This document shows positions 1-64,000 of a stretch of DNA of 64,000 nt, one piece after another. Under the pieces are notes generated by a model. The model had not been told where the DNA came from and did not search any database. It worked only from the letters and a program-made list of their open reading frames with translations. This DNA comes from an uncultured Verrucomicrobiae bacterium (GTDB lineage: Bacteria > Verrucomicrobiota > Verrucomicrobiia > Limisphaerales > JAFGQR01): NCBI GenBank assembly GCA_963788655.1, contig CAWBHS010000027.1:32001-96000 (forward strand), in the 5' to 3' direction. The position numbers were made by a program, and so were the translations under genes. Positions within the stretch are counted from its first letter, which is position 1, and each line of letters opens with the position of its first letter.

Positions 1-70
1 AGTTTCCCGTGGAGGGCAGACCTTTTTGCCGCCCTTGCTTGGAGCCGCTCCCTTCAATACGATCCCGGCC

Positions 71-2902
71 ATGAAACGACTTCTCACGGTGCTCACCATT
101 GTTGCCGCGTTCGCCGGGAACGCGCGCGCGGCCACACCCAATCGTTGGAGAGCGGTCCTCTCACCCGCAGGCAGTGTGCGGCTGGAGCGCGACGGTAAGG
201 AACTGGGCACGATGCGGCCCGGGCTGTTCGAGGTGCCTTGGCGATTCGCGAGCCTCAACGCCGGCAAGCCCGGGGCCGCCGCCAGTGACGGGGTGTATCG
301 CGGCCAGATTAACGCACCCAGCGGCCCATCCGTGGACACGGAGTTGCGCACGACCAGTCAAGCAGCGGGTGGACGGTTCGAATATCGACTGACGCCGCAG
401 CGCGAATTGAAACTAAACAGCCTGAATGTCACGCTGACTCTGCCTTCCGCAGCCTGGACGGGCGGAAAACTTTCCGCGGATGGCAAGGAGATCATGTTCC
501 CGTCGCAGCTCAAGGACATGCAACTGTGGTCCGCACCGACCAAGTCGCTGCAAATTGCCACGCCAGACGGTGCGGCACTACGACTCGATTTTGCCGAACC
601 GGCCCTCGTGCTGGTGCAGGACGACCGCCAGTGGGGCGAAACGTTTTCGGTGCGGATGGAATCGGTGAAGGCTCCGGAAACCTGGCCGGCAGGCCGCACG
701 ATGGCATTGACTTTCACGCTGAACGCACCCGACGGCGTGACGATCGAAGAAGACGGACCGGTAACCATTCGCGCCGGCGATGAATGGCTGCCGCTGGAGG
801 CGAGCCTCGATATCGAGCCGGGGTCGGCCCTGGACTTCAGCAGCCTCGTTCCGCGTCATGCACTCGCGGGTCAATTCGGCCGTGTCATTGTCAATTCACA
901 GGGCAAGTTCGCGTTCGAGCGCCGTGCGCAAACTGCTGCGCGCTTCTACGGCGTTAACCTCTGTTTCTCGGCACAATATCTCCCGCACGAACCGGCCGAT
1001 CGGCTGGCTGAGCGATTGGCCCGCCTCGGCTACAACGCGGTGCGGATTCACCATTACGAAAGCGAACTGGTTGAGCGCGGGCCGGGAAACGCGGGTCAAT
1101 TGAAACCAGACAAGCTGGACCAGTTCGACTATTTGTTCGCCGCGCTCAAGCGGCACGGCATTTACGTCACCACCGACTTGTTCGTGTCGCGGCCGGTCGC
1201 CCTGGCCGACATTTACGACGGCGAGTCGGGCAACATCGGGATGGATGAGTTCAAGATGGCGGTTCATGTCAATGAACGTGCGTTCGAGAACTACCAGACG
1301 TTTGCCCGCGCCCTGCTCGGCCATGAGAATCCTTACACCAAACTCCGCTACGCCGATGACCCGGCGCTGGCGTGGCTCAGTCTGGTGAACGAAGATTGCC
1401 CCGGCAACTTCATCGCCCGCCTCAAGGGCAAACTCCGTGACGACTGGCAGCGTGCATGGAATCGCTGGCTCGTAGCGCATTATCCCGACCGTACCGAATT
1501 GGCCCGCGCGCTCGGCAATCTGCGCGACGGCCAAGACCCAAAGAAAAACACCGTGCCGCTGCAAAACACTTATGGCCGCGAGCCAAGCACCGTCGTGTTC
1601 AACGTTTTTCTCGCTGAAGTTGAGCGTGATTTCTTCGAGCGCACGCGCAAATTCCTGCGCGATGAGCTGAACTGCCAGGCGTTGCTGACCGATTGCAACG
1701 CCTGGAGCAACCCCGTCCAGATGCAGGCGGTGCGCGGCGCGTTCGATTACGTGGACGACCATTTCTATGTGGACCATCCGCAATTCATCGAGCGCCCGTG
1801 GTCGTTGCCGTCGCGCTGTCCCAACACCAGCCCGATTGCCGAGGGCGCGCGCGGCGGACGCGGTTGCGCGTTCACCCGATTGTTTGGCAAACCGTTCACG
1901 ATCACCGAATTCAACTACGCCTCGCCCGGACGCTTCCGCGGCGTCGGCGGCATCCTCACCGGAGCGCTCGGCGCGTTGCAGGATTGGGACGGGCTGTGGC
2001 GATTCGCCTACAGCCACAGCCGTGATAACGTCGCCCGACCCGGGGCGATGAACTACTTCGATGTTGCCAGCGATCCCTTGAACCAGGCGGCCGAGCGCGC
2101 GAGCCTCTGCCTGTTTCTCCGTGGCGACATCCAACCAGCCAAACACGCCGTTGCCCTCGTCGCTACCACGGAGGAATTGCTGGGTTCGCCGAAAACCTCC
2201 CGTGACAAAACGCCATCGTGGCAAGGTCTGGCGTGGCTCACGCGTGTTGGTTGGGTCATTGGAAAGGACGAAAAACTCAGTCCGGATGTGCTCGCGCTTC
2301 CCTTTGCCGATGGCCAAGTCATGAATGGCGACCAAACCATTCTCAAAGCCCTGCAGAGCCGGCGCTGGTTGCCGGAGAATAGTGCCACGCAATTTGGACA
2401 GAACCGATTCCAGAGTGAGAACGGCGAAGTCACGATTGACGCTCCGAAAAACATCCTCACCCTCGATACGCCGCTGACCGCCGGCGGCTTTGCGCCCGCT
2501 GGACAGAAAATCGAGACGCGCGCTGCGCGCATCGAAGTGCTCGACACGGACGCGACCGTCTGGGTCAGCAGTCTCGACGGCAAGCCCATCGCTACAAGCC
2601 AACGGCTGCTGATCACGCACCTCACCGATCTGCAGAACAGCGACACCCGCTATGGCGACCGCGCGCGCCAGGTGCTGCTGGCATGGGGTCATCTGCCACA
2701 ACTCGTCCGTGCCGGTCGGGCCGTCGTTGCGCTTCACCTCGCCAACGCCAATCGAGCGAAGGTCTATTCCCTCGCCCTCACCGGCAAGCGCCTCGGCGAA
2801 GTCGCGACCGACGTCGGCGATGACGGCACATTTTCAATTCCGCTTTCCGTCGCCGCGGATGGCAAAGCCCGAATGCTTTACGAGGTGGAAATTCGCAACT
2901 GA
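71..2902 (+). CDS. Secreted clan GH-A (GH5-like) glycoside hydrolase with N-terminal beta-sandwich region
   Basis: Signal peptide MKRLLTVL..ARA from ATG 71; RFYGVNL, GYNAVRIHH, acid/base LVNE, DDHFY, nucleophile-like FTITEFN. Confidence 0.7.
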   Translation: MKRLLTVLTIVAAFAGNARAATPNRWRAVLSPAGSVRLERDGKELGTMRPGLFEVPWRFASLNAGKPGAAASDGVYRGQINAPSGPSVDTELRTTSQAAGGRFEYRLTPQRELKLNSLNVTLTLPSAAWTGGKLSADGKEIMFPSQLKDMQLWSAPTKSLQIATPDGAALRLDFAEPALVLVQDDRQWGETFSVRMESVKAPETWPAGRTMALTFTLNAPDGVTIEEDGPVTIRAGDEWLPLEASLDIEPGSALDFSSLVPRHALAGQFGRVIVNSQGKFAFERRAQTAARFYGVNLCFSAQYLPHEPADRLAERLARLGYNAVRIHHYESELVERGPGNAGQLKPDKLDQFDYLFAALKRHGIYVTTDLFVSRPVALADIYDGESGNIGMDEFKMAVHVNERAFENYQTFARALLGHENPYTKLRYADDPALAWLSLVNEDCPGNFIARLKGKLRDDWQRAWNRWLVAHYPDRTELARALGNLRDGQDPKKNTVPLQNTYGREPSTVVFNVFLAEVERDFFERTRKFLRDELNCQALLTDCNAWSNPVQMQAVRGAFDYVDDHFYVDHPQFIERPWSLPSRCPNTSPIAEGARGGRGCAFTRLFGKPFTITEFNYASPGRFRGVGGILTGALGALQDWDGLWRFAYSHSRDNVARPGAMNYFDVASDPLNQAAERASLCLFLRGDIQPAKHAVALVATTEELLGSPKTSRDKTPSWQGLAWLTRVGWVIGKDEKLSPDVLALPFADGQVMNGDQTILKALQSRRWLPENSATQFGQNRFQSENGEVTIDAPKNILTLDTPLTAGGFAPAGQKIETRAARIEVLDTDATVWVSSLDGKPIATSQRLLITHLTDLQNSDTRYGDRARQVLLAWGHLPQLVRAGRAVVALHLANANRAKVYSLALTGKRLGEVATDVGDDGTFSIPLSVAADGKARMLYEVEIRN

Positions 2903-3009
2903 ATTCGCCGCTGGCCAGCCGCATGAGCTTGGCGCCGGAGCGCATGGGGAAGCGAGCAAAGGCTTCGGAGAGATGCCAGTGGCTAAGAAGAAGCAATCGA
3001 TGGGGCAGA

Positions 3010-3468
3010 CTACGGCGGGAGGAAAACCGAAGTGTATCCTGCGACCAGCGCAAACTGGTGTTGCTGGCGATCGGAGGTCACGAAATGGTCGAAGCCAAAT
3101 TCCATTATCGCCACATGCAGCAGGTCGGCGGTGCGAACAGGTTGGGTGAGGCCGTGTTTCCGGGAGAGTTCTGCGACAGCGTCAAACACTTCGTCGTAGT
3201 CCACATCGAGAAAACCAAGCTGGCCCGTTTGGAGATGTTGCTCAAAAAACGCCAGACCTGCTTGATACTGCGCCGGCGTCAACAGCGGTTGGCCGGAGAC
3301 ATCGCGCAGCCACGTTTTCCGCCGCACGACATGGAGGATTTCAATCTCGTTGAATCGCGACAACAAAGCCGGCGGTTCGTACTGCTGAAGCAAGGTGAAA
3401 GCCGCTGGCGAGTTAGGTTCGGGCCAGTAGAGTTTGAAGAGAAATCCGCTGTCGAAGTACGCCCTCAA
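3010..3468 (-). CDS. vapC: PIN-domain toxin (VapC family)
   Basis: AYFDSG..KLY..EP, RTADLLHVA, FVTSDRQQ acidic PIN motifs; overlaps the antitoxin stop codon. Confidence 0.85.
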   Translation of the reverse strand: MRAYFDSGFLFKLYWPEPNSPAAFTLLQQYEPPALLSRFNEIEILHVVRRKTWLRDVSGQPLLTPAQYQAGLAFFEQHLQTGQLGFLDVDYDEVFDAVAELSRKHGLTQPVRTADLLHVAIMEFGFDHFVTSDRQQHQFALVAGYTSVFLPP

Positions 3469-3725
3469 AACCGGTCTTCCTTGTCCTGGCCAAGTAATTC
3501 CGTGGCGGTGGGGCCTTGCGCTGGGCCGTTCGGGAAATGCAGTTTCCAGTGCGCTGGGTAGTCAGGCCATCGGGCGGCACGAGGGCGGTTTCCACCTTTG
3601 CGTGGCGCCTGGAGCACAACCCATGGCCGACCATCGTGGGTCACGAGGATGCTCTCGCCGGCACTGGCCATCTCGGCAAACTTCCCGAAATGCTGCTCAG
3701 CCTCTTGCGCAGTGATCGTCTTCAC
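3465..3725 (-). CDS. Phd/YefM-family antitoxin
   Basis: GTG start at 3725; KTITAQEAEQHFGKFAEMASAGESILVTHDGRP is a typical Phd N-terminus; 4-bp overlap with the PIN gene. Confidence 0.8.
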   Translation of the reverse strand: MKTITAQEAEQHFGKFAEMASAGESILVTHDGRPWVVLQAPRKGGNRPRAARWPDYPAHWKLHFPNGPAQGPTATELLGQDKEDRF

Positions 3726-3759
3726 AAAAGCAGAATCGTCTTGCGGGGTTGGATTGTAA

Positions 3760-4030
3760 AGACTCGGATTGTGTAGCGGAAGCCTATCCCACCACCCTGC
3801 TCCGGACTCCCTCGTTGCCACCAATTGTAATGGGGAAACCCTTCGCTCTGGTTTGCGGCCAGGTCCATCAACTCCACATCGTCGAAGAACAGCCAAAACA
3901 GCCGGCCTTCGGCCAGCGTCGTCATCCCGAAACTGAGCGTCGCGCCGACCACTCCGTCCGGAGCCATGTCGGGCAGGACCATGTCTCAGCCACGAGAATC
4001 GGTCATCATCGGCACAATCTCTATCGATTA
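3760..4030 (-). pseudogene. Remnant of a carbohydrate-binding beta-sandwich gene
   Basis: Short fragment APDGVVGATLSFG..LFFDDVELMDL with an in-frame stop just upstream. Confidence 0.3.
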
Positions 4031-4289
4031 CGCGCGCGACACGCAGCGCGCAATGAGCGGGTTACGAGCGTTGATCTGTATTTCCGCTCGGCACTGGCAG
4101 ACCATGGCACATGTCAGGTTGGAATTTAGAGTCAAGAGGGTTCGCATTACCAAACGAAGGCACGGCAAATCTTGAACCGGCAGCAGTAGGTAGTTACGCT
4201 CTGCCAAGTAATTCACTGATGCGTGTCGGCCTGAAGCTCGTTTTGTAGAGTTTTCCGTCGGCGCTCCAATGTTCAAAGTCTGTATGAAA

Positions 4290-7200
4290 ATGTCAGCCAA
4301 CGTCCAACAGCCAACTTACGAACCGGCCGTTATTCCGCTCTTTGGCCAGTCAATCCGGAATTCTGCCGAAAGTTGCACCAGCGCAAACTGGCTTTGGAGA
4401 GACGGTTCGGTGGTTCCCCGGGGGTTGGGCTTTTTGGCGATCCTGTGGATGGCTTTGGTGGCGCCGGACGTCGCCCAGGGCAGCCCCGCGGCAGCCATCC
4501 CTAATCTCGAGGTTCTCCAGGGCGCGTTCGGCGACGAAGACGCCGCCGCATTTCGCGAACCTTCCCGGGTTTTTCACCCTGAAACTTGGTTTCACTTCAT
4601 CGGCGGGAACGTCGCCACGCAAGGCATCACCGCGGACCTGGAGGCAATCGCCGGCGCCGGGATCGAGGGCGTTCAACTGTTTCACGGGCAGTTCGGCGGA
4701 CCCTGGCCGGGCGTCGCGCCGCAAATCAAGTGTCTGAGCGAGCCGTGGAACGGAGCAGTACGCCACGCAGCAGAAGAGTGCCGGCGGCTTGGTCTGCGCT
4801 TCACGATGCAGAATTGCCCGGGCTGGGCAATGGCGGGCGGGCCGTGGATCACGCCGGACAAGGCGATGCGGCATCTGGTGTGGAGCCGCAGTGACGTGCC
4901 CGGCGGCAGCAACGTGAACATCGCCCTGCCACAACCGCAGCCGAGCCGCGAGGCGTGGCGCGATTACCGCGAGGTCGCGGTAGTGGCCTTCCCAACACCG
5001 GACGGAGACACGGGCAAAGCGCTGGTGCCCGTGTCAGTGAAAAGCAACCGGGACGATTTGCCTTGGGAAAAATGCCTGCGCAATGAACAGGACGGGAAAA
5101 TTGTTCTCGAACCGAGTAAGGAGCCGGTCTGGGTGGAAGTCACTTTCAAGGACGCGGTGACGCTCCGGACGGTCGAGTTTCCGTCGGTCCAGGGCTTCAA
5201 TCATCAATGGTGCTATGTCCCCGGCGTGACGGTCACGGTGCAGGCGGTGTTGCCGGAGGGAATGCGCGAAGTCGCACGTCACGAGATGCCGGAGAGCAAT
5301 TGGCAAGACAACAAACCGATCTCGCTGGCGTGTTCGGAAGTGCCGGCCAGGACTTACCGCATCATCATTGATAACCAGCACACCATGAGCTTGCCCTACC
5401 TCCAGCTTTTCACGGTTGCGCGGAAGAATAATTGGGAAGCCGAGGCAGCGTTCACCCTGCGCGGCTTGGATCGCGCGCCGCACCCACGGCAGGCGATGTC
5501 GGCATGGATCGATCCCGCGCGGATCGTGGATCTGACGGAGAAGATGGATGCCGGGGAACGCTTGCGCTGGAAAGCGCCGGCCGGCCACTGGACGGTGCTG
5601 CGTTGGGGTCACGTGAACACCGGCAGACGCAACGGGCCGGCGCCACCCGAGGCGACGGGTTGGGAGTGCGACAAACTCTCCCCGGTCGGTGCCGACACGC
5701 ACTTCGCCGGATACATCGGAAGGCTCTCGGCCAAGAACGGACCGGTTGGCGGCGGGCTGATGCAAGGCATGGTGCTCGACAGTTGGGAATGCGAGACGCA
5801 GACATGGACGCCGGGCATGGATGGGCAATTCGCGCGGTTGCGCGGTTATCCGCTACGGGCGTGGTTCCCGGCGCTGGCGGGATATGTCGTCGGTGATCCC
5901 GAAACCACTGACGCGTTTCCTGCGCGACTGGCGGGCGACGGTGAACGATCTGCTGGTCGAGAATTTCTTCGGGCGCATGGCAGCGTTGGGGCACAAGAAC
6001 GGCTTGGCGATCTCGTTTGAAACAGCCTCGGGAGACGTGTTCCCCGGCGACATCCTCGAGTATTACAAATACGCCGACGTGCCGATGTGCGAGTTCTGGC
6101 AACCGAGGACCGAAGCCTTCGTCGGCAGCTTCGAGTTCAAACCAGTCAAGCCGTGCGTGTCCGCGGCGCGGATGTACGGCAAGCCACGCGTGGCGGCCGA
6201 GTCCTTCACGTCGTTCAACCTGACGTGGAACGAACATCCCGGCATGTTGAAGCACATCGCGGATATCCACTTCGCCGAAGGCGTCACTCACTTGGTATTC
6301 CACACCTACACCCACAACCCGCGCACGGATTGGCTGCCGCCGGGCACGGCGTTCGGTTCGGGGATCGGCACGCCGTTCCTGCGCGGTCAAACCTGGTGGC
6401 GGACGATGCCGGAGTTTACGACGTATCTGGCCCGGTGTAGCTATTTGCTGGAGCGCGGTCGCCCAGTGTCGGACGTGCTTTGGTATTTGGGCGACGAGCA
6501 GGATCACAAGCCGCCTCAGAATGCGCTTTTTCCCGCCGGATTCCGTTATGACTACTGCAATCCGGATGTCCTGCTCCATCGTTTGTCGGTGATTGATGGC
6601 AAGATCGTCACGCCGGAAGGCTTGCGCTATCGCGTGCTGTGGTTGCGCGATTGTCCCCGCATGTTGCCGGAGACGCTCGAACGGATGTTATCGCTCGTGA
6701 AGCAAGGGGCAGTGCTGGTCGGCGAGCGACCGCAGGGCTTGGCCACTCTGAGCGGCGGGGCTCGTTCTGAGAAACGGTTTCGCAGTGCTGTCAAGGCGCT
6801 TTGGGGCCGCGATGCGGCTGTGAACGGGTTACGGCAGGTGGGGAAAGGAAGTGTGATCGCCGGGATATCTCTGGGCGACGCGCTGGCAAAACTCGGCCTC
6901 GAACCCGATGTCGAAGGCGATGGCGTGGTCTGGACGCACCGGCAAACGGAGGGCGCCGACTGGTACTTCGTGGCGGCTTCGTCACCACAAGGTTTTCGCG
7001 GCACGCTCCGGTTCCACGCCGTCGGCGCGGTCGAATTGTGGAATCCGCTCACGGGCACGGCGACATCCGCCGGGGTGGTGCGACGGGATGCAGACACGAG
7101 CTTGGTCGCGCTGGAACTTCCGCCGTCCGGATCGGTCTTCGTCGTGTTCCGGGGCGCCGGCCAGACGACCTCGAACCACGTCGTCCGGCTCGAACACGAT

Positions 7201-8121
7201 GGCGCGACCGTGGCGGACGCGCAGGCGACGCGTAAAGTGGCGAGTGGTCTGCAGGTGGTTTCCGCCAGCTACGGTGATCCCGCAAATCCCGCGCGGCGGA
7301 TGGATGTGACCGACCTTGTCCGCCAGGACTTGTCGCGTGGCCTGACCACGATCGCCGCCAACAATGACTGGGCCGGCGGCGATCCGGCCTTGAAGACAGT
7401 CAAGAAGCTGTGGGTCGTGATCCGACTACCAAACGGACAAGCGAAGCACCTCGAGGCCACCGAAGGCGAGACGCTGCCCGTCGTTGACCCGGCTCCCGCG
7501 CCGCGACCCGCGTGCGACATTTTGGACGGTGGCACCCGACTGCTAGCCTGGGAGTCGGGCGTTTACCGCGAGACCCGAGAGGACGGAACATCTTCTAAAT
7601 GGGAGACCCAGGCACCGAGAGTTGTCTCACTGACGGGACCTTGGACCCTGGCTTTCCCGGCTGGCTGGGGCGCGCCCGAATCACTGCGGGTGGGCAAACT
7701 AAAGTCTTGGACGGAGTTGAATCTTTCTCCCGAGGCGCGGGCGTTTTCCGGAACGGCAACGTACACCACCGAATTTACCTTGGACCCGCTTTCGAAGGAT
7801 TCGCGTATGGAACTTGACCTGGGGCGCGTGGAGGTCATCGCCAGCGTGCGTCTCAACGGCGAACCAGTCGGGACCGTTTGGACGCCGCCATACCGGCTGG
7901 ACGTAACCCGACTGGCGAAGCCCGGCGTCAACCGCCTCTCGGTGGAAGCAACCAGCACCTGGTTCAACCGACTGGTTTACGACGCGGGGCAGGACGAAAA
8001 AGCGCGTAAGACGTGGACCATCAGCGGTCCCGCCAAAGGCAGGGCTCTTCGACCCGCGGGCCTCTTGGGTCCGGTGACCGTGCGGATCGGCCAAACGCTG
8101 ACTACGCGCGACCGTCGATAG
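4290..8121 (+). CDS. GH106 alpha-L-rhamnosidase-like glycoside hydrolase (one frameshift near 5909; start uncertain)
   Basis: PETWFHFIGGN..GITADLEA, GWAMAGGPWITP, LDSWE, PMCEFW, VAAESFT, LDLGRVEVIASVRLNG; removing one base at GAAACCACTGACG joins ORFs 4269..6020 and 5821..8121. Confidence 0.85.
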
Positions 8122-8330
8122 ACGTTTTCCTGATAGGTTATAATCGTGAAACACGCTCGCACCCAAACCTGAGCTTCCCATAGTCTGTCCCTCTCGCTAA
8201 GTTGCCGCCGTGAAATTGACTAGAACCGAACGGGCGACAGTGAAAGCGGCAGCAATAGCGCGCGCCGCTCGCACCATCCTCCAATGAGCCTTCGCCATCC
8301 GACGCTTTCCCCGGCCCAGACTTTCCCGCT

Positions 8331-9833
8331 ATGTCCAATTCCCAAGTCCTGAAACTCCTTCGCGCGTATGAATCCCGCAACGTTACCTATATCGAACCGG
8401 ACGGTTCGTGGCCCATCGTGTGGGAACGCGCCCAAGGCGTCCAGGTGTGGGATGCCGACGGAAACAAGTATCTCGACCTGACCGCCGCATTTGGCGTGGC
8501 GGCGGCGGGCCATGCCAATCCCCGCGTGGTCCGCGCCGGCCAGCAACAAATGGGCAAACTCCTCCACGCGATGGGCGACGTACACCCGCACGCGCTCAAA
8601 GCGCAACTGGCACGCGAACTCAGCCGGTTGACGTTCGAACGCTGGGCGGCCCTCGAGCGCAAGGAGGCAAAATCCCAAACCCAGCCGGGCGCCAGCACGG
8701 GCAAGGTGATATTCGGCAACTCGGGCTTCGAAGCCGTGGAAGCCGCGTTGAAAACCGCCCTGCTAGAGACAGGCAAACCGGGCGTGATTGCTTTCGAAGG
8801 CGCGTATCATGGATTGGGCTACGGAGCGTTGAACGCCACGCACCGTTCCCTGTTCCGGGGCCCCTTTCAGACGCAACTTGGCAAGTTTGGTCACTTCGTG
8901 CCTTTCCCTGGTGGCGAATACGTCGCGGCGGACGGGCGCACTGTCACGTCCCCGGAAGTTACGTTAGAACGCATCCAATGGATGATCCGCCAATTGTTTC
9001 ATCAACATCCGATCGGCGCCATTTTGATGGAACCGGTCCAAGGACGCGGCGGCCTACGGGTGCCCCCACCGGAATTCCTGCCGGCGTTGCGCGAGTTGTG
9101 CGATGAACACGGCGCACTGTTGATTGCCGACGAAGTCTATACCGGGTTTGGGCGTACGGGACGCTGGTTTGCCTGCGAACATACCGGGACGGTGCCGGAC
9201 CTGATCTGCCTGGGCAAAGCCTTGACCGGCGGCTTTCCACTTTCAGCTTGTGTCGGCCGGGCTGATCTCATGGATCAAGCCTGGCCGCCGACGGCCGGCG
9301 AGGCCATTCACACCAGCACGTTCCTGGGGCATCCGGTGGGATGCGCCATGGCGCTGGCGCAACTCAAGGAGATCGAACGCAAAAAACTGGTCGATCGCAG
9401 CACCAGTCTGGGCAAACACCTGCTCGACCTGCTGGCCCATCTGAACGTGCCGCCATCTTCGCTCGAATTGTCCGCGCGAGGATTGGGATTGATGGTGGGC
9501 CTGGAACTTAAGCACCAGGACAGCACACCGGCGACTGACGTTGCGTTGCAGACCATCAAGGCGATGTTGCACCGCGGCTTCATCCTGCTGCCCGAAGGCG
9601 AAGATGCAAACGTGATCGGTTTCACACCACCGTTGACCATCACCGAACGGCAATTGGCCGGCGCCGTCCGTGCCTTGCAAGCGGTATTGGCGGACGACGG
9701 TTGGCCGGGACGTTCGCCCGCGGCGTCACGACGATCACGACGGCGGACGCCGGCACGCAGAACCAAGGCGGTTTCCCGGAAACGTCCGGCAACGTCCAAC
9801 CCGACGGAGCCGCTCCCGCCTATTTCCGCATGA
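8331..9833 (+). CDS. Class III PLP-dependent aminotransferase (acetylornithine/4-aminobutyrate type)
   Basis: DADGNKYLD, NSGFEAVEAALK, EPVQGRGG, DEVYTGFGRTG, DLICLGKALTGG (PLP lysine). Confidence 0.9.
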   Translation: MSNSQVLKLLRAYESRNVTYIEPDGSWPIVWERAQGVQVWDADGNKYLDLTAAFGVAAAGHANPRVVRAGQQQMGKLLHAMGDVHPHALKAQLARELSRLTFERWAALERKEAKSQTQPGASTGKVIFGNSGFEAVEAALKTALLETGKPGVIAFEGAYHGLGYGALNATHRSLFRGPFQTQLGKFGHFVPFPGGEYVAADGRTVTSPEVTLERIQWMIRQLFHQHPIGAILMEPVQGRGGLRVPPPEFLPALRELCDEHGALLIADEVYTGFGRTGRWFACEHTGTVPDLICLGKALTGGFPLSACVGRADLMDQAWPPTAGEAIHTSTFLGHPVGCAMALAQLKEIERKKLVDRSTSLGKHLLDLLAHLNVPPSSLELSARGLGLMVGLELKHQDSTPATDVALQTIKAMLHRGFILLPEGEDANVIGFTPPLTITERQLAGAVRALQAVLADDGWPGRSPAASRRSRRRTPARRTKAVSRKRPATSNPTEPLPPISA

Positions 9834-10651
9834 AGCTGTCGGAGATGAAGCAACTGCTGGTGGCCGGCCAGATTCAGTTGACCAAGTCTCTGGGCCAAAA
9901 TTTTTTGCATGACCTCAACCAACTGCGCCGCATCGTCGAAACGGCCGGGGTGACGCCAACGGATTGCGTGTTGGAGATTGGTCCGGGGCTGGGACCGCTG
10001 ACAGAGGTGCTCCTGGCGCGGGCGAAACACGTGCTGGCCATCGAAAAAGACCAGCGGTTGGTGGCGTTGCTCCGAAAACGATTCCGCGAGGCGCAGAATT
10101 TCACGTTGATCCATGCCGACGCGGTAGATTACCTGCAACAGAAGCCGCAGGATTGGCGCGAGTGGAAACTGGTCGCGAACCTGCCGTATTCGGCGGCAAC
10201 CTCCATCCTGACCACTCTCGTGACAACCGAGCACGGTCCCCGTTTGATGGTAGTTACCGTGCAATGGGAGGTGGCGCAGCGATTGACCGCCGCGGCGGGC
10301 GCGATGGATTACGGCGTGTTGACGCTGCTGGTGCAACTTCGATATGAGCCGCAAGGATGGTTCAAGATTCCCCGGCCGTGTTTTTTTCCCGAGCCGGAAG
10401 TGGATTCGGCCGTCATCACGTTGCGGCGCCGGACGCAACCGCTGTTGTCGCCCGCCGAAGCCATAACTTTTGAACGCATCGTGCGGCTGAGTTTTTCACA
10501 GCGAAGGAAGATGATGATGAAATTGCTCAAGACCGAATGGCCAACCGAGCAATTGGTCCACGAGTTTCAAACCGTTGAACTCTCGGAGCAAGCCCGCGCG
10601 GAACAGGTAAGCCTGCAGCAGTTTGTTGCCCTGGCGAAACGGTTGGCTTAG
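9830..10651 (+). CDS. rsmA: 16S rRNA adenine dimethyltransferase
   Basis: KSLGQNFL, VLEIGPGLGPLT, VANLPY, PEPEVDSAV, FSQRRK; ATGA overlap with the upstream gene. Confidence 0.95.
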   Translation: MKLSEMKQLLVAGQIQLTKSLGQNFLHDLNQLRRIVETAGVTPTDCVLEIGPGLGPLTEVLLARAKHVLAIEKDQRLVALLRKRFREAQNFTLIHADAVDYLQQKPQDWREWKLVANLPYSAATSILTTLVTTEHGPRLMVVTVQWEVAQRLTAAAGAMDYGVLTLLVQLRYEPQGWFKIPRPCFFPEPEVDSAVITLRRRTQPLLSPAEAITFERIVRLSFSQRRKMMMKLLKTEWPTEQLVHEFQTVELSEQARAEQVSLQQFVALAKRLA

Positions 10652-10721
10652 CGCAATCACGGAAGTCGGAGCCGACGCGATGAAGTTCTGACCTTATTAG
10701 TCTCTCGCACCCCGGGAACTC

Positions 10722-10799
10722 GGCGTAGCGGTGTCTCAGGAAAGCGCCGCATCTTGAGCAAAGAGAGTCTGCGGCACTCTGCCGAGACGCTGCTACGCC
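10722..10799. repeat. GTAG-ended REP doublet (inverted pair)
   Basis: GGCGTAGCGGTGTCTCAGGAAAGCGCCGCA ... TGCGGCACTCTGCCGAGACGCTGCTACGCC, imperfect inverted repeat. Confidence 0.75.
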
Positions 10800-10846
10800 T
10801 TATCCCCACTTAACCACCAAAGCTGGCCACCGTCCGTCAGGCTTCA

Positions 10847-10902
10847 GTTTCGTTCCTTTGAATTTCGGACTTCATTCGGATCTCGGATTTCAGATTTTGG
10901 GT
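10847..10902. repeat. Degenerate heptamer tandem repeat (ATTTCGG/TTCGGAT type)
   Basis: ATTTCGGACTTCATTCGGATCTCGGATTTCAGATTTTGG. Confidence 0.6.
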
Positions 10903-10981
10903 TGGTCCCAGCTCGACCGCGCGGGACACCAGAATGGTCGTGACCTATGGTCAGGCCCCGCGAATACTGGCCGGCGACTGA

Positions 10982-11494
10982 ATGAACGAAGAAATCTTTG
11001 ATGTCGTCAATGAACGCGACGAAGTGATCGGCCAGCAAACCCGCCGCGAAGTGCATCGCTTGGGCCTCAAGCATCGGGCGGTTCATATTTTGGTGTTTAA
11101 CCGCAACGGCGACCTCTTTCTGCAAAAGCGTTCGATGCAGAAAGACAATCATCCCGGTGTTTGGGATTCGTCCGCCTCCGGCCATGTGGACGCGGGAGAA
11201 GACTATGACGCCGCCGCAATTCGGGAATTGCGGGAGGAGCTGGGAGTGCAGGTGCCGGCCCCACTCGAACGGTTATTCAAAATTGATTCCTGCGAGGCGA
11301 CCGGCCGCGAATTTGTTTGGGTTTACCGCTGGGCCGCGGAAGGTCCGTTGGTGCTCCACCCCGAGGAAATCGAGCGGGGCGAATGGTTCAGTCCGAACAA
11401 CGTCAGCCATTGGCTGGCCGAGCGGCCCCAGGATTTTGCCCCGGCATTTCCAGTAATTTGGAAGCGGCTACAAGCCAGGCTGGCAAGCCCTTGA
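10982..11494 (+). CDS. NUDIX hydrolase (YfcD/IPP isomerase-like)
   Basis: HRAVHILVFN..LQKRS..KD..PG.WD; Nudix box GHVDAGEDYDAAAIRELREELG. Confidence 0.9.
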   Translation: MNEEIFDVVNERDEVIGQQTRREVHRLGLKHRAVHILVFNRNGDLFLQKRSMQKDNHPGVWDSSASGHVDAGEDYDAAAIRELREELGVQVPAPLERLFKIDSCEATGREFVWVYRWAAEGPLVLHPEEIERGEWFSPNNVSHWLAERPQDFAPAFPVIWKRLQARLASP

Positions 11495-11529
11495 TCGCAT
11501 CCGCTTGCACAATTGGTTCCTGGAGGCGC

Positions 11530-12129
11530 TTATGACCGTTCACGAAAATCAAGCTGATTCACCAAGGCGCCGTAACCGCGCTTCTGCAGTCGCCGAAGCG
11601 ATTCTTTGAAAGCGGTAATTTCCGCGAGTTGAATTTTAAGCCACTTCTCGTCCGCCTCATCGAACGTATCGAGTTTCAGGATATCCTCGTAATAACGTTT
11701 CGCGGACATGATCGGGCGGGCGAGATCAATGATCGTCAGCTCGCTTCCGGAATCTGAGGTGGAGTAGTTGATTCCGTAGTAGCGCTTGTGCTGCGGCAAG
11801 AACAGGAAACCCTTGCGCTTGCCTTTGAATTCGCTTTCACACCGTTTGAACGCTTCGACACTCAGACGCCCGGGGATAATAATCTGAACCAGTGTTTTCT
11901 CTGATTGAAACTGGCCCGCGGATTTGAATTGCGGCGGGTCGCAGCCTTCCACCGCGGAGTAGAGCTCAAATTGCTCCCGGTCGATGGCGGAGGAGACGGG
12001 GTCCAGGAAATTGTAAAAGTAGCCGACCGCGAGGCCCACTCCCACGACGTCCGTGTCCTGTTTATTAAGGCCATCAAAAAACTTTTCGACGGCCTTGATG
12101 CCGATTGCTGTCGCGATTTGTTCCCACAT
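11530..12129 (-). CDS. Stand-alone prokaryotic STING-like cyclic-dinucleotide receptor domain protein
   Basis: GLAVGYFYNFL, VQIIIP..L, KRYY, IIDLA, EITAFKESL occur in the order and spacing of bacterial STING motifs; 199 aa from ATG 12129. Confidence 0.7.
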   Translation of the reverse strand: MWEQIATAIGIKAVEKFFDGLNKQDTDVVGVGLAVGYFYNFLDPVSSAIDREQFELYSAVEGCDPPQFKSAGQFQSEKTLVQIIIPGRLSVEAFKRCESEFKGKRKGFLFLPQHKRYYGINYSTSDSGSELTIIDLARPIMSAKRYYEDILKLDTFDEADEKWLKIQLAEITAFKESLRRLQKRGYGALVNQLDFRERS

Positions 12130-12439
12130 AGCTAGGTTGTCAATTATTCTCCGGTTGTCTGAATTAATGCCCGGCACCGACCGGGACGCCTGCTCCGGAT
12201 CGTCCCCCCACTCGGCGGGTCACCGGCGCAACCACGGGCTTGAACATCCACCATCGAAACGGGAACTGCCAATCCAAAAGTGCCGTCCGGGCTGAATGCC
12301 GGCTGACGGCACGAGTCCACCGAAGCGGGTGCCTTCCAAGACAAACCTTGACCGACAAGGGCTGAAGTGAAATGAATTTCCTCTCGCTAAAAACAGTCTT
12401 TAGCTGACACAACGAATAACATTAGATGCATGCTTTGAT

Positions 12440-13291
12440 ATGAAACAAAAACTCATTTCCCACCTCACCCGTTCGCTGCTTGGTCTGATTGCCGGGGCAT
12501 TGGCCCTGCCAGCCGTGGCGGCGGAACCCAAGAAACTCCTGCTGGTGACCACCACCACCGGATTCCGACACAGCTCGATTCCCACGGCGGAAAAGGTCAT
12601 CCAGCAACTCGCAGCGGAAGACGGATCGTTCACCGTGGACTTGGTGCAACAACCAAAGGGCAACAGCAGAGATCCCGAGTTCCAGGACAAGATGAAGCAG
12701 GCGCTCAGCAAACTCAGCCCGGACAATCTCGCCAAATACGATGGGGTGATTTTCGCCAACACCACCGGGGATTTGCCGCTGCCCGATCCCGATGGATTTG
12801 TGAAATGGATCGAATCCGGCAAGGCCTTCATCGGCATGCACAGCGCCAGCGACACGTTCCATAACTTCCGGCCGTACATCGAAATGTTGGGCGGAGAATT
12901 CAAAGGCCACGGGGCCCAGGCCACAGTCGATTGCATCAACGAAGATCAACAATGCGCCTGCTGTCGGCATCTCGGTTCTTCCTGGACCGTGCATGATGAG
13001 ATTTACCTGATTAAAAGCTTCGAGCGCTCCAACGTCCACATGCTGCTGGGCCTGGACAAGGAACCCAACAAAAAGACGCCCGGATACTTCCCCGTTTCCT
13101 GGTGCAAGAACGCGGGCAAAGGCCGGGTGTTCTATACCTCGCTGGGCCATCGCGAAGACGTGTGGGATGACAAATATCCGAACCGGCAGAATTCGCCCGA
13201 AGTGGCCAAAGCGTATCAGCAGCACATCTTGAACGGTATCAAATGGGCCTTGGGCCTCGTGCCGGGAAGTGCGACCCCGCAAGCGAAGTAA
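12440..13291 (+). CDS. ThuA-like domain protein, secreted
   Basis: Signal peptide; GFRHSSIP, FANTTG, FIGMHSASDT, DEIY, GRVFYTSLGH. Confidence 0.85.
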   Translation: MKQKLISHLTRSLLGLIAGALALPAVAAEPKKLLLVTTTTGFRHSSIPTAEKVIQQLAAEDGSFTVDLVQQPKGNSRDPEFQDKMKQALSKLSPDNLAKYDGVIFANTTGDLPLPDPDGFVKWIESGKAFIGMHSASDTFHNFRPYIEMLGGEFKGHGAQATVDCINEDQQCACCRHLGSSWTVHDEIYLIKSFERSNVHMLLGLDKEPNKKTPGYFPVSWCKNAGKGRVFYTSLGHREDVWDDKYPNRQNSPEVAKAYQQHILNGIKWALGLVPGSATPQAK

Positions 13292-13348
13292 CTGGAGGCG
13301 ATGAATCGTGAACATCGTTTGACATTCAAACTGATAGCGAACCTGACC

Positions 13349-13969
13349 ATGAAAAAGATCACTCTGTTACTCACCGGATTATTGCTGTGTGGCGCGGCGG
13401 CAGTTTGGGCCGCGAACGAACCGGGATTTGTGCCGCTGTTTAATGGCAAAGACCTGACCGGTTGGAAACTGCGTAATCCCAACGGACACAATTCCTGGAC
13501 CGTCGAACCGGGTGGGGTTCTCCAGAACACCGTCCACAAGGGCGAGCACGGCACCGACCTGGTGACGGAGAAGAAATTCTGGAACTTCACCGTCCGTTAC
13601 GAATTCAAAGTACCCGATGGCTCGAACAGCGGTTTCTATCTGCGTGGCCGTCATGAAATCCAAATCCTCGGCGATTACCGGAGCGGCAAGGCCGGCACGG
13701 GTGGCAACGGCGCCATTTATGCCTTCAAGGCGCCCGATGTCTTTGCCTCGAAGCCGGGAGACCAATGGCAAACCGTCGAGGCAACCATGATCGGCAACAA
13801 AATCACGGTGACTTTGAACGGCAAAAAGATTCACGACAATGTGGTGTGCGATCGAGCAACCGGGTCGGAGATCGACCGCAACGTCACGGAGCCGGGGCCA
13901 ATCTTCCTCCAGGGCGACCATGGCACCGTCGCCTTCCGTAACATGCGCATCAAAGTCCTATCGCCTTAG
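13349..13969 (+). CDS. DUF1080 (3-keto-disaccharide hydrolase) family protein, secreted
   Basis: LFNGKDLTGW, NSGFYLRG, EIQILGD, GPIFLQGDHG..FRNMRIK. Confidence 0.9.
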   Translation: MKKITLLLTGLLLCGAAAVWAANEPGFVPLFNGKDLTGWKLRNPNGHNSWTVEPGGVLQNTVHKGEHGTDLVTEKKFWNFTVRYEFKVPDGSNSGFYLRGRHEIQILGDYRSGKAGTGGNGAIYAFKAPDVFASKPGDQWQTVEATMIGNKITVTLNGKKIHDNVVCDRATGSEIDRNVTEPGPIFLQGDHGTVAFRNMRIKVLSP

Positions 13970-13982
13970 GCCGCCGGCAGGT

Positions 13983-14026
13983 GAATGTTCCACCGGAGCG
14001 GGACTTTCACCCTCCGGTGGGCATTC
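13983..14026. terminator. Hairpin between convergent genes (possible terminator)
   Basis: GAATGTTCCACCGGAG ... CTCCGGTGGGCATTC inverted repeat just after the DUF1080 stop; no strong U-tract. Confidence 0.4.
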
Positions 14027-14133
14027 TTCACCACCGCACCAACGCCGCCATTCTTGTCGGCCGGGACGTTGATGCGCCCGGCGACCTTACCAGAATGTCG
14101 GCGCTTCGTCTTTAATCGTCGCAAGCGCGCCCG

Positions 14134-15060
14134 CTACCCAAATCGTTGCCGCGCCGATTCAATGTCGCGGGCAATTTGGACTTTCAACGCATCCAATGAA
14201 GCGAACTTCTGTTCGTCGCGTAACTTGTCCACGAAGGTCAGTTCCAGTTCCTGCCCGTAAAGGTCACCTGGAAATCGAGCAAATGGGCTTCGACCCGCAA
14301 TTGGGGCTCGGGGTGCGCAAGGGTAGGCCGGTACCCGACGTTGAGCACCGCCCGGTAGGTGCGGCCGGCAGCGCTGGCATGCACGGCATAAACTCCGTTG
14401 GGCGGCAAGGCGAGCCCTGTGGTAGCGAGATTGGCCGTGGGGAATCCCAGTTGACGCCCAACCTGATCGCCTTGGACCACCCGTCCGGCCAGCGAATACG
14501 CCCGCCCCAACATCTGACTGGCGGCATCCAATTGCCCCAGCCGAATCGCCTCGCGAATCCGGGTGCTGCGAATGGCCTGGCCTTCAAGCGACACGGCCGA
14601 CAGACTATGGACTTGGAAGTGAAACTCTTGGCCAAACTGCTTCAGCAACGCCACGTTGCCGCTGCGTTTGTGGCCGAAATGAAAATCGCTGCCCACGCAC
14701 ACGCTTTGTAGTCGCCCGAGATCACCCACCAAAGCCACGCACAAACTCCTCGCCGGATTGGCGGCTGAGTTCTGGGGTAAAGGCGAGCAGCAAGGTGGCG
14801 TCTACTTCCAGCGAAGCGATGGCCCGCAGCTTTTGGGGGAGGGAATAAATCAGGCGCGGCACGCGCGCGGGGGCGACTACTGCATTAGGATGGCGGTCGA
14901 ACGTGACCACCACGCTGAGGCCCTCGTGCTGTTTGGCGTCAGCCATCGTGGTGCGGATGATTTGCTGGTGACCCAAATGCACGCCATCGAAGAAGCCGAT
15001 GGCCAGGCACACCCGTCGTCCGTGGGGCCGCAGTTCGGTGGCCGCATGAACGGTTCTCAT
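14134..15060 (-). CDS. ribF: Bifunctional riboflavin kinase/FAD synthetase (frameshifts near 14735 and 14268)
   Basis: GFFDGVHLGHQ, VGSDFHFGH, GRQLGFPTAN, NVGYRPT, VEAHLLDF, then GDLYGQ..LRDEQKF in a third frame. Confidence 0.9.
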
Positions 15061-15061
15061 G

Positions 15062-15773
15062 TCAGCCGACCAGTTGCAAAAACGGCACCACCCGTTTTTC
15101 GAATTCGTCCGGGTTCAGTCGGATCAATTGCTCCAATTCAATGGCGTCCTTGATTTCGAAGCGTCCGGAGGCCAGCCGGCGCAAGTGGGCCAGGTGCGCG
15201 CCGCAGCCAACTTTCTGGCCCAGTTCGTGAGCCAGACTGCGGACGTAGGTGCCCTTGGTGCAAGCGATACGGAACCACCCCAGCGGTTCGACGTAATCGG
15301 TGAACGCAAATTTGTAGATATGAATGAGCCGGGCCTTCCGCTCCACTTCGAGTCCGCGGCGCGCCAGTTTGTAGAGGGGCACCCCATCTTTCTTCACCGC
15401 CGAAACCATGGGGGGCGTTTGCATTTGGTCGCCCACGAACGCGGCTGCCATTTCGTTGAGTTGGTTCACGGTCAACGGGGGCACCGGTTGGGTGGCAATG
15501 ACTTCGCCTTCGACGTCGTAGCTGTTGGTGGTCACCCCGAACCGGATGGCGCCGGCATACACTTTGTCATCCGCCATCAGTTTCTCGGAGAGCCGGGTGG
15601 CCCGCCCCATCACGATGATCAACAAGCCGGTGGCATTGGGATCCAACGTGCCGCAATGGCCGGCTTTGCGCACGCCAAACCGGCTGCGCACGATGTCCAC
15701 TACGTCGTGGGACGTGGGACCGAGCCGGCTTGTCGATGAGCAAGGCGCCATCCAGCGGATCGAAAACTTCCAT
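15062..15773 (-). CDS. truB: tRNA pseudouridine(55) synthase (frameshift near 15724)
   Basis: GALLIDKP in one frame; TSHDVV, KAGHCGTLDP, TPPMVSAVK, CTKGTYVRSL in another. Confidence 0.92.
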
Positions 15774-15776
15774 GGG

Positions 15777-16757
15777 CTAGGGGGCGGAGTTGAGGGCTCG
15801 TTTAAGGGCGCTGAGCATGTTGCGTTGAATGGTGATTGGTTTGCCGGCGATCCGGACGCCCGCCGCGGCCGCATGACCACCGCCGCCAAATTGGGCGGCA
15901 ATTTTCCCCACGTTCACGCGCGGGCTTTTGGAACGGAGGCTCACGCGCGTCAGGTCAGGCGTCAGTTCTTCAAAGACACAGGCCACCACCACCGGCTCGA
16001 TGGCGCGGAGGTGGTCGATCAGACCCTCGGTATCGGCGGAGGTGGCGCCGGTACGAGTAAAATCGGCTTTGCGGAGCCAGAAATAGGCGATCTGGTTGAG
16101 GTGTTTCAGCCGGAAATCATTGTAGATATGTTTGAGCAACCGCACCCGCGAAAGCGGAAAAGATTGATAAACTTCCTGACAGATTCGGGCCAGGTTGGCC
16201 CCGCGTTTGACCAACTCGCCGGCGACCACGTAGGTGGTGGGAGTGGTCGTGGGATACTGAAAGGAACCGGTATCGGTGGACACAGCCGTAAACAGGCAAT
16301 CGGCAATCGCGGGCGTGATCGGCCACCGGGCTGCCTTCAGCAGGTAGTAAATCAGCTCGCCGGTCGAGGGCGCCTTGCCTTGAACCCAGTTCAAATCCGC
16401 ATACCGGGTATTGCTGGCGTGGTGATCGATGTTGATAAACAAATGGCGGTCCTGAATACACGATCCCACGGTGCCCAAACGTTCCAAGCTGGCGGCGTCG
16501 GTGGCGATGACGCAATCGAACGCCTGGCCCGGCTGGGGCGGTTGGATGAGCTTTTGCGAATCGAGGAAAGCCAGTTTGTGCGGCACCGAATCCTCGTTCC
16601 AGCAGGTGACACGTTTGCCTTCGCTTTGCAGCGCCCGGGCCAGACCAAGCTGAGAACCGATGCAATCGCCGTCGGGCCGGACGTGGCCCACAATGCAAAC
16701 GCGCTCGCTGGCGCGGATACCCTCGAGGATGCGCTGGACAATTTTCGCGGACTTCAT
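15777..16757 (-). CDS. nrnA: DHH/DHHA1 phosphoesterase (NrnA-like)
   Basis: HVRPDGDCIGS, NIDHH, DTGSF, GGGGHAAAAG; position after rbfA. Confidence 0.88.
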   Translation of the reverse strand: MKSAKIVQRILEGIRASERVCIVGHVRPDGDCIGSQLGLARALQSEGKRVTCWNEDSVPHKLAFLDSQKLIQPPQPGQAFDCVIATDAASLERLGTVGSCIQDRHLFINIDHHASNTRYADLNWVQGKAPSTGELIYYLLKAARWPITPAIADCLFTAVSTDTGSFQYPTTTPTTYVVAGELVKRGANLARICQEVYQSFPLSRVRLLKHIYNDFRLKHLNQIAYFWLRKADFTRTGATSADTEGLIDHLRAIEPVVVACVFEELTPDLTRVSLRSKSPRVNVGKIAAQFGGGGHAAAAGVRIAGKPITIQRNMLSALKRALNSAP

Positions 16758-17113
16758 GTTTCCTCCGGCAGGCTCCGTTCGAGCTCGGCAATGATTTCCA
16801 GCACGCGGTTGCCGCGCATAACGGAATCGTCCACAACGAAACGGAGGCGGGGGATGTATTTCAGAATCACGGCCTTGGCGAGATGGTCCTGGATGCGCGG
16901 GCGGTGGTTTTGCAGGAGTTGAAGCCCCTTTTTTTGCTGTTCCGGCGAGCCCATGATGCTGATGAAGACGCTGGCCTGACGCAGGTCGCCCGAAACCTCC
17001 ACGTCATTGACGGTGACCAACCCGGCCTCGTCGATCGGAATTTCGCGGCGGATGGCTTCGCCGATTTCGCGCTTCAACAGTTCGCGCACACGCAGAAGTC
17101 GATGGGAGGACAT
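16754..17113 (-). CDS. rbfA: 30S ribosome-binding factor A
   Basis: VTVNDVEVSGDLRQASVF, KYIPRLRFVVD; between infB and the DHH gene. Confidence 0.95.
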   Translation of the reverse strand: MSSHRLLRVRELLKREIGEAIRREIPIDEAGLVTVNDVEVSGDLRQASVFISIMGSPEQQKKGLQLLQNHRPRIQDHLAKAVILKYIPRLRFVVDDSVMRGNRVLEIIAELERSLPEET

Positions 17114-17146
17114 AGGCGGTGGAGGGAAGTTGTTTGCGCAATAGCC

Positions 17147-19789
17147 TCACAGAGTCGCGGCCATCTTCTCCAGGGTATAGCACTCGATGGAATCCCCGAT
17201 TTGAAACTCGTTGAAACCATCCAGGCGAATGCCGCACTCCATGCCCGCGCGCACTTCGTTGACTTCATCCTGAAAGCGCCGGAGGGATTGGGTCTGGCCT
17301 TCGAACAGCAGGTTCTTGCGGCGCATGACGCGCACTTTGCCCCGGGACACCCGGCCACTGGCCACCATGCAACCAGCCACGTTGCCGCCTTTGGACAGTG
17401 CGAAGACCTTGCGCACTTCGGCCGCGCCGGTGACCACTTCCTTGAGAATCGGTTCCAGCAACCCGGTCAACGCATCGCGCACTTCATCGATCAATTCGTA
17501 GATAATGGAGTAGAGCTTGATCTGCACGCCCTCGCGTTTGGCCTGTTCGGCGGCCACGGGATCCACCCGCGTATGAAACCCGAGAATGACCGCGTTCGAG
17601 GAACTGGCCAGGACGATGTCGTCCTTGGTGATGGTGCCCACGGCGCTGTGCAAGATCTTCAAATCAACTTTGTCAGACTCGAATTTGTTGAGCGCATCAA
17701 CAATGGCTTCCTCGGACCCTTGCGTATCGGTTTTGACGATCAGCCGCAACACCTTGCCCTCCTTCGCCGCCAGGGTGGTGTAAATGGTTTCCAGTGAAAC
17801 TTTGGGGCCGGCCTGTTCGCGGTTGCTGGCCTTGGCCTGTTCGACGCGTTTTCCGGCCTCTTCGCGGGCGCTCTTTTCGTTCTTCCAAACGGTGAATTCC
17901 AACCCGGCTTCCGGCACTCCATTGAGACCCAAAATCCGGACGGCCTGGGCCGGACCGGCTTCCTTCAGGCGTTTGCCATCTTCATTAATCAGGGCCCGCA
18001 CCCGGCCATAATACTGATCGCACAATAACACGTCGCTGACGTGCAACGTCCCCTTGCGCACCAGCACCGTGGCCACCGGTCCGCCGGGTTCGATGCCGGA
18101 CTCGATCACGTTGCCCTTGGCGGCGCGGACGGGATTGGCTTTGAGTTCCAGAAGTTCAGCCTGCAGCAGAATCATCTCGAGGAGCTTGTCCACGCCCTGT
18201 TTCTCCTTCGCCGAAACGTCCACAAAAATAGTGTCCCCACCCCAGTCGTCCGGCGCCAACCCTTTTTCATTGAGTTGCTGCCGTACTTTCAGCGGGTCGG
18301 CATTCGGATGATCGCACTTGTTGACTGCCACGATGATCGGCACGCCGGCGGCTTTGGCATGATTGAGCGCCTCCATGGTCTGGGGCATGACCCCGTCGTT
18401 GGCGGCCACCACCAGGATGACAATGTCGGTGACGTTGGCGCCGCGGGCCCGCATGGCACTGAAGGCCGCATGACCCGGAGTATCCAGGAAGGTGATTTGT
18501 TGCAGCTCCTTCTTCCGTCCCGGGTGCGGGAAAGCAATGGTATAGGCGCCGATGTGCTGGGTGATGCTCCCGGCTTCGCCGGCCACTACGTTGGACTCCC
18601 GGATGACATCGAGCAGGGTCGTCTTGCCGTGATCCACGTGCCCCATGATGGTGACCACCGGCGGGCGCGGTTGCATGTCCTCCGGCTTGTCTTCTTCGTC
18701 CAGTTCGACGACGCGAACCTGTGGGCGGATTTGCTGGGTGGCGTCCCGCCGACGTTTTTCCACTTCAAACTTCGCGCCGAAGCAGGCGCAGAGCCGGGTG
18801 GCCACCGTTTCATCAATGGACTGGTTGGCCGTGGCCCACACGTTCATGCCGACCAATTCGGCGATGACCTGGTGCGGCTTCTTGTTCAGTTGTTCTGCCA
18901 GGTCACGGACGATGATTGGAGGTTTCATCGTGATGACTTGGGCGTCTTCGGGCAGCACAATTTTCGGGGCAGTGGCCGCGGGAACGGCGGGACGGGAAGA
19001 TGGCTGGGACGGGCGCCCCGGCATCCCGGCTCCCGGCTGGGATCGCTGATCCGGTCGGCCGCGCACGCCCCGTTGTCCCCGCTGGTCAAACCGGCCGCGC
19101 TGAGTCTCTCGGCCTTGCGGTCCGCGGGCGGCGGTTTTCGGCGGTTCCGTCTTTTCCGCGGAACGCGGCGTGGGTTTGGGCGGAAGTTGGATAAAACCTA
19201 CCTTGTCGCCAACGCGCGGCGGGGGCGGCTCGGGTGGTGGCGCCTCGACGGCAGCGGGCTCAGATTCAGGGATGGTCGTGGGCGGGGCCGGTTCTTCCGC
19301 CAGCGGTGCGGGTTCATCCGGTTCGAGTTCGGTGGCGGGCTCAAGTTCTGGCCCCTCCGCGGGCAACGCAATGATCTCCGGCACCTTGACTTGGTCCTGC
19401 GGAAGCACACCGGGAGCGGCTGGCTCAGCGGTTTCGGTTACTGAATCAGCGGGCACGTTCGCTGGCGGGGGCGGCGCGATTTCTGGTGCCGTGATGATCA
19501 TGATTTCTGGGACCGCTTCCGACTTTTCTTCAGGTTTGGCTTCGGCGGCCGGGGAGGAAGTGGTTCCGGAAATGTCGGGGGCCGGCTCGGCGGTTACTGG
19601 TTGCTTCCCCTTAGGCAGGGCGGTCCCGCACTCTTCCAAGATCTTGTCGGTCAGGTATTCGGCGGTGATTTTATCGAGGGTGCTGGAGGCAACCCGGGCG
19701 CCGGCAATGCCCAGTTCTTTGGCTTTGGCAAGCACGTGTTTGCTTTCCCAGCCAACTTTCTTTGCTATTTCGTAAATGCGAACGGGCAT
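17147..19789 (-). CDS. infB: Translation initiation factor IF-2
   Basis: [40 protein letters not shown]; Pro/Glu-rich N-terminal linker. Confidence 0.98.
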
Positions 19790-19871
19790 AAATTCTCTCT
19801 ACCATCCATCGCTGCGGCATGGCGTTCATAACGACACAACGAAGAGAGCAGTTTTTACCAAAATCATATCC

Positions 19872-21152
19872 TTAAGCAACTGGAGACTCACCAATTTTAA
19901 TGGTTCTCCGGCCGGCTTCGTCTCGGGCGGCCTGCAATACCTGCTCGGAAACCGGGCCAATTTCAGGCACATCTTCCAAATCCGACAAGTCCGCCTGCAG
20001 GAGCGCCTCGAGGCTGGTCCAGCCATGGTGAACCAAAACATCCGCCTGTTCCGGCGTGATGCCTGGAATATCCGCCAAGGACTGCACGGCATGAGCCAGT
20101 TTGTCTTCAAATCCTTCGCTCACGGTTTGCTCGGCCTCAATATCCACCTGCCACCCCGTGAGCTTGGCCGTTAAGCGCGCGTTCTGACCGCGCTTGCCAA
20201 TGGCCAGCGAGAGCTGGTCCGGCGTGACAATAATGCGGGCGCGACGCCGTTTTTCGTCAATATCAAATGATTTCAATTTGGCCGGTGCCAGCGAATTGGC
20301 CAACAACACGGTAATGTCTTGATCCCAACGGATGATGTCCACTTTCTCGTTGTTGAGTTCGCGAACAATGTTTTTGACCCGTTGCCCGCGAAGTCCGACG
20401 CAGGCGCCCACCGGATCGACTTTGTTGTCTCGGGTCCAGACGCCGAGTTTGGTTCGGAAACCCGGTTCACGCGCGATGGATTTGATTTCAATCGTGCCAT
20501 CGCTGACTTCAGACACTTCGAGTTGAAAGAGCTTCTTCACGAAATTGGGGTCGGCGCGGGAGAGAATGATCTCCGGGCCGTGGGGACCGCTTTCCGTGAC
20601 TTCCTTGACGTAGCAACGAATCCGTTCACCGATTTGATATTCCTCGGTGGGCACGCGCTCGCGGTTGGGCAACAGCGCGTCATAGCGCCCCAGGTCCACC
20701 GTAACGTCGGACTTCTCGAAGCGCCGGACCACCCCGTGAACGATATCGCCAACGCGGTCTTTAAACTCGGAAAATATCAGTTGCTTTTCCGCCCGGCGAA
20801 TGTGCTGCAAGAGGGATTGTTTGGCGTAGGTTGAGGCAATGCGCCCAAAATCCGCGGGCGTTACTTCGACCTCGAGTTCATCGCCCAGTTTGGCCTCCGG
20901 TTTGATGCGCCGGCCATCGAACAGGGAAATTTGGTCATGCTTGGACTCGACTTTTTCGACGACGATCAGCTTGGCAAAAGCTTTGATTTCCCCGGTTTTG
21001 GGATCCATTTCACAACGCAGTTCCCGCGCGGGCCCGATGGCTTTCTTGGCCGCCGAGGTAAGCGCCTCCTGGACGGCACCAATGAGCTTCTCCATTGGGA
21101 TGCCTTTCTCTCGCACCCAATACTCCAGCACTGTTAATAAGTCCGCATTCAT
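19872..21152 (-). CDS. nusA: Transcription termination/antitermination factor NusA
   Basis: FGRIAS..AKQ, AREPGFRTK, DPVGACVG.RGQRV, LSLAIGKRGQNARL; ATG 21152. Confidence 0.97.
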   Translation of the reverse strand: MNADLLTVLEYWVREKGIPMEKLIGAVQEALTSAAKKAIGPARELRCEMDPKTGEIKAFAKLIVVEKVESKHDQISLFDGRRIKPEAKLGDELEVEVTPADFGRIASTYAKQSLLQHIRRAEKQLIFSEFKDRVGDIVHGVVRRFEKSDVTVDLGRYDALLPNRERVPTEEYQIGERIRCYVKEVTESGPHGPEIILSRADPNFVKKLFQLEVSEVSDGTIEIKSIAREPGFRTKLGVWTRDNKVDPVGACVGLRGQRVKNIVRELNNEKVDIIRWDQDITVLLANSLAPAKLKSFDIDEKRRRARIIVTPDQLSLAIGKRGQNARLTAKLTGWQVDIEAEQTVSEGFEDKLAHAVQSLADIPGITPEQADVLVHHGWTSLEALLQADLSDLEDVPEIGPVSEQVLQAARDEAGRRTIKIGESPVA

Positions 21153-21183
21153 AAAGCAACAATCGCCTGCCTCCCACGAGGGG

Positions 21184-21215
21184 AACAAAAAAGCCGGCAG
21201 AATAATCTCCGACTT
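21184..21215 (-). terminator. Leader hairpin plus U-tract in the nusA 5' UTR (possible attenuator)
   Basis: Minus strand AAGTCGG-AGATTATTCTG-CCGGCTT followed by TTTTG. Confidence 0.55.
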
Positions 21216-21256
21216 CGCGCGTGGGCCTTGAAGGCCATCTTTACCATTCTGTTCAA

Positions 21257-21286
21257 ACCATAATTGCAACCTGCCCGACGAGTCAA
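21257..21286 (-). promoter_or_regulatory. Putative sigma70 promoter of the nusA-infB operon
   Basis: Minus strand TTGACT-N18-TATGGT. Confidence 0.5.
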
Positions 21287-21643
21287 GAATCAAGCTGACA
21301 GTATTTTCAACAAAAAAGTGACTTCGATTAAGAATTCCTCGCCCGATGATCCTTGCTCAGAACGGCTGGCAGTAATTTGCAAAAGATTGTTCCACAAGCA
21401 CTTCCAAAGTGCGTCCAGGGAGCCTTGAAATTCACCGACGCGCGCAAGTAGAAGTAAACCAACACGTTACTGTTTGCCCTCCTTATCCAAGCATGAATAT
21501 GGAATGCGTCGGTGCAGCAGTGCCGGAACGCCAACATCCTGGACCAAGGAATCGTGCCCCCCCCGGCCGAGCCGATCAGAATGTCGGCGCTCGGCGCGCT
21601 CCCTGAGTTGTGACGTTGCCGGGGTGGGATCGGTGCGGGTTGA

Positions 21644-22879
21644 TCAAGACCGCCAAGGCAAACCGCGGTCAGGCTTAATCAATTTGCCGCCGGCGAGAAT
21701 CTGGAATCGTTCTCCCCGCCATACGACTCGATTGCCAATGAAGGCCAGTCCCCAAATCAAGAATTGGAGCAGGTCTTTAATCGGGACCAACCCGAAATAC
21801 CGGACATGGGCTGACGAACGGGTCAACCGAGCTTCAAGGTGCAGCGCGGTCAAGATGCGCACCAGCAGACAGACTCCCAGCCCGAGCGCCAACCAACTAC
21901 CGGCTACCGGCTGCGAGAGAACCTCCACAGACGCGCGCTGAAACTGCAGGAAATTCGGCCAATGGAACGGGTAAGTTTGGCCCACCGCCCACCAAGCCAG
22001 TGGCCAGATGGTGCCGTTGCTCAAGATGCTGAAGAAATAGGGAACGGGCTGACAAGCCCGGATCGTTCGAGCCCAGCGGAGTTGATGCGACCAGACCTCC
22101 CGCCACCCCATCGGCACGCTCCGGCACTCGACCACCACCGGGCAAAGTTCGATGCATGCGCCGGTGGCGGCGACGCGCTGCCCTAGTTGATAATCGTCGG
22201 CCAGGTAATCGACCAGGCTGGCGAAGCCGCCGATGGGTTTGAGTTGGGTCTGGGTGGTAGCCATCACCGCGCCCAGCGCAAAGTCCAATGGTTTTAGGCT
22301 GCGCGCCTGCAGGACCTGGCTCCAAAAATCAGCATTCACCGCGATGGCCTCCCAGCGCATTGCCACGTTGGCGGGATTGGCAATCTGATAGAAGCAATTG
22401 ACCAGCCCCACCTTGCTGTCCGCCAACGGCGAAACCACCTGGCGCAACAAGTCTGTTGGCACCCACACGTCGGCGTCGCTGATAACCAAGGTTTCGTGTT
22501 TGATCAGCGGTTCCAGTTGAATCAGCGTGGACACCTTGGCATTGGGTCCAAGCGGCTCAGGACAGACGACCAATTGCGCGTCAGCTTCCGGATAGCGGGT
22601 TAGAAGCTGGCGGACGAGATCGCCGACCGGATCTTGCGCCGAGGCAACTCCGAACAGGAATTGCACGGGCGCGGGATACGTCTGCTTCAACCAACTTTCC
22701 AGGCAAGCAGCGGTTTCAGGATCGCAGCCTTTGAGGGGCTTCAACACCGTCACCGGCGGAGCGGCAGCAAGTTCTTCGTCGCGGTGGTGCAGGCGAAATC
22801 GCCAGGTTACCGTCCATTGCCACAATCCTAGTCCCAGACTAAGCAGGGCCAGGAAGGTCAGCGGAAGGGTCAAGAACAT
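21644..22879 (-). CDS. HpnI-like / ceramide glucosyltransferase-family GT2
   Basis: VLKPLKG, NAKVSTL, ISDAD, LADDYQLG, HQLRWARTIR; N- and C-terminal TM helices. Confidence 0.8.
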   Translation of the reverse strand: MFLTLPLTFLALLSLGLGLWQWTVTWRFRLHHRDEELAAAPPVTVLKPLKGCDPETAACLESWLKQTYPAPVQFLFGVASAQDPVGDLVRQLLTRYPEADAQLVVCPEPLGPNAKVSTLIQLEPLIKHETLVISDADVWVPTDLLRQVVSPLADSKVGLVNCFYQIANPANVAMRWEAIAVNADFWSQVLQARSLKPLDFALGAVMATTQTQLKPIGGFASLVDYLADDYQLGQRVAATGACIELCPVVVECRSVPMGWREVWSHQLRWARTIRACQPVPYFFSILSNGTIWPLAWWAVGQTYPFHWPNFLQFQRASVEVLSQPVAGSWLALGLGVCLLVRILTALHLEARLTRSSAHVRYFGLVPIKDLLQFLIWGLAFIGNRVVWRGERFQILAGGKLIKPDRGLPWRS

Positions 22880-22944
22880 GAGAGCATTTCAACAAATGGT
22901 CGCCGATAGGTTAGTCCGGAGTCGCATGGTTCCCTCGGTTCGTA

Positions 22945-24164
22945 CTACAGTTGGTCCACAGTAATAACGCGCAGGATTTCTTCCAACGTCGTCTGGCCCG
23001 CAAAGACGCGTTGGAGACCGTTCTGCCACATCGTTTGCATGCCTTGCTGGATGGCCACTTGCTGGAGTTGGCGGGTGGGGAGTTTTTGCAGCACCGCATC
23101 CCGAAACACTTCGTTGACGACCAATAGTTCGGTGACTGCGGTTCGTTCGGCGAAGCCGGTCCGCACGCACCCCGGGCAACCGACGCCGCGCTTGAATTCC
23201 ACGCCAGCAGGCAATTCTTCTCCGAGGCAGACTCAACAGGTTTGGATCCGGTAAATACGCTTCGAGGCAATGGGGGCAGTTCTGGCGGATCAAACGAATG
23301 CCGAGCACCCCAATGATGCTGGAAGCCAGCAGGAAGGGCTCGATTTCCATGTTGATCAACCGGGCAAAGACACCGGCCGCAATTCCGCTGTGAATGGTGC
23401 TGATGATCAAGTGACCCGTCAGGCCAGCTTGCACCGCAATGTTGGCCGTCTCCGGATCCCGGATTTCGCCCACCATGATCACTTGCGGATCCTGGCGCAT
23501 CAAGCGAACGCAGCGCCTTGGCGTAAGTAAAATCCTGCGCCAAGTTGATCTGCGATTGACTGACCATGGGCAGGTTATACTCAACCGGATCCTCCACGGT
23601 GCTCACGCTGATCGCTGGCCCGGCATTGTGAACGATGTGGGTCAGGGCGGCGTAAATGGCCGTGGTTTTTCCCGATCCCGTCGGACCGGTCAGGAGCAGT
23701 AATCCGCTCGGGTGGGCCAGCAACTTCGACAACGTTTGATGCGTGGTCACGTCCAGACCCAGTTGCGCCAGATCGAAGCTACGGTTGGTCGGATCAAACA
23801 AACGAACCACGATCTTTTCACCGCGCACCGTGGGAAAAACCGAAACCCGCAATTCGACGCCGCCAAGTTCCGGCCCCACGGAAGCATGTCCTTCCTGCGG
23901 CAAGCCGGTCTGGTAACTGACCAGGTTGGCAATGACCTTGAACCGACCCGCAACCTTGTCCAGGAGTTCCAGGGGCAGATGCACCAATTCGGTCAAGACA
24001 CCGTTCAAGCGAATGCGGACGACAATCGAGCTCTCCCACGCCTCGATATGTATGTCGCTGGCCCCTGCCGTGATGGCATCGGCCAGCAGACAGTTCACCA
24101 GCACACCAATCTCAATCGCGTGTTCCGCGGATTCGGATTGCAGATACTGGAGCGTTTGGTTCAT
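22945..24164 (-). CDS. GspE/PilB-family secretion ATPase (frameshifts near 23505 and 23225)
   Basis: ASDIHIE, RGEKIVVRL, Walker A GPTGSGKTT, TVEDPVEY, RQDPQVIMVGEIRD, TGHLIISTIH, CPHC/CPGC. Confidence 0.88.
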
Positions 24165-24445
24165 GGCCGGCGATGGCGGGGCCACGGTAAGATTGGCTGA
24201 AGAATTAAAAAGTTGAAGGGGTGAAGCGGTAAAAACGTTGTGCGGTGTTCGCAAACCTTGAAAGACAGCCTTGGCGACGAGGCTCCGGACGCAGCGCGAG
24301 AACGAGCCGTTACTGAAAAGTGACTCGCCCTCGAATCTGCCCAAGCCTCATTCGTCCATCCACACGTATCCATTTGTGCCACTATCTCACAAAAACTGTG
24401 CAACCACGGCCACGCACCAGCCCTTCAACCATTCAACTCGTCCCG

Positions 24446-25486
24446 TCACCTCTTGCCCTCGCCGTCCAGTTCGCGGAGGCGGATTTCCAATTGCTTGACG
24501 CGACGCATCAATTCCGGCAAGTGCTGCACCGCCAGAACTTGGCGCTTCGCCGGGCGATCCGATTGCGCGGGGATACCGAACCATTTCTCGCCGTCAGGAA
24601 TGCTGTGCATGACCCCGGACTTGGCGGCGATGGTCACTCGACTGCCAATTTTCAAATGGCCCGCCAATCCCACCTGGCCCGCCAGCGTCACATAGTCGCC
24701 CAGCGTAGTGCTGCCGGCGATGCCGACCTGTGAAACGATGATGCAATGCTCACCGATGGTGACGTTGTGGGCGATCATTACCAGGTTGTCGATCTTGGTG
24801 CCCTTGCCGATTACGGTCGAACCCAGCGCGCCGCGATCCACCGTCACATTCGCGCCGATCTCGACGTCGTCATGCACGACGACGTTGCCGACTTGCGGCA
24901 CTTTAACGTGGCGGCCTTGGTCAAACACATAGCCAAACCCGTCGGAGCCCAACACCGATCCGGCATGGATGCACACTCGGTTGCCCACCTGAGTACGGGC
25001 GTACAGGACGACGTTGGGAAACAGGTGCGTGTCCGCCCCCAGCCGGCAATCTTCACCGAGGTGATTGCCGCCTTCCAAAATACAGCGTGGCCCGATCTCG
25101 ACTCCCGCGCCGATCACGCAAAACGAACCGATGCACGCGGTCGGATCAATCTTCGCGCCGGCATCCACCACCGCGGACGGATGCACACCCGGCGCAAAAC
25201 TTGGTTCCGGAAAAAACAATGGCAGCACCTGGGCAAAAGCCACCCGCGCGTTGGGCACGCGAATGAGCGTTTTCTTAACGGAACTGAAATCGCCGGCCAC
25301 CAAAATGGCCGAAGCGGCGCTTGCCTCCGCGAGGGCAAAGTAACTCTCGTTCTCGGCAAAGGTCAGATCGCCCGGTTGGCTGGTATCGGCAGGCGAAAAG
25401 CCCGTCAATTTCACCGTCCCGTCGCCCACGACTTTCCCTCCCAGTTTTTCAGCAATTCCTGCGGCAGTGTATGGCATAAGGTTCAT
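24446..25486 (-). CDS. lpxD: UDP-3-O-acylglucosamine N-acyltransferase
   Basis: Hexapeptide repeats, GSDGFGY, VEIGANVTVDRG, KIDNLVMIAHN. Confidence 0.95.
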   Translation of the reverse strand: MNLMPYTAAGIAEKLGGKVVGDGTVKLTGFSPADTSQPGDLTFAENESYFALAEASAASAILVAGDFSSVKKTLIRVPNARVAFAQVLPLFFPEPSFAPGVHPSAVVDAGAKIDPTACIGSFCVIGAGVEIGPRCILEGGNHLGEDCRLGADTHLFPNVVLYARTQVGNRVCIHAGSVLGSDGFGYVFDQGRHVKVPQVGNVVVHDDVEIGANVTVDRGALGSTVIGKGTKIDNLVMIAHNVTIGEHCIIVSQVGIAGSTTLGDYVTLAGQVGLAGHLKIGSRVTIAAKSGVMHSIPDGEKWFGIPAQSDRPAKRQVLAVQHLPELMRRVKQLEIRLRELDGEGKR

Positions 25487-25585
25487 TCCGATTCAGGTAA
25501 AACTTGAAAGCTATGGACGTTGGCTAACCAGTCACCGCTCTTCACCCCAACCGGCTCCTCCCAGCGACTTGTTGCTGCCATTCCA

Positions 25586-25948
25586 TCAAACGCCGCGTTC
25601 GGTGATGACGACGTTCTTTTCACCCAGCACGATGACGTGGGGCTGCCAGGTTCTGGCGGCCACTTCCTCCACCTCGGTGTAGCTCATGATCGTGAGCAAA
25701 TCCCCGGCCCGGCCCAAGCGGGCGGTGGCGCCGTTGAGCACAATGGCAGCGGAACCCCGTTCGCCCGGGATGGCGTAAGTTTCGAAACGGGCGCCATTCG
25801 CCATGTTTCCGCACAGAATTCGCTCATAAGGAAACAGGCCGACCCGGCTCATGAAGTCGGCATCAATCGTCAGGCTGCCTTCGTAGTTCACATTGGCAGC
25901 CGTCACGCGCGCCCGATGGATTTTAGATTTCAGTAAATGGACCAACAT
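25586..25948 (-). CDS. panD: Aspartate 1-decarboxylase
   Basis: KSKIHRARVT..YEGSLTID, NGARFETYAI, LNGATAR. Confidence 0.95.
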   Translation of the reverse strand: MLVHLLKSKIHRARVTAANVNYEGSLTIDADFMSRVGLFPYERILCGNMANGARFETYAIPGERGSAAIVLNGATARLGRAGDLLTIMSYTEVEEVAARTWQPHVIVLGEKNVVITERGV

Positions 25949-26077
25949 AAGGGTCAAGTCGCCGGCGACTCGTTGTCGGGACGAATAATAAGTTCAATAG
26001 CCGCCAATTCAACACCTTCTTTTTCCGCCACGTGCGGCCGGCATCTTGCCGGCGGTTTGGCACGACGGGTCCGAGTA

Positions 26078-26200
26078 AATGACCACTGTTCAATAGCCCA
26101 AGGGCCAATACCCATCACCAACGGGCGGGCGATGCGATGATTGGTTGGGCATTCGGGAGGTGGTCATTCTCTGGGCGTTGGTCATTGGCAATTGATCATT
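26078..26200. repeat. Inverted arrays of degenerate heptamers (AATGACC / TTGGTCA type)
   Basis: AATGACC..CAATAGCCCAAGGGCCAATACCC facing GGTCATT..TTGGTCATTGGCAATTGATCATT. Confidence 0.5.
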
Positions 26201-26420
26201 TCTTCCCCCCGGCCAGTTCCTTCGGTCGCCGCGCTTGCATTCGGTTCTGTCGGCGGGACGCCGGTAACACGCTGCCCCATCCCTTGTCCACCCTCGCACA
26301 AAAACGCTTGAACCAACCCAGCTTTGCTTTAGTCTCCCCGCCCAGAATTCATCGACCGGGAAAACCCGACAGGGTTTCCATGGAACAAACGAATATTGAA
26401 TCAGCTAAACAACAGAATCT

Positions 26421-27611
26421 ATGTCCAATAAACCTCTCAATGTCGGTCTGGTCGGCGGTGGCAAAGGCGCTTTCATCGTTCACCCCCATCAAAAAGCTAT
26501 TCATTTTGACGGTACCCGTCGCGTCACGGCGGGCGCGTTGTTCCCCGATCCCAAGATCGCCCTCGAGGAAGCCGCCAACTGGCCCTACCCCATCAAGGGT
26601 TACGGTTCCTACGACGAAATGATCGGCGCCCAGGCCAGCCTGCCCGCGGACGAAAAACTCGATTACATCCTCATCGTCACGCCCAACTTCGTGCATTTCG
26701 ATCCGGCCATGAAGGCGTTGGACGCCGGCATTCCCGTGTTCTGCGAGAAGCCGCTGACCGTTACCCTCGAGGAAGCTGAAAAAATCGTGAAGAAGGTCAA
26801 GGAGAAGAAAATCCCCTTTGGGGTGGCGCACACGTATCTTGGCCATTGGACCAGCCGGTTCAGCCGGTACATCGTGCGCGCCGGCTTGCTGGGCGAGGTC
26901 CGCTGGGTGGACGCCTATTATATTCAGGGCTGGCTGGCCACCAAACTCGAAGACACCGGCCAGCAACAGGCCTCCTGGCGCGTCGATCCCAAGAAAGCCG
27001 GCGGCTCGGGTTGCGGTGGCGACATTGGCACGCACGCACTCATGCAGCTTCGCTATGTGACCGGACTGGAAGTCGAAGAACTTTCGGCGAACCTGGAAGT
27101 CTTCGTGAAGGGCCGCCCGATTGACGACCATTTCACGGCCTATTGTCACCTGAACAACGGCGCGCGCGCGCTGGTCCGCGCCTCGCAAATTGCCGTCGGC
27201 CATTTGAACGACCTCGGCATGGAAGTTAACGGCACCAAGGGCACCTTGCGCTGGCGACAGGAAGATCCGGAAGTGGTCACCATTTCATTGATGGGCCAAC
27301 CGGATCGCGTTTATTACCGCGGCGCCGTTGCACCGGGCGATGGTTTCCTGCCCCAGGACGTGCCCGCCGACCTCATGGCCGAACCGACCGTCCCAGCGGG
27401 GCACCCCGAGGCGTTCCACGATGCGTTTGCGCGCCTGCACCGTTGCTTCGAGGCGGACGTGCGCAAATACAAGGCCGGGCAGCCGTTCGCATGCGACGGG
27501 TCGAAATACGCCAACGTCGAAGACGGCTGGATGGGCATGGCCTTCATCCAGACGGCCGTCGAATCCAGCTCGAAGAAAGGCACGTGGACACCGATGCCCA
27601 AGCTGGGCTAA
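26421..27611 (+). CDS. Gfo/Idh/MocA family oxidoreductase
   Basis: [38 protein letters not shown]. Confidence 0.92.
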
Positions 27612-27743
27612 GACCTCGGAGTGGAGAATGACGCGTGGAAACGTGCGCTTTCAACTCTGGCGGAATTACACCTTAAACGCCTCAATTCAATGGCAGCAGG
27701 GCGGCGCCGTGGTGCCGCCCTGTTCTTTTGGAACAACGCCAGA

Positions 27744-27896
27744 CTAGAACAACGGATACAGCAACGGTGCCAACGGCGAAGACGCGCTGAAGACCAGGAA
27801 GAGGCCAAGGAGCAACAGGAGAACCACCAGCGGCACCAGCCACCATTTCTTTTCCTGTCGCAGGAATAGCAGAAACTCTTTGAAGATTTCCCACAT
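27744..27896 (-). CDS. Small membrane protein, DUF5989-like (50 aa; not in the ORF track)
   Basis: MWEIFKEFLLFLRQEKKWWLVPLVVLLLLLGLFLVFSASSPLAPLLYPLF; KKWWL.P and AP..YPLF motifs. Confidence 0.8.
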   Translation of the reverse strand: MWEIFKEFLLFLRQEKKWWLVPLVVLLLLLGLFLVFSASSPLAPLLYPLF

Positions 27897-28099
27897 GCGT
27901 TGCCGGGATTCGTAGCCGATTGTAGGAGCAATGGCAAATGGAAAGGAGGGGGAGCCGGGATGTTAAGATGCTGGATGCCGGATGCCAGATAGCTGAAGGT
28001 GAATGCTCGTTCATGAGTGGGGCTGTGAAGGTGGCTGGCTCCCGCGGGAAATGATTGACTTCGGAAAGGCGATGCGGAATCAAGGGCTATGATCGGTCG

Positions 28100-28792
28100 C
28101 CTTTCGTGACTTGCCTGATGCTGGGGTTATTCCAGCGCTTCCACCCTCTTCGCGGACCCGCCACCACACGGCAGTTTGATCGATCCCGGATTCGAAGCCG
28201 CGAAACTGACCGACCCGTGGCGGACCTGGATCTACCATGACGGCACCGCGCTGCTCATTTGCTTCGATACGCCGATCGCGTCGCAGGGAAAACAACCACG
28301 CCTGGTCGGAGGATTGACCCGGCGGACATGGCCGTTGGCCAAGTGATCGCCCTGCCCCCGGCCTCCGGCTGACGGGCCAAGTGCCGCGTGAAAACCGAGA
28401 AACTCACTGCGGGTGGTCGCACCGACATCGGCAGCGCGCTGCACATTCAGACAACCAATGGAGCGACGCTGGCGCGCGGGCCGAGCACGTTTGGCACGCC
28501 ACCGTGGAAGCAGACTGAAGCGGTTTTCCGGGTTCCTTCAGAAGGGCGGGTCAACGTGGTGCTCTTCTTCATTGGCTATGGCCAAGGCACCGGCAAAGTC
28601 TGGTTCGACGACGTGCGACTGGAGCAAATCCGCGCCGCTGGCCATCCGGAAATTGAGATCACAGCCGAGCACCTCACTCAACGATCCATCGACGCTAAGC
28701 AAGGCGGCCAATTCATCGAACCGCTCTGCGGCCTGATTCCGCGCGAAGCTGCGTTCAACCGCGCATTTCAAGTCGGGCGTCTGCGCGGCTGA
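28100..28792 (+). pseudogene. Truncated glycoside hydrolase (CBM plus start of a GH51-like domain)
   Basis: LIDPGFE.. in a broken frame; GTGKVWFDDVRL then IDAKQGGQFIEPL and an abrupt end. Confidence 0.5.
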
Positions 28793-28844
28793 GGGTAACG
28801 GCGCGCCAATTGCACTTGAATGCTGCGCGGCAGCCGCCATCCAA

Positions 28845-30026
28845 TCAGTACACGTCCCGCAAGTAGCGCTTTTCGGCTTTCATCAGTGTCTGGTTCACGT
28901 ATTCGGCGGCGCCTTCGGGAGTCATGCCGCCTTGTTCCTGGGCAATTTCAATCAGGGCTTGATGCACGTCCTTGGCCATGCGCCGGGCATCACCGCAGAC
29001 GTAAAAGCAGGCGCCGTTTTGAAGCCAGGACCAGAATTCCTTGGCGTTCTCTTTCAAACGGTGCTGCACATAAATCTTTTCCGTTTGATCACGCGAAAAC
29101 GCCAAATCCAACCGGTGCAGGGCGCCGGACTTGTGGTAGTTCAGCCATTCGTTGCCGTACAGGAAATCGCAGGACTGGCGTTGTTCACCGAAAATCAGCC
29201 AGTGCCGGCCCGTGGCGCCACGATGCACCCGTTCCTGGAGGAACGCCCGGTAAGGGGCGATCCCCGTTCCGGCGCCCAGCATGATTATGTCGGTGGCACC
29301 ATCTTCGGGTAGCCGAAACGTTTTGGACGGTTGCACGTACACGGGGATGTTGGGCAGGCGGATGTTGCTGTGATCGGCAAAAAAGCCGGAACAGAACCCA
29401 GTCTTTTGCCGTCCGTGCGTTTCGTAGCGCACGACGGCAATGCACAGGTGAACTTCGTTCGGGTACAGCGTTTGCGAGGAGGCGATGGAATAGAGCCGGG
29501 GGGTCACCGGCGACAATTGCGCCAGAAAAGCCTGGGGCGATTCAAACCGGGCTTCATCGAACTCCCGCAAAATGTCCACATAATCACGGGAGAAAATGTA
29601 TTCCCCCATCAGCGTTTCGGTGTCCACGAGTTCCATCAACCGATTGCGCTGCTCGCCTTGGGGAATGATCGCGCTGAGGCCGAACATGATTTTGCGATTG
29701 GCCCGATTCAACACGTAATTGTGCAACAGGGCCTCGCGGAACGGCACCGTCTGGCCTTCCGGATTGGTGACCGACGCCTGGGGAGCGAAACCCAATTCCT
29801 GGATCAGTTCGTCCACCAACGGCGGCGCATTATTGGCGAAGGCTCCCAGGGAATCGCCCGGTTGGTACGTGAGCCCACTGGCCGAGATGTTCAACACAAA
29901 GTGCCGGGTATCCTTCTCCGAACCCTCGCTCGTCAACAAGCGATGCTCGGTCAGGTGCGCCATAAACGGGTTCTTTCGCGAATAAGTCATTTGCGGTTTC
30001 AAGGGTGCCATCGGTTTGTCTGTCAT
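28845..30026 (-). CDS. Sulfite reductase flavoprotein-like FAD/NADPH module (no flavodoxin domain)
   Basis: PRLYSIASS, GFCSGF, GAGTGIAPYR, AFSRDQ..KIYVQH, YVCGDA..MAKDV, RYLRDVY. Confidence 0.85.
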   Translation of the reverse strand: MTDKPMAPLKPQMTYSRKNPFMAHLTEHRLLTSEGSEKDTRHFVLNISASGLTYQPGDSLGAFANNAPPLVDELIQELGFAPQASVTNPEGQTVPFREALLHNYVLNRANRKIMFGLSAIIPQGEQRNRLMELVDTETLMGEYIFSRDYVDILREFDEARFESPQAFLAQLSPVTPRLYSIASSQTLYPNEVHLCIAVVRYETHGRQKTGFCSGFFADHSNIRLPNIPVYVQPSKTFRLPEDGATDIIMLGAGTGIAPYRAFLQERVHRGATGRHWLIFGEQRQSCDFLYGNEWLNYHKSGALHRLDLAFSRDQTEKIYVQHRLKENAKEFWSWLQNGACFYVCGDARRMAKDVHQALIEIAQEQGGMTPEGAAEYVNQTLMKAEKRYLRDVY

Positions 30027-30324
30027 AATTGGTCGCTATCGCAAGAATGACCCAATCTAACGAGTTTTTCCGGGAGCGCAATGCGGCAGAGGTAAAATCC
30101 AAAACGCGGAATCCAAAAGCCAATAGCCAGAACGGCAAAGGGGGGCCTGGACCAGCTTGCGGAGGACAGTCATCCGGCGGAGCGAACCGGTTCGTCCAAG
30201 CACGCGTTCGCGCTTCGGATTAGCCGTATCCAAAATCGCGAAGCCTGGGGTATTACGCCGGCTTGCTTCCGCTTTCGACAGTCTGCGGAATGAACCAACG
30301 GCTGGTTGGTTTTGCGGCGAATGT

Positions 30325-30786
30325 TTAACTCGTGAAACTAACGATTCGTGGTTGGACGAGACGCTCGAAATCGCGGTAGTCCATTTGGATCAGTTCGGTG
30401 TGCGTGCCGGCATTGAAGGCGATCGTGGGTTTCCCGGCCAGGCTGGCTTCGGCATACGTCTCGAGGCCGTACAGATTGCCGAAGGGAGGCATGGCGCCGA
30501 TTTCGCAATCCGGGAACGCATCATTGAACTCCGGTTCCGTGGCAAACTCGACGCGGTCTTCCCCGGTGATTTCCCGCAGATCCTGGATGATCACCTTGCG
30601 CGGCGCCGGCAGAACGGCCATGCACAATCTTCCGTTGATTTTTACCATGACCGTCTTTGCCAGTTCCTTGCCGGAGATGTGGCTGGAAGCCGCGACTTCC
30701 TGGGCGGTGTAGGCGGCGGAATGTTTGACGGTGACGTACTTAATTTGGTTTCGGTCCAAAAATGCTTTCACTTTTGTTGCCGGCAT
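30325..30786 (-). CDS. YbaK/ProX aminoacyl-tRNA editing domain protein
   Basis: YTAQEVA, LAKTVMVK, CEIGAMPPFG, FNAGTH. Confidence 0.9.
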   Translation of the reverse strand: MPATKVKAFLDRNQIKYVTVKHSAAYTAQEVAASSHISGKELAKTVMVKINGRLCMAVLPAPRKVIIQDLREITGEDRVEFATEPEFNDAFPDCEIGAMPPFGNLYGLETYAEASLAGKPTIAFNAGTHTELIQMDYRDFERLVQPRIVSFTS

Positions 30787-31016
30787 ATCGGTCTCCTTCT
30801 CGTTAAAGGTTTCACTGCGAAAACTTCACTCTGAAAACTTAAGCCGCCCACGCCATCCTTCAAGCTCGGCACACCCGATATTTCATCCAGCTACAGGCAA
30901 TGTCCTGAGCGGTTCATGGCCCGCAACTGAATTGGGTCGGCTTGGCCAGCGCTTGGCCCTGAAGTAGAAGAATCCTTTGGCACGACGGGGGTTCTCCCCT
31001 AAGCTAGCCGGAACGT

Positions 31017-31880
31017 ATGCGAGTGATTGGTCATCTGGCGAATGAGCGGAACGCGGCTTTGTTCAGCGATTACCTGGTCGTCCAGGGAATCGCGAATGAA
31101 GTGGAAGCCGATAAAGAAGGCTGGGCGATCTGGATTCATTCGGAAGACGAAATGGAACGAGCCCACGGGCTGTTGCAGCGCTTCCGGACCAACCCGGACG
31201 ATCCCACCGTTCAAAAATACGCCCGCAAGGCCCAACTCCTGAAAGAGCAACATCAGCAGGAAGCCGAAGCCGCCGAAAAACGGCAATACACGCGCCGCCA
31301 GTTGTTTCCCCGGACGAGAGCATACGCGGTTGGCCCGGTGACGGTCAGCCTCATTGTGATTTGTGCGGTGGTGGCGATTCTCTCCGATTTCGGTAAGAAT
31401 GAAGCGGTTCTCCAATACTTGTTCCTCAGCCTGCCGGAAGTCAGCCGGGGTGAAGTGTGGCGCCTGTTGACGCCCATCGTGGTGCATTTCGGGATTCTGC
31501 ACCTGGCGTTCAACATGCTTTGGCTGTTCGACCTGGGCACCATGATCGAACGCTGTCAGGGCACCGGCAAATTCGTGTTGCTGGTGGTGGTCTTGGGAGT
31601 GCTTTCCAACGTCGGGGAATATCTGATGAGCGGACCATTCTTCGGCGGGATGTCCGGAGTGGTTTACGGGCTGTTGGGGTACATCTGGATGAAAGGCAAA
31701 TTTGATCCCCTGTCGGGCTTGATCCTGCATCCGCAAACAGTGGCGATGATGCTGGTTTGGTTCTTCCTCTGTCTGAGCGGCCTGATGGGGCACATTGCGA
31801 ACACCGCTCACGCTGTCGGGCTCGTGCTGGGCATTGTCTGGGGCTACTTGTCCAGTCAACTGGCCAGTCACCGTCGCTAA
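31017..31880 (+). CDS. Rhomboid intramembrane serine protease (GlpG-like)
   Basis: WRLLTP..HF..LHLAFNM, GMSGVVYG (Ser), ANTAHAVG (His). Confidence 0.92.
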   Translation: MRVIGHLANERNAALFSDYLVVQGIANEVEADKEGWAIWIHSEDEMERAHGLLQRFRTNPDDPTVQKYARKAQLLKEQHQQEAEAAEKRQYTRRQLFPRTRAYAVGPVTVSLIVICAVVAILSDFGKNEAVLQYLFLSLPEVSRGEVWRLLTPIVVHFGILHLAFNMLWLFDLGTMIERCQGTGKFVLLVVVLGVLSNVGEYLMSGPFFGGMSGVVYGLLGYIWMKGKFDPLSGLILHPQTVAMMLVWFFLCLSGLMGHIANTAHAVGLVLGIVWGYLSSQLASHRR

Positions 31881-32079
31881 TCGGGGCCGCAGGCCAGCCC
31901 TTCTTCCGGGCTGCTCAGTTTAGCAACTCCGTTGGCCTTGGTTGTGCTTGTCTGCCTTCGGAAGGGCGAATTGAAACTCGTCCTCGCGAAGTCTTGATTT
32001 GAATCTCGTGGTCCAAATATCGATGAAAAACGGAAATCTGACGCAGGGATGTGTAATCTCCTGTTTGAATCAACCCACC

Positions 32080-33348
32080 ATGAAACAACACGTCCAACGG
32101 GCGCGCATTGCCCTGCTGGTGTGTAGCAGTGCCCTCGCAATTACCCTGACCAGCGGAGGCCTGAAGGCCCAGACGACCGGGCAGAACTCGGCAGATGCTG
32201 CCGCCGTCGCTGTGGAAGGGATGGGCCAATCGGCCCCAGAATCCAGCCTCTCACTCCCCAATTTCCTGAAGGTCGGCCCCTTCGAATTGCGCCCCTATTT
32301 TGCGGGCAGCATGTTGTACGATGACAACATCCGCATCCAATCACACCAACCAGTCCACGACGTGGTATGGACCTTGTCGCCGGGAATCACGATCGGTGGC
32401 GGCCAATACGAGGATGCCGCCGGCACGTTCCTGACGCTCGATTACCGGCCGGACATTGTGCTCTATACGGACCACGACGAGTTCAACTCCGTAGATCATT
32501 GGGTGAATTTCCGCGGTCAACGGCACTGGGAAAAACTGACCTTGGGGATCGGGCAAGCCTTCCAATCCGGCACCGGCGGTTACACCGAGGCCTTGAACCG
32601 CGTGGAACGGTCGGTCTATGTGACCACCGCCCGGGCCATTTACGAATACAGTGACAAAACCTCCTTCGAAGTCGATGGCCTGCAAAACATCAGCGACTAC
32701 GACAACAGCGAGTCCCAACGGCTCATCAGCTACAACCAATGGGAACTGCAAACCTGGGGCAACTACCAGGCCACGCCCAAAATCAATGTCGGGCTGGGTG
32801 GGGCGTTTGGCTGGCGCGACGTGCAACTGGCCGACAACCAGACCTATCAACAAGCCCTGGTCCGCGGCATTTATACGCTGACCGCTAAAACGCGTTTGAA
32901 TGCCAGCCTGGGCATGCAATTTGAACAATACCAGGGTGGCGGCAGCCGGGGACCCCAATTGGTCTTTGAAGTTGGCGGCGCGTATAAGCCCTGGGTCCGC
33001 ACAACCTTCACCTTGGACGCCTACCGCCGCACTCAAAACTCGGTGGTGCAGGCCGGCCAGAACTACACGCTCACCGGTGTCCGCGCCGCGGTACGCCAAC
33101 AAATCCGGGATCGGATCTTCGTCACCCTCTCTGGCGGGTACGAGCAATCCGATTACTACGCTACTACCTCATCCCACCCGCCTGACCGCCGCGACGATTA
33201 CTTCTTTGTTGGACCTGCGCTGGATTACTCGATCACGGAACGTTGGTTCCTGGGCGCGTTTTACCGGTACCGCAACAATGACTCGACACACAACCCCAAT
33301 GATTTTAGTAATAACCAAGTTGGCATTAGAACCTTGTTCCGCTATTAG
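32080..33348 (+). CDS. Outer-membrane beta-barrel protein associated with polysaccharide loci
   Basis: Signal peptide, YDDNI motif, amphipathic strands, C-terminal FRY; upstream of nucleotide-sugar genes. Confidence 0.75.
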   Translation: MKQHVQRARIALLVCSSALAITLTSGGLKAQTTGQNSADAAAVAVEGMGQSAPESSLSLPNFLKVGPFELRPYFAGSMLYDDNIRIQSHQPVHDVVWTLSPGITIGGGQYEDAAGTFLTLDYRPDIVLYTDHDEFNSVDHWVNFRGQRHWEKLTLGIGQAFQSGTGGYTEALNRVERSVYVTTARAIYEYSDKTSFEVDGLQNISDYDNSESQRLISYNQWELQTWGNYQATPKINVGLGGAFGWRDVQLADNQTYQQALVRGIYTLTAKTRLNASLGMQFEQYQGGGSRGPQLVFEVGGAYKPWVRTTFTLDAYRRTQNSVVQAGQNYTLTGVRAAVRQQIRDRIFVTLSGGYEQSDYYATTSSHPPDRRDDYFFVGPALDYSITERWFLGAFYRYRNNDSTHNPNDFSNNQVGIRTLFRY

Positions 33349-33490
33349 TCGCCTTGGGAACCAGACTGAACGCTAAAACCGCCAACCCGTCTTGTGTCAC
33401 CGCCACCTTCGTGGCGGTGTTCGCTTGGGTCCGGGCCGGCCGCGTGGCCGGATCCCCGACGCGGGGTTGGGCGCAGGAAAGGAATCATTT

Positions 33491-34777
33491 ATGACCACAG
33501 CCATTATCGGACTCGGATATGTTGGATTGCCGTTGGCGCTCCAGTTTGCCCGCTCGGGCGTGAAAGTGTTGGGGCTGGACATTGATCCGGCCAAAGTGAA
33601 CGACTGCCTCGCCGGGCAGAGTTACATTCAACACATCCCCAGCGCGGCCATTCAGGAGCAAGTGCAAAACGGCAATTTCACCGCCTCCACCGAATTCGTC
33701 CGGGTGAAAGAAGTCGAGGCGATCATTATTTGCGTACCCACCCCACTGAACAAAAACCGCGAGCCGGACATTTCCTACATTGAAAAGACCGGCGCGGCCA
33801 TTGCCCCGCACCTCCCAAAAGGCGCGCTGGTGGTGCTGGAGTCCACCACCTATCCCGGTACCACGGACGAAAATTTACGCGACGTTCTGGAACGTGGTTC
33901 CGGTCTGAAAGCCGGCACCGATTTCCATCTGGCCTTTTCCCCGGAACGCGAAGATCCGGGCAATCCGGACAGCAAAGTGGCGTCCATACCTAAAGTGATG
34001 GGCGGTTACACCCCGGCCTGTTGCGAGCAGGCGGTGGCGCTTTACCGCCAGGCCATCAAGACGGTCATCCCGGTTTCCAATTGCCGCACCGCCGAGGCGA
34101 CCAAGCTATTGGAAAACATTTTCCGGAGCGTCAACATTGCTTTGGTCAATGAACTCAAGGTCGTTTATGCGGCGATGGGCATCGACGTTTGGGAAGTCAT
34201 CAACGCCGCCAAAACAAAGCCCTTCGGTTATATGCCCTTTTATCCGGGGCCGGGGCTGGGCGGCCATTGCATCCCGATTGACCCGTTTTATCTGACGTGG
34301 AAAGCGCGTGAGTATGGACAGCACACCCGTTTCATCGAACTGGCCGGGGAGATCAATACGTCCATGCCCAAGTACGTCGTCAGCCGGGTGGCGGAGGCCC
34401 TGAACTCCAAGCGCCAGGCGCTCAACGGCAGCCGCATTCTGCTGCTGGGCCTGGCTTACAAAGCCGACGTGGACGATCTGCGCGAGTCGCCCACATTCAT
34501 CTTGTTGGATCTGCTGAAGCGGCTGGGAGCCGAAGTAGCCTATTACGATCCGCACATTCCCGTCATCCAACCCACCCGCGAACACGGCGAATGGACCGGC
34601 ACCAAATCGGTTTCCTGGGATCAGAAAACCATCAACTCCTTCGACGCCGTTGTGATCGCCACAGCCCACCAAGCCGTCAATTACCGGGAACTGGCCGACT
34701 GGTCGGATTGCATCGTGGACACTCGCAACGCCATGGCGGGCGCGAATTGCCGGCCGAACACGCTTTGGAAAGCCTGA
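33491..34777 (+). CDS. UDP-N-acetylhexosamine 6-dehydrogenase (WbpA/TviB-like)
   Basis: IIGLGYVGLP, ICVPTPL, ESTTYPGTT, FSPEREDPGN, GGHCIPIDP. Confidence 0.92.
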   Translation: MTTAIIGLGYVGLPLALQFARSGVKVLGLDIDPAKVNDCLAGQSYIQHIPSAAIQEQVQNGNFTASTEFVRVKEVEAIIICVPTPLNKNREPDISYIEKTGAAIAPHLPKGALVVLESTTYPGTTDENLRDVLERGSGLKAGTDFHLAFSPEREDPGNPDSKVASIPKVMGGYTPACCEQAVALYRQAIKTVIPVSNCRTAEATKLLENIFRSVNIALVNELKVVYAAMGIDVWEVINAAKTKPFGYMPFYPGPGLGGHCIPIDPFYLTWKAREYGQHTRFIELAGEINTSMPKYVVSRVAEALNSKRQALNGSRILLLGLAYKADVDDLRESPTFILLDLLKRLGAEVAYYDPHIPVIQPTREHGEWTGTKSVSWDQKTINSFDAVVIATAHQAVNYRELADWSDCIVDTRNAMAGANCRPNTLWKA

Positions 34778-34984
34778 GAGTCTATTTTAAGACTCCAGCT
34801 TCCTTGTAGCAGCCGACGTAAGAAGTGCTCAAGATTCCCCGCAGACCTCACTACTCACGGACTAGAATGAGCCTCCTCAGGTCGCCTGATACCATTTCTT
34901 AAACCGGCTTTGAGTCGGGAAAGAAAGTTCGACTTGCGCCGCCGGGTCCGCTAAGACACTGCTTGTTTTAGGTTGCAACAAGTC

Positions 34985-36013
34985 ATGACTGCTTACGACA
35001 AAATCCGCACTGAATTGACGGCGTCGCCCCGTATTTGGTTGGTCACCGGGGTTGCCGGATTCATTGGTTCCAATTTGCTCGAACAACTCCTGCGCTGGGA
35101 CCAAACTGTTACCGGCTTGGACAGTTTCGCCACTGGCCACCGGAAGAATCTCGAACAGGTCCGCGACGCGGTTACTTCCGAACAATGGTCCCGCTTCACC
35201 ATCGTTGAAGGCGACATCCGCGGCCTCAAGGTTTGTCAGCAAGCGTGCCATGGCGTGGACTACGTACTACATCAGGCCGCATTGGGCTCAGTGCCACGTT
35301 CCATTGAGGATCCGCTGACCGCCACCGAGGTCAATGTGAACGGCACCATCAATGTGCTGCTGGCCGCGCGCGACCAGCGCGTGAAACGGCTGGTGTATGC
35401 CTCGAGCAGTTCCGTCTATGGCGATGATCCGGAACTGCCCAAAGTGGAATCCCGGCTCGGCGCTCCGCTGTCGCCATACGCGGCCACCAAGCTGGTGGAC
35501 GAAATTTACGCCGGCATTTTTGCGCGCTGTTACGGTGTCGAAACGGTGGGCTTGCGCTATTTCAATGTGTTCGGTCCGCGGCAGGACCCGGAAGGCCCGT
35601 ACGCTGCCGTGATTCCCAAGTGGATTGCGGCGTTGATTAAGAATGAGCCGGTGGTGATCAACGGCGACGGCGAAACCAGCCGCGATTTTTGCTACGTGGC
35701 CAACGTGGTCCAGGCCAACTTGCTCGCGGCCACCACCGCCACCACTGAAGCAGTCAACCAAGTCTATAACGTGGCCATGAACGAGCGGACCACCCTGAAT
35801 GATTTGTACGGCCTGCTGCGCGATCTGTTGTCGCCCAGCCACCCGGAGATCAAAACGCGCCAGCCCGTTTACCAGGATTTTCGAACCGGCGACGTGCGGC
35901 ATTCGCAAGCGGACATTTCGCAGGCGCAACGTTTGTTGGGCTACGCCCCGACGCACCGGATCGGGCAGGGATTGGAAACCGCGTTGCAATGGTACCAGCA
36001 AAACGTGGTGTGA
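34985..36013 (+). CDS. UDP-GlcNAc(A) 4-epimerase (WbpP/TviC-like SDR)
   Basis: [47 protein letters not shown]. Confidence 0.92.
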
Positions 36014-36017
36014 TCAG

Positions 36018-37023
36018 ATGAATAATCCAGGAAACCAAAGCCGATTGGCTGAACGTCGCGCGCGCGGCGGTACGGTGCGAAATGGAATGTCTGCAAATCG
36101 CCGCCGGCCGGCTCGATGACAGCCTGGTCCGTGCGGTGGAAATCATTCTGGCCAATCCGGGCAAAGTCGTGGTGAGCGGCCTGGGCAAGTCGGGTTTGGT
36201 CGGACAAAAAATCGCCGCCACGCTCTGCAGCACGGGCACACCGGCGGTGTTCTTACACCCGGCGGATGCCTTGCACGGCGACTTGGGCGTCTATGCGCCC
36301 GGCGATGCGACGCTGTTGATTTCGAACAGCGGGGCCACGGCTGAATTGATGCGGCTGGTTCCGTTGTTGCGCCAGTTCCGCTCCCCGCTCATTGGCATTC
36401 TCGGCAACTTGAAAGGACCGCTCGCCCCCCAAATGGACGCCGTCCTGGACGGCTCGGTGGCTCGGGAAGCCGATCCCTCAAACATTGCGCCGACGAGCAG
36501 TGCGGTGGTGGCCATGGCCCTGGGCGACGCGCTGGCCTCGGCCTTGATCCGGGCTCGAAATTTCACGTTGGACGATTACGCGCGCTACCATCCCGCCGGC
36601 CAACTGGGCCGCAATTTACTTTTGACGGTCGCCGATGTCATGCACGGGGAAAACACGGTGGCTTGGGTGCAGGCGGATGAGCCGGTGAAGAAAGTCGTGC
36701 TGGCCATGACCTCGCACCCACTCGGCGCCGCTTGTGTCATCGACGATAGCGGCCGACTCGAAGGACTGATCACCGACGGCGATCTGCGCCGGGCGCTGCA
36801 AGTTCATGACGATATTCGCCCGCTGAAAGCCCGTGACATCATGACCGCCCACCCGACGACCATTTCACCGGCAGCGCGCCTGCGCGAAGCGCTCGACTTG
36901 ATGGAAGACCGGCCTTCCCAAATCTCGGTATTGCCCGTTGCCGAGCCTGAAGGACGCTGCCTGGGATTGCTCCGCATTCACGACATTTACACCGGCTCGA
37001 CTGACGTGCCGACGGGAAGTTGA
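36018..37023 (+). CDS. KpsF/GutQ arabinose-5-phosphate isomerase (SIS + CBS; probable frameshift near 36038)
   Basis: SGLGKSGLVGQKIAAT, HGDLG, APTSS, YHPAGQLG, ITDGDLRR; ATG 36018 is out of frame by one A in CCAAAG. Confidence 0.88.
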
Positions 37024-37047
37024 TTGGTATTAAACGTTTAAACGCTT

Positions 37048-38148
37048 ATGTCGAACATTCTGCTGGATGGAATTGTGGGGGCCCGCCCGAACATGATGAA
37101 AATGGCGCCACTGGCTCGCGCGCTCGCCGCTGACGGAACCTTTAACCTGCGGCTGATTCACACCGGCCAACACTACGACGAGCAAATGTCCGATGTGTTC
37201 TTCACGGAACTGGGGCTGCCCAAACCGGCCTTTAATTTGAAGGTGGGTTCCGGATCCCACGGCGCCCAAACCGCCCGCATTCTCGAAGGCTACGAACAAA
37301 TCCTGTTGTCGGAAAAACGTCCGCGCGGCGTCATCGTGGTGGGCGATGTGACCTCCACGATGGCCTGCACCCTGGCGGCGGCCAAGTTGTGCCTCCCGGT
37401 GGCGCACGTCGAAGCTGGCCTGCGCAGTGGCGATCGCACGATGCCGGAGGAAATCAATCGCATCGTCACAGATGCGCTGGCCGATGTGTTGTTGGTGTCC
37501 GATCCCGAGGGCCTGATGCACCTGGCGCGCGAGGGGCAGCCCCGCGAAAAGATCACCCTGGTGGGAAACATCATGATGGATACCCTCCACCGCGAACTGC
37601 CTTATGCGGGACAATCAACCCTGTTGAACGACCTCGGTTTGGCCCCGCAAAGCTACGCCTATTTGACGCTCCACCGCCCGTCGAACGTGGATGATCCGGC
37701 GGTGTTGCGGCGGTTGGTGCGGTTGCTGGAGGAATTCTCGCGCGAGGTGCCGTTGGTGTTTTCACTCCACCCGCGCACCCGGGAACGGTTGGCGCAAGCC
37801 GCCCTCGAGTTGCCGGAGGGCGAACGATTCCGCGTCATTAAACCGCTCGCGTATCGAGATAATCTACGGATGATTCAATGCGCCCAAATCGTATTAACCG
37901 ATTCCGGTGGCATCCAGGAGGAAACCTCCGTGTTGAATGTGCCGTGCATGACGCTGCGTCCCAGCACCGAGCGACCCATCACCGTGTCCTTGGGCAGCAG
38001 CGAACTGGTGGGCAATGATGAGACAAAGATCCGCAACGCCTGGCAACGGTTCCGTTCCGGCCAATGGAAACAAGCCAGTCCCATTCCGCTCTGGGACGGC
38101 CACACCGCCGAACGCATCGTGAAACGATTGCGGGAAGCGTGGGCGTGA
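37048..38148 (+). CDS. wecB: UDP-N-acetylglucosamine 2-epimerase (non-hydrolysing)
   Basis: VGARPN, HTGQHYD, HVEAGLRS..MPEEINR, TDSGGIQEE. Confidence 0.93.
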   Translation: MSNILLDGIVGARPNMMKMAPLARALAADGTFNLRLIHTGQHYDEQMSDVFFTELGLPKPAFNLKVGSGSHGAQTARILEGYEQILLSEKRPRGVIVVGDVTSTMACTLAAAKLCLPVAHVEAGLRSGDRTMPEEINRIVTDALADVLLVSDPEGLMHLAREGQPREKITLVGNIMMDTLHRELPYAGQSTLLNDLGLAPQSYAYLTLHRPSNVDDPAVLRRLVRLLEEFSREVPLVFSLHPRTRERLAQAALELPEGERFRVIKPLAYRDNLRMIQCAQIVLTDSGGIQEETSVLNVPCMTLRPSTERPITVSLGSSELVGNDETKIRNAWQRFRSGQWKQASPIPLWDGHTAERIVKRLREAWA

Positions 38149-38205
38149 GGGGTGATCGTGGGGGAGGGCTGGTGAAGGATTGAAGAGTAAAGCGCCATGC
38201 CGGGT

Positions 38206-38811
38206 GCGCTGCTGCATTGATCGCGCCACACCGTTACGAACGATGGCAGCTCTTCCGTCACGCCCCGTAAGCGCCGAACGTGCTCCCTCTCCCCAAGGGA
38301 GAGGGCCGGGGTGAGGGGGAAGGAGCCAAGCGGTCGCCTGGGCCCTCTGAAAATTGCGGACGGCAATCACTACCTAATGCGAATTGGCTGCGCAGATTGA
38401 ACGCACTCTTTCCCCTCACCCTAACCCTCTCCTCAGGGAGAGGGAACAGCCGGTGGATGCCCATGGGAATTCGAATGGGCCAGCGGCACTTGCCGCGGCT
38501 GCACAGATCGCGTAACCCCGCTACGAACGATGGCAGCCCAGTCTCCGCACCCCGCAAGCGCCGAACGTGCTCCCTTTACACGAACCGCGCGGTAGCGGCG
38601 TTCGCGCTGCGAGCGCATGGCCTCGCAGCGCGAAGCCAACCACCTCGGTCGCGCTCTGACTTGCGCCTGGTCCGCCGCGTTCTCACGAACGCAGCCACCC
38701 TCCAATTGAATCGTTTCCCCAGCCGGAATCTTTCACACGCAATGGTAGCCGCCAACGTGAGGAGGCGGACCGGAAGCCTCTTCCCGTGCTCCGCCCCACG
38801 TCGGCGGCTAC
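38206..38811. repeat. Composite intergenic repeat mosaic (boxC-like pair, ~83-bp direct repeat, two GTAG REP doublets)
   Basis: CCCTCTCCCCAAGGGAGAGGG..GTGAGGGG (38285-38319) and inverted copy (38412-38444); direct repeat 38206-38288 / 38493-38575; REP doublets 38592-38698 and 38745-38811. Confidence 0.8.
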
Positions 38812-38848
38812 AGGCTGGTGGCGCTTTAAGCGGCGTGAAGAATCCGGG

Positions 38849-40184
38849 TTAAGTAGCTTCCGACGATGCCCGCGCTGAATTCCGCGCGGCTTTCAATTTG
38901 ATGCCTTCGTCCACAATGCAGGCGGTCACCATGTCAGCCGTGACGTTCAAGGTGGTCCGCGCCATGTCGAGCAACCGATCGACGCCCAAGATCAAGGCGA
39001 TGCCTTCGGGCGGGATATGGAAGCTGGCCATCAATCCCACCATCACGGGCAGCGACGCGCCGGGAATGCCCGCCACGGCGACGGCGCTGAAGACGGTGAG
39101 GAGCAAGAGCGTCAATTGGCTCCCGAGCGACAAGTGGACACCAAACACCTGGGCGACGAACAACACGACGCAGCCTTCGTAAAGCGCGGTGCCGCTCATG
39201 TTGGTGGTGGCGCCCAACGGCAGAACAAAGCCCGCCGTGCTGGCGGAAACGCCCAGCGTTCTCCCGGCTGACCTGGAGGCTGGTGGGCAGCGTGGCGTTG
39301 CTGGAACTGGTCGAGAACGCGGTGACCAATACCGTGCGGATGGCTTTGAAAAACTCGAAGGGCGACCGGCGGGTCAGCAGTTTCAACAACATGGACATGG
39401 TTCCAAACAAATGCACGAGAATGCCGCCCAATACCACCACCACAAACAGCAGCACCGCTTGCAAAACGTCCGTGCCCACGCGAATGACCAGACTGGCCAT
39501 CAGGGCGGCGACCGCGTAGGGCGCCAACTGCATGGCGAAATGGACGATGCGGGTCATCAGTTCGTTGCCGATTTCCAGGCCGTCCATGAACCGGCGGCGG
39601 TGGTCCGCGGGCAATTGCGTGCCGGCGGCGCCCACGAAAACGGCAAACAGGATCAGTGGGAGAATCTGGAAATCGGCCACCGCCCCGAGCAGGTTGCGCG
39701 GCATGAACATTTCGACCAGGCGATTGAACGTGAGGCGGGGTTGCTCCGCGGCCTTTGCCTGCGCCATGTCGGCATCGCTGCGGTACTTCTCGATCAATTG
39801 GGCCTTCGTTTCGGGCGTCAGGCGGTATCCCGGTTGGACGGTGTTCATGATCAACAGTCCCAATGCCACGCCAATGGACATGTTGACGCCGAACAACAGA
39901 AAGGTGCGACCGGCCAACGGCCCCAATCGATCCAGGCGCCCCAGTTGGACCACGCCGAAAGTCAGCGACGTGAAAATCAGCGGCACGACCACAAAGAACA
40001 GCATGCGCAAAAACACCTGGCCGAACGGATCAAGCACTTCGGCAGACAACCACTGTAAGCCGGCCATAACCGACTCCTGGGCGTGAAAGATCACCCGCGC
40101 CAGGAGGCCGATTCCCAATCCCAGGGCCATGCCCCAGACGATCCGCACGCCCAAGCGATCCCCAGATTTTTTGGTGGTGGTCAC
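38849..40184 (-). CDS. Dicarboxylate/amino acid:cation symporter (GltP/DctA family; frameshift near 39259)
   Basis: FLRMLFFVVVPL, AFSTSSSNATLP, GATTNMSGT, DRLLDMARTTLNVTAD. Confidence 0.9.
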
Positions 40185-40343
40185 GGGTGGGCAGGCTAAT
40201 GAAACTCTCCGGACCTGACCATTCAATTCCACCACCAATGAGGGACCGCGGTGGGGATCAGACCGAAAGGTGGTCCGAAAATAAAAGAAGGGCACCGTAT
40301 CACCGGTGCCCTGGTTCAATACGAAGCGTTCGCGAAGGGACGG

Positions 40344-40649
40344 TTATGGATTCTGAATGTGATTGTTCCCGTTGGCGTCGCCCGAGCTCTCGATTTGCCG
40401 TTGCCGGGCGCTATCCGACGTCTGGATGGCGCTGCCGTCAGCCAGGCCGAGATTGCCCGCGTCGCTGTGGATGCTCGAACTCCACCGATAATCGCCGCTG
40501 TTGCCGGCCAGCAACTCCGTCGCGTTGGCGTCCACCGTTCTGCAATTGGCAGTGCCGGGTTGTGATCCGTCCGGTTTCACAATATTGCGGTCGCCGGACA
40601 AGATGGTTTGCGGCCGGGAAGGAATAATCCAAGTCACATCGCCCGGCAA
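40344..40649 (-). pseudogene. C-terminal remnant of a prepilin-type H-X9-DG protein
   Basis: ILSGDRNI..WSSSI-H-SDAGNLGLA-DG-SA; no prepilin N-terminus upstream. Confidence 0.6.
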
Positions 40650-40749
40650 TTTTGGCGGCGAGATTCAGTCAGGTATTACTTCGTCAAACAACCTGGATTA
40701 ATCGCCCCTCGACTCTTGATTCTTGAGCGGGCTAAGCCGTGACTATTCA

Positions 40750-40881
40750 GTAGGACAGGCGTCCCGCCTGTCCCGAACAAGTGCAAACCAACAACTTGGA
40801 GCACGGCGCCGCGAGTATTTCTATGTCACCAAACGTGAGGATGCCTTGGGCTATTCGAGACAGGCGAGACGCCTGTCCTAC
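40750..40881. repeat. GTAG-ended REP doublet
   Basis: GTAGGACAGGCGTCCCGCCTGTCC ... GACAGGCGAGACGCCTGTCCTAC. Confidence 0.85.
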
Positions 40882-40927
40882 CACGCCGAACTGCCTCATC
40901 GCAGCACCAGCTACTGAATTGATACGG

Positions 40928-41287
40928 CTACGCCCGGGCACGGCGTTTCGGCTTGGTTTGCTTCTGATTGCGGGGGCGCGTCTGCTTCCGGGGAGTTTTG
41001 GCGGCAGGCTTCTGCTTTCGTGCCGCTGTCCTTTTCGCTGTCGGCGGTGGCGCTGAAGTTGCGGTTCGGGTTTTCTTTTGGATCACCTGGCGCATTTGTT
41101 CGACTTTGCGGTCCACTTCGGTCCGCGCCCGCTGAAGGCTTTCCTGCGTGACGTTGATGGCGTCGGTCAGGAAACCGCATCCCTGCCGGATGCGCCGGCT
41201 ATAGCTGCCTTCTTTCAGCGTGATGCCCTTCGCTTTCAGAAAAGCGCTCAGGTTTCGGTATAGTTCGTCTTGCTTTAGCTGTTTCAT
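40928..41287 (-). CDS. Hypothetical protein with Lys/Arg-rich C-terminal tail
   Basis: 119-aa ORF with helical N-terminus and basic low-complexity tail. Confidence 0.6.
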   Translation of the reverse strand: MKQLKQDELYRNLSAFLKAKGITLKEGSYSRRIRQGCGFLTDAINVTQESLQRARTEVDRKVEQMRQVIQKKTRTATSAPPPTAKRTAARKQKPAAKTPRKQTRPRNQKQTKPKRRARA

Positions 41288-41413
41288 AAGCCTGTGCGAT
41301 ACGCCTGTGCGTTGTCAGGACCAATCATGGCAAAAAGATGGAACTTGGACAATGATCAGATTGGGAAAGGATTTTTGACTTTATTTTATTAGCCCACATG
41401 ACATCATCCGGTC

Positions 41414-43327
41414 ATGGGCAAGAAGCGGCGCATCCAGGTTCGCTCACCATCGCCCCCGGCGGCTTCCAGCGCAGGAACGTTGCCGCGGGCTGCGCCCCAA
41501 TATCATACCCGCCTCTTTGGTTCCGCGAAGTATCGCCGGCGCTTGCGGCTGTTGCTCGTGTTCTTGGTGCCGTTGCTCATGCTGGGGGGCAGCGAGTTGG
41601 TGTTGCGCGTGCTCGGCTATGGAGTGCCCCTGAATTTCTTTGTGCCCATGCCGGACGGCCAAACGCTGACCACCAACCGGCGTTTTGGCTGGCGGTTCAT
41701 GGACCGCGACACTGCCACGCAACCATATCCAGCCCTGATGGACGCCAAGAAGAAACCCGGCACCCGCCGTATCTTTATCCTGGGCGAGTCGGCCGCCGTC
41801 GGCACGCCGGCGCCCGCGTTTGGTTTTGGCCGCATACTCGAGATCATGCTTGAGGAACAATTTCCCGGACAACGGTTCGAAGTGGTCAATGCCGCGATGC
41901 GAGGAATCAATTCCCATGTCATCCTACCGATCAGCCGTGAGTGCCGCCGTTATGAGCCGGATTTGTTTTTGTTGTACATGGGGAACAACGAAGCGGTGGG
42001 ATTGCACGCCCCGGTTCCCGGTGAATTCAATCTCACCCCCTACCCGAGTTTGATCCACCTCCGGCAGACGTTGAAAGAAACGCGGCTCGGCCAGTTGCTG
42101 GGCGACATGGTGCGCGGCCTGAAAAAGAAAGCCCAGCGTCCCGAGCAAGACATGGAGTATTTCCGTGCTCATTGCCTCCTGTCGGACGCCCCGGAGCGGC
42201 AACCAGTGTATGAAAACTTCCGCGCCAATCTCCAGGAAATTATCCGGACCGCGCGGCGCGCCCACGCCAGCGTCGTCGTCTCGACCGTAGCAGTGAATCT
42301 CGCTGATTTTCCTCCACTCGAATCGCAGCACCGCCCGGGACTCTCCTCGAACCAACTGACCCAATGGGGCACGGTCTATTCCCAAGGCACCAATGCCGAA
42401 GCCCACGGGCTGACCCAGGAAGCCATCACCCATTACCGGGCGGCGCTGGCCGTGGACGACCATTTTGCGGAGCTGCACTATCGGTTGGCACGCTGTTGCG
42501 TCACGGCTGGCGACAGCTCAGGCGCAGCCCAGCATTTCGCACTGGCGCGCGACTGGGATGCACTGTCGTTTCGGACGGACAGCCGGCTCAACCAAATCAC
42601 GCGTGACGTTGCCACACAGCACGCTGATGCCACCGTAGTGCTGGTGGACGCCGAAAAGGCCTTTGCCGCGGCGGCCCCAAAAAATTGTGGTGTGCCGGGA
42701 AAACAGTATTTCAACGATCATGTGCATCTGTCCTTTGCCGGCGATTACCTGCTGGCCCGCACGGCTCTGCCCGCCGTTATCAAGGCCTTGGGCATTGCCC
42801 GGACGGGTGGCGATAAAGGGACCAAGTCTCGCGCGGTGCCGTCGTTGGAGGAATGTGCGCAGCATTTGGCGTTTACGGAATGGGATGACATCAGCGTGGC
42901 TTCGGCCATGGTGCGGTCGCAGGCCAAGGCGCCGTTCCTGGATCAATTGGAGCATGCCCAAACTCAGGCGCAAGCCAATGCGGCGTTGCGGCAACGCATC
43001 GATATGTTCCAAAAGCAAAACGGCCCGGCTAAAGCCATCTCTATTTACCAGGCCGCCCTGGATCGGCGTCCTAACGATTGGCAGATTCTTATGAACTACG
43101 GCACGCTGCTGAGTGATTTCCGCGACCATGCCGCCGCCGCGCAAGCCTTCGCGAAAGCAACTGAGCGGATGCCGACCTTCATGTCGTTGCGTCTGTTGCT
43201 GGTGAAAAGCCTCTGGACCTCGGGACAGCGGCGAGCCGCACAACGCGAGTTGCAAGCGGCCCTGAAGATCGACCCCCATTACCCGCCGGCCCAAGAGGCG
43301 ATGCGGATGATGGGGGTATCGCGGTGA
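41414..43327 (+). CDS. Membrane-anchored SGNH-like hydrolase fold protein with TPR repeats
   Basis: TM helix, RIFILGESAA, EVVNAAM, YMGNNE, DHVH; TPR-like helices. Confidence 0.75.
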   Translation: MGKKRRIQVRSPSPPAASSAGTLPRAAPQYHTRLFGSAKYRRRLRLLLVFLVPLLMLGGSELVLRVLGYGVPLNFFVPMPDGQTLTTNRRFGWRFMDRDTATQPYPALMDAKKKPGTRRIFILGESAAVGTPAPAFGFGRILEIMLEEQFPGQRFEVVNAAMRGINSHVILPISRECRRYEPDLFLLYMGNNEAVGLHAPVPGEFNLTPYPSLIHLRQTLKETRLGQLLGDMVRGLKKKAQRPEQDMEYFRAHCLLSDAPERQPVYENFRANLQEIIRTARRAHASVVVSTVAVNLADFPPLESQHRPGLSSNQLTQWGTVYSQGTNAEAHGLTQEAITHYRAALAVDDHFAELHYRLARCCVTAGDSSGAAQHFALARDWDALSFRTDSRLNQITRDVATQHADATVVLVDAEKAFAAAAPKNCGVPGKQYFNDHVHLSFAGDYLLARTALPAVIKALGIARTGGDKGTKSRAVPSLEECAQHLAFTEWDDISVASAMVRSQAKAPFLDQLEHAQTQAQANAALRQRIDMFQKQNGPAKAISIYQAALDRRPNDWQILMNYGTLLSDFRDHAAAAQAFAKATERMPTFMSLRLLLVKSLWTSGQRRAAQRELQAALKIDPHYPPAQEAMRMMGVSR

Positions 43328-43403
43328 AGTCGAAGCAGTTGAGGGTTGAGTGCAATGCCATGAGGAAACCCCGGAATGTGGCCAAGCCGGACCTCATGTA
43401 TTC

Positions 43404-43967
43404 TTAAATGCGTTTCGACTTCGGAGGCCTGAGTTCTTTCTCGATCTTGGTGGCGTTCGATTTATCATCAACAATGAAAGTACTTTTATTGATCTTCCCT
43501 GATTCCGGATCTTGTAATTTAAGTGTTATTTTCCGGTTCTTCCGAGTTACATTCCCAATCGCTGACCGGTCGATGGTCAATGTGCAATCCGAGGCACACA
43601 AATAATGCACGACCAGGAATGCAGGAATTATTCCCAAGCCGAACCCGAACAGGAACAATGGCACGAACGTTATTAGCACAAATATGCCCACGCAGGCCAC
43701 CTCTGACCAACGCTGCTTGCCGTAATAAATGATCTCGTCCTCGATTATAGTGACCGTTCCATTTCGGACGAAACGGAACGGGTCACGGAGAAAGGCAGTC
43801 CGGAATGTCACGTCAAATCGCAAACTTTTGCTTTCTGCTTGCCAGCCAACCGGACGCTGCTTCAGCGGCTTTGCCGATAGCTCGCGATGCGCGAAGGGCT
43901 TCTTGCAATCACAACAAAGGATGGAGTCATCCTCGTTGTCCCGCCAACAGAAAGAGCAGGTCTTCAT
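43404..43967 (-). CDS. Hypothetical membrane protein with N-terminal zinc ribbon
   Basis: CSFC..CCDC at the N-terminus, two TM helices; visibly AT-richer. Confidence 0.6.
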   Translation of the reverse strand: MKTCSFCWRDNEDDSILCCDCKKPFAHRELSAKPLKQRPVGWQAESKSLRFDVTFRTAFLRDPFRFVRNGTVTIIEDEIIYYGKQRWSEVACVGIFVLITFVPLFLFGFGLGIIPAFLVVHYLCASDCTLTIDRSAIGNVTRKNRKITLKLQDPESGKINKSTFIVDDKSNATKIEKELRPPKSKRI

Positions 43968-44214
43968 AATGGCTTCTCGTTGATCAAGGATTGAGTAGCA
44001 AAATAGACTGGAAAAGTCCAGCTCAAAACGGTGACAGGAATCGAAGCGGGTTGGGACGCACACACAGAAGTTCACCGTCCAAACCCGCCGCCCTCTCACA
44101 CGAGAAGGACCTGGATTCTTGTTCTTCAATTCATTTTACATGGAGCACGGCCTGTTCGGACTTACCCGAGCAGGCCGTGCATGTCGTGTTTAACCCATCA
44201 AAGCGCTCATTGTC

Positions 44215-46708
44215 TTAGTCCACGGAAATAGCCCGGTAAAAGCGCCGTGGCTGGCCGGCAGCCGATTGATCAACATACCAGTGTGGGCTTGCTGTCAGGG
44301 TTATCGTCTCCAATTCCGTCCAACCGCTTGGGTTGTTTAGATCGGTGGTGAATTCAATTCGGTAGTTCACCCCGGCAGCACCTGTGAGTTTGAGGCCCGG
44401 CATCAGGTACATTTCCAGGACTGACACATTGAAGGGCTCGCTGATCGCCGAACCGAAACCGTTCACGACAACACGATAGGCCCCAGCATTCTCAGCGGTG
44501 AGATTTTCGAGGACCAATATCCCATTCGTCGCACCGACGATGTCGATGCCATTGAACTGCCATTGAAAGGCAAATGGACCGCTGCCGGTCATGCCGGCGT
44601 TCAGTGTGACGGTTTCGCCCGAGGAGACGGTCCGGCTCACTGGCTGTTCCGTGAAGGTTGGCGGCAGCATGAACAGGTCGGCAGGCCCTTGTTTATTTGC
44701 AGGCCCTTGAGTCAGCGCCACCTTGCCCGATCCATCAGGCCGCATAGCCCAGACTTGGTTTTGGCATAGGAAGAGAATGAATTTGCCATCCGGCGTCCAG
44801 GTCGGCGTTCCGCAGTCCCAGGGCCATTCGGTCGTGATGTTGACCGGATTGCCACCATCAATGTTCATAGTCCAAATGTCACCGTTGCCGCTGAAAACAA
44901 TCCGGCTGTTATCCGGCGAAATATCGGAGTGGGTGAACGCCGCCCCGCTGGGCCGGAACCATGCCGTCAAGTTCGTCAGCACGCCGGTGATTACGTCGTA
45001 CAGAAACTCATCGCTCTGATAGGTTGGCACCGCCCAATTCGAGCCGATGACATACCGGCCGTCCCGCGACGCACGCGTATGGGATAAACGAAACGGCAAG
45101 TTGGTCAGGACTGAGCCATCGGGATGAAGTAATCGCACGTAGCCGTAAACCGGATGACACACAATCCAGTCGCTGTTCGTCGGAGCGTGCGGCCACACCA
45201 TGTCTTGGGATCCGTCCGTCAGGAATCTCAGGTCGCTGCCGTCCGGTTTGATCAGACAGACTCTCGCTCCGAAGGCTGGGCCACCCGTAAACAAAATATC
45301 ACTACCGTTTGAGAACCAACTTGGCTGAGTGGCTGCACCCGCGCTGGCGGCGGGGATATTCGGAACAGTGTTACTTTCACCCGTCAAAAGGTTCCACACC
45401 ACCAGTTCATATTGGTCAGTACCTGAATAACAGAACACCTTCTGGACGAGGTGGAGACTGAATCCAAGCCAGGCTGATGGCGCCGATAAGGCCGGGAACC
45501 GCTTGAAGCACAGTGCCGTTCAATGCACTGTACAGATTCACCGTGCCCGCATTGTTGACCAGCAGGTCATCGTAGCCGTCACCATCCTGATCCGGAACGG
45601 CAATGCCGATGTCGTCAGAGTTTGGGACAGGAATCGCATCCCAAATCGTGCTGCCGGTTTGCAGATCCAGACAAACTGAACGGTCCTGATGACGCCAGCC
45701 CGAAAGCACGTAATAACCCGTGGAAGTTGGAACCAGCCCTAATATTGTTTGGTTGTTGTAGGCCGAGTTACAAGACCATATTACCTGCCCGTCGATGCCC
45801 CGATAGCGGCGAATGCCGCCGGCACCGGACGAACCTTGGGCGGCGACCAGGAAATCCGACGTTCCAGGAACCGGACGGATCCCCAGCACGTCGAATGCGC
45901 TGAAATGCTGCTGCCAGACAATTTCCCCGGCAGTACCGTCGAGCATAAGCACGCGATCGTCGTAACAGCATTGCCCCACAGCGTAGTCTGCCTTGCCGTC
46001 GCCGGTCACATCGGGAACCGCGATCCCACCCCGGCTGATCTGGGGATTCTGCCAGAGGACTGTGGTCCCATCGAGACCACTCAGACAAATGAGTCCGCCG
46101 CCTCCGGCACCCAGGTATTGTGAGCGGACGATGACATCGTAAATCCCGTCCCCATCGACATCCGGAACAAATCCGGAAGCCCAGTAATCACCCGTTGGAG
46201 ATGTATAATCCCAGATCGTCTGGCCGCTCTCTCCATCCACACACAGCACATGACTCGAACCACTGCCTGAATTGTCCCTCCGGCAGATCAGGATGTCGGA
46301 CGCGGACGTTCCGCCAACATTCGGAGGACCTTCCGGGAATTGTGTCGTGTCCGTATAGATCGTGTGATGGAGCACGGCATCCAAGTGACCGTAGGCCGGG
46401 AATCCTGCAATCTGCCATTTCAAGACTCCCGAGTTCCCGCTCAAGCAGTAAGTCACCGTCACGGCATTGCTGGCGCAGATGATGAGGACATCGTAATCCC
46501 CGTTGCCATTCGGAAATACCTGGGCATCTTGACCGATATTGCCACTCGGGCAGTTCCAATTCCAATTGGTCCGACTGGCCAGGACATCCGTGGACTGGGC
46601 GCTGGACTGGCTGAGCGTTAGTACGTTGCCGCTATTTGACGCTGCATCCGCTTGGAGCAGCGTCGCCACGGCCAGGCCTATAGCGGTTATTAATTGACTT
46701 CGTTTCAT
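44215..46708 (-). CDS. Secreted beta-propeller protein (FG-GAP/PQQ-like + TolB-like + Ig + FYR C-terminal domain; frameshift near 45450)
   Basis: Signal peptide MKRSQLITAIG; DVDGDGIYD, DVTGDGKAD; SPDNSRIVF, PTWTPDGK; FTEQP..FQWQFNG..GAYRVVV; RRFYRA. Confidence 0.75.
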
Positions 46709-46947
46709 TGGTTTCGCCTTTCTTGTTTCAGGGTATTTTGGTTGACCGAAGCTGCGGAAAACTGGCGCCAGCCAGCGCGACCCCGGCGACAACAACTCCC
46801 CAAATCTTTTTCAGTTGCGAAAGTTGCTGTTTTCATGTTCACCTTCCTTTACGGGAACCTGAATGCGTTCATGCAGATGTTGCAAAATACTTTAAGCCCC
46901 ACTGCCAAGCGTGTGATCACGAGCGCAGAAAGATTTGCGGCCAACCT

Positions 46948-47766
46948 ATGAAAGCAGAGAGCCCTGGACAGAACGCAGCGTATCCCCCCACCCGCTGGAC
47001 CCTTGTTTTCCGCGCGCAAGATTTGGAAAAAACGCAGGGCCGTGACGCCTTGGGCGAAATCTATGAAAAATACCGCGAACCTCTGCTCGCGCATTTGCGT
47101 TGGCGGTTTCCCTATTGGCAGGATCGCGTGGAAGATTGGTTCCAGAGTTTCGTCGAGAAGAAAATCCTCGAGTACAAGCTGCTTGAACATGCGGACAGAA
47201 ATCGCGGCCGGTTTCGCACCTTCCTGCTGAACGCGCTCGACAATTTCGTTTTTGAAATATTGGAGAAAGCGAACGCCGCCAAGCGAACGCCGAAAGGTGG
47301 TTTTGTTTTTGTGGACCACCCGGATTATCAGGAGCCGGCGGATCCGAAATCGTTGCGCTCCGATCCCGGCGATGTCGAGTGGGCACGCGAGGTTCTTGCT
47401 CAGGCCGTTGGAAGAACCCAGAAATTTTACGAAACGAAGGGCGATGGGAAGAAATGGTGCGTATTCTATCTGAGCCGACTGAAACCAATGTTTACCGGCG
47501 AGAAAAGTCCCGCTTACGAGGATATCGCCGTAGAATGCGGCATGCCAGTTGCAAACGTTAACGCGGTAATCTTCAATGTAGTGAGGAAACTCAAGACGGA
47601 ACTACACTCAGTCGTCGGAGAATACGCCGAAGGTGATGAAGCCAGACTGGAGGAAATCCAGCATTTGATCGACATTCTCGGGGACGCGGATCAAGGGGAC
47701 GATTCAGCCGAGAAAGAACGCAAAGATCCCGAAGATGGAAACCAGGACAAGAAACTCACCGATTAA
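46948..47766 (+). CDS. ECF-type RNA polymerase sigma factor (PVC type)
   Basis: YPPTRWTLV, ALGEIYEKYREPL, RGRFRTFLL, YEDIA..GM, EEIQHL. Confidence 0.8.
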   Translation: MKAESPGQNAAYPPTRWTLVFRAQDLEKTQGRDALGEIYEKYREPLLAHLRWRFPYWQDRVEDWFQSFVEKKILEYKLLEHADRNRGRFRTFLLNALDNFVFEILEKANAAKRTPKGGFVFVDHPDYQEPADPKSLRSDPGDVEWAREVLAQAVGRTQKFYETKGDGKKWCVFYLSRLKPMFTGEKSPAYEDIAVECGMPVANVNAVIFNVVRKLKTELHSVVGEYAEGDEARLEEIQHLIDILGDADQGDDSAEKERKDPEDGNQDKKLTD

Positions 47767-47815
47767 ACTGCTCGATCAAGGCCGCTGTAACTCCTTATCT
47801 ATCTGCGTTCTTTGC

Positions 47816-48616
47816 TCGCAGCCCATAAGGCTGCCAGTCCAGCCGGTGGAAGTCCGGCGATGGTAAATGACGATGAACCATCCAGTGATAACCGACATGA
47901 GATTTCGGGGTGACCCGGCTCATGCAAGCTCGGTAGTAAACGTCCTGACCGGAGCAGGGCCAGCAACCTCTCCAGGCCGTAGCATCAAGCGAACGCTGCA
48001 GCTTCGTTACGCAACCCACGCGATCCGGAATCGTGGGACTTGTGGTGGTCGAGCCGGTGCAAAGACGGCGAAGACAGAATCCACGACGAAGGCATCGTCG
48101 AGTGCAGTCGTGGGCGCCACCGGAGTACGGGCGACGGCATGGGAGGAACGGACTGGCAGAGTAAATTGGGGACCCGCTACGGTTGGCGGGATGGACCCGC
48201 AATCCGACGGAATAATCCATAAGCCGTGGGATGGCCGTCAGAGGCGCAGATGTGGCCATAGTAAGCAACGATCCGGTCGGACAATACAACCGACTGGGGA
48301 GCCAAGGGCCACTGGATCCGCGGTTCAGGTCAGAAATCATCGGTGCCGCTTGGACGCAAGTCCGACTACGGATAAAACGCCGGGGATGGAGATACGAACA
48401 GTGACGGCCTATAAGCCGGCGTGGAGACGCTGGCGAAGGTGGCCGTGGCGTGAAGCGGGTTTGAAGCCGTACTGGGGAAAACCCACCGTACGGAATTTTA
48501 GAGGGGGTGGAGGAAACGAAATGCATGGCCTGGTAGCCGTTTGCCACGATGCCCGAAAGGGCCGATACCTTGGAAGTTACTGGCCTAAACATGTTCGCGC
48601 CTCCGCTCTACTCGAT
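47816..48616 (+). ncRNA. ORF-less group II intron (IIB-like; class E/F-type DV)
   Basis: DV AGCCGTACTGGGGAAAACCCACCGTACGG at 48465-48493; DVI ending CTACTCGAT; EBS1 GCAAAGA (48059-65) complementary to TCTTTGC (47809-15); DIII-like GTGGCCATAGTA..AAGGGCCAC; only ~150 nt in DIV. Confidence 0.88.
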
Positions 48617-48778
48617 GGCCACATTCGGGGCATGATCAAGAAAAAGTAACTGTCGGCTGCATAAAAACCACACAAATCCCGTAAACAATAAGAATGGCAA
48701 TCCCCGTAGCAGCCGAGGTAACGAGGCTCTAACTTAATTCTCTCAACCCTCAACCATGAACCCTCAACCGCCGCCAAA

Positions 48779-49306
48779 ATGAACGATTCATCCCAGGAAA
48801 TCCTCAAAGCCCCGGCCAAGCGTTTGTCTCAAATCATGAAGCTGGGCTTGGACCAAACTGGCCAGCTAACACCAGACGACTTGCGCTCCGTCTTGGAAGC
48901 CCAACTTGATTCCCCTATCCACGAGGTTATTGGACTGACGGCTCAAGCGTTAGAGCGCAACATGCAGGACACCGGCATTACTGCCGAAGATTTGCCTGGC
49001 ACATTGCGTGAACTGATGCAACAGCAACACCCTCCATTGCCATTACTCGAATTAGTGAAAGACTTCGCCAAGCGATGCCGGGAACAAGTGGACCATCCGG
49101 TGCCTTCGGAGGTTGCCACGCTGCTTTACTATCTCTGTATTGCAGTTGCTTTGAACCGGCACAACAAGCAGATCGCCCGATTAAGTGCAGTAAAAATAAA
49201 GGATGGTTTCAACTGGGTGCAGGCACAACCGTGGATCGACAATGACCTCAAGCAGTACTTTGCAGGAGAAAATCGCGGCAGTAGCCGTGGTAGTGACACT
49301 TATTAA
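48779..49306 (+). CDS. Hypothetical helical protein downstream of the ECF sigma
   Basis: 175-aa ORF; PPLPLLELVKDFAK, EVATLLYYLCIAVAL, W..AQPWID. Confidence 0.65.
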   Translation: MNDSSQEILKAPAKRLSQIMKLGLDQTGQLTPDDLRSVLEAQLDSPIHEVIGLTAQALERNMQDTGITAEDLPGTLRELMQQQHPPLPLLELVKDFAKRCREQVDHPVPSEVATLLYYLCIAVALNRHNKQIARLSAVKIKDGFNWVQAQPWIDNDLKQYFAGENRGSSRGSDTY

Positions 49307-49521
49307 TTCTCAATTTACTTTGCTGAGCACCAGTTTGCCTGGTTAACAACTCTTGCTGTCGGTGGCCAAGCAGAGTAGCACTTCGGGCACCGCCTCCCAA
49401 GGAAAAGGAAGACCTGCGCTTTATCAATTGGAGCTGAAACCGTTTTGTACGGTTCACGCCATTTCAAGCCACCTTCTTTGCCGGTGGGTTCTGACTTCGT
49501 TGGCACAAGGTCGCGTCGGCC

Positions 49522-52500
49522 TTACGGAATCAAGCGAGCCCGGTAAAAGGCGCCTGCTTTGTCGGGAGCGTTGGTAATGACGAAGCGCAGCCAACCGTCC
49601 TGCGGAACTATGTTGGTGCTCCCCGACACCCAGTGGAGAAGGTTGGTGCTTTTCTCGAGGGCGTAGCGTTGGCCGGCGGAACCCAGATAGGTGATGAACA
49701 CGCCAGAATTGGTGGTGTTCAAGTCAACTGCTCTCGGAGATAGACCCGTGTAAGTATAATATTCCAGGACGCTGGTGATGTGGTTGCAGGTGATCGTCAA
49801 CGGCCGTTCGGCGGGCGCTAAATACCCCGGAATCGTACGGAACGCCAGATGGTAATTGGCCCCAACAGCCGGAAGTCCATAGGTCACCGTATCACTGAAA
49901 TACGTCTGATTGGAATCTTCCGTGATACGCCAGCCCGCGCCCGCCGCCACAGCTTCCGGCGGACTGACGAAGACGTAAAACCCGCCCATTGGGTAATAAT
50001 CGCATTCAACGGGAAATGGTATGGACACTCCATCTCCCAAACGGATAACCCCGCCGCTGCCGCCAACGGGCACATAAACCTGCAAATCGTATTCACTCCC
50101 CGGACCATGCAGATCAGGACTGTAGGAACTGATGCGCAAGTAGTACATGCCCGGCAGGAATCCGCTTTGCCCCGTCTTCAAGTCCACAATCAGTCGCTCC
50201 GTTATGTTTGAACCCGTCCCGCCTAATGGATCGTCCATGGAATCGACCCACACCAGACGACCGTTCGAGTGCTCATAATAGAGGTCAAGCACCAGGTCGC
50301 TATTGGTTCCCCTTTGCGTGGCGTCCAGATTGAATATCCATCCGGTGGGCGCATAGAACTTCACCCAGTCCTCGTCCGTGGAGGAATGGAAGTTGTGCCG
50401 CTGAGTCTCGTTCACATTAATGACTCTGGCTTGAGACGCGCTGTCGTCCACCTCATATGCGTCGGTAACGGTAATGGCCGATTGCGCTGGGCCGGACACC
50501 AAGCCGGTCTGGTTGCTGGCAAAAAAGGTGCAGGCGTACGTTCCCGGCATGGTAAAATTGGCGTAGGCAACCTGAAAACGGTTCGCCGGGGAATTCCAGG
50601 TCAGAGTGATTTGCGGCAGCTCGCCCTGACCGTCATAATCCGGCGGGGTGATGACGCACCAAACGTTGGAGCCACCCACCACCCCGGAAGCCCAAAGTTC
50701 CACCGGCATCCCGGCCACAACGGTTTGGTCGGGCATCACTTCGCTGATGAGCGGCAAATCGTCCCCGGTGACGAACGCGGCACCCAAGTAGCGGTGAGGG
50801 GCCAGCCTGCCATCCGAACCTTTCTGGTTGGCAATTCCGTCCCCGTTGTCGTCCAGTTGGGCCGCTTGCCGCACCTGTCCACTGGCAAACCGGACAGCGT
50901 CCCGCGCGGAAGTGAAAGCAGTGCCCAGGCTGTGACCATTCAAGATGCTGTTGAGGAAAAACTGCGAAAAACTGATCAACCCGGCCGCGCCAAAGATACT
51001 CGGGCTGCCACTCGCGGTGCTGGCGATCACAATGCGTTCCCGTCCACTGGGCGCGGCCAGGTCCTTCACATAGTCGCCACTGCCGTCAAAATCCAGCATC
51101 ACATTGACGCTCCGATTGGAAACTTGGAAGTGGTCGATCCAGAGGTCGAGTTGCGTCGCGGTCAGGGTTTGTTCAGGATTGAGTTGAAAATGCCCGTTCG
51201 TGGTCGCTCCCAGGCAATAAACCGTGAGCTTATCGGCGGTATCCGCCCAATTCGTGATTGCGAATCCCAGACTTTCCAGGCTGGGCAAACCCGCGACATT
51301 GTTGGTTCCGTCATCCAGGTCCTCCAACTCCACCGTGCTCAGGACTTTGAGGTGATCCGCGGGCAGGCGTCGCAGGCGCAAGGTATGCCAGGCGTAACGT
51401 TCCAAGGCATTGAATGAAGCCCAGGAGGTCTCGTTGGTGTTCCCGGCAACGACCACGATGGCGCGTTCATCGAATCCGGTCTGGGTAATGAACGCTTGCC
51501 GCGGCAACGAGACGCTCTGCCGGACATCGCGGGCATAGTAGATCAGTTTGTAGGTCCCGGCTTGGATGAATCCGTCATAGGTGCCTTCGTAACGTCGGTT
51601 CAGGCTGTTGAACAGCAGTTCGACCTGCGGAACATCCTGGACGGGCTGGGAGGGATCAGGATCAAAACCGGGTGGCACAATCACACACCAAACCCGCTCG
51701 ATGGCCGCCGGGCCTGAGACGTCGGCCGCCCAGAGTGTGCTAACCGAAGTCGAGGTCAGCGTTTGATTCTCGCTGATGCGGCCAATCTGGGGAATGTCCA
51801 CCCCAGCCACAGTCGATGCCCCCACGCTCACTAAAGTGGCATCTTGCCCATCCACTCCTTGGTGGAAAAGTCCGTCCCCCGTGTCATCGAGCAAGGCTTG
51901 TTGATAAATGCCAACCGCATTGGCCGCAAGTTGGAAGCAATCGTTCAGGTTCAAGCCTTGCAAGGCCCCACTCCAGAATGCATCCGAAAAGCTCACCAAG
52001 CCGTCTGCCAAAAAATAGGCTGGTTCATCGGCGGCACAAGCGGCGATAACGATTCGTTTTGCCGGGCCTGAGTTGGTGAGTTCACCCAGGAAGCTTCCCG
52101 AGTAGCAGCAGTCGATGACGACCGTCACGTCCATTGGGTAAGCGTCTTGCAGGGCGTCCAGCCGAGATATCCAGTTGAGCCGCCGTCAGCACCTCCGTCT
52201 CGTTCAACCGGAAGGTTGGTTGCCCGGAAGGTTTCTCGCCATGATCCACCAAATACACGATCAATTGGCTGGCATTACCCACCCAGTTGGTGAAGGTCTG
52301 CGCCGCATTGGCCCAGGTCGTGGCCAGGGCCACGTCGTTGGTCAATCCGTCGCCGTCCACATCCGTGTTAGTCACCGGGCTGAGGTATTGGATATCGGCT
52401 TTTCTGAATCCGCGATACCGCAATGTGTTATAGGCCAGGTCGGCCAGGTAGTCTGTCGCGTCCCACATGACATCGTAGATGGTCTTCCGGCCAGCAATAA

Positions 52501-55500
52501 TGATGGCTTTGCCGGTCCGGGTGACCTCGTTGGAATCCGACCACGTTCACGTAGGCTCGGCCGATCAATCCGTTGGCGTTCCGCGCCTCGATAATGTCCA
52601 GCGTTGAAACGCGTCCTCCGTTGACGATCAAGGACCAGGCGTTCAAGGTTCCAACATCTTGCGGAGCCTCGTCGCGCACGATCAGTTTCCAGGTTCCTTG
52701 AACGCTTTGGCCGTTGAAATCCGCAAGGGTTCCCGGCCCGTCCGGAGGCACTCCCATCTGATCATCGTAGGTCCGATAAACGTTGTCCGCATCGCCACCG
52801 CTCCTGTTGTGCAGGCGCACAGTGGTTCCCTGGGGTGATACCAAATCGACGGTCAAATCCTCCCGATACGTGTGGGAAATGCTCAAGGACACGTTAAGAT
52901 CCGTCACAATGATCGAGGAATTGACGACGAGAACATTGGTGATTCCAGACGGTGAGGACGATGAGTAATCCGGGATCGTCAGTGCCAGGTTCTCGCGAGA
53001 GAACTCATCCCCAGCGGGTAACGCTTGTCCAGCGACGTATTGGCCAGTGTTCGGCTCGATAACCGCACCTGACGCATTATGGACGAAATACCACAGGTAG
53101 GGTGGCGATCCGCCGGCGGCCGAGAACATCTTCGCTTCGCCTTCCGTCATAGTTGAGGTGGGGGAGTCAGCTCCAGTCCTGGGAAACATTGCGCCAGAGG
53201 TTCACCCCACCGTTCTGCTCACCGACGAACAGGTCCGCATACCCGTCCCCATCGATATCCGCGAAGACAGGCTGACTGTTCCAACCGACATCGATGTCGT
53301 TAAAAGTCTGGGTTACGAGCTGGAAGTTTGGAACGTCGGCACTGCCCACATTTCGGTAGAACCAGATCTTCCCATGTTCGTTGCCGACAAACAGATCCTG
53401 ATCCCCATCCGCGTCGATGTCCCAGAAGGTGGGTGCGGCATCGTAGCCGACGTCAACGCCCATCCAGTTGGTAACTCCAGTGCCCACGCGGCATTCGCCG
53501 GAGTTCCGATGTTGGCGTAGTAGGTCAAATGGCCGTAGCGATCCCCGGTGACCAGGTCGAAAGTTCCATTGCCATTCAGATCACAGAAGGTCGGAGCCAC
53601 AAACGTGCCGATGTTGATATTCGCGTATGTGCCAGTCTGTAGTGACCACGCCGGCTGCCCTGCGGAACTGTTGGTAAAGCAGCCTATTCGGCCTGAGGAA
53701 TCGCCGAGAAACAGTTCCTGTTTCCCATCGGCATTGATATCGCAAAGTGCGGCGGTGAGAACGCGATAGAAATACCACTGGCCCTCAGATGAGTAGCGGT
53801 TGAAAGCAAAGGTCTCATAGAGGTAGGTTGTCGGGAAATTTAATAGCGCAACCATAGGACTTCCTTGATTTCGGTAGAAGTGGCCAAATCCAGTTTCATC
53901 CACCGTGAGCAGGTCCACGGTGCCATCATTATTCATATCCGCAACACAAATCCCGCCGCCTTTGACGACAGAAGAGTAACTTCCCGAAGTGCCACTTTCA
54001 ATTCCGAGCATGTGATGATCAGCATAAGCCGAGTCGAACATTGGGGAAGTGGTCGTTCCGGTGTTCAGGAAGGAATGCACGTTTCCGGCATAGTCACCGA
54101 CCAGAAGGTCGAGCTTTCCATCTCCGTTGATATCGCCAACGGTCGGATGGGCATATTCGCCAACCTGGATGCCACTGAAATTATCGACCGGTGCGCCCCA
54201 GAACGGTCGCGGCGGGCGTGCCCAAGTTGGGCACGTACGTCAAGGTGCCAACCGCTTTCCCGACGATCAGGTCCAACGTGCCATTCCCATCCATGTCGCC
54301 GAAGACGGGTGAAAGGTCAGAGGTGGTCAAGCCGGCGTAATTCATTTGGGCAGGGCGGAAAGCCGGGTTGGCAGGCGTGCCCGAGTTGGTGAAACAGGAA
54401 ATGCCGTTGCTTTCACTGCCGATATAGAGCTCCGGTTTCCCATCGGCATCGAGGTCGGCGAAAGCAAGTTGGGCAAGATTCCCGACGCCATTGGTTCCGG
54501 TCGTAATACCGCCCAAATGGTCATCCACCAACTGCCAAAGAATCTGATCTCCTTCCAAGCCGCGATTGCGATAATATTCAGTCACATTGCTGTAAAACGT
54601 GACCACGCACATCTCGTTGGTTCCGTCGCCGTCCAGGTCTGCAAAACGAGGACAGGAATAATCGGAGGTCCGATAAAATTCATAACCCACTTTTTGGGCC
54701 CAAAGCCGGCGACCGTTCAGGTCAAAGGCATACAGCATTCCCTTGCCCTCAAACGAGCCGACGATGATCTCTTTTTCACCGTCGCCGTCCAGGTCGGCGG
54801 CTTCCACACAATTCGCTCTTCCGCTATTGATCGGGAAAGCGCGCTGAAGATGGCCGTCCTGCGGATCCCGCATTTCGACCCGGTTGGCATCCAGCGCAAG
54901 GAGAATATTAGTGCCCTGGTTCAGGCCCAAGTCACGTACCACCATGCTCCGAATCTGGGCCGGAAGATCGACAAACCAGTTGGTGGAAAAACCGCCAGTT
55001 GGAGTCCAGGAGTACCGGATCAGGCGGTTGGACGAAGTAGTCAAGAGGTCGTGGCCTGCTCCGTTTGGTAGAAATTGCATCGATTGGCAACCGGCATCCA
55101 GAAAATCAACTTCCTGCCCCGTTTCGTCCAGGAGCAGGATCCGCCCCTGCAATAGGGCGGCAATTTGCGTGGTTCCGTCAGACGCCAGATTCACCGCTTT
55201 GATCGATGTAATTCCGTTGGCCGGGCCATGACGCTGGTCATCGAGGATGAACTGCCAGCGGCTTTGTCCGGCAAAGGTGACCGCCTCAACCAACCCTGGT
55301 CTTGCCGTACCAAGACAGTCTCCAAGCAGTGTGCCTCCAGCAACCAGGTAACTATTACTTTGGCCTGCATGGACAACATCCGCTGACGAGAATGTGTTGG
55401 GCCCAACCGTCCAAATCGTGTCGCCAGTGCTGGGATTGAGCAACCGAAGCCCTTCGCCGCCGCAGAAGACCAAGGCGTCCTTTACGGCATCGTTATTGGT

Positions 55501-56251
55501 GTCGATCGCGAAAGGACTGGATCCTTGCGCACTCATGCCGTACACGGGGTGGATCAACTGATAATAAAGATGGGAACCCAAGGAATAGTTATTTTCGTGG
55601 ATGTGGGAAGGTGCTTCCCCCCAGATGTTGGTACCAGCAAAGCGAGCAATGAACCCTGATTGAGGGCAATCGGCGGGGCTGAAATCATTGTTAATGCCGG
55701 CAAGAAAGATGTCGTCGGCCCCCGTGCCATCCATGTCCTCCACCACTGGTTGCATCACCCCGCCCGGATTCCAGGTACGATCCCAGGAGCATCCCATTCG
55801 TGCCTTTGTACAGCGCCATAAGTCCAGGGAACCAGCCATACGGGGTGCATTGGACGAGCAATTCCTCGGCACCGTCCCCGTCGAGGTCGCAGGGAGTTAC
55901 ATTCGCGGGATTCATTCGGGCACCCGGCGCCATGTTGTTGTAATCCTCGGAGACCAGGCTCCAAACCGGGACTTGCGGGGTGCCGGTATTGCGGAAATAA
56001 AACACGGCCCCACCATTTCCCCGACCGGCGTTGCCCACAAACAAGTCGAGTCGCCCGTCGTTGTCGATGTCCACCAAAGTTGGCGAAGCCTGCCCCATCC
56101 CTCCTTCAAACAACGGCCGGCGCGTTCCCCCTGACAATCCTTCGTAAACCCGCTCCCACGAGGGATCGGTGGCTGCACGTGTCTCAACCACGCCCGTCGC
56201 CCCAAGTGCCAGAATGCTTGCCCAAGTGAGAATTGCACGAACTGATTTCAT
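49522..56251 (-). CDS. Giant secreted protein: FG-GAP repeats + P-domain + two C13/legumain-like domains + FYR C-terminal domain (about six frameshifts)
   Basis: Signal peptide at 56251; many DxDGDG..DL repeats; HTYREDL..LVSPQGT..GTWKL P-domain; YLVDHG and IDCCYSGSF; AFYRARL end; consecutive ORF pieces continue motif patterns across frames. Confidence 0.75.
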
Positions 56252-56471
56252 AAGCCCAATTGGTTTTCTAAGGTTTTCTAAGGTTCAACCAAAGCAATCG
56301 TTTCCCAATGCTTCCTTTCATGGAGGGTGCGCGCATCATACAGGTTTCTACCCTATTGGCCAGTCCAAAAGTGGTGTTCCACGGCAGCAGCGGTTGTTGC
56401 CCGACGACGCCGACATCGCCAAGGCTCGGCGTGCGTCTCTTGAAAGTATGGAAATCCCGTTGCATCGCAGC

Positions 56472-59400
56472 TCAGAGATTCAACGTAAGGCGCGCATAGA
56501 ACACCCGTCCGCGGGGGATACTCGGGGTGGTAGTTGAGCGGGCTGAAACTGTAATCCTGGTTCAACAGATTCATGAGTCCCAGAGTGAGATCACCGCGGC
56601 GATGAGGGAAACGGTAGCCGACAAACACGTTCAGCAATTGAAAATCATCGCCCGGCGGTCCAGCCTTCGAACCATCAAGCTGCTGCAGGATTTCCCAAAA
56701 ACCTCCACGGGCAAAAATACCGGACTGATCGTACCAGGTAGCCGTCAGCCCCCACTGATGCCAATCCGCCTCGGAGCGGATTGTGCGCTGGTAAGTGGGC
56801 GTAGCCGGAATGTCCGGTCGCGTCTGCTCGAGTTCGGATCGGGTGAATTGATACTCCGCGCCCAAAGCCCATTGGCGTCCCACGGTCTGGTTCAGAATGG
56901 CCCGCGCGTTGAACTCGCGGTAATTCAGGATTTCGCTGGTGCTAGCCTGTTCCGTGGTGCTTGGGAGGAAGTTGGCATGGAAGAGCCCCACTGCCTGATC
57001 CACCTTCTCCCGAAGGACTTCCCCTTGCAGGCTCAACCAGGCATTTTTCCAGGGCCGGAGGTCGAACGCACCCCCGATAAGCTCATACCGGGGCGCTTCC
57101 ACCGAACCCACGATGGACTCCGAGATCAGGGAGCGGAAGGACTGATTGAACCCGGCGAGCTGGGTCGGTTCTAGCCGAACGCTGCCATCGTAACTCACTC
57201 CGCCGACGCCTTGGGCATAAGCGGTTCGGGCACGCAATCCGGAGGTAATGTCCCACAGCACGGCGCCCTTGGGGGAAACCTGGGACTGTTCCGACTGCTT
57301 GTTGTTCAGCGGTGGCCGGCGATAGTTGGCCGGATAGGTCAAGTCGTCGTAGGCCAGCCCACCGATGAGCATGAGGCCGTCCACGATTTCCCAGTGATGA
57401 TAAGTGTAGAGCGAGAGCCGCTGGAAGTCCGTGTCAGTGGCAGAAGTTTCCGGCAGAGTCCACGGGAGTGAAGTTTGGGCGGGGTTGTCCAGCGACGCAA
57501 TCGCTTCAAAGTGACCATCCTGATAGCGGGCACCGAGGATGTCCGTGTGGCGCTCGCGCTGGAACACCTGGTTCAGCTCGGCGGTGTAAGTAACGAACTT
57601 GCTTTGATAATTAACGTCAAACGGAATTGCCCGGGGATCGATCATGTTGGGGGGATTAACGGTTGCGATGATCTGGCCGGCGGCCGTATCGCTCAACTTC
57701 TGATCATTCACCAACCGGCCGCCCAGGAACAGCGTATGAATGCCGGGGGACCATTCGTGATGCCAGCCGGCAAGGAGCATAGGCGCCTGCGTTTCTGAAT
57801 AGTCAAAGTCCGGGCGAGCGAAACTAGCGTCGTAATACTGAAAATTGTCGCCGGCCTGGTAATCCTGGTATTTGATCAGGGCGAGGGCGGAGTCGTTGGG
57901 AGTCACCTGGTATTTAAGCTGACTGTACCACTCGAGGCGGTTGAGTTCATTGTTGGGCCGCACGCCCTCGTTGTGCTGCCAGTCGAGGTCCAGTGAATAG
58001 CTGAAAGGGCCCACCGCTCCATATTGGGACGCGCGTTCGCGGTATTGCCCATCGGTGCGCAGCTCGGAGGTTGTGGTCAGCCCCAACCGGTCGTGCGCAA
58101 AAAGCCGGGCATACTCCTGCTGGGAAACATTGGCCGAAATCGTGGGCACCCCTGGCGGGGCCTGTAAGTTGGCCAGCAGCAATTCGTTAAACCAGGGGGT
58201 TTCGTAACGCAGGTTGAACCGGGTGGGATCGCGCAGCGCATCGTAGCTTTGCGCCAGGAACAGGTGGGCCGAGTAGTTGGCATAGTCGTATTCCGTTGCA
58301 CGGGCAGCCTCCCGCAGGCTGACATCATACAAACCCGCATCCCGGTAAATGGAAGCCAGATTGGCGCTCCTAACCGCCTGGTCCTGATCGAGGAGCAAGT
58401 GCGACCTGAAAAGGACACGGTTGGTATTCAGATCCTTTGACCGTCCGAGGTCGCTGATGGCTTCGTTGATGCGATTCTGTTCCTGTCGAAGCAAAGCCAG
58501 GTAAAGCCATGGCGTCGGATCTGCGGGATCCAGTTTGCTCGCGTAATTCAATTCCTTCTCGGCCAACCGGAGATCCCCAGCTTCGGTATATCCCTTGCCG
58601 AGATAGCTGCGTAGCAGAGCACGATCCGGCTCCAAGCCGGCTGCTGCTTGCAGATCCGCCAGCCACGCTTCCTGTCGGGGTGACGATCCGGCCTCGTGCG
58701 CTTGGAACCAGCCAAGACGACGCTCGCACAGGCCGCGGCCGAGCCAGGCGTTGCCGAGCGCGGAGTCCAACTGTATGGCCTCATTGAAGCAGCGGAGAGC
58801 ATCCTTGATGTGGTTGTCGGCAGCCAGGAGAAAGCCCTTCAGCGCGTGCGCCTGCGCATTGCGTGGCGCGAACCGCAAGGCTTTTTCGACCGCCTCGCGA
58901 GCCGCCCGTGTATGGCCAAATCCAAATTCCAGCTCGGCCACCCGGGCCCACCCAAAGCCGAACCGAGGGGATTGCGCCACCGCCTCGCGGGCATCGCGCA
59001 AGGCCTGTTTGAGGTCATGCGCCGACTGATGCTGGTAGGAAAGAGCCAGCCATTCACTTGCGGAGCGTGATGCCGCGACAATCGCTGGAATCCCAACTCT
59101 CGAACCGCTCGGAATGTCTTTTCGCGACACGGCGGCAATCACGGTACGCAGTGCAATCGCGGCGGATAACGGCTGAGATAGCTTGCGCAACTGGGCCTCG
59201 GCTTCATCAACACTTCCCACCGCCAAGTGCAGCGCGGCCAGCAGCACCCGCTGGGCATCAGTGGTTGCCGGGCGCAACGTTGGATACCCTGGCCACGCTT
59301 TCAAGGCGCTCAGCAAGTCGCCCGCGCGATACGCATTCAGGCTCGCCTCTAGCAACGCCTGATCTTCCGGCAGTAGGCCAATTTCATCAGGATCCAGCAC

Positions 59401-60163
59401 GCCGGGGTAATGAATCCACCATTGGACGATGTTCGTGGCCTGGAGCACCGGATGCACTTCAATAAGGAGACCTGGAACAACGATGCCCTGCTGTCCGCTA
59501 CGAACCGTCTGGGTGTCCACGTCGTTGCTTACCTCAACCTCACCGTCAAACATAACAAACTCGGTGTGATCCTTTTCCACCACCACCAGAAATTCCGTTC
59601 CGTGTGGCGTGGCACGCGAGTGTGGTGTCTCGATGAGTGCTTGCGGAGATGGCAGCCGGCTGGAAACGCGCAGTTGTCCTTCCGTCACATATACGATGGG
59701 CTCGTTGGTGTTGGCGTTCGGGAAGCGAATCGCTCGCGGGTATGGCCGGCGACCGGGAACGCGCGCTTGTCTTCCAGTCATATAGACGACGAGTTCATTG
59801 GTGTCGGCGGACGGAATGTGAATCTCCAGCGTGGTCAACTGCTTGAGCATCAGTAGATTCTCGTCCAGGAATTTCACGGCGGCCCGGCTGTGCGCCAGCG
59901 TGCGCAGGGAGTCGCCGTTGATCAATTCCTTCACGGGCTTGGCTTCCGACTCGACGGTCAGACGTTGATGCCGGGCATGACCTTCTCGCTCGGGACATCT
60001 GGCCTGCCTGTTCACTGATCTCCACCTCATTGATGCTCACGGCGGCCCCATAGGTGTCCGGCGGCAGGCGCACCGCGGCGCATAGCAGGAGAACGCCGGC
60101 GAGTTTGACGGCTCCGGGCGCCCACCTGGGGGTGGGCATCTGTCGTCGCTGGTGAGAGTTCAT
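56472..60163 (-). CDS. FecR-domain + TPR + TonB-dependent-receptor-like beta-barrel protein (frameshifts near 59995 and 56515)
   Basis: GDSLRT, IETPHSRATPHGTEF..FDGEVEV FecR motifs; TPR helices; barrel with SPKGAVLW and NLLNQDY; alternative-frame end VFYARLTLNL. Confidence 0.75.
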
Positions 60164-60219
60164 GGATTCCCCTCCGTCGGCTCAATTGTCGGCATCCAGA
60201 GTGGACCCCAGCAGATCTT

Positions 60220-61003
60220 TCACCCAAGGGCAAGGTTACCGTCCTCCTCGTCAGCCATCAGTTTCTTATACAGGCCGGTGAACTGGTCAGCCGGTACAGA
60301 TTCGAAATCTTGCTGGTTGATCAGCCTGAGCCCACCCAGGGCTTCGGCCAGTTCGGGCAACCATGGGGGAACCGCCTGTTGGACGATCTCCAGCGGCCAA
60401 AGAATCCCTTCATCCGTGATCACCCCTTTACCATCAGGCGCAAAAAGATCGAGGCAATCGGCAACCGCGACGTGCGCCAATCGCAAATGGGATTCCCGTT
60501 CTTGCATCCCAGACGCAGGAAATTGCGGTTGACCGTGCTGGTGACCAGGCGCAGTTCATCCGGACTGAACCGGGCGCAATTCACCACTCGTCATGGACCA
60601 TCGGTTCACCACCGGGGCCAATGAATGGGTGTCCCGGATCCGCACCCTTTTACCCGAAGTGGTCGCGATCAATGGCCGTTTGGGCTGGCGTCGAGGAACA
60701 GCCCCGGAATCACGGTGAGTCCTCTCCAGGGCCCGCATAAGCCGTTCCGGGGCTCCGCTCCGTCGCGGATCCGCCGGTGGATCATTCAAGCGTTGATAGG
60801 GAATAGGAACTGTCCAAGTAAACAGGCCGGGTCCGTTCGGCTCGGTGACGGCCAAGAGGAAGCTGTCCTTTTCGGCCGAACTGCAAGCGGTGGACCCAGC
60901 GTGGTGTGGACCGGCCTAGAACCACGTGGCTGAGCGGAATCCGCTGCCGGTGGCCCACAGGCGCAGGTTCCCGCTACGGGTAGCCGTGACCACAACCTGG
61001 CTA
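60220..61003 (-). pseudogene. Degraded gene remnant(s), partly WD40-like, truncated at the IS end
   Basis: Fragments VVVTATRSGNLRLW and QFGRKGQLLLAV in shifting frames with stops. Confidence 0.3.
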
Positions 61004-62649
61004 TTAGTCCCTTACCGGGAAAATCCTGTGCAAGAGGCGCAACCTATTTGAGGGTTTATGCGCTGGCGTTGGCCAACCCTGGGACGAGCAGGTGTTCCTT
61101 GAGTTTGAGTCCCACCAGCACCGCGCGCCGTCCCAGTTCCGTCAGGTAATACTTGTAGGTCTTGCCGGCTTTTTTGATTAATCCGTGCAGCCGCAGCCGC
61201 TTGAGGATTCGCCCGATCTGGCCGCTGCTCTTTCCCGGCAGCACCGCTTGCAGCCGCCGGTTGCTCATCCCGCTGATTTGATACTCGCCGCGCACGATCC
61301 CCAGCAGCACCGTCAGATCGTGCCCGAGGAAAAAGTTGAACCCGCGCCAACTCCGCTCCCGTTCATCCGTCACTGGCCGGCTGATTTTATCCAAGTTGGT
61401 CGGCCCGCCGCTGCGGTCTTCCAACTCTCCGATAAACTCCAGATACCTTGCACAGCCGGCCCGCATCAACCCGGCCAGATCGCCCAGGCTGAAGATCGAT
61501 TTCTTTAGGTCCGCCACCCGATAGTCGCTGCTGCCATCCCGATGTTCCACCTTGCGGTGGTGTCGATAGAAGCTCACGTCGTTGCTCACGCATTCCAGGC
61601 GCAGCACGCGTCCGGCCTGGTCATACATCTTGATCGCCTGCCGGTTGAGCTGGTGTTTGATGCGCGTGCCTTCGACGCGCGTATGAAAGTCGCTCTGCGC
61701 CTCAGCCTCCGGACTGAGCCGCTTATTCAGGAACCGGGCGATGTCCGGTGCCTTCACCGTGAAGATGGCCTGCCGGCTGATCTCCTGGTAAACCGGACGC
61801 AGGGCGGCGGCGCGCTTGAACACCACGTCCAGCGCATACTCCACCTGCATGAGACTCCAGTGGTAGCCGCCGCGAAACTGTTTGACCACCGGGCAAAACT
61901 CCTCGGCCAGGGCGTGCAGGCGGGCCGCCAACACTCTTGATCTCGAAGCCCTCGACCAACGCCTGGGCCTTCGCCCAATCCCTGCAGGAGACAAACGTAT
62001 TGTCGGCCAGCTCATGGGGGATGGCCGTGCGTGCGCAATTGATTGGCCAGCCAGGCGTGCTGGTTGAAGTAAACTTGCAGCCGGAAGGGCAGCCAGGTGG
62101 GCACGCGCATGTAACCCAGGCCCAACTGCTCGTCGATAAAATAGAAGTAGTAGTGCAGGCACCGTCCGCCCGTGAGCTTGAGTCCCGTCGCGCCCGGTCT
62201 TCTGGTCGTGCCAGGGCTTGAAACATTTGCACGATTCCATGGCGGAGAAGATGTGGACCAAGCCGGGATGCCGTCCGCGCTGTTCAAGAATCTCAGCGAC
62301 CCGCGCTTCCTTGCGCAGCCCCTTACGTTCCAAATACTGGATTTCCAGACCGGCCTGACGGGCCAGCAGGATGGCGTTATCGCGCACCTGATCGCGCAAG
62401 GGTTCGGCGAAGACGCCCAGATCAAAGCAGCGGATATTCAGATGCCGAAGCTGGGCCGTCATGGCGTCGGGATGCCCCACATCGACGAGCATACCAGTGA
62501 CAATGAGACGGTCGTAGCAGCCGAGCGTCCCCTCGATATCTTTGGCGTAACGGTCCAGCAGTTTGGATTGGAGATCACTGCCCGCTTTGATCGGTGCATT
62601 CATGCACCAACTTTACCCAAACTCTTGGTTCCGGCTACGCCGGGTTAGG
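61004..62649 (-). mobile_element. Unclassified IS-like element without terminal inverted repeats (boundaries inferred)
   Basis: Single ~515-aa ORF; end motif TTGGTTCCGGCTACGCCGGGTTAGG with hairpin; TTAG near both ends; abuts a truncated gene. Confidence 0.65.
61056..62603 (-). CDS. Putative transposase with C-terminal winged HTH (three mutually compensating frameshifts, 62190-61935)
   Basis: GCYDRL, CLHYYFYFID..LG..RVPTWLPF (alternate frame), EYALDVVF, IKMYDQ..VLRLE, RLRLHGLIKK..TYKYYLT. Confidence 0.7.
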   Translation of the reverse strand: MNAPIKAGSDLQSKLLDRYAKDIEGTLGCYDRLIVTGMLVDVGHPDAMTAQLRHLNIRCFDLGVFAEPLRDQVRDNAILLARQAGLEIQYLERKGLRKEARVAEILEQRGRHPGLVHIFSAMESCKCFKPWHDQKTGRDGTQAHGRTVPALLLLFYRRAVGPGLHARAHLAALPAASLLQPARLAGQSIAHARPSPMSWPTIRLSPAGIGRRPRRWSRASRSRVLAARLHALAEEFCPVVKQFRGGYHWSLMQVEYALDVVFKRAAALRPVYQEISRQAIFTVKAPDIARFLNKRLSPEAEAQSDFHTRVEGTRIKHQLNRQAIKMYDQAGRVLRLECVSNDVSFYRHHRKVEHRDGSSDYRVADLKKSIFSLGDLAGLMRAGCARYLEFIGELEDRSGGPTNLDKISRPVTDERERSWRGFNFFLGHDLTVLLGIVRGEYQISGMSNRRLQAVLPGKSSGQIGRILKRLRLHGLIKKAGKTYKYYLTELGRRAVLVGLKLKEHLLVPGLANASA

Positions 62650-62666
62650 ATGACCAGCCGTGGAAG

Positions 62667-64000
62667 CTAATCTACTTTCGAGAGCACGAAAACCCGCGAG
62701 GCAAATGGGGGAATAATGCCAGAAAGCGTCAATTCGGCCTGTTCTCCGGTCAGCAGGTCGGTCGCTGCTTGGCCCCGCATGTCCTCGGGAATCTCGTACT
62801 GAAAACGCTTTTTCTCGGAGGCGTTGATGACGACGAAATAGGGGCCGTAGCGCAGCGTGTTCAGCCCCAGCGCTCCGCCTTGGGTGTCCACACAGATGGC
62901 CGTGACCAACCGGTTGATGGTGGGCGTCGTATACTCGAGACGAACCACGCCGTTCGCTGTGCCTTTCGCCCAATCCCGGCCAAACCGGCTTTCCCAGTTC
63001 AGCGACGCGAACAGTCTCGCGTCCCCATGCCGCAAGGCGACGAGGCCCAGGTATTCATCCACCAACGCACTGTCTTCTCCCCGTTCGTCCGGCAACCGGT
63101 AATCCGTGGTTGGCAGGCTGGAGGCGCCGTCATCCTGGGCGTCATTGGCCTTGGCCACCGCCAGCATGACCCGATCCCACAGGCCGCCCACCGATCTGAA
63201 GTTAAGACTCTCCAGTTTGTCCTGGGCGCGGCCATGTTCTTCCCGAAGCTCGAAATAGCGGATCGCAGCCGGTATCCGAAGCTCCTTGGCGGCATATTTC
63301 GAGAGAAAGTAACGTTCAAGCCCAGGAAAACCCCTCATGATGCGCGCACTGATCCATTCCGTATTGCGGAGTGTCCGGTAGCCCTCCGAATCATTGTCCA
63401 GGTAAACGAAGTGCGCGTATGACTCGAAAGCGGTCCGTGCCTTCTGCTCGATCTGGGGATAGCGCGTCAACTCCGCCACCTTGACCAACTGCAGCCCACC
63501 TTTGCCGTAGTTGGCGTCGTATCCGTCCTCCAGCGGCATTCCATCCGGCGAATAGGAATAGGTGTCCCAGATGGGATTCCGGCGAATGCCCACGGCGATT
63601 TCAGCCAGCTCCTCCATCTGCCGGGCATGCGGCTTCGCCCACCGCGGATCGATGATCTTGATGACCTGGTAAACCGAGTTCAGAGCCAGAACATTGTGGA
63701 TCATCTGATTGGCAATCGAACACTTCGCAACCTGCTTGGAATAAAGATCAAAACTGCGGCGCGCCATCCGGGTGTAGGCTTCGCGTCGGCTGACTTCGGG
63801 CGTGCTTGCATCCAGATCGTCATCGATGGATGCTTCCAAAAATCCCCCCTGGTCGAGATCCGGCAGCACCATCCTGAAACCATCCCAGAAGAATCGTTGT
63901 CCGACTTCAAGGCCAGGACTGAAGTTACTGCGATTGGGACCTCCCAGCCAAGTCGGCCAATTCACATCTTTGCCCGGCAGCGGACGCCCCATGAAGCCAC
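62667..64000 (-). CDS. Large hypothetical protein, 5' end outside the window (possibly carbohydrate-active)
   Basis: Open frame of at least 441 aa running to the window edge; no recognised motif. Confidence 0.6.
   Translation of the reverse strand, partial: GFMGRPLPGKDVNWPTWLGGPNRSNFSPGLEVGQRFFWDGFRMVLPDLDQGGFLEASIDDDLDASTPEVSRREAYTRMARRSFDLYSKQVAKCSIANQMIHNVLALNSVYQVIKIIDPRWAKPHARQMEELAEIAVGIRRNPIWDTYSYSPDGMPLEDGYDANYGKGGLQLVKVAELTRYPQIEQKARTAFESYAHFVYLDNDSEGYRTLRNTEWISARIMRGFPGLERYFLSKYAAKELRIPAAIRYFELREEHGRAQDKLESLNFRSVGGLWDRVMLAVAKANDAQDDGASSLPTTDYRLPDERGEDSALVDEYLGLVALRHGDARLFASLNWESRFGRDWAKGTANGVVRLEYTTPTINRLVTAICVDTQGGALGLNTLRYGPYFVVINASEKKRFQYEIPEDMRGQAATDLLTGEQAELTLSGIIPPFASRVFVLSKVD

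Follow-up and report, generated by a model that had tools for sequence, protein, structure and literature searches.

Can a bacterial STING domain serve as a receptor with neither an effector module fused to it nor a cyclase beside it? This question is raised by a short gene in the window, meaning here the whole stretch of 64,000 nucleotides that was analysed. The literature surveyed, in the sections available, treats bacterial STING only as a CBASS effector, fused to TIR, TM helices or another enzyme and paired with a CD-NTase. Our literature search found no description of an effector-less, cyclase-less bacterial STING; Morehouse et al., 2020 or Burroughs and Aravind, 2020 may mention stand-alone forms. 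The initial annotation had proposed just such a protein, lying between a convergent NUDIX gene and a divergent ThuA gene, and both neighbours are as it described. The gene and its surroundings are:

11530 to 12129, minus strand: stand-alone STING coding sequence (P0001), placed by the open reading frame list, the homologue starts (MWE...), the PF20300 match and the fold
10982 to 11494, plus strand: NUDIX hydrolase gene, convergent (Pfam NUDIX, 1.2e-21), context only
12440 to 13291, plus strand: ThuA gene, divergent (Pfam ThuA, 1.1e-41), context only
12130 to 12439, no strand: intergenic region of 310 bp, common to the STING gene and the divergent ThuA gene, with no TIR or TM coding remnant

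Counted from an upstream GTG, the minus-strand open reading frame runs from 11530 to 12177 and encodes 215 residues. Homologues all begin at the methionine corresponding to the ATG at 12129, and the limits 11530–12129 (199 residues plus stop) are therefore taken as right. Nearly all of the 86 homologue clusters are 192–208 residues long, with a common start methionine, and an index-free phmmer search of 1.84 billion (1.84 G) representative proteins gave 78 matches, the longest at most 264 residues. Minus-strand reading frames inside the intergenic region are short, out of frame and not hydrophobic. A truncated end of a TIR- or TM-STING gene, which the initial annotation had kept in view, is ruled out by these homologue lengths, the common start and the empty upstream region. 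A consensus scan found no minus-strand promoter-like site at threshold in 12130–12439, and nothing useful for the STING gene came from the consensus scan for promoters and terminators. No RNA sequencing runs carrying the sequence are listed, and the DNA runs are small-share only and come from one study.

In 11 pairs of homologues pN is 0.11–0.28 against a pS of 0.67–0.90, with synonymous sites saturated and non-synonymous change low, and dN/dS is 0.125–0.15 in the four pairs with computable dS. Protein identity stays at 57–83% despite this saturation, and 34 columns are invariant across phyla in an alignment of 31 sequences. The frame is intact in the window and at 16 of 17 genome loci; one broken copy, L017, is split into 9998–10252 and 10249–10596. 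The GC content of the gene is 0.525 and that of the window 0.586. The STING gene at 11530–12129 is intact, monocistronic and under selection. These data bear on whether it is a decaying CBASS remnant, functionless since the loss of its cyclase, as the broken copy and the failure to detect a cyclase (see below) might suggest. With intact frames, a protein conserved over saturated synonymous sites, columns invariant across phyla and the same architecture in all 86 clusters, decay is very improbable.

The bacterial-STING-like motifs named in the initial annotation (GLAVGYFYNFL, IIIP, KRYY, IIDLA and EI..F..L) are all present in the translation, where they read, in the numbering of the 199-residue protein, GLAVGYFYNFL (32–42), QIIIPGR, HKRYYGINY (R116-Y117-Y118), TIIDLARP (D135-L-A-R-P139) and AEITAFKESL. 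The parts of the protein are:

11596 to 12039, minus strand: STING cyclic-dinucleotide-binding domain, residues 31–178 (Pfam match and profile alignment to 7ebl, 8hwi, 8hwj and 9lmq)
12004 to 12036, minus strand: stem helix motif G32-LAVGYFYNF-L42, including the base-stacking F38 (invariance and alignment to AIGYFENL of 7ebl)
11776 to 11784, minus strand: beta-lid R116-Y117-Y118, class I RX(Y/F) (codons CGC TAC TAC, aligned with R-N-Y of 7ebl)
11713 to 11727, minus strand: D135-L-A-R-P139 (codons GAT CTC GCC CGC CCG, aligned with D-M-P-T-T of 7ebl)
12046 to 12129, minus strand: N-terminal segment, residues 1–28, predicted amphipathic helix 2–19 plus low-confidence linker (DSSP, pLDDT, Kyte-Doolittle (KD) mean and muH)
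11533 to 11595, minus strand: conserved C-terminal extension, residues 179–199, LQKRGYGALVNQLDFRERS, ending in a predicted beta-strand (invariance and AF2 model)

The STING resemblance is borne out by profile and fold. Pfam PF20300 (prok_STING) matches at E 9.1e-11 with 42.4 bits against a curated cut-off of 27.1 (42.9 bits in the whole-genome search), over residues 47–194 of the 215-residue reading frame, that is, 31–178 of the 199-residue protein. The family profile, run against the PDB, matched the solved bacterial STINGs 7ebl (1.3e-6), 8hwi, 8hwj and 9lmq. An AF2 model of the 199-residue protein (pLDDT 84.8, pTM 0.80) gave Foldseek top matches that are all bacterial STING, with probability 1.00 and TM 0.70–0.76 by target length, the best being 7ebl_B (E 4.3e-7, TM 0.76 by target length). 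On these alignments and this model, the product of 11530–12129 is a true prokaryotic STING fold. A look-up in the ESM Atlas was uninformative, giving unnamed clusters with low recognition. A homodimer modelled with c-di-GMP included scored an ipSAE of 0.79, against 0.00 for the best of three controls, a score that solved STING dimers may explain; among proteins solved as one-chain pairs 20 of 30 reach that ipSAE mark, as does 1 of 23 among those solved as single chains. The dimer-model runs share 90% or more of their contacts, with a partner pLDDT of 81 or above, to which likeness to known structures may contribute, and residues 29–40 form the core of the predicted interface.

No effector domain is recognisable, as had been claimed. 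Pfam gives no TIR match in the 199-residue protein, the PADLOC TIR-STING model aligns only at its positions 157–295 of 310, which is the STING part, and NCBIfam Cap12 reaches 17.3 bits against a cut-off of 450, again on the STING part only. The best 19-residue KD mean is 0.48, which is not that of a transmembrane segment. The protein has no TIR, enzymatic or transmembrane module. The sole non-STING element at the N-terminus is residues 1–28, close to the amphipathic segment of about 25 residues noted earlier, in which the AF2 model has a helix at 2–19 (pLDDT about 60; Eisenberg muH 0.54, <H> -0.09) and a linker at 21–25 (pLDDT below 50, DSSP). A6, G10 and F18 of this helix show little or no variation. 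The dimer model has the helix in contact with partner residues 28, 31 and 173 and buried against partner alpha4, and it could be purely structural. At the other end, residues 179–199 fall beyond the Pfam and PDB alignments; L181, G185, G187, L193 and F195 are invariant there, and a strand is predicted at 193–198 (pLDDT about 89).

The closest solved structures are those of TIR-STING/Cap12 (7ebl and 7ebd, the class I STINGs of Ko et al., 2022; SfSTING, 7un8 and 7un9; and 9lmq and 9lmr), which share the STING fold at Foldseek E 4e-7 to 2e-6 and whose STING domains are the best PDB sequence matches. The lid, RX(Y/F) of class I, is common to them and the window protein, as are the stacking Phe and the Asp, and a stem-helix dimer is predicted for the window protein by the model. 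Unlike them, the window protein has no TIR domain and no adjacent CD-NTase; it has an insertion of about 10–18 residues between alpha1 and the lid, an additional N-terminal helix and an additional C-terminal strand.

In the text available of Ko et al., 2022 (PMC8748872), class I (c-di-GMP-specific) STINGs are defined by the RX(Y/F) lid, and the specificity is tied to this lid together with a stacking Phe/Leu on alpha1 and an Asp that contacts, and so reads, guanine N2. The window protein has R116-x-Y118 in the lid, F38 in the GYF motif and D135 aligned to the class I Asp. R116 and Y118 are invariant in 31 sequences, as are G36, Y37, Y39, N40, F41 and L42 in the stem and D135, L136, R138 and P139 in the family alignment. 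Judged from these aligned residues, the class I, c-di-GMP-type pocket (F38, R116-x-Y118, D135) is kept. The usual DxPT motif does read DLAR, D-L-A-R-P replacing the D-M/I-P-T-T of the TIR-STING structures; the altered ligand preference suggested from it is not upheld, as the c-di-GMP residues are all conserved and D-x-x-R-P is found throughout the clade. It occurs in TM-bearing relatives and as DYVRP in L016, a relative embedded in CBASS, and is therefore no mark of orphanhood.

The surroundings of the gene offer no partner. An all-against-all comparison of neighbours at 17 genome loci found no conserved neighbour of the STING homologues and no NUDIX-like ORF clustering with that of the window, and a ThuA gene beside STING is not common to other loci. 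As neither is conserved beside homologues, NUDIX and ThuA are ruled out as functional partners. Members of the family lie among housekeeping genes and not in defence islands, and several Verrucomicrobial loci show the same Aldedh-STING-GH127 arrangement (L005, L035 and L036, with the Aldedh side at L040 and L057). A same-genus genome, G018, lacks the STING gene; its corresponding site is not syntenic, and the empty-site comparison therefore gives no conclusion.

A cyclase was sought at several scales. Pfam SMODS proved an inadequate detector: across 11 further Bacteroidota genomes that carry STING it reported no STING-adjacent cyclase, yet at six of these loci a cyclase of 342–365 residues does lie next to the STING gene. 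Pfam picks these cyclases up at just E 0.006 or under the name NTP_transf_2, and PADLOC detects them in four of four tested cases at 1e-109 to 1e-147. Because Pfam missed these STING-adjacent cyclases, the SMODS count (4 of 17 genomes) and the Pfam-based flank screens are weak negatives, including the lack of any SMODS match among 116 flank ORFs from 31 metagenome loci, Pfam being near-blind to the STING-linked cyclase type. A replacement cyclase profile, A2, was applied to genomes and six-frame translations, its positives being its own training rows. A 5-row leave-out version recovered the cyclase locus L082 (7.6e-94) and missed the L016 cyclase, so the reach of A2 across CD-NTase clades is limited. 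With A2, a six-frame scan of the whole 64-kb window gave no CD-NTase at E <= 1, and the same scan of all examined loci gave no STING-linked cyclase outside the training rows. The window's own genome, 86% complete, yielded no CD-NTase with PF18144, PF21654, A2, PDLC00784 or PDLC00780, several of these searches being without an independent positive control. The absence of a neighbouring cyclase thus stands, and a linked CD-NTase was likewise not detected at 15 of the 17 related genome loci. At L012 a cyclase lies 600 bp downstream of STING, with a small hydrophobic ORF directly upstream of it, and is of the same PADLOC type as the 2TM-effector CBASS in G006; we read it as a neighbouring type I CBASS and not as a STING partner, although this is not proven.

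The protein is not a one-off, a point that the initial annotation missed. It belongs to a strongly conserved family of about 195 residues that is widespread in soil and freshwater Verrucomicrobiota, Bacteroidota, Proteobacteria and others. In the tree, the TM-less clade (support 100/99) is nested among single-pass TM-STINGs, with L016 basal in the clade. L016 is a 200-residue STING with a cyclase 18 nt downstream (PADLOC cyclase, 5.3e-81) and an overlapping E2 (1.2e-50), and STING is the only effector candidate of the operon. Gene content places this distant relative in a true STING/CD-NTase/E2 CBASS operon of type II (E2-only). It is 38% identical to the window protein and of the same length, and the two share a non-TM N-terminal helix (L016 KD 0.66), D-x-x-R-P and a C-terminal G-x-G...F strand. 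They differ in that L016 lies directly upstream of its CD-NTase and E2 and has R-P-Y in the lid. On the sequences compared, the conserved effector-less STING family lives mostly outside phage-defence operons.

The nearest relatives of the clade, the single-pass TM-STINGs, lead to TM-STING/Cap13 (2-TM forms such as L082; solved CBD 6wt5), which like the window protein is short, with an N-terminal helix or helices plus STING and no enzymatic domain. The 6wt5 structure is a weaker structural match than the TIR-STING domains and was missed by the family profile; 6wt4 we take to be a solved TM-STING/Cap13 CBD as well. L082, a classical 2-TM form, adjoins a CdnE-type cyclase, unlike the window gene. 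The N-helix of the window protein is amphipathic and not transmembrane, at a KD of 0.48 against 1.7–2.6 in the TM relatives; across the close family the best 19-residue KD is 0.02–1.5 in nearly all members, and reaches 2.03 in an N-terminal extension of P0052. Some TM-bearing members of the clade have both a hydrophobic and an amphipathic helix, so descent of the N-helix from a TM helix is uncertain. In the available text of two papers (PMC10732462, PMC12421889), the function of the N-terminal part of TM-STING is not known.

Our best reading, to which we give a probability of about 40%, is that of a cyclase-independent, ligand-gated minimal STING, a CBASS-type effector without a dedicated cyclase. 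A V-shaped homodimer would form through the GLAVGYFYNFL stem, with a single 3',3' cyclic dinucleotide, c-di-GMP being the likeliest, bound beneath the beta-lid. Closure of the lid would drive self-assembly, by likeness to TIR-STING filaments, and the assembly itself and the conserved amphipathic helices at the N-terminus would be the sole possible sources of output. Such helices would stand where the nearest relatives have their TM helix, and in the model they pack on the partner subunit; when freed or clustered they might perturb the membrane and arrest growth. The dedicated cyclase would have been lost, leaving the receptor to listen to a dinucleotide made in trans by the cell's PAS-GGDEF and 7TMR-GGDEF cyclases, by another system or by an invader. 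That a TM-less form may be competent as an effector is suggested by the L016 operon, with no other effector, and the conserved amphipathic N-helix points the same way. The accessory, defence-like distribution also counts in its favour, with the gene found in 1 of 60 same-order genomes, lacking from G018 and below the window in GC. Against it stand the undetected cyclase, the housekeeping neighbourhoods and an N-helix short of TM-level hydrophobicity. The window's own genome appears from its intact GGEEF motifs to encode two active diguanylate cyclases, the PAS-GGDEF and 7TMR-GGDEF proteins, and GGDEF occurs in 6 of 17 other carriers; cells of this kind would be expected to tolerate poorly an effector that kills in response to c-di-GMP.

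Those same enzymes suit a domesticated, non-toxic receptor, in a clade that would have left CBASS to bind housekeeping c-di-GMP or c-di-AMP. It would either buffer the pool as a sponge or pass the signal on, by protein contact at its conserved N-helix and C-terminal strand, to a widely conserved partner encoded elsewhere. The window's own genome also has a DAC, as do 11 of 17 carriers, and 8hwj shows a bacterial STING with c-di-AMP bound. The loci without linked cyclase, SMODS match or conserved neighbour fit such a receptor, as do the housekeeping contexts with their recurrent Aldedh-STING-GH127 arrangement, the loss of the TM helix, and purifying selection that is very strong from end to end of the protein, surfaces away from the pocket included. 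Its patchy spread would be unusual for a housekeeping regulator, however, and no candidate partner was found. Two of the 17 carriers (G007 and G008) show none of GGDEF, DAC and SMODS, L016, at the base of the clade, plainly belongs to a CBASS system, and the pocket residues are those of c-di-GMP-specific effectors, with no new specificity. As no synthase is universal among carriers, the ligand is not deducible from co-occurrence. A receptor or buffer of this kind is possible, clearly short of even odds, and nearly as likely as the minimal effector.

Where c-di-GMP is scarce, the signal could come from outside. In the window's order GGDEF is thinly spread (15 of 60 relatives), 11 of the 17 carriers lack it, and the gene travels alone, with none of its neighbours conserved. 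All of this would suit a cyclase-independent sentinel that, in lineages with little or no c-di-GMP, detects dinucleotides of foreign origin, whether from a phage, a mobile element or bacteria nearby, and sets off a protective response. A parallel role has been proposed for the stand-alone (cGLR-less) STINGs of choanoflagellates, which likewise occur in a genome without a dedicated cyclase and which, in the portion available of that preprint, bind 3'3'-c-di-GMP and are suggested by the authors to detect bacterial ligands (bioRxiv 10.1101/2025.09.04.674280). Specificity for c-di-GMP was measured there and is predicted for the window protein. The same portion describes eukaryotic, four-TM membrane proteins, unlike the window protein, and uses 'standalone' to mean without a cyclase, not without an N-terminal module. 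The two GGDEF cyclases of the window's own genome speak against a sentinel, a phage- or MGE-borne ligand source is not evidenced in this analysis, and the mechanism overlaps that of the minimal effector, differing only in the origin of the signal. We consider a sentinel unlikely.

PilZ-only proteins, DarA/PstA and phage Acb2/Tad1 are small ligand-binders without an output domain that sequester their ligand or contact proteins. Their folds are unrelated to STING, and they may serve as a functional analogy for the receptor or sponge. Acb2/Tad1 sponges are phage-encoded, whereas a search of IMG/VR viral contigs, 50,697 phage records and 72,556 plasmids turned up no relative of the STING family; a phage-borne anti-CBASS sponge was rejected on this ground.

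Morehouse and colleagues are said to have argued in 2020 that ordinary c-di-GMP signalling is incompatible with STING-based defence. The present family is set apart in being abundant and under strong purifying selection, with no effector module or cyclase, and in coexisting with c-di-GMP signalling in some hosts. One tentative proposal, with somewhat less than an even chance of being right, is that the clade as a whole has moved out of anti-phage CBASS and now consists of autonomous single-domain receptors with no effector domain, membrane anchor or dedicated cyclase. They would either receive or buffer housekeeping c-di-GMP or c-di-AMP, working through a conserved partner encoded elsewhere, or keep watch for dinucleotides of foreign origin. 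If true, this would be the first bacterial STING function outside a cyclase-effector operon, and would give prokaryotes a parallel to the 'standalone STING' stage that has been proposed in early eukaryotes. The family also bears on how a defence receptor decouples from its synthase, a step inferred in the history of eukaryotic STING too, and it offers a small, soluble and experimentally easy protein for asking what a STING domain does alone and how TM-STINGs signal.

We show that P0001, the product of the STING gene, is a complete, selected class I STING that is TM-less, effector-less and encoded alone. Counted from an upstream GTG, the ORF at window 11530-12177 (minus strand) comprises 215 aa. 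Every homologue of P0001 begins at the methionine at window 12129 (MWEQIA...), and the gene is therefore placed at 11530-12129 (199 aa), which bears out the limits in the initial annotation. The motifs listed there all recur in the translation, as GLAVGYFYNFL (residues 32-42), QIIIPGR, HKRYYGINY, TIIDLARP and AEITAFKESL, and both of its flanking genes, a convergent NUDIX and a divergent ThuA gene, were confirmed:

10982-11494, plus strand: NUDIX gene, converging on the STING 3' end (gap 35 bp)
11530-12129, minus strand: STING gene
12440-13291, plus strand: ThuA gene, diverging from the STING 5' end (spacer 310 bp)
14238-14744, minus strand: RibF part 2 (FAD_syn positions 107-158 and Flavokinase 1-88 of 124)
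14722-15060, minus strand: RibF part 1 (FAD_syn positions 6-99)

Beyond NUDIX and ThuA lie genes for a class III aminotransferase, RsmA, a 3-keto-disaccharide hydrolase, RibF and TruB. The STING gene is monocistronic, in housekeeping surroundings, and no TIR or TM coding remnant was found in the 310-bp spacer upstream of it. The split of the RibF gene (FAD synthetase and riboflavin kinase; 14238-15060, minus strand) into two overlapping ORFs points to a frameshift or to faulty assembly.

P0001 scores E 9.1e-11 and 42.4 bits on the Pfam prok_STING model (PF20300), for which the curated cut-off is 27.1. The PADLOC TIR-STING effector model and the NCBIfam Cap12 model align to it over their STING halves only; the latter gives 17.3 bits, and its cut-off is 450. 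Searched against solved structures, the single sequence gave a bare match (7ebl, E 0.83), and a 31-member family profile matched 7ebl (1.3e-6), 8hwi, 8hwj and 9lmq. An AlphaFold2 model with the family alignment as input reached pLDDT 84.8 and pTM 0.80. Its leading Foldseek matches were exclusively bacterial STINGs, headed by 7ebl_B (E 4.3e-7, TM-score 0.76 by target length) and followed by 7un9, 9lmr, 8hwi, 8hwj and 6wt5, with animal STINGs lower down.

A word-indexed search with P0001 yielded 86 clusters at E 3.7e-127 to 2e-22. Nearly all are 192-208 aa long, and all but two have PF20300 as sole annotation; Methylomirabilota, Ignavibacteriales, Puniceicoccaceae, Flavisolibacter and Ferruginibacter are among the sources named. 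Some family members already carry the name 'STING domain-containing protein' in public databases. Index-free phmmer over 1.84 billion representatives gave 78 matches, none longer than 264 aa, so no close relative has a TIR or enzyme fusion. The family alignment holds 34 invariant columns, among them G36, Y37, Y39, N40, F41 and L42 in the stem motif, R116, Y118, G119, N121 and Y122 around the lid, and D135, L136, R138 and P139 in the DLARP motif. A C-terminal extension (L181, G185, G187, L193, F195) is also conserved and forms the final beta-strand of the AlphaFold2 model. Between P0001 and 11 relatives the non-synonymous proportion is 0.11-0.28 and synonymous sites are saturated (0.67-0.90); in the four pairs with computable dS, dN/dS is 0.125-0.15. 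These selection data contradict the reading of the gene as a decaying remnant, which we consider very unlikely. Of the 17 genome loci of relatives, only L017 (9998-10596) has a broken copy, with STING divided between ORFs 9998-10252 and 10249-10596 in a series of small same-strand ORFs including DUF4406. At locus L055 (898-2164) two family STING genes stand in tandem, one at 898-1455 and the other at 1574-2164; each has about 47% identity to P0001.

Throughout the close family (P0001-P0084), N-terminal 19-mers have Kyte-Doolittle means of 0.02-1.5, below TM level, with the single exception of P0052, whose hydrophobic N-terminal extension may come from a start called too far upstream. Among the more distant relatives, many proteins of 200-245 aa have one strongly hydrophobic helix (means 1.7-2.6). 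A maximum-likelihood tree of 61 rows groups the TM-less proteins in a clade (support 100/99) of 40 rows, two with hydrophobic extensions, nested under midpoint rooting among single-pass TM-STING branches. With the same root, the L016 protein, a relative from a CBASS operon, falls in the basal sub-branch of this clade and P0001 in the crown. As the root sits at the midpoint and the TIR-STING branch is long, the direction of change is inferred rather than proven. With muH 0.54 and <H> -0.09, the N-terminal helix of P0001 is amphipathic; <H> is about 0.8 in TM relatives. The helix may derive from a TM helix or from a connector, since one sub-branch (P0101, P0106, P0117, P0092) has a Gly-rich hydrophobic helix and the amphipathic helix together. 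At locus L063 (2620-4524) a single-pass TM-STING is followed by a second STING match about 800 bp downstream.

The 17 relative loci came from species-representative genomes of Verrucomicrobiota, Bacteroidota, Proteobacteria and one labelled Methylomirabilota. In an all-against-all BLAST of their ORFs within ±8 kb, STING alone was common to more than two loci. Pfam on the 140 ORFs within ±4.5 kb found housekeeping genes, with a cyclase near STING at L012 and L016 only (2/17). Metagenomes gave 42 further loci, 31 after removal of seven that duplicated loci already analysed and four without a flanking ORF of at least 90 aa, and Pfam detected SMODS in none of their 116 flank ORFs. L016 is a real CBASS operon: a cyclase (PADLOC 5.3e-81) begins 18 nt after STING (200 aa), and an overlapping E2 (1.2e-50) comes next. 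At L012 the cyclase lies 600 bp from STING, behind its own small hydrophobic ORF, and shares its PADLOC type with a cyclase that accompanies a 2TM effector in G006, another carrier genome; it is probably not STING's partner, and we read it as an adjacent type I CBASS. A defence cluster in G006 (L071, contig C302, 1832-7890) holds AbiTii, a type I CBASS (2TM effector and cyclase) and two paired regulators resembling capH/capP; the STING of that genome is on another contig.

As a control, the same tools were applied to canonical STING loci in Bacteroidota, where PF20300 has matches in 12 of 401 genomes. Pfam SMODS (PF18144) found no cyclase beside STING in 11 of these (the twelfth being that of L012). 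At six of the 11 loci a 342-365-aa gene directly adjoins STING (five TIR-STING, one 2-TM STING). On these six genes Pfam gave SMODS at E 0.006, NTP_transf_2 at 1e-4 to 4e-3, or nothing, and PADLOC cyclase models scored 1e-109 to 1e-147 on the four tested (L075, L076, L079, L082). Pfam SMODS is thus near-blind to STING-linked cyclases. A profile, A2, was therefore built from the six control cyclases and that of L016. It found no cyclase in the window's own genome (86% complete, 5.6% contamination) and nothing in 16 of 17 carrier genomes, the sole match being the L016 cyclase, a training row. Six-frame translations of the loci, including the 64-kb window, likewise returned training rows only. 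The positives of A2 are its own training rows; a five-row leave-out version recovered L082 and missed the L016 cyclase, so other CD-NTase clades could escape it. The further cyclase models PDLC00784 and PDLC00780 had no match in the window's genome at its 86% completeness. Two other loci have TIR-STING-length genes (308-321 aa; L080, 5003-5968, and L081, 4589-5515) with no cyclase within about ±3 kb; orphan status may extend beyond the TM-less clade. In L080 a caspase-domain gene and an M23 peptidase lie next to it, and in L081 a gene with TIR_2 and cold-shock domains.

In Ko et al. 2022 (PMC8748872), the lid motif sorts bacterial STINGs into a c-di-GMP-specific class I (RX(Y/F)) and a class II (RXR), with class I specificity ascribed to a Phe/Leu-guanine-Tyr/Phe-Arg stack and to an Asp at the N2 of guanine. 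The family profile, aligned to 7ebl with c-di-GMP bound, pairs GYF(38) of P0001 with GYF, R116-Y-Y118 with R-N-Y, and D135 with the Asp of D-M-P-T-T; at the sequence level, the class I determinants are thus all present in P0001 and invariant across the family. The earlier observation that DxPT reads DLAR was correct. As a sign of orphanhood it fails, since D-x-x-R-P also occurs in TM-bearing relatives (e.g. DVVRP, DLVRP) and in CBASS-embedded L016 (DYVRP) and is, judged by these alignments, a clade trait. Folded with c-di-GMP riding along, the P0001 homodimer scored ipSAE 0.79 (best of three controls 0.00), a score that may reflect only likeness to known structures, as STING dimers are already solved. 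Among proteins of solved structure, 20 of the 30 that pair with a copy of their own chain reached this ipSAE mark, as did one of the 23 found as single chains. At least 90% of contacts were common to runs, with partner pLDDT of at least 81. In the model, N-terminal helix residues 2-18 are predicted to pack on residues 28, 31 and 173 of the partner; solved STING structures lack this helix.

The gene was found in one of 60 same-order genomes, and the same-genus genome lacks it. In the sole same-order carrier, G074, the match is at contig C449 positions 3409-3990, coordinates equal to those of locus L003; L003 is labelled with another phylum than most of the other close relatives, and label and kinship grouping may disagree. 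GC is 0.525 in the gene and 0.586 in the window, and searches of viral contigs, phage records and plasmids turned up no relatives. The window's genome encodes one DAC and, as diguanylate cyclases, a PAS-GGDEF and a 7TMR-DISM-GGDEF protein, each with intact GGEEF. These two are its only GGDEF genes, and they lie on a single contig (C90; loci L019 and L020) assigned to this genome, for which contamination is 5.6%. GGDEF is sparse in the order, occurring in 15 of 60 relatives, and was not found in the same-genus genome. Among the 17 other carriers, six have GGDEF and 11 DAC, and in two none of GGDEF, DAC or SMODS (by the near-blind Pfam model) was detected. No synthase is common to all carriers, and the ligand therefore cannot be named from co-occurrence. 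That P0001 is a sentinel for a foreign dinucleotide seems to us improbable.

Our best reading, to which we give a probability of roughly 40%, is that P0001 is a ligand-gated minimal effector. Its dimer would bind one 3',3' dinucleotide, most likely c-di-GMP, made in trans; closing of the lid would drive assembly by analogy with TIR-STING filaments, and the output elements would be assembly and the N-terminal helices only. The strongest support comes from the L016 CBASS operon, whose only candidate for an effector has this architecture, and the patchy, accessory distribution of the gene also fits. The main objection, coexistence with ordinary diguanylate cyclases and housekeeping contexts, favours a domesticated, non-toxic receptor, adaptor or buffer, which we regard as quite possible, if short of probable.

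Published bacterial STINGs, as far as the sources available to us extend, are fused to TIR, to other enzymes or, rarely, to TM segments (Cap13, of unknown function), and are treated throughout as CBASS effectors in PMC10732462, PMC8748872, PMC8204762, PMC12421889, PMC10739871 and bioRxiv 10.1101/2025.09.04.674280. The 'Standalone STING' of the last denotes eukaryotic genes without a cGLR. A literature search that excluded the likeliest sources (Morehouse 2020; Burroughs & Aravind 2020) found no account of a bacterial STING clade that lacks both effector and cyclase. The TM-less STING clade matters because it is widespread, conserved, small and open to direct experiment.

Follow-up and report, generated by a model that had tools for sequence, protein, structure and literature searches.

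An ORF-less, IIB-like group II intron with a UCGCA 5′ end and its widely spread family

INTRODUCTION

Group II introns without an open reading frame (ORF) are known from several settings. Dai and Zimmerly reportedly described, in 2003, introns of archaea, some ORF-less and some encoding an RT, whose homing targets are further group II introns. Among bacteria, the Trichodesmium dnaN introns, the Thermosynechococcus derivatives and C.te.I1 have no intron-encoded protein, and PMC4424553 and PMC12584367 take their splicing or mobility to be RT-dependent, with the RT coming from a related intron of the same genome. HYERs are ORF-less group IIC introns, natural in bacteria, with a 6-nt recognition site, and HYER1 is 637 nt long, according to PMC11754743 and PMC12990946. 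Circularly permuted group II RNAs (Roth et al. 2021, PMC8637638) are likewise ORF-less and have the boundary motifs GGGCG and NU as against GUGYG and AY. The 5′ consensus of group II introns is given as GUGYG in PMC4424553, and the intron survey of PMC8919778 uses the Rfam model RF00029.

Here we describe an element in the window (the whole 64-kb stretch of DNA that was analysed), where an earlier note made from the letters alone had proposed a group II intron without an ORF at 47816-48616. Sequence comparison confirms the proposal, which is backed by the Rfam model RF02003, by relatives in other genomes and by a consensus fold: the element is a group II intron of full length, IIB-like and lacking an ORF. 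Our main reading, to which we give a probability of roughly 0.8, is that of an intact intron at 47816-48616 which is IIB-like in architecture, ORF-less and non-autonomous, and which would splice and be mobilised in trans as set out below.

LOCATION AND DOMAIN STRUCTURE

The features of the intron are collected in Table 1. All the sequence features named in the earlier note, including a DIII-like stem, are present where it had placed them.

Table 1. Features of the window intron (positions are those of the window)
Feature	Position	Strand	Remarks
IBS2 UGCGU	47804..47808	+	5′ exon; pairs with ACGCA 48009-13
IBS1 UCUUUGC	47809..47815	+	final 7 nt of 5′ exon; 7/7 pairs with EBS1
Window intron, whole	47816..48616	+	801 nt, no own ORF; family profile 433 bits, exon-binding covariation at both ends
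5′ end UCGCA	47816..47820	+	family consensus GUGCA
Domain I	47822..48170	+	RF02003 match 47840-47987; T-loop-like hairpin 47842-47858; helices with compensatory changes
EBS2 ACGCA	48009..48013	+	complementarity to 47804-08, covariation in relatives
EBS1 hairpin	48053..48069	+	stem GCCG/CGGC; EBS1 GCAAAGA 48059-65
EBS3 candidate C	48128	+	in loop GGAGUACGGG; pairs with IBS3 G48617
Domain II	48171..48247	+	clade consensus structure
J2/3 AGAU	48248..48251	+	AGA = 48248-50; A48248 = gamma
Domain III	48252..48312	+	clade consensus structure, compensatory changes
Domain IV	48314..48462	+	149 nt, no RT ORF; closing helix covaries
Domain V	48464..48497	+	AGC triad 48465-67, CC bulge 48486-87, GAAAA loop
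Domain VI	48501..48613	+	13-bp basal helix; bulged branch-point A 48610
IBS3 G	48617	+	first 3′-exon base

A profile of the family, built from ~35-36 delimited relatives, matches the window at 47817-48615. The relative L004, from a Verrucomicrobia MAG, is a full-length copy of 83% identity whose flanks are unrelated; it aligns with window positions 47811-48617, and identity begins and stops at the borders of the intron. When 47300-49300 was searched with all Rfam families at E<=10, the domain I (D1) model RF02003 was the sole family detected (57.9 bits, gathering score 49, E=3.9e-10); other matches fell under their own thresholds and looked like chance.

A consensus structure was computed with RNAalifold from 11 clade members and has 162 pairs in 28 helices. 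The paired fraction of its cells is 94.5%, a value that none of 500 shuffled alignments reached (82.2% in these); with partners slid it falls to 36-46%. Of the 162 pairs, 81 show compensatory changes. Agreement of this order goes well beyond chance. The fold that the earlier note had suggested as a check yields six domains with covariation support, in the canonical order D1 to D6. The closing helix of domain IV (48314-21/48455-62) has compensatory changes at five of its eight pairs; the domain had been put at about 150 nt without an RT ORF, which agrees with its measured length and with the lack of a Pfam match in the ORFs that overlap it. Domain VI (DVI) is longer by ~70 nt in the sub-clade of the window intron, a form shared by L004, L006 and L011. 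Seven pairs of its basal helix show compensatory changes, and the window copy keeps all 13 pairs and the branch A. The extended DVI had been described as finishing in ..ACTCGAT, and the intron does terminate in ..ACUCGAU at 48616: its 3′ end reads CUCU-A-CUCGAU, with A48610 bulged at position -7 and AU as the final two bases, so that both an AY 3′ end and a bulged A 7-8 nt from the end are present.

The stop codon of the ORF at 46708-47766 sits 49 nt upstream of the intron, which itself lies in ordinary intergenic DNA and not in another intron. Since both neighbouring ORFs share its orientation, the intron would be transcribed together with them. No second family copy was found within the window, and blastn against phages gave no match.

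That the region encodes a protein instead, by a 260-aa ORF at 47867-48649 (+) or a 265-aa ORF at 47795-48592 (-), is hardly credible. Long frames are open on both strands; the longest antisense frame reaches at least 240 codons in 13 of 36 relatives, and the antisense median is 206 codons as against 142 in dinucleotide shuffles. However, neither ORF has a Pfam match, substitutions are flat over codon positions (49/42/46 between the window and L004, and flat in four further pairs), roughly half the relatives lack a long frame, and base-pair covariation accounts for the conservation. Because of these open frames on both strands, gene callers will tend to set false hypothetical proteins on elements of the family.

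SPLICE SITES AND EXON RECOGNITION

Comparison of the relatives places the 5′ splice site exactly at 47816, the position proposed in the earlier note from the match between GCAAAGA, in the loop of the GCCG/CGGC stem, and TCTTTGC at 47809-15. With EBS1 read at a fixed loop offset, at least six of seven pairs form with the element's own 5′ flank in 28 of 33 relatives, as against just 2.6% of 1036 combinations of elements with mismatched flanks. Five of the 33 copies score below 6/7 at this offset; L010, L043 and L064 pair, by eye, at a shifted one. L011, from the clade with UCGCA ends, pairs at 6/7 with an internal mismatch. A first EBS1 test, which accepted any hexamer in an 85-nt region, found pairing for own flanks in 34 of 38 cases and for mismatched flanks in 31%; it was too permissive and was therefore replaced by the fixed-offset test.

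The complementarity noticed earlier between ACGCA (48009-13) and TGCGT (47804-08) recurs as covariation in relatives: EBS2 and IBS2 have changed together in L010 (ACACGA with flank UCGUGU), L043 (ACACGA with UCGUG) and L004 (ACGCU with AGCG). The EBS3-IBS3 pair is found in 10 of 11 clade members, as C-G in seven and A-U in three, L041 being mismatched. The earlier note had also paired the A of J2/3 AGA with the terminal U of the intron (gamma-gamma′). In the window this is A48248 with U48616, and the gamma column is Watson-Crick with the terminal base in 35 of 36 relatives (G-C 31, A-U 4; the mismatch is C/U in L004).

Class IIB introns have an EBS2, and their EBS3, in an internal loop of D1, pairs with the first 3′-exon base. 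The window intron has both features, in the covarying EBS2-IBS2 and in the C48128-G48617 pair. A IIA-type delta-delta′ rule was tried and rejected: judged by eye, the base 5′ of EBS1 is U in most hairpins, and it shows no correspondence with the 3′-exon base.

An alternative is that the 5′ splice site really lies elsewhere, for example at UGCG 47804-07, UCGCA then being an artefact of hunting for complementarity. CUGCG at 47803-07 does look like GUGCG, and it hairpins with CGCAG (47817-21) in a single-sequence fold. Homology with L004 and other relatives, however, begins at 47811-47818 and not at 47804; the majority GUGCA starts align base for base with UCGCA; and moving the junction 2 nt either way collapses own-flank pairing, from a mean of 6.1 EBS1-IBS1 pairs to ~2.1. 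We regard a site other than 47816 as very improbable.

DOMAIN V

In its canonical form domain V (DV) is a hairpin of ~34 nt closed by a capping loop, with a 2-nt bulge and, towards the base, a catalytic AGC or CGC triad whose G pairs with a U. Such a hairpin is found in the window where the earlier note had read DV with its AGC triad, apart from two deviations: G48466 of the triad is not paired with U, facing A48494 and A48495 instead, and the loop has 5 nt. Its helices are CCGUAC 48467-72 with GUACGG 48488-93 (6 bp) and UGGG with CCCA (4 bp); at the base, C48467-G48493 and A48465-U48496 are paired. In 106 of 110 family DVs among the matches listed, the lowermost positions 48464 and 48497 form a covarying pair, as A-U (72), C-G (26), G-C (6) or G-U (2).

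RF00029, the DV/DVI model, gave no match in 47300-49300 even at E<=10; nor, at E<=0.01, did it detect the family DV in any of the eight loci scanned. The model misses the window DV because of a family-wide change, the triad G opposite AA, and not because DV and DVI are absent. The Rfam search suggested in the earlier note hence has a divided outcome, RF02003 recovering domain I and RF00029 remaining silent; the lack of a DV/DVI match, which the note had said would speak against an intron, is formally what was found, and its cause is the departure of this DV from the model.

THE 5′ END

To our knowledge, G1 and U2 are near-universal in known group II introns. The window intron begins with UCGCA in place of GUGYG, G3 and C4 alone agreeing with the consensus. 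The earlier note had remarked on both the replacement and the retained GC, and in the 11-sequence clade alignment G3, C4 and A5 are invariant while positions 1-2 vary. Its guess that the intron might come from a lineage whose 5′ end is unusual also held up: among the matches listed, UCGCA begins seven differently flanked insertions (the window, L004, L006, L011, L043, L064 and L071), whose MAG labels are Verrucomicrobia, Bryobacteraceae, Phycisphaerales, Isosphaeraceae and Methylomirabilota. Sister copies start with CUGCA, CCGCA, UUGCA, AUGCA or ACGCA; in the wider family the start is GUGCA.

In the clade of the window intron the first two bases, UC, are able to pair with intron bases -2 and -3 (GA). 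The proposed terminal pairs would be U1-A, U1-G or C1-G, and C2-G or U2-G, in Watson-Crick or wobble form; such pairing of 5′ pyrimidines would turn the classical contact of G1 with the penultimate A into a small terminal helix. A search of the rest of the intron for a partner of base 1 gave, as its best columns, ones that followed clade membership and nothing more.

The loss of G1 and U2 could also mean that a once mobile intron has become a dead fossil, its GUGCA start having degenerated to UCGCA, and that it now neither splices nor moves and is just passively carried between genes. It is a lone copy in the window with no RT nearby, and it lies outside coding sequence, so that failed splicing would cost little. 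Against decay, UCGCA is common to the seven insertions with different flanks and so was already present while the lineage spread; every exon-binding pair of the window copy forms without a mismatch (7 + 5 + 1 bp); its DV is one of the common forms of the family (its upper-helix variant occurs in 14 of 116 sites among the matches listed); and the basal helix of DVI and the branch A are intact. We consider the fossil unlikely.

THE FAMILY AND ITS MOBILITY

Scanning genomes with the DV sequence gave at least 122 loci. Counting the window and a plasmid copy, the family has at least 116 DV sites in at least 10 phyla, and the ORF-less form found here is itself a lineage both deep and widely spread, which abounds in soil and groundwater lineages. 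Where both ends could be set its members are 759-865 nt long. Among the matches listed, 62 sites were testable, with at least 900 nt of flank; 53 are full-length copies, with the D1 profile 563-879 nt upstream of DV, and nine are 5′-truncated. The D1-DV distance could hold an ORF at none of these 62 sites. The search for other copies and for an RT-encoding relative that the earlier note had proposed, made here over other genomes, succeeded in its first part, with many relatives, and not in its second, with no ORF-carrying family member (0 of 62 among the matches listed). For many DV matches the nearest contig end is no more than ~60 nt away, as tends to be the case for repeated elements, and L041 carries two tandem family copies; with the 5′-truncated copies, these are signatures of retro-mobility.

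Among plasmids, the sole blastn match is a 54-nt DV/DVI stretch in four Bradyrhizobium plasmids. This copy was considered as a short intron starting with AUGUG (L001, ~3731) and rejected, as it matches profile positions 440-834 and is a 5′-truncated fragment. Besides these plasmids, the cultured sources of the family are Edaphobacter modestus DSM 18101 and Sorangium sp. So ce1128; with cultured strains among the sources, experiments are possible. We found no description of the family in a literature search that did not reach Simon et al. 2008 and Liu et al. 2024, and this large ORF-less family appears to be undescribed.

The window intron has no RT/maturase ORF in domain IV, as an autonomous intron would. 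None of the 50 ORFs in the window gave an RVT_1 match, and tblastn with two intron RTs across its 64 kb gave no match. Over the family, the same two queries gave matches in 21 of 123 loci (20 distinct stretches), among the matches listed. Family copies are often nested in RT-encoding introns, at the DV/DVI junction or in the RT ORF of their hosts, and RT introns sit at the DV/DVI junctions of family copies. In L018 and L039 the family copy follows directly after the host DV (host D1, 182 bits), in L070 and L073 it lies within the host RT ORF, and in L044, L060 and L064 it carries a nested RT intron.

Mobilisation would be in trans, by a maturase, a proposal already made in the earlier note; the 5′-truncated copies and the frequent nesting with RT introns fit it. 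The RNA would splice by branching at A48610, joining UCUUUGC to GGCCAC; the window copy would have reverse-spliced into the DNA of this site and then been copied into cDNA by an RT that an autonomous group II intron supplied in trans.

The element might instead work as HYERs do, as a guide-directed hydrolytic endonuclease acting mainly in trans on DNA or RNA and not splicing, a role that is compatible with the main reading and that we think decidedly improbable. It is compact and ORF-less, HYERs cleave DNA and RNA hydrolytically, and a non-G first base might disfavour branching. HYERs, however, are of class IIC, in which D1 is short and lacks EBS2, the recognition site is likewise short, and the intron inserts downstream of a terminator or attC hairpin. 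The window element has a covarying EBS2 and a IIB-type EBS3, and no terminator-like site was found between 47092 and 49400. Two-step splicing and reverse splicing are characterised by a branch A that is bulged and conserved, as here, and by gamma-gamma′ and EBS3-IBS3 contacts such as those that covary in the family, and each genomic copy lies precisely beside its own IBS1, which indicates insertion by reverse splicing.

Beyond the intact, trans-mobilised intron of the main reading, we tentatively suggest, at somewhat under even odds, that these group II ribozymes are a structural lineage not modelled before, one that is always without an ORF and spreads as a hyperparasite of RT introns. Its DV would tolerate a catalytic G that has AA opposite and lacks a wobble partner, its 5′ GU would be dispensable, and the pyrimidines of the window clade would pair with positions -2 and -3 as the small terminal helix described above.

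COMPARISON WITH KNOWN SYSTEMS

The family escapes the DV/DVI model on which intron surveys rely. It offers natural variants, with apparent compensation, at three core and splice-site positions treated as near-invariant (G1, U2 and the base opposite the triad G), and these bear directly on the comparison of group II introns with the spliceosome. As compact, protein-free ribozymes with 12-13 nt of programmable recognition, its members are relevant to HYER-type tools.

RF02003-type RT introns occur as the inner introns of the L044 and L060 twintrons. They share with the window intron the EBS1 hairpin context UCGAGCC-loop-GGCGAAGAC and the element GAGCCAAGGGCC in DIII. They score higher with the D1 model (96-98 bits as against 58-70 for the window clade), start with GUGCG and not UCGCA, and encode a 446-aa RT/maturase with RVT_1 and GIIM domains, whereas the window intron has no ORF; their DV, inspected by eye, is paired throughout and its triad is CGC, whereas the window triad has its G opposite AA. 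No named bacterial class (A to F etc.) was stated to match RF02003 in the literature searched.

ORF-less introns such as those of Trichodesmium and Thermosynechococcus are, in the account of PMC4424553, rare and recent single-genome derivatives of ORF-carrying ones, unlike the present family with its at least 116 sites. The intron-in-intron arrangement resembles that reported for the archaeal nested introns, but the hosts here are bacteria. Like the window element, HYERs are natural bacterial ORF-less group II ribozymes; the window element differs in its 801 nt, in having EBS1, EBS2 and EBS3, and in the marks of insertion by reverse splicing. The circularly permuted RNAs of PMC8637638 are bacterial and ORF-less with off-consensus boundary motifs, as is the window intron, but they run D5-D6-D1-D4, whereas the window intron runs canonically from D1 to D6.

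Element and fold

The ORF-less, IIB-like group II intron lies at 47816-48616 (+) of the window, and every feature that the earlier note had listed for it was read from the sequence where it had been placed (Table). The fold was obtained with RNAalifold from an alignment of 11 sequences of the window's clade, a subset of the family with pyrimidine or variant 5′ ends. Domain order is canonical, and 81 of the 162 pairs have compensatory changes, against a shuffle mean of 48.2 and 14-26 with slid partners. By an independent count, standard pairs fill 94.5% of cells, versus 82.2% in 500 shuffles (0/500 as high) and only 36-46% with slid partners. DVI carries an extension of ~70 nt in the window's sub-clade, common to the family loci L004, L006 and L011.

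Features of the intron in window coordinates; the last row is in coordinates of locus L044
Feature	Position	Detail
EBS2 ACGCA	48009-13	complement of UGCGU 47804-08, abutting IBS1
EBS1 loop GCAAAGA	48059-65	closed by GCCG/CGGC; complement of UCUUUGC 47809-15
D1	47822-48170	consensus fold
DII	48171-48247	consensus fold
J2/3	48248-51	consensus fold
DIII	48252-48312	consensus fold
DIV	48314-48462	consensus fold; 149 nt
DV	48464-48497	consensus fold
AGC triad	48465-67	hairpin base; CCGUAC/GUACGG and UGGG/CCCA paired; CC bulge; GAAAA loop
DVI	48501-48613	consensus fold
DVI long terminal helix	48610 (bulged A)	3′ strand CCUCCGCUCU-A-CUC, then GAU
L044 twintron	about 500-3031 (-)	RVT_1 and GIIM domains (Pfam)

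As a separate observation, CUGCG (47803-07, overlapping IBS2) and CGCAG (47817-21, intron bases 2-6) are complementary. A hairpin of the two, 47803-47821, is present in the single-sequence fold; it straddles the 5′ splice site and, if formed, would compete with the EBS2-IBS2 contact.

Collection of the family

A distant blastn search against plasmids returned nothing beyond a 54-nt DV/DVI match, in four Bradyrhizobium plasmids, with compensatory changes in both helices. A DV pattern made from the window and plasmid sequences was scanned over a species-representative genome collection and yielded at least 122 loci. Among the matches listed there are at least 121 distinct DV sites, window and plasmid copy included; of the 121 listed, a family-type DVI comes next in 110 and another intron in 6, the other 5 being chance matches. 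Collection by a DV pattern underestimates both the breadth of the family and its DV variability. Many DV matches fall within ~60 nt of a contig end, as is typical of repeated elements.

By record title, hosts among the matches listed include Acidobacteriota, Planctomycetota, Verrucomicrobiota, Alpha- and ‘Delta’-proteobacteria, Binatia, Nitrospirota, Methylomirabilota, Zixibacteria, Hydrogenedentota, a few Bacillota and others. Three cultured sources are among them: Edaphobacter modestus DSM 18101, Sorangium sp. So ce1128 and the Bradyrhizobium plasmids.

The conjugative plasmid of Bradyrhizobium sp. ISRA436 (NZ_CP094520.1; L001) holds a 5′-truncated family copy at L001 3714-4098 (profile positions 440-834), with a cobalamin riboswitch (L001 4300-4500, 136.7 bits) ~200 nt downstream. 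L041 2304-3899 (= L042) is a tandem pair of family copies 798 nt apart; there is no spacer between the 3′ end of the first, ..ACUCGGC, and CUGCAGCCC of the second.

Borders and exon contacts

The closest relative among the matches listed, in a Verrucomicrobia MAG (L004), is 83% identical over window 47811-48617 and shows no relatedness outside it. Among the matches listed, 36 elements (window included) have both ends set by motif. They are 759-865 nt long, and a profile from them matches the window at 47817-48615 with 433 bits.

The 5′ junction was evaluated by taking, in each copy, the seven loop bases at a constant distance from a conserved GAAGRC motif and comparing them with the copy's own seven upstream bases. 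EBS1 pairs with its own flank at 6/7 or better in 28 of 33 listed elements (mean 6.1). For 1036 mismatched element/flank combinations the share is 2.6% (mean 2.8), and with the junction displaced by 2 nt in either direction the mean is ~2.1. The tested set has 25 different EBS1 sequences, and covariation fixes the predicted 5′ junction to the base, in agreement with the splice site at 47816 in the earlier note. Among the five lower-scoring elements, L010, L043 and L064 pair, as judged by eye, at a shifted loop offset, and L017 and L025 have imperfect sites. EBS2-IBS2 covaries too (window ACGCA/UGCGU, L004 ACGCU/AGCG, L010 ACACGA/UCGUGU, L043 ACACGA/UCGUG).

At the 3′ side, the proposed γ-γ′ contact is supported: the A48248 column is Watson-Crick paired with the last intron base in 35/36 elements (G-C 31, A-U 4; mismatch in L004). 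C48128 pairs with the first 3′-exon base in 10 of 11 clade members (C-G 7, A-U 3). As predicted here from alignment, this is the IIB type of 3′-exon recognition, the label following the usual definitions of the intron classes.

Rfam detection and domain V

At gathering scores, the sole Rfam family in the whole 64-kb window is group-II-D1D4-4 (RF02003), at 47840-47987 (57.9 bits, E=3.9e-10). The DV/DVI model RF00029, applied to a 2-kb slice around the element, gave no match with the threshold relaxed to E≤10. The absence of a DV/DVI covariance-model match was among the outcomes that the earlier note itself had named as refuting the intron, and for that reason the miss needed explanation.

In the family's DV, C48467 pairs with G48493 and A48465 with U48496. 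The base 5′ of the triad, 48464, pairs with 48497; the pair covaries and is formed in 106/110 sites among the matches listed (A-U 72, C-G 26, G-C 6, G-U 2). In the register with this pair, the middle triad base, G48466, therefore faces two A's (48494-95). In a canonical DV the middle G and a U form a wobble pair. The family's capping loop has five bases, not four. The miss by RF00029 is explained by this predicted departure, a triad G facing AA and a five-base loop. The scan pattern demanded ..GGAA, and the frequency of relatives without AA is not readable from it; the covarying pair flanking the triad lies outside the pattern.

Variation at the 5′ end

The majority 5′ end of the family is GUGCA, with G first in 24/36 delimited elements. 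The window's clade departs at positions 1-2, and G3, C4 and A5 are constant throughout it. The ends found are UCGCA (window, L004, L006, L011, L043, L064, L071), CUGCA (L017, L041, L053), CCGCA (L074), UUGCA (L028), AUGCA (L010) and ACGCA (L076).

In group II introns G1 contacts the penultimate A. First/penultimate combinations in the 36 elements are G/A 24, U/A 3, U/G 3, C/G 4 and A/A 2, penultimate G occurring solely with a pyrimidine at base 1 (7/7 cases). RNAalifold joins bases 1 and 2 to -2 and -3, respectively, in a 2-bp helix that is paired in 95.5% of cells. A link between the first and penultimate bases is suggestive, the independent changes being few and the four C/G copies close relatives.

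Coding content

Distance from DV was taken for the listed sites with at least 900 nt of flank (n=62). A profile covering the initial 200 nt matches 563-879 nt upstream of DV in 53/62 and at an RT-gene-sized distance in none (0/62). The other nine are 5′-truncated copies, with homology starting from profile positions 184-617, the pattern that would be expected of incomplete cDNA synthesis.

Nearly stop-free frames cover the whole intron on both strands, 47867-48649 (+) of 260 aa and 47795-48592 (-) of 265 aa, and in 13/36 relatives the antisense frame reaches 240 codons or more (median 206 versus 142 in shuffles). Against a coding reading of the window's two frames, they have no Pfam match and no codon periodicity of substitutions, and the long frames are probably non-coding. 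Gene callers are likely to annotate such frames on family elements as genes. The earlier description of DIV as ~150 nt without an RT ORF holds, since overlapping frames have no Pfam match.

Nesting with RT-encoding introns

Searches by tblastn with two intron RTs matched in 21/123 listed loci (20 distinct stretches). Nested family copies, oriented like their RT-encoding host introns, occur at L018, L039, L057, L037/L038, L056, L070, L073, L076, L068 and L048. At L018/L039 the copy is directly 3′ of the host intron's DV; at L018 the nested arrangement is at 430-3200, and the host has a D1 (RF02005, 182 bits) and a 506-aa ORF at 711-2231. At L070 (1180-3498) and L073 the copy is within the host RT ORF, splitting it between about aa 321 and 326. 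The 3′ flanks of several nested copies resemble host DVI, e.g. UGCGGGGGGCG...CCCUACCGCGA.

Six listed loci (L044, L060, L064, L045, L104, L110) have a family DV (..CCGUACGGAA) followed at once by GUGYG, which at L044, L060 and L064 starts a nested RT-encoding group II intron (twintron). The inner introns match RF02003 at 96-98 bits (L044, L060) and contain an RT by tblastn (all three). The EBS1 of the inner intron in L044, UUCCGUA, matches the 3′ end of the outer family DV, and the outer DVI resumes right after that intron's ..CCCUAC end. Such nesting makes it plausible that the family is mobilized in trans by the RTs of these introns.

Genomic context

The window is chromosomal, with genes for IF-2, NusA and LpxD. 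The ORFs on either side of the intron are co-directional: 46708-47766 stops 49 nt 5′ of it, and the start codon of 48779-49306 follows it after 162 nt. The upstream ORF resembles ECF sigma factors weakly, scoring below the cutoff, and the stretch separating this ORF from the intron has no terminator-like site. The 64-kb window has no second copy of the element and no RT (0/50 ORFs scanned, no tblastn match).

Elsewhere in the window, a 215-aa ORF at 11530-12177 (-) has a prokaryotic STING domain (PF20300, E=9.1e-11) and could belong to a CBASS-type defence locus. Overlapping ORFs 4269-6020 (+) and 5821-8121 (+) match, respectively, the N- and C-terminal halves of the GH106 α-L-rhamnosidase family (profile positions 2-352 and 351-737), as if a single gene had been broken by a frameshift or a sequencing error.

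Comparison with known systems

We found no description of the family in the full-text literature searched. A review calls bacterial ORF-less introns rare and remarks that further ones could have escaped notice only if their DV differed from known DVs (PMC4424553), and a later survey searched for introns with RF00029 (PMC8919778). HYERs are likewise ORF-less but of class IIC (PMC11754743, PMC12990946). Circularly permuted group II RNAs also have altered boundary motifs, but their domain order is different (PMC8637638).
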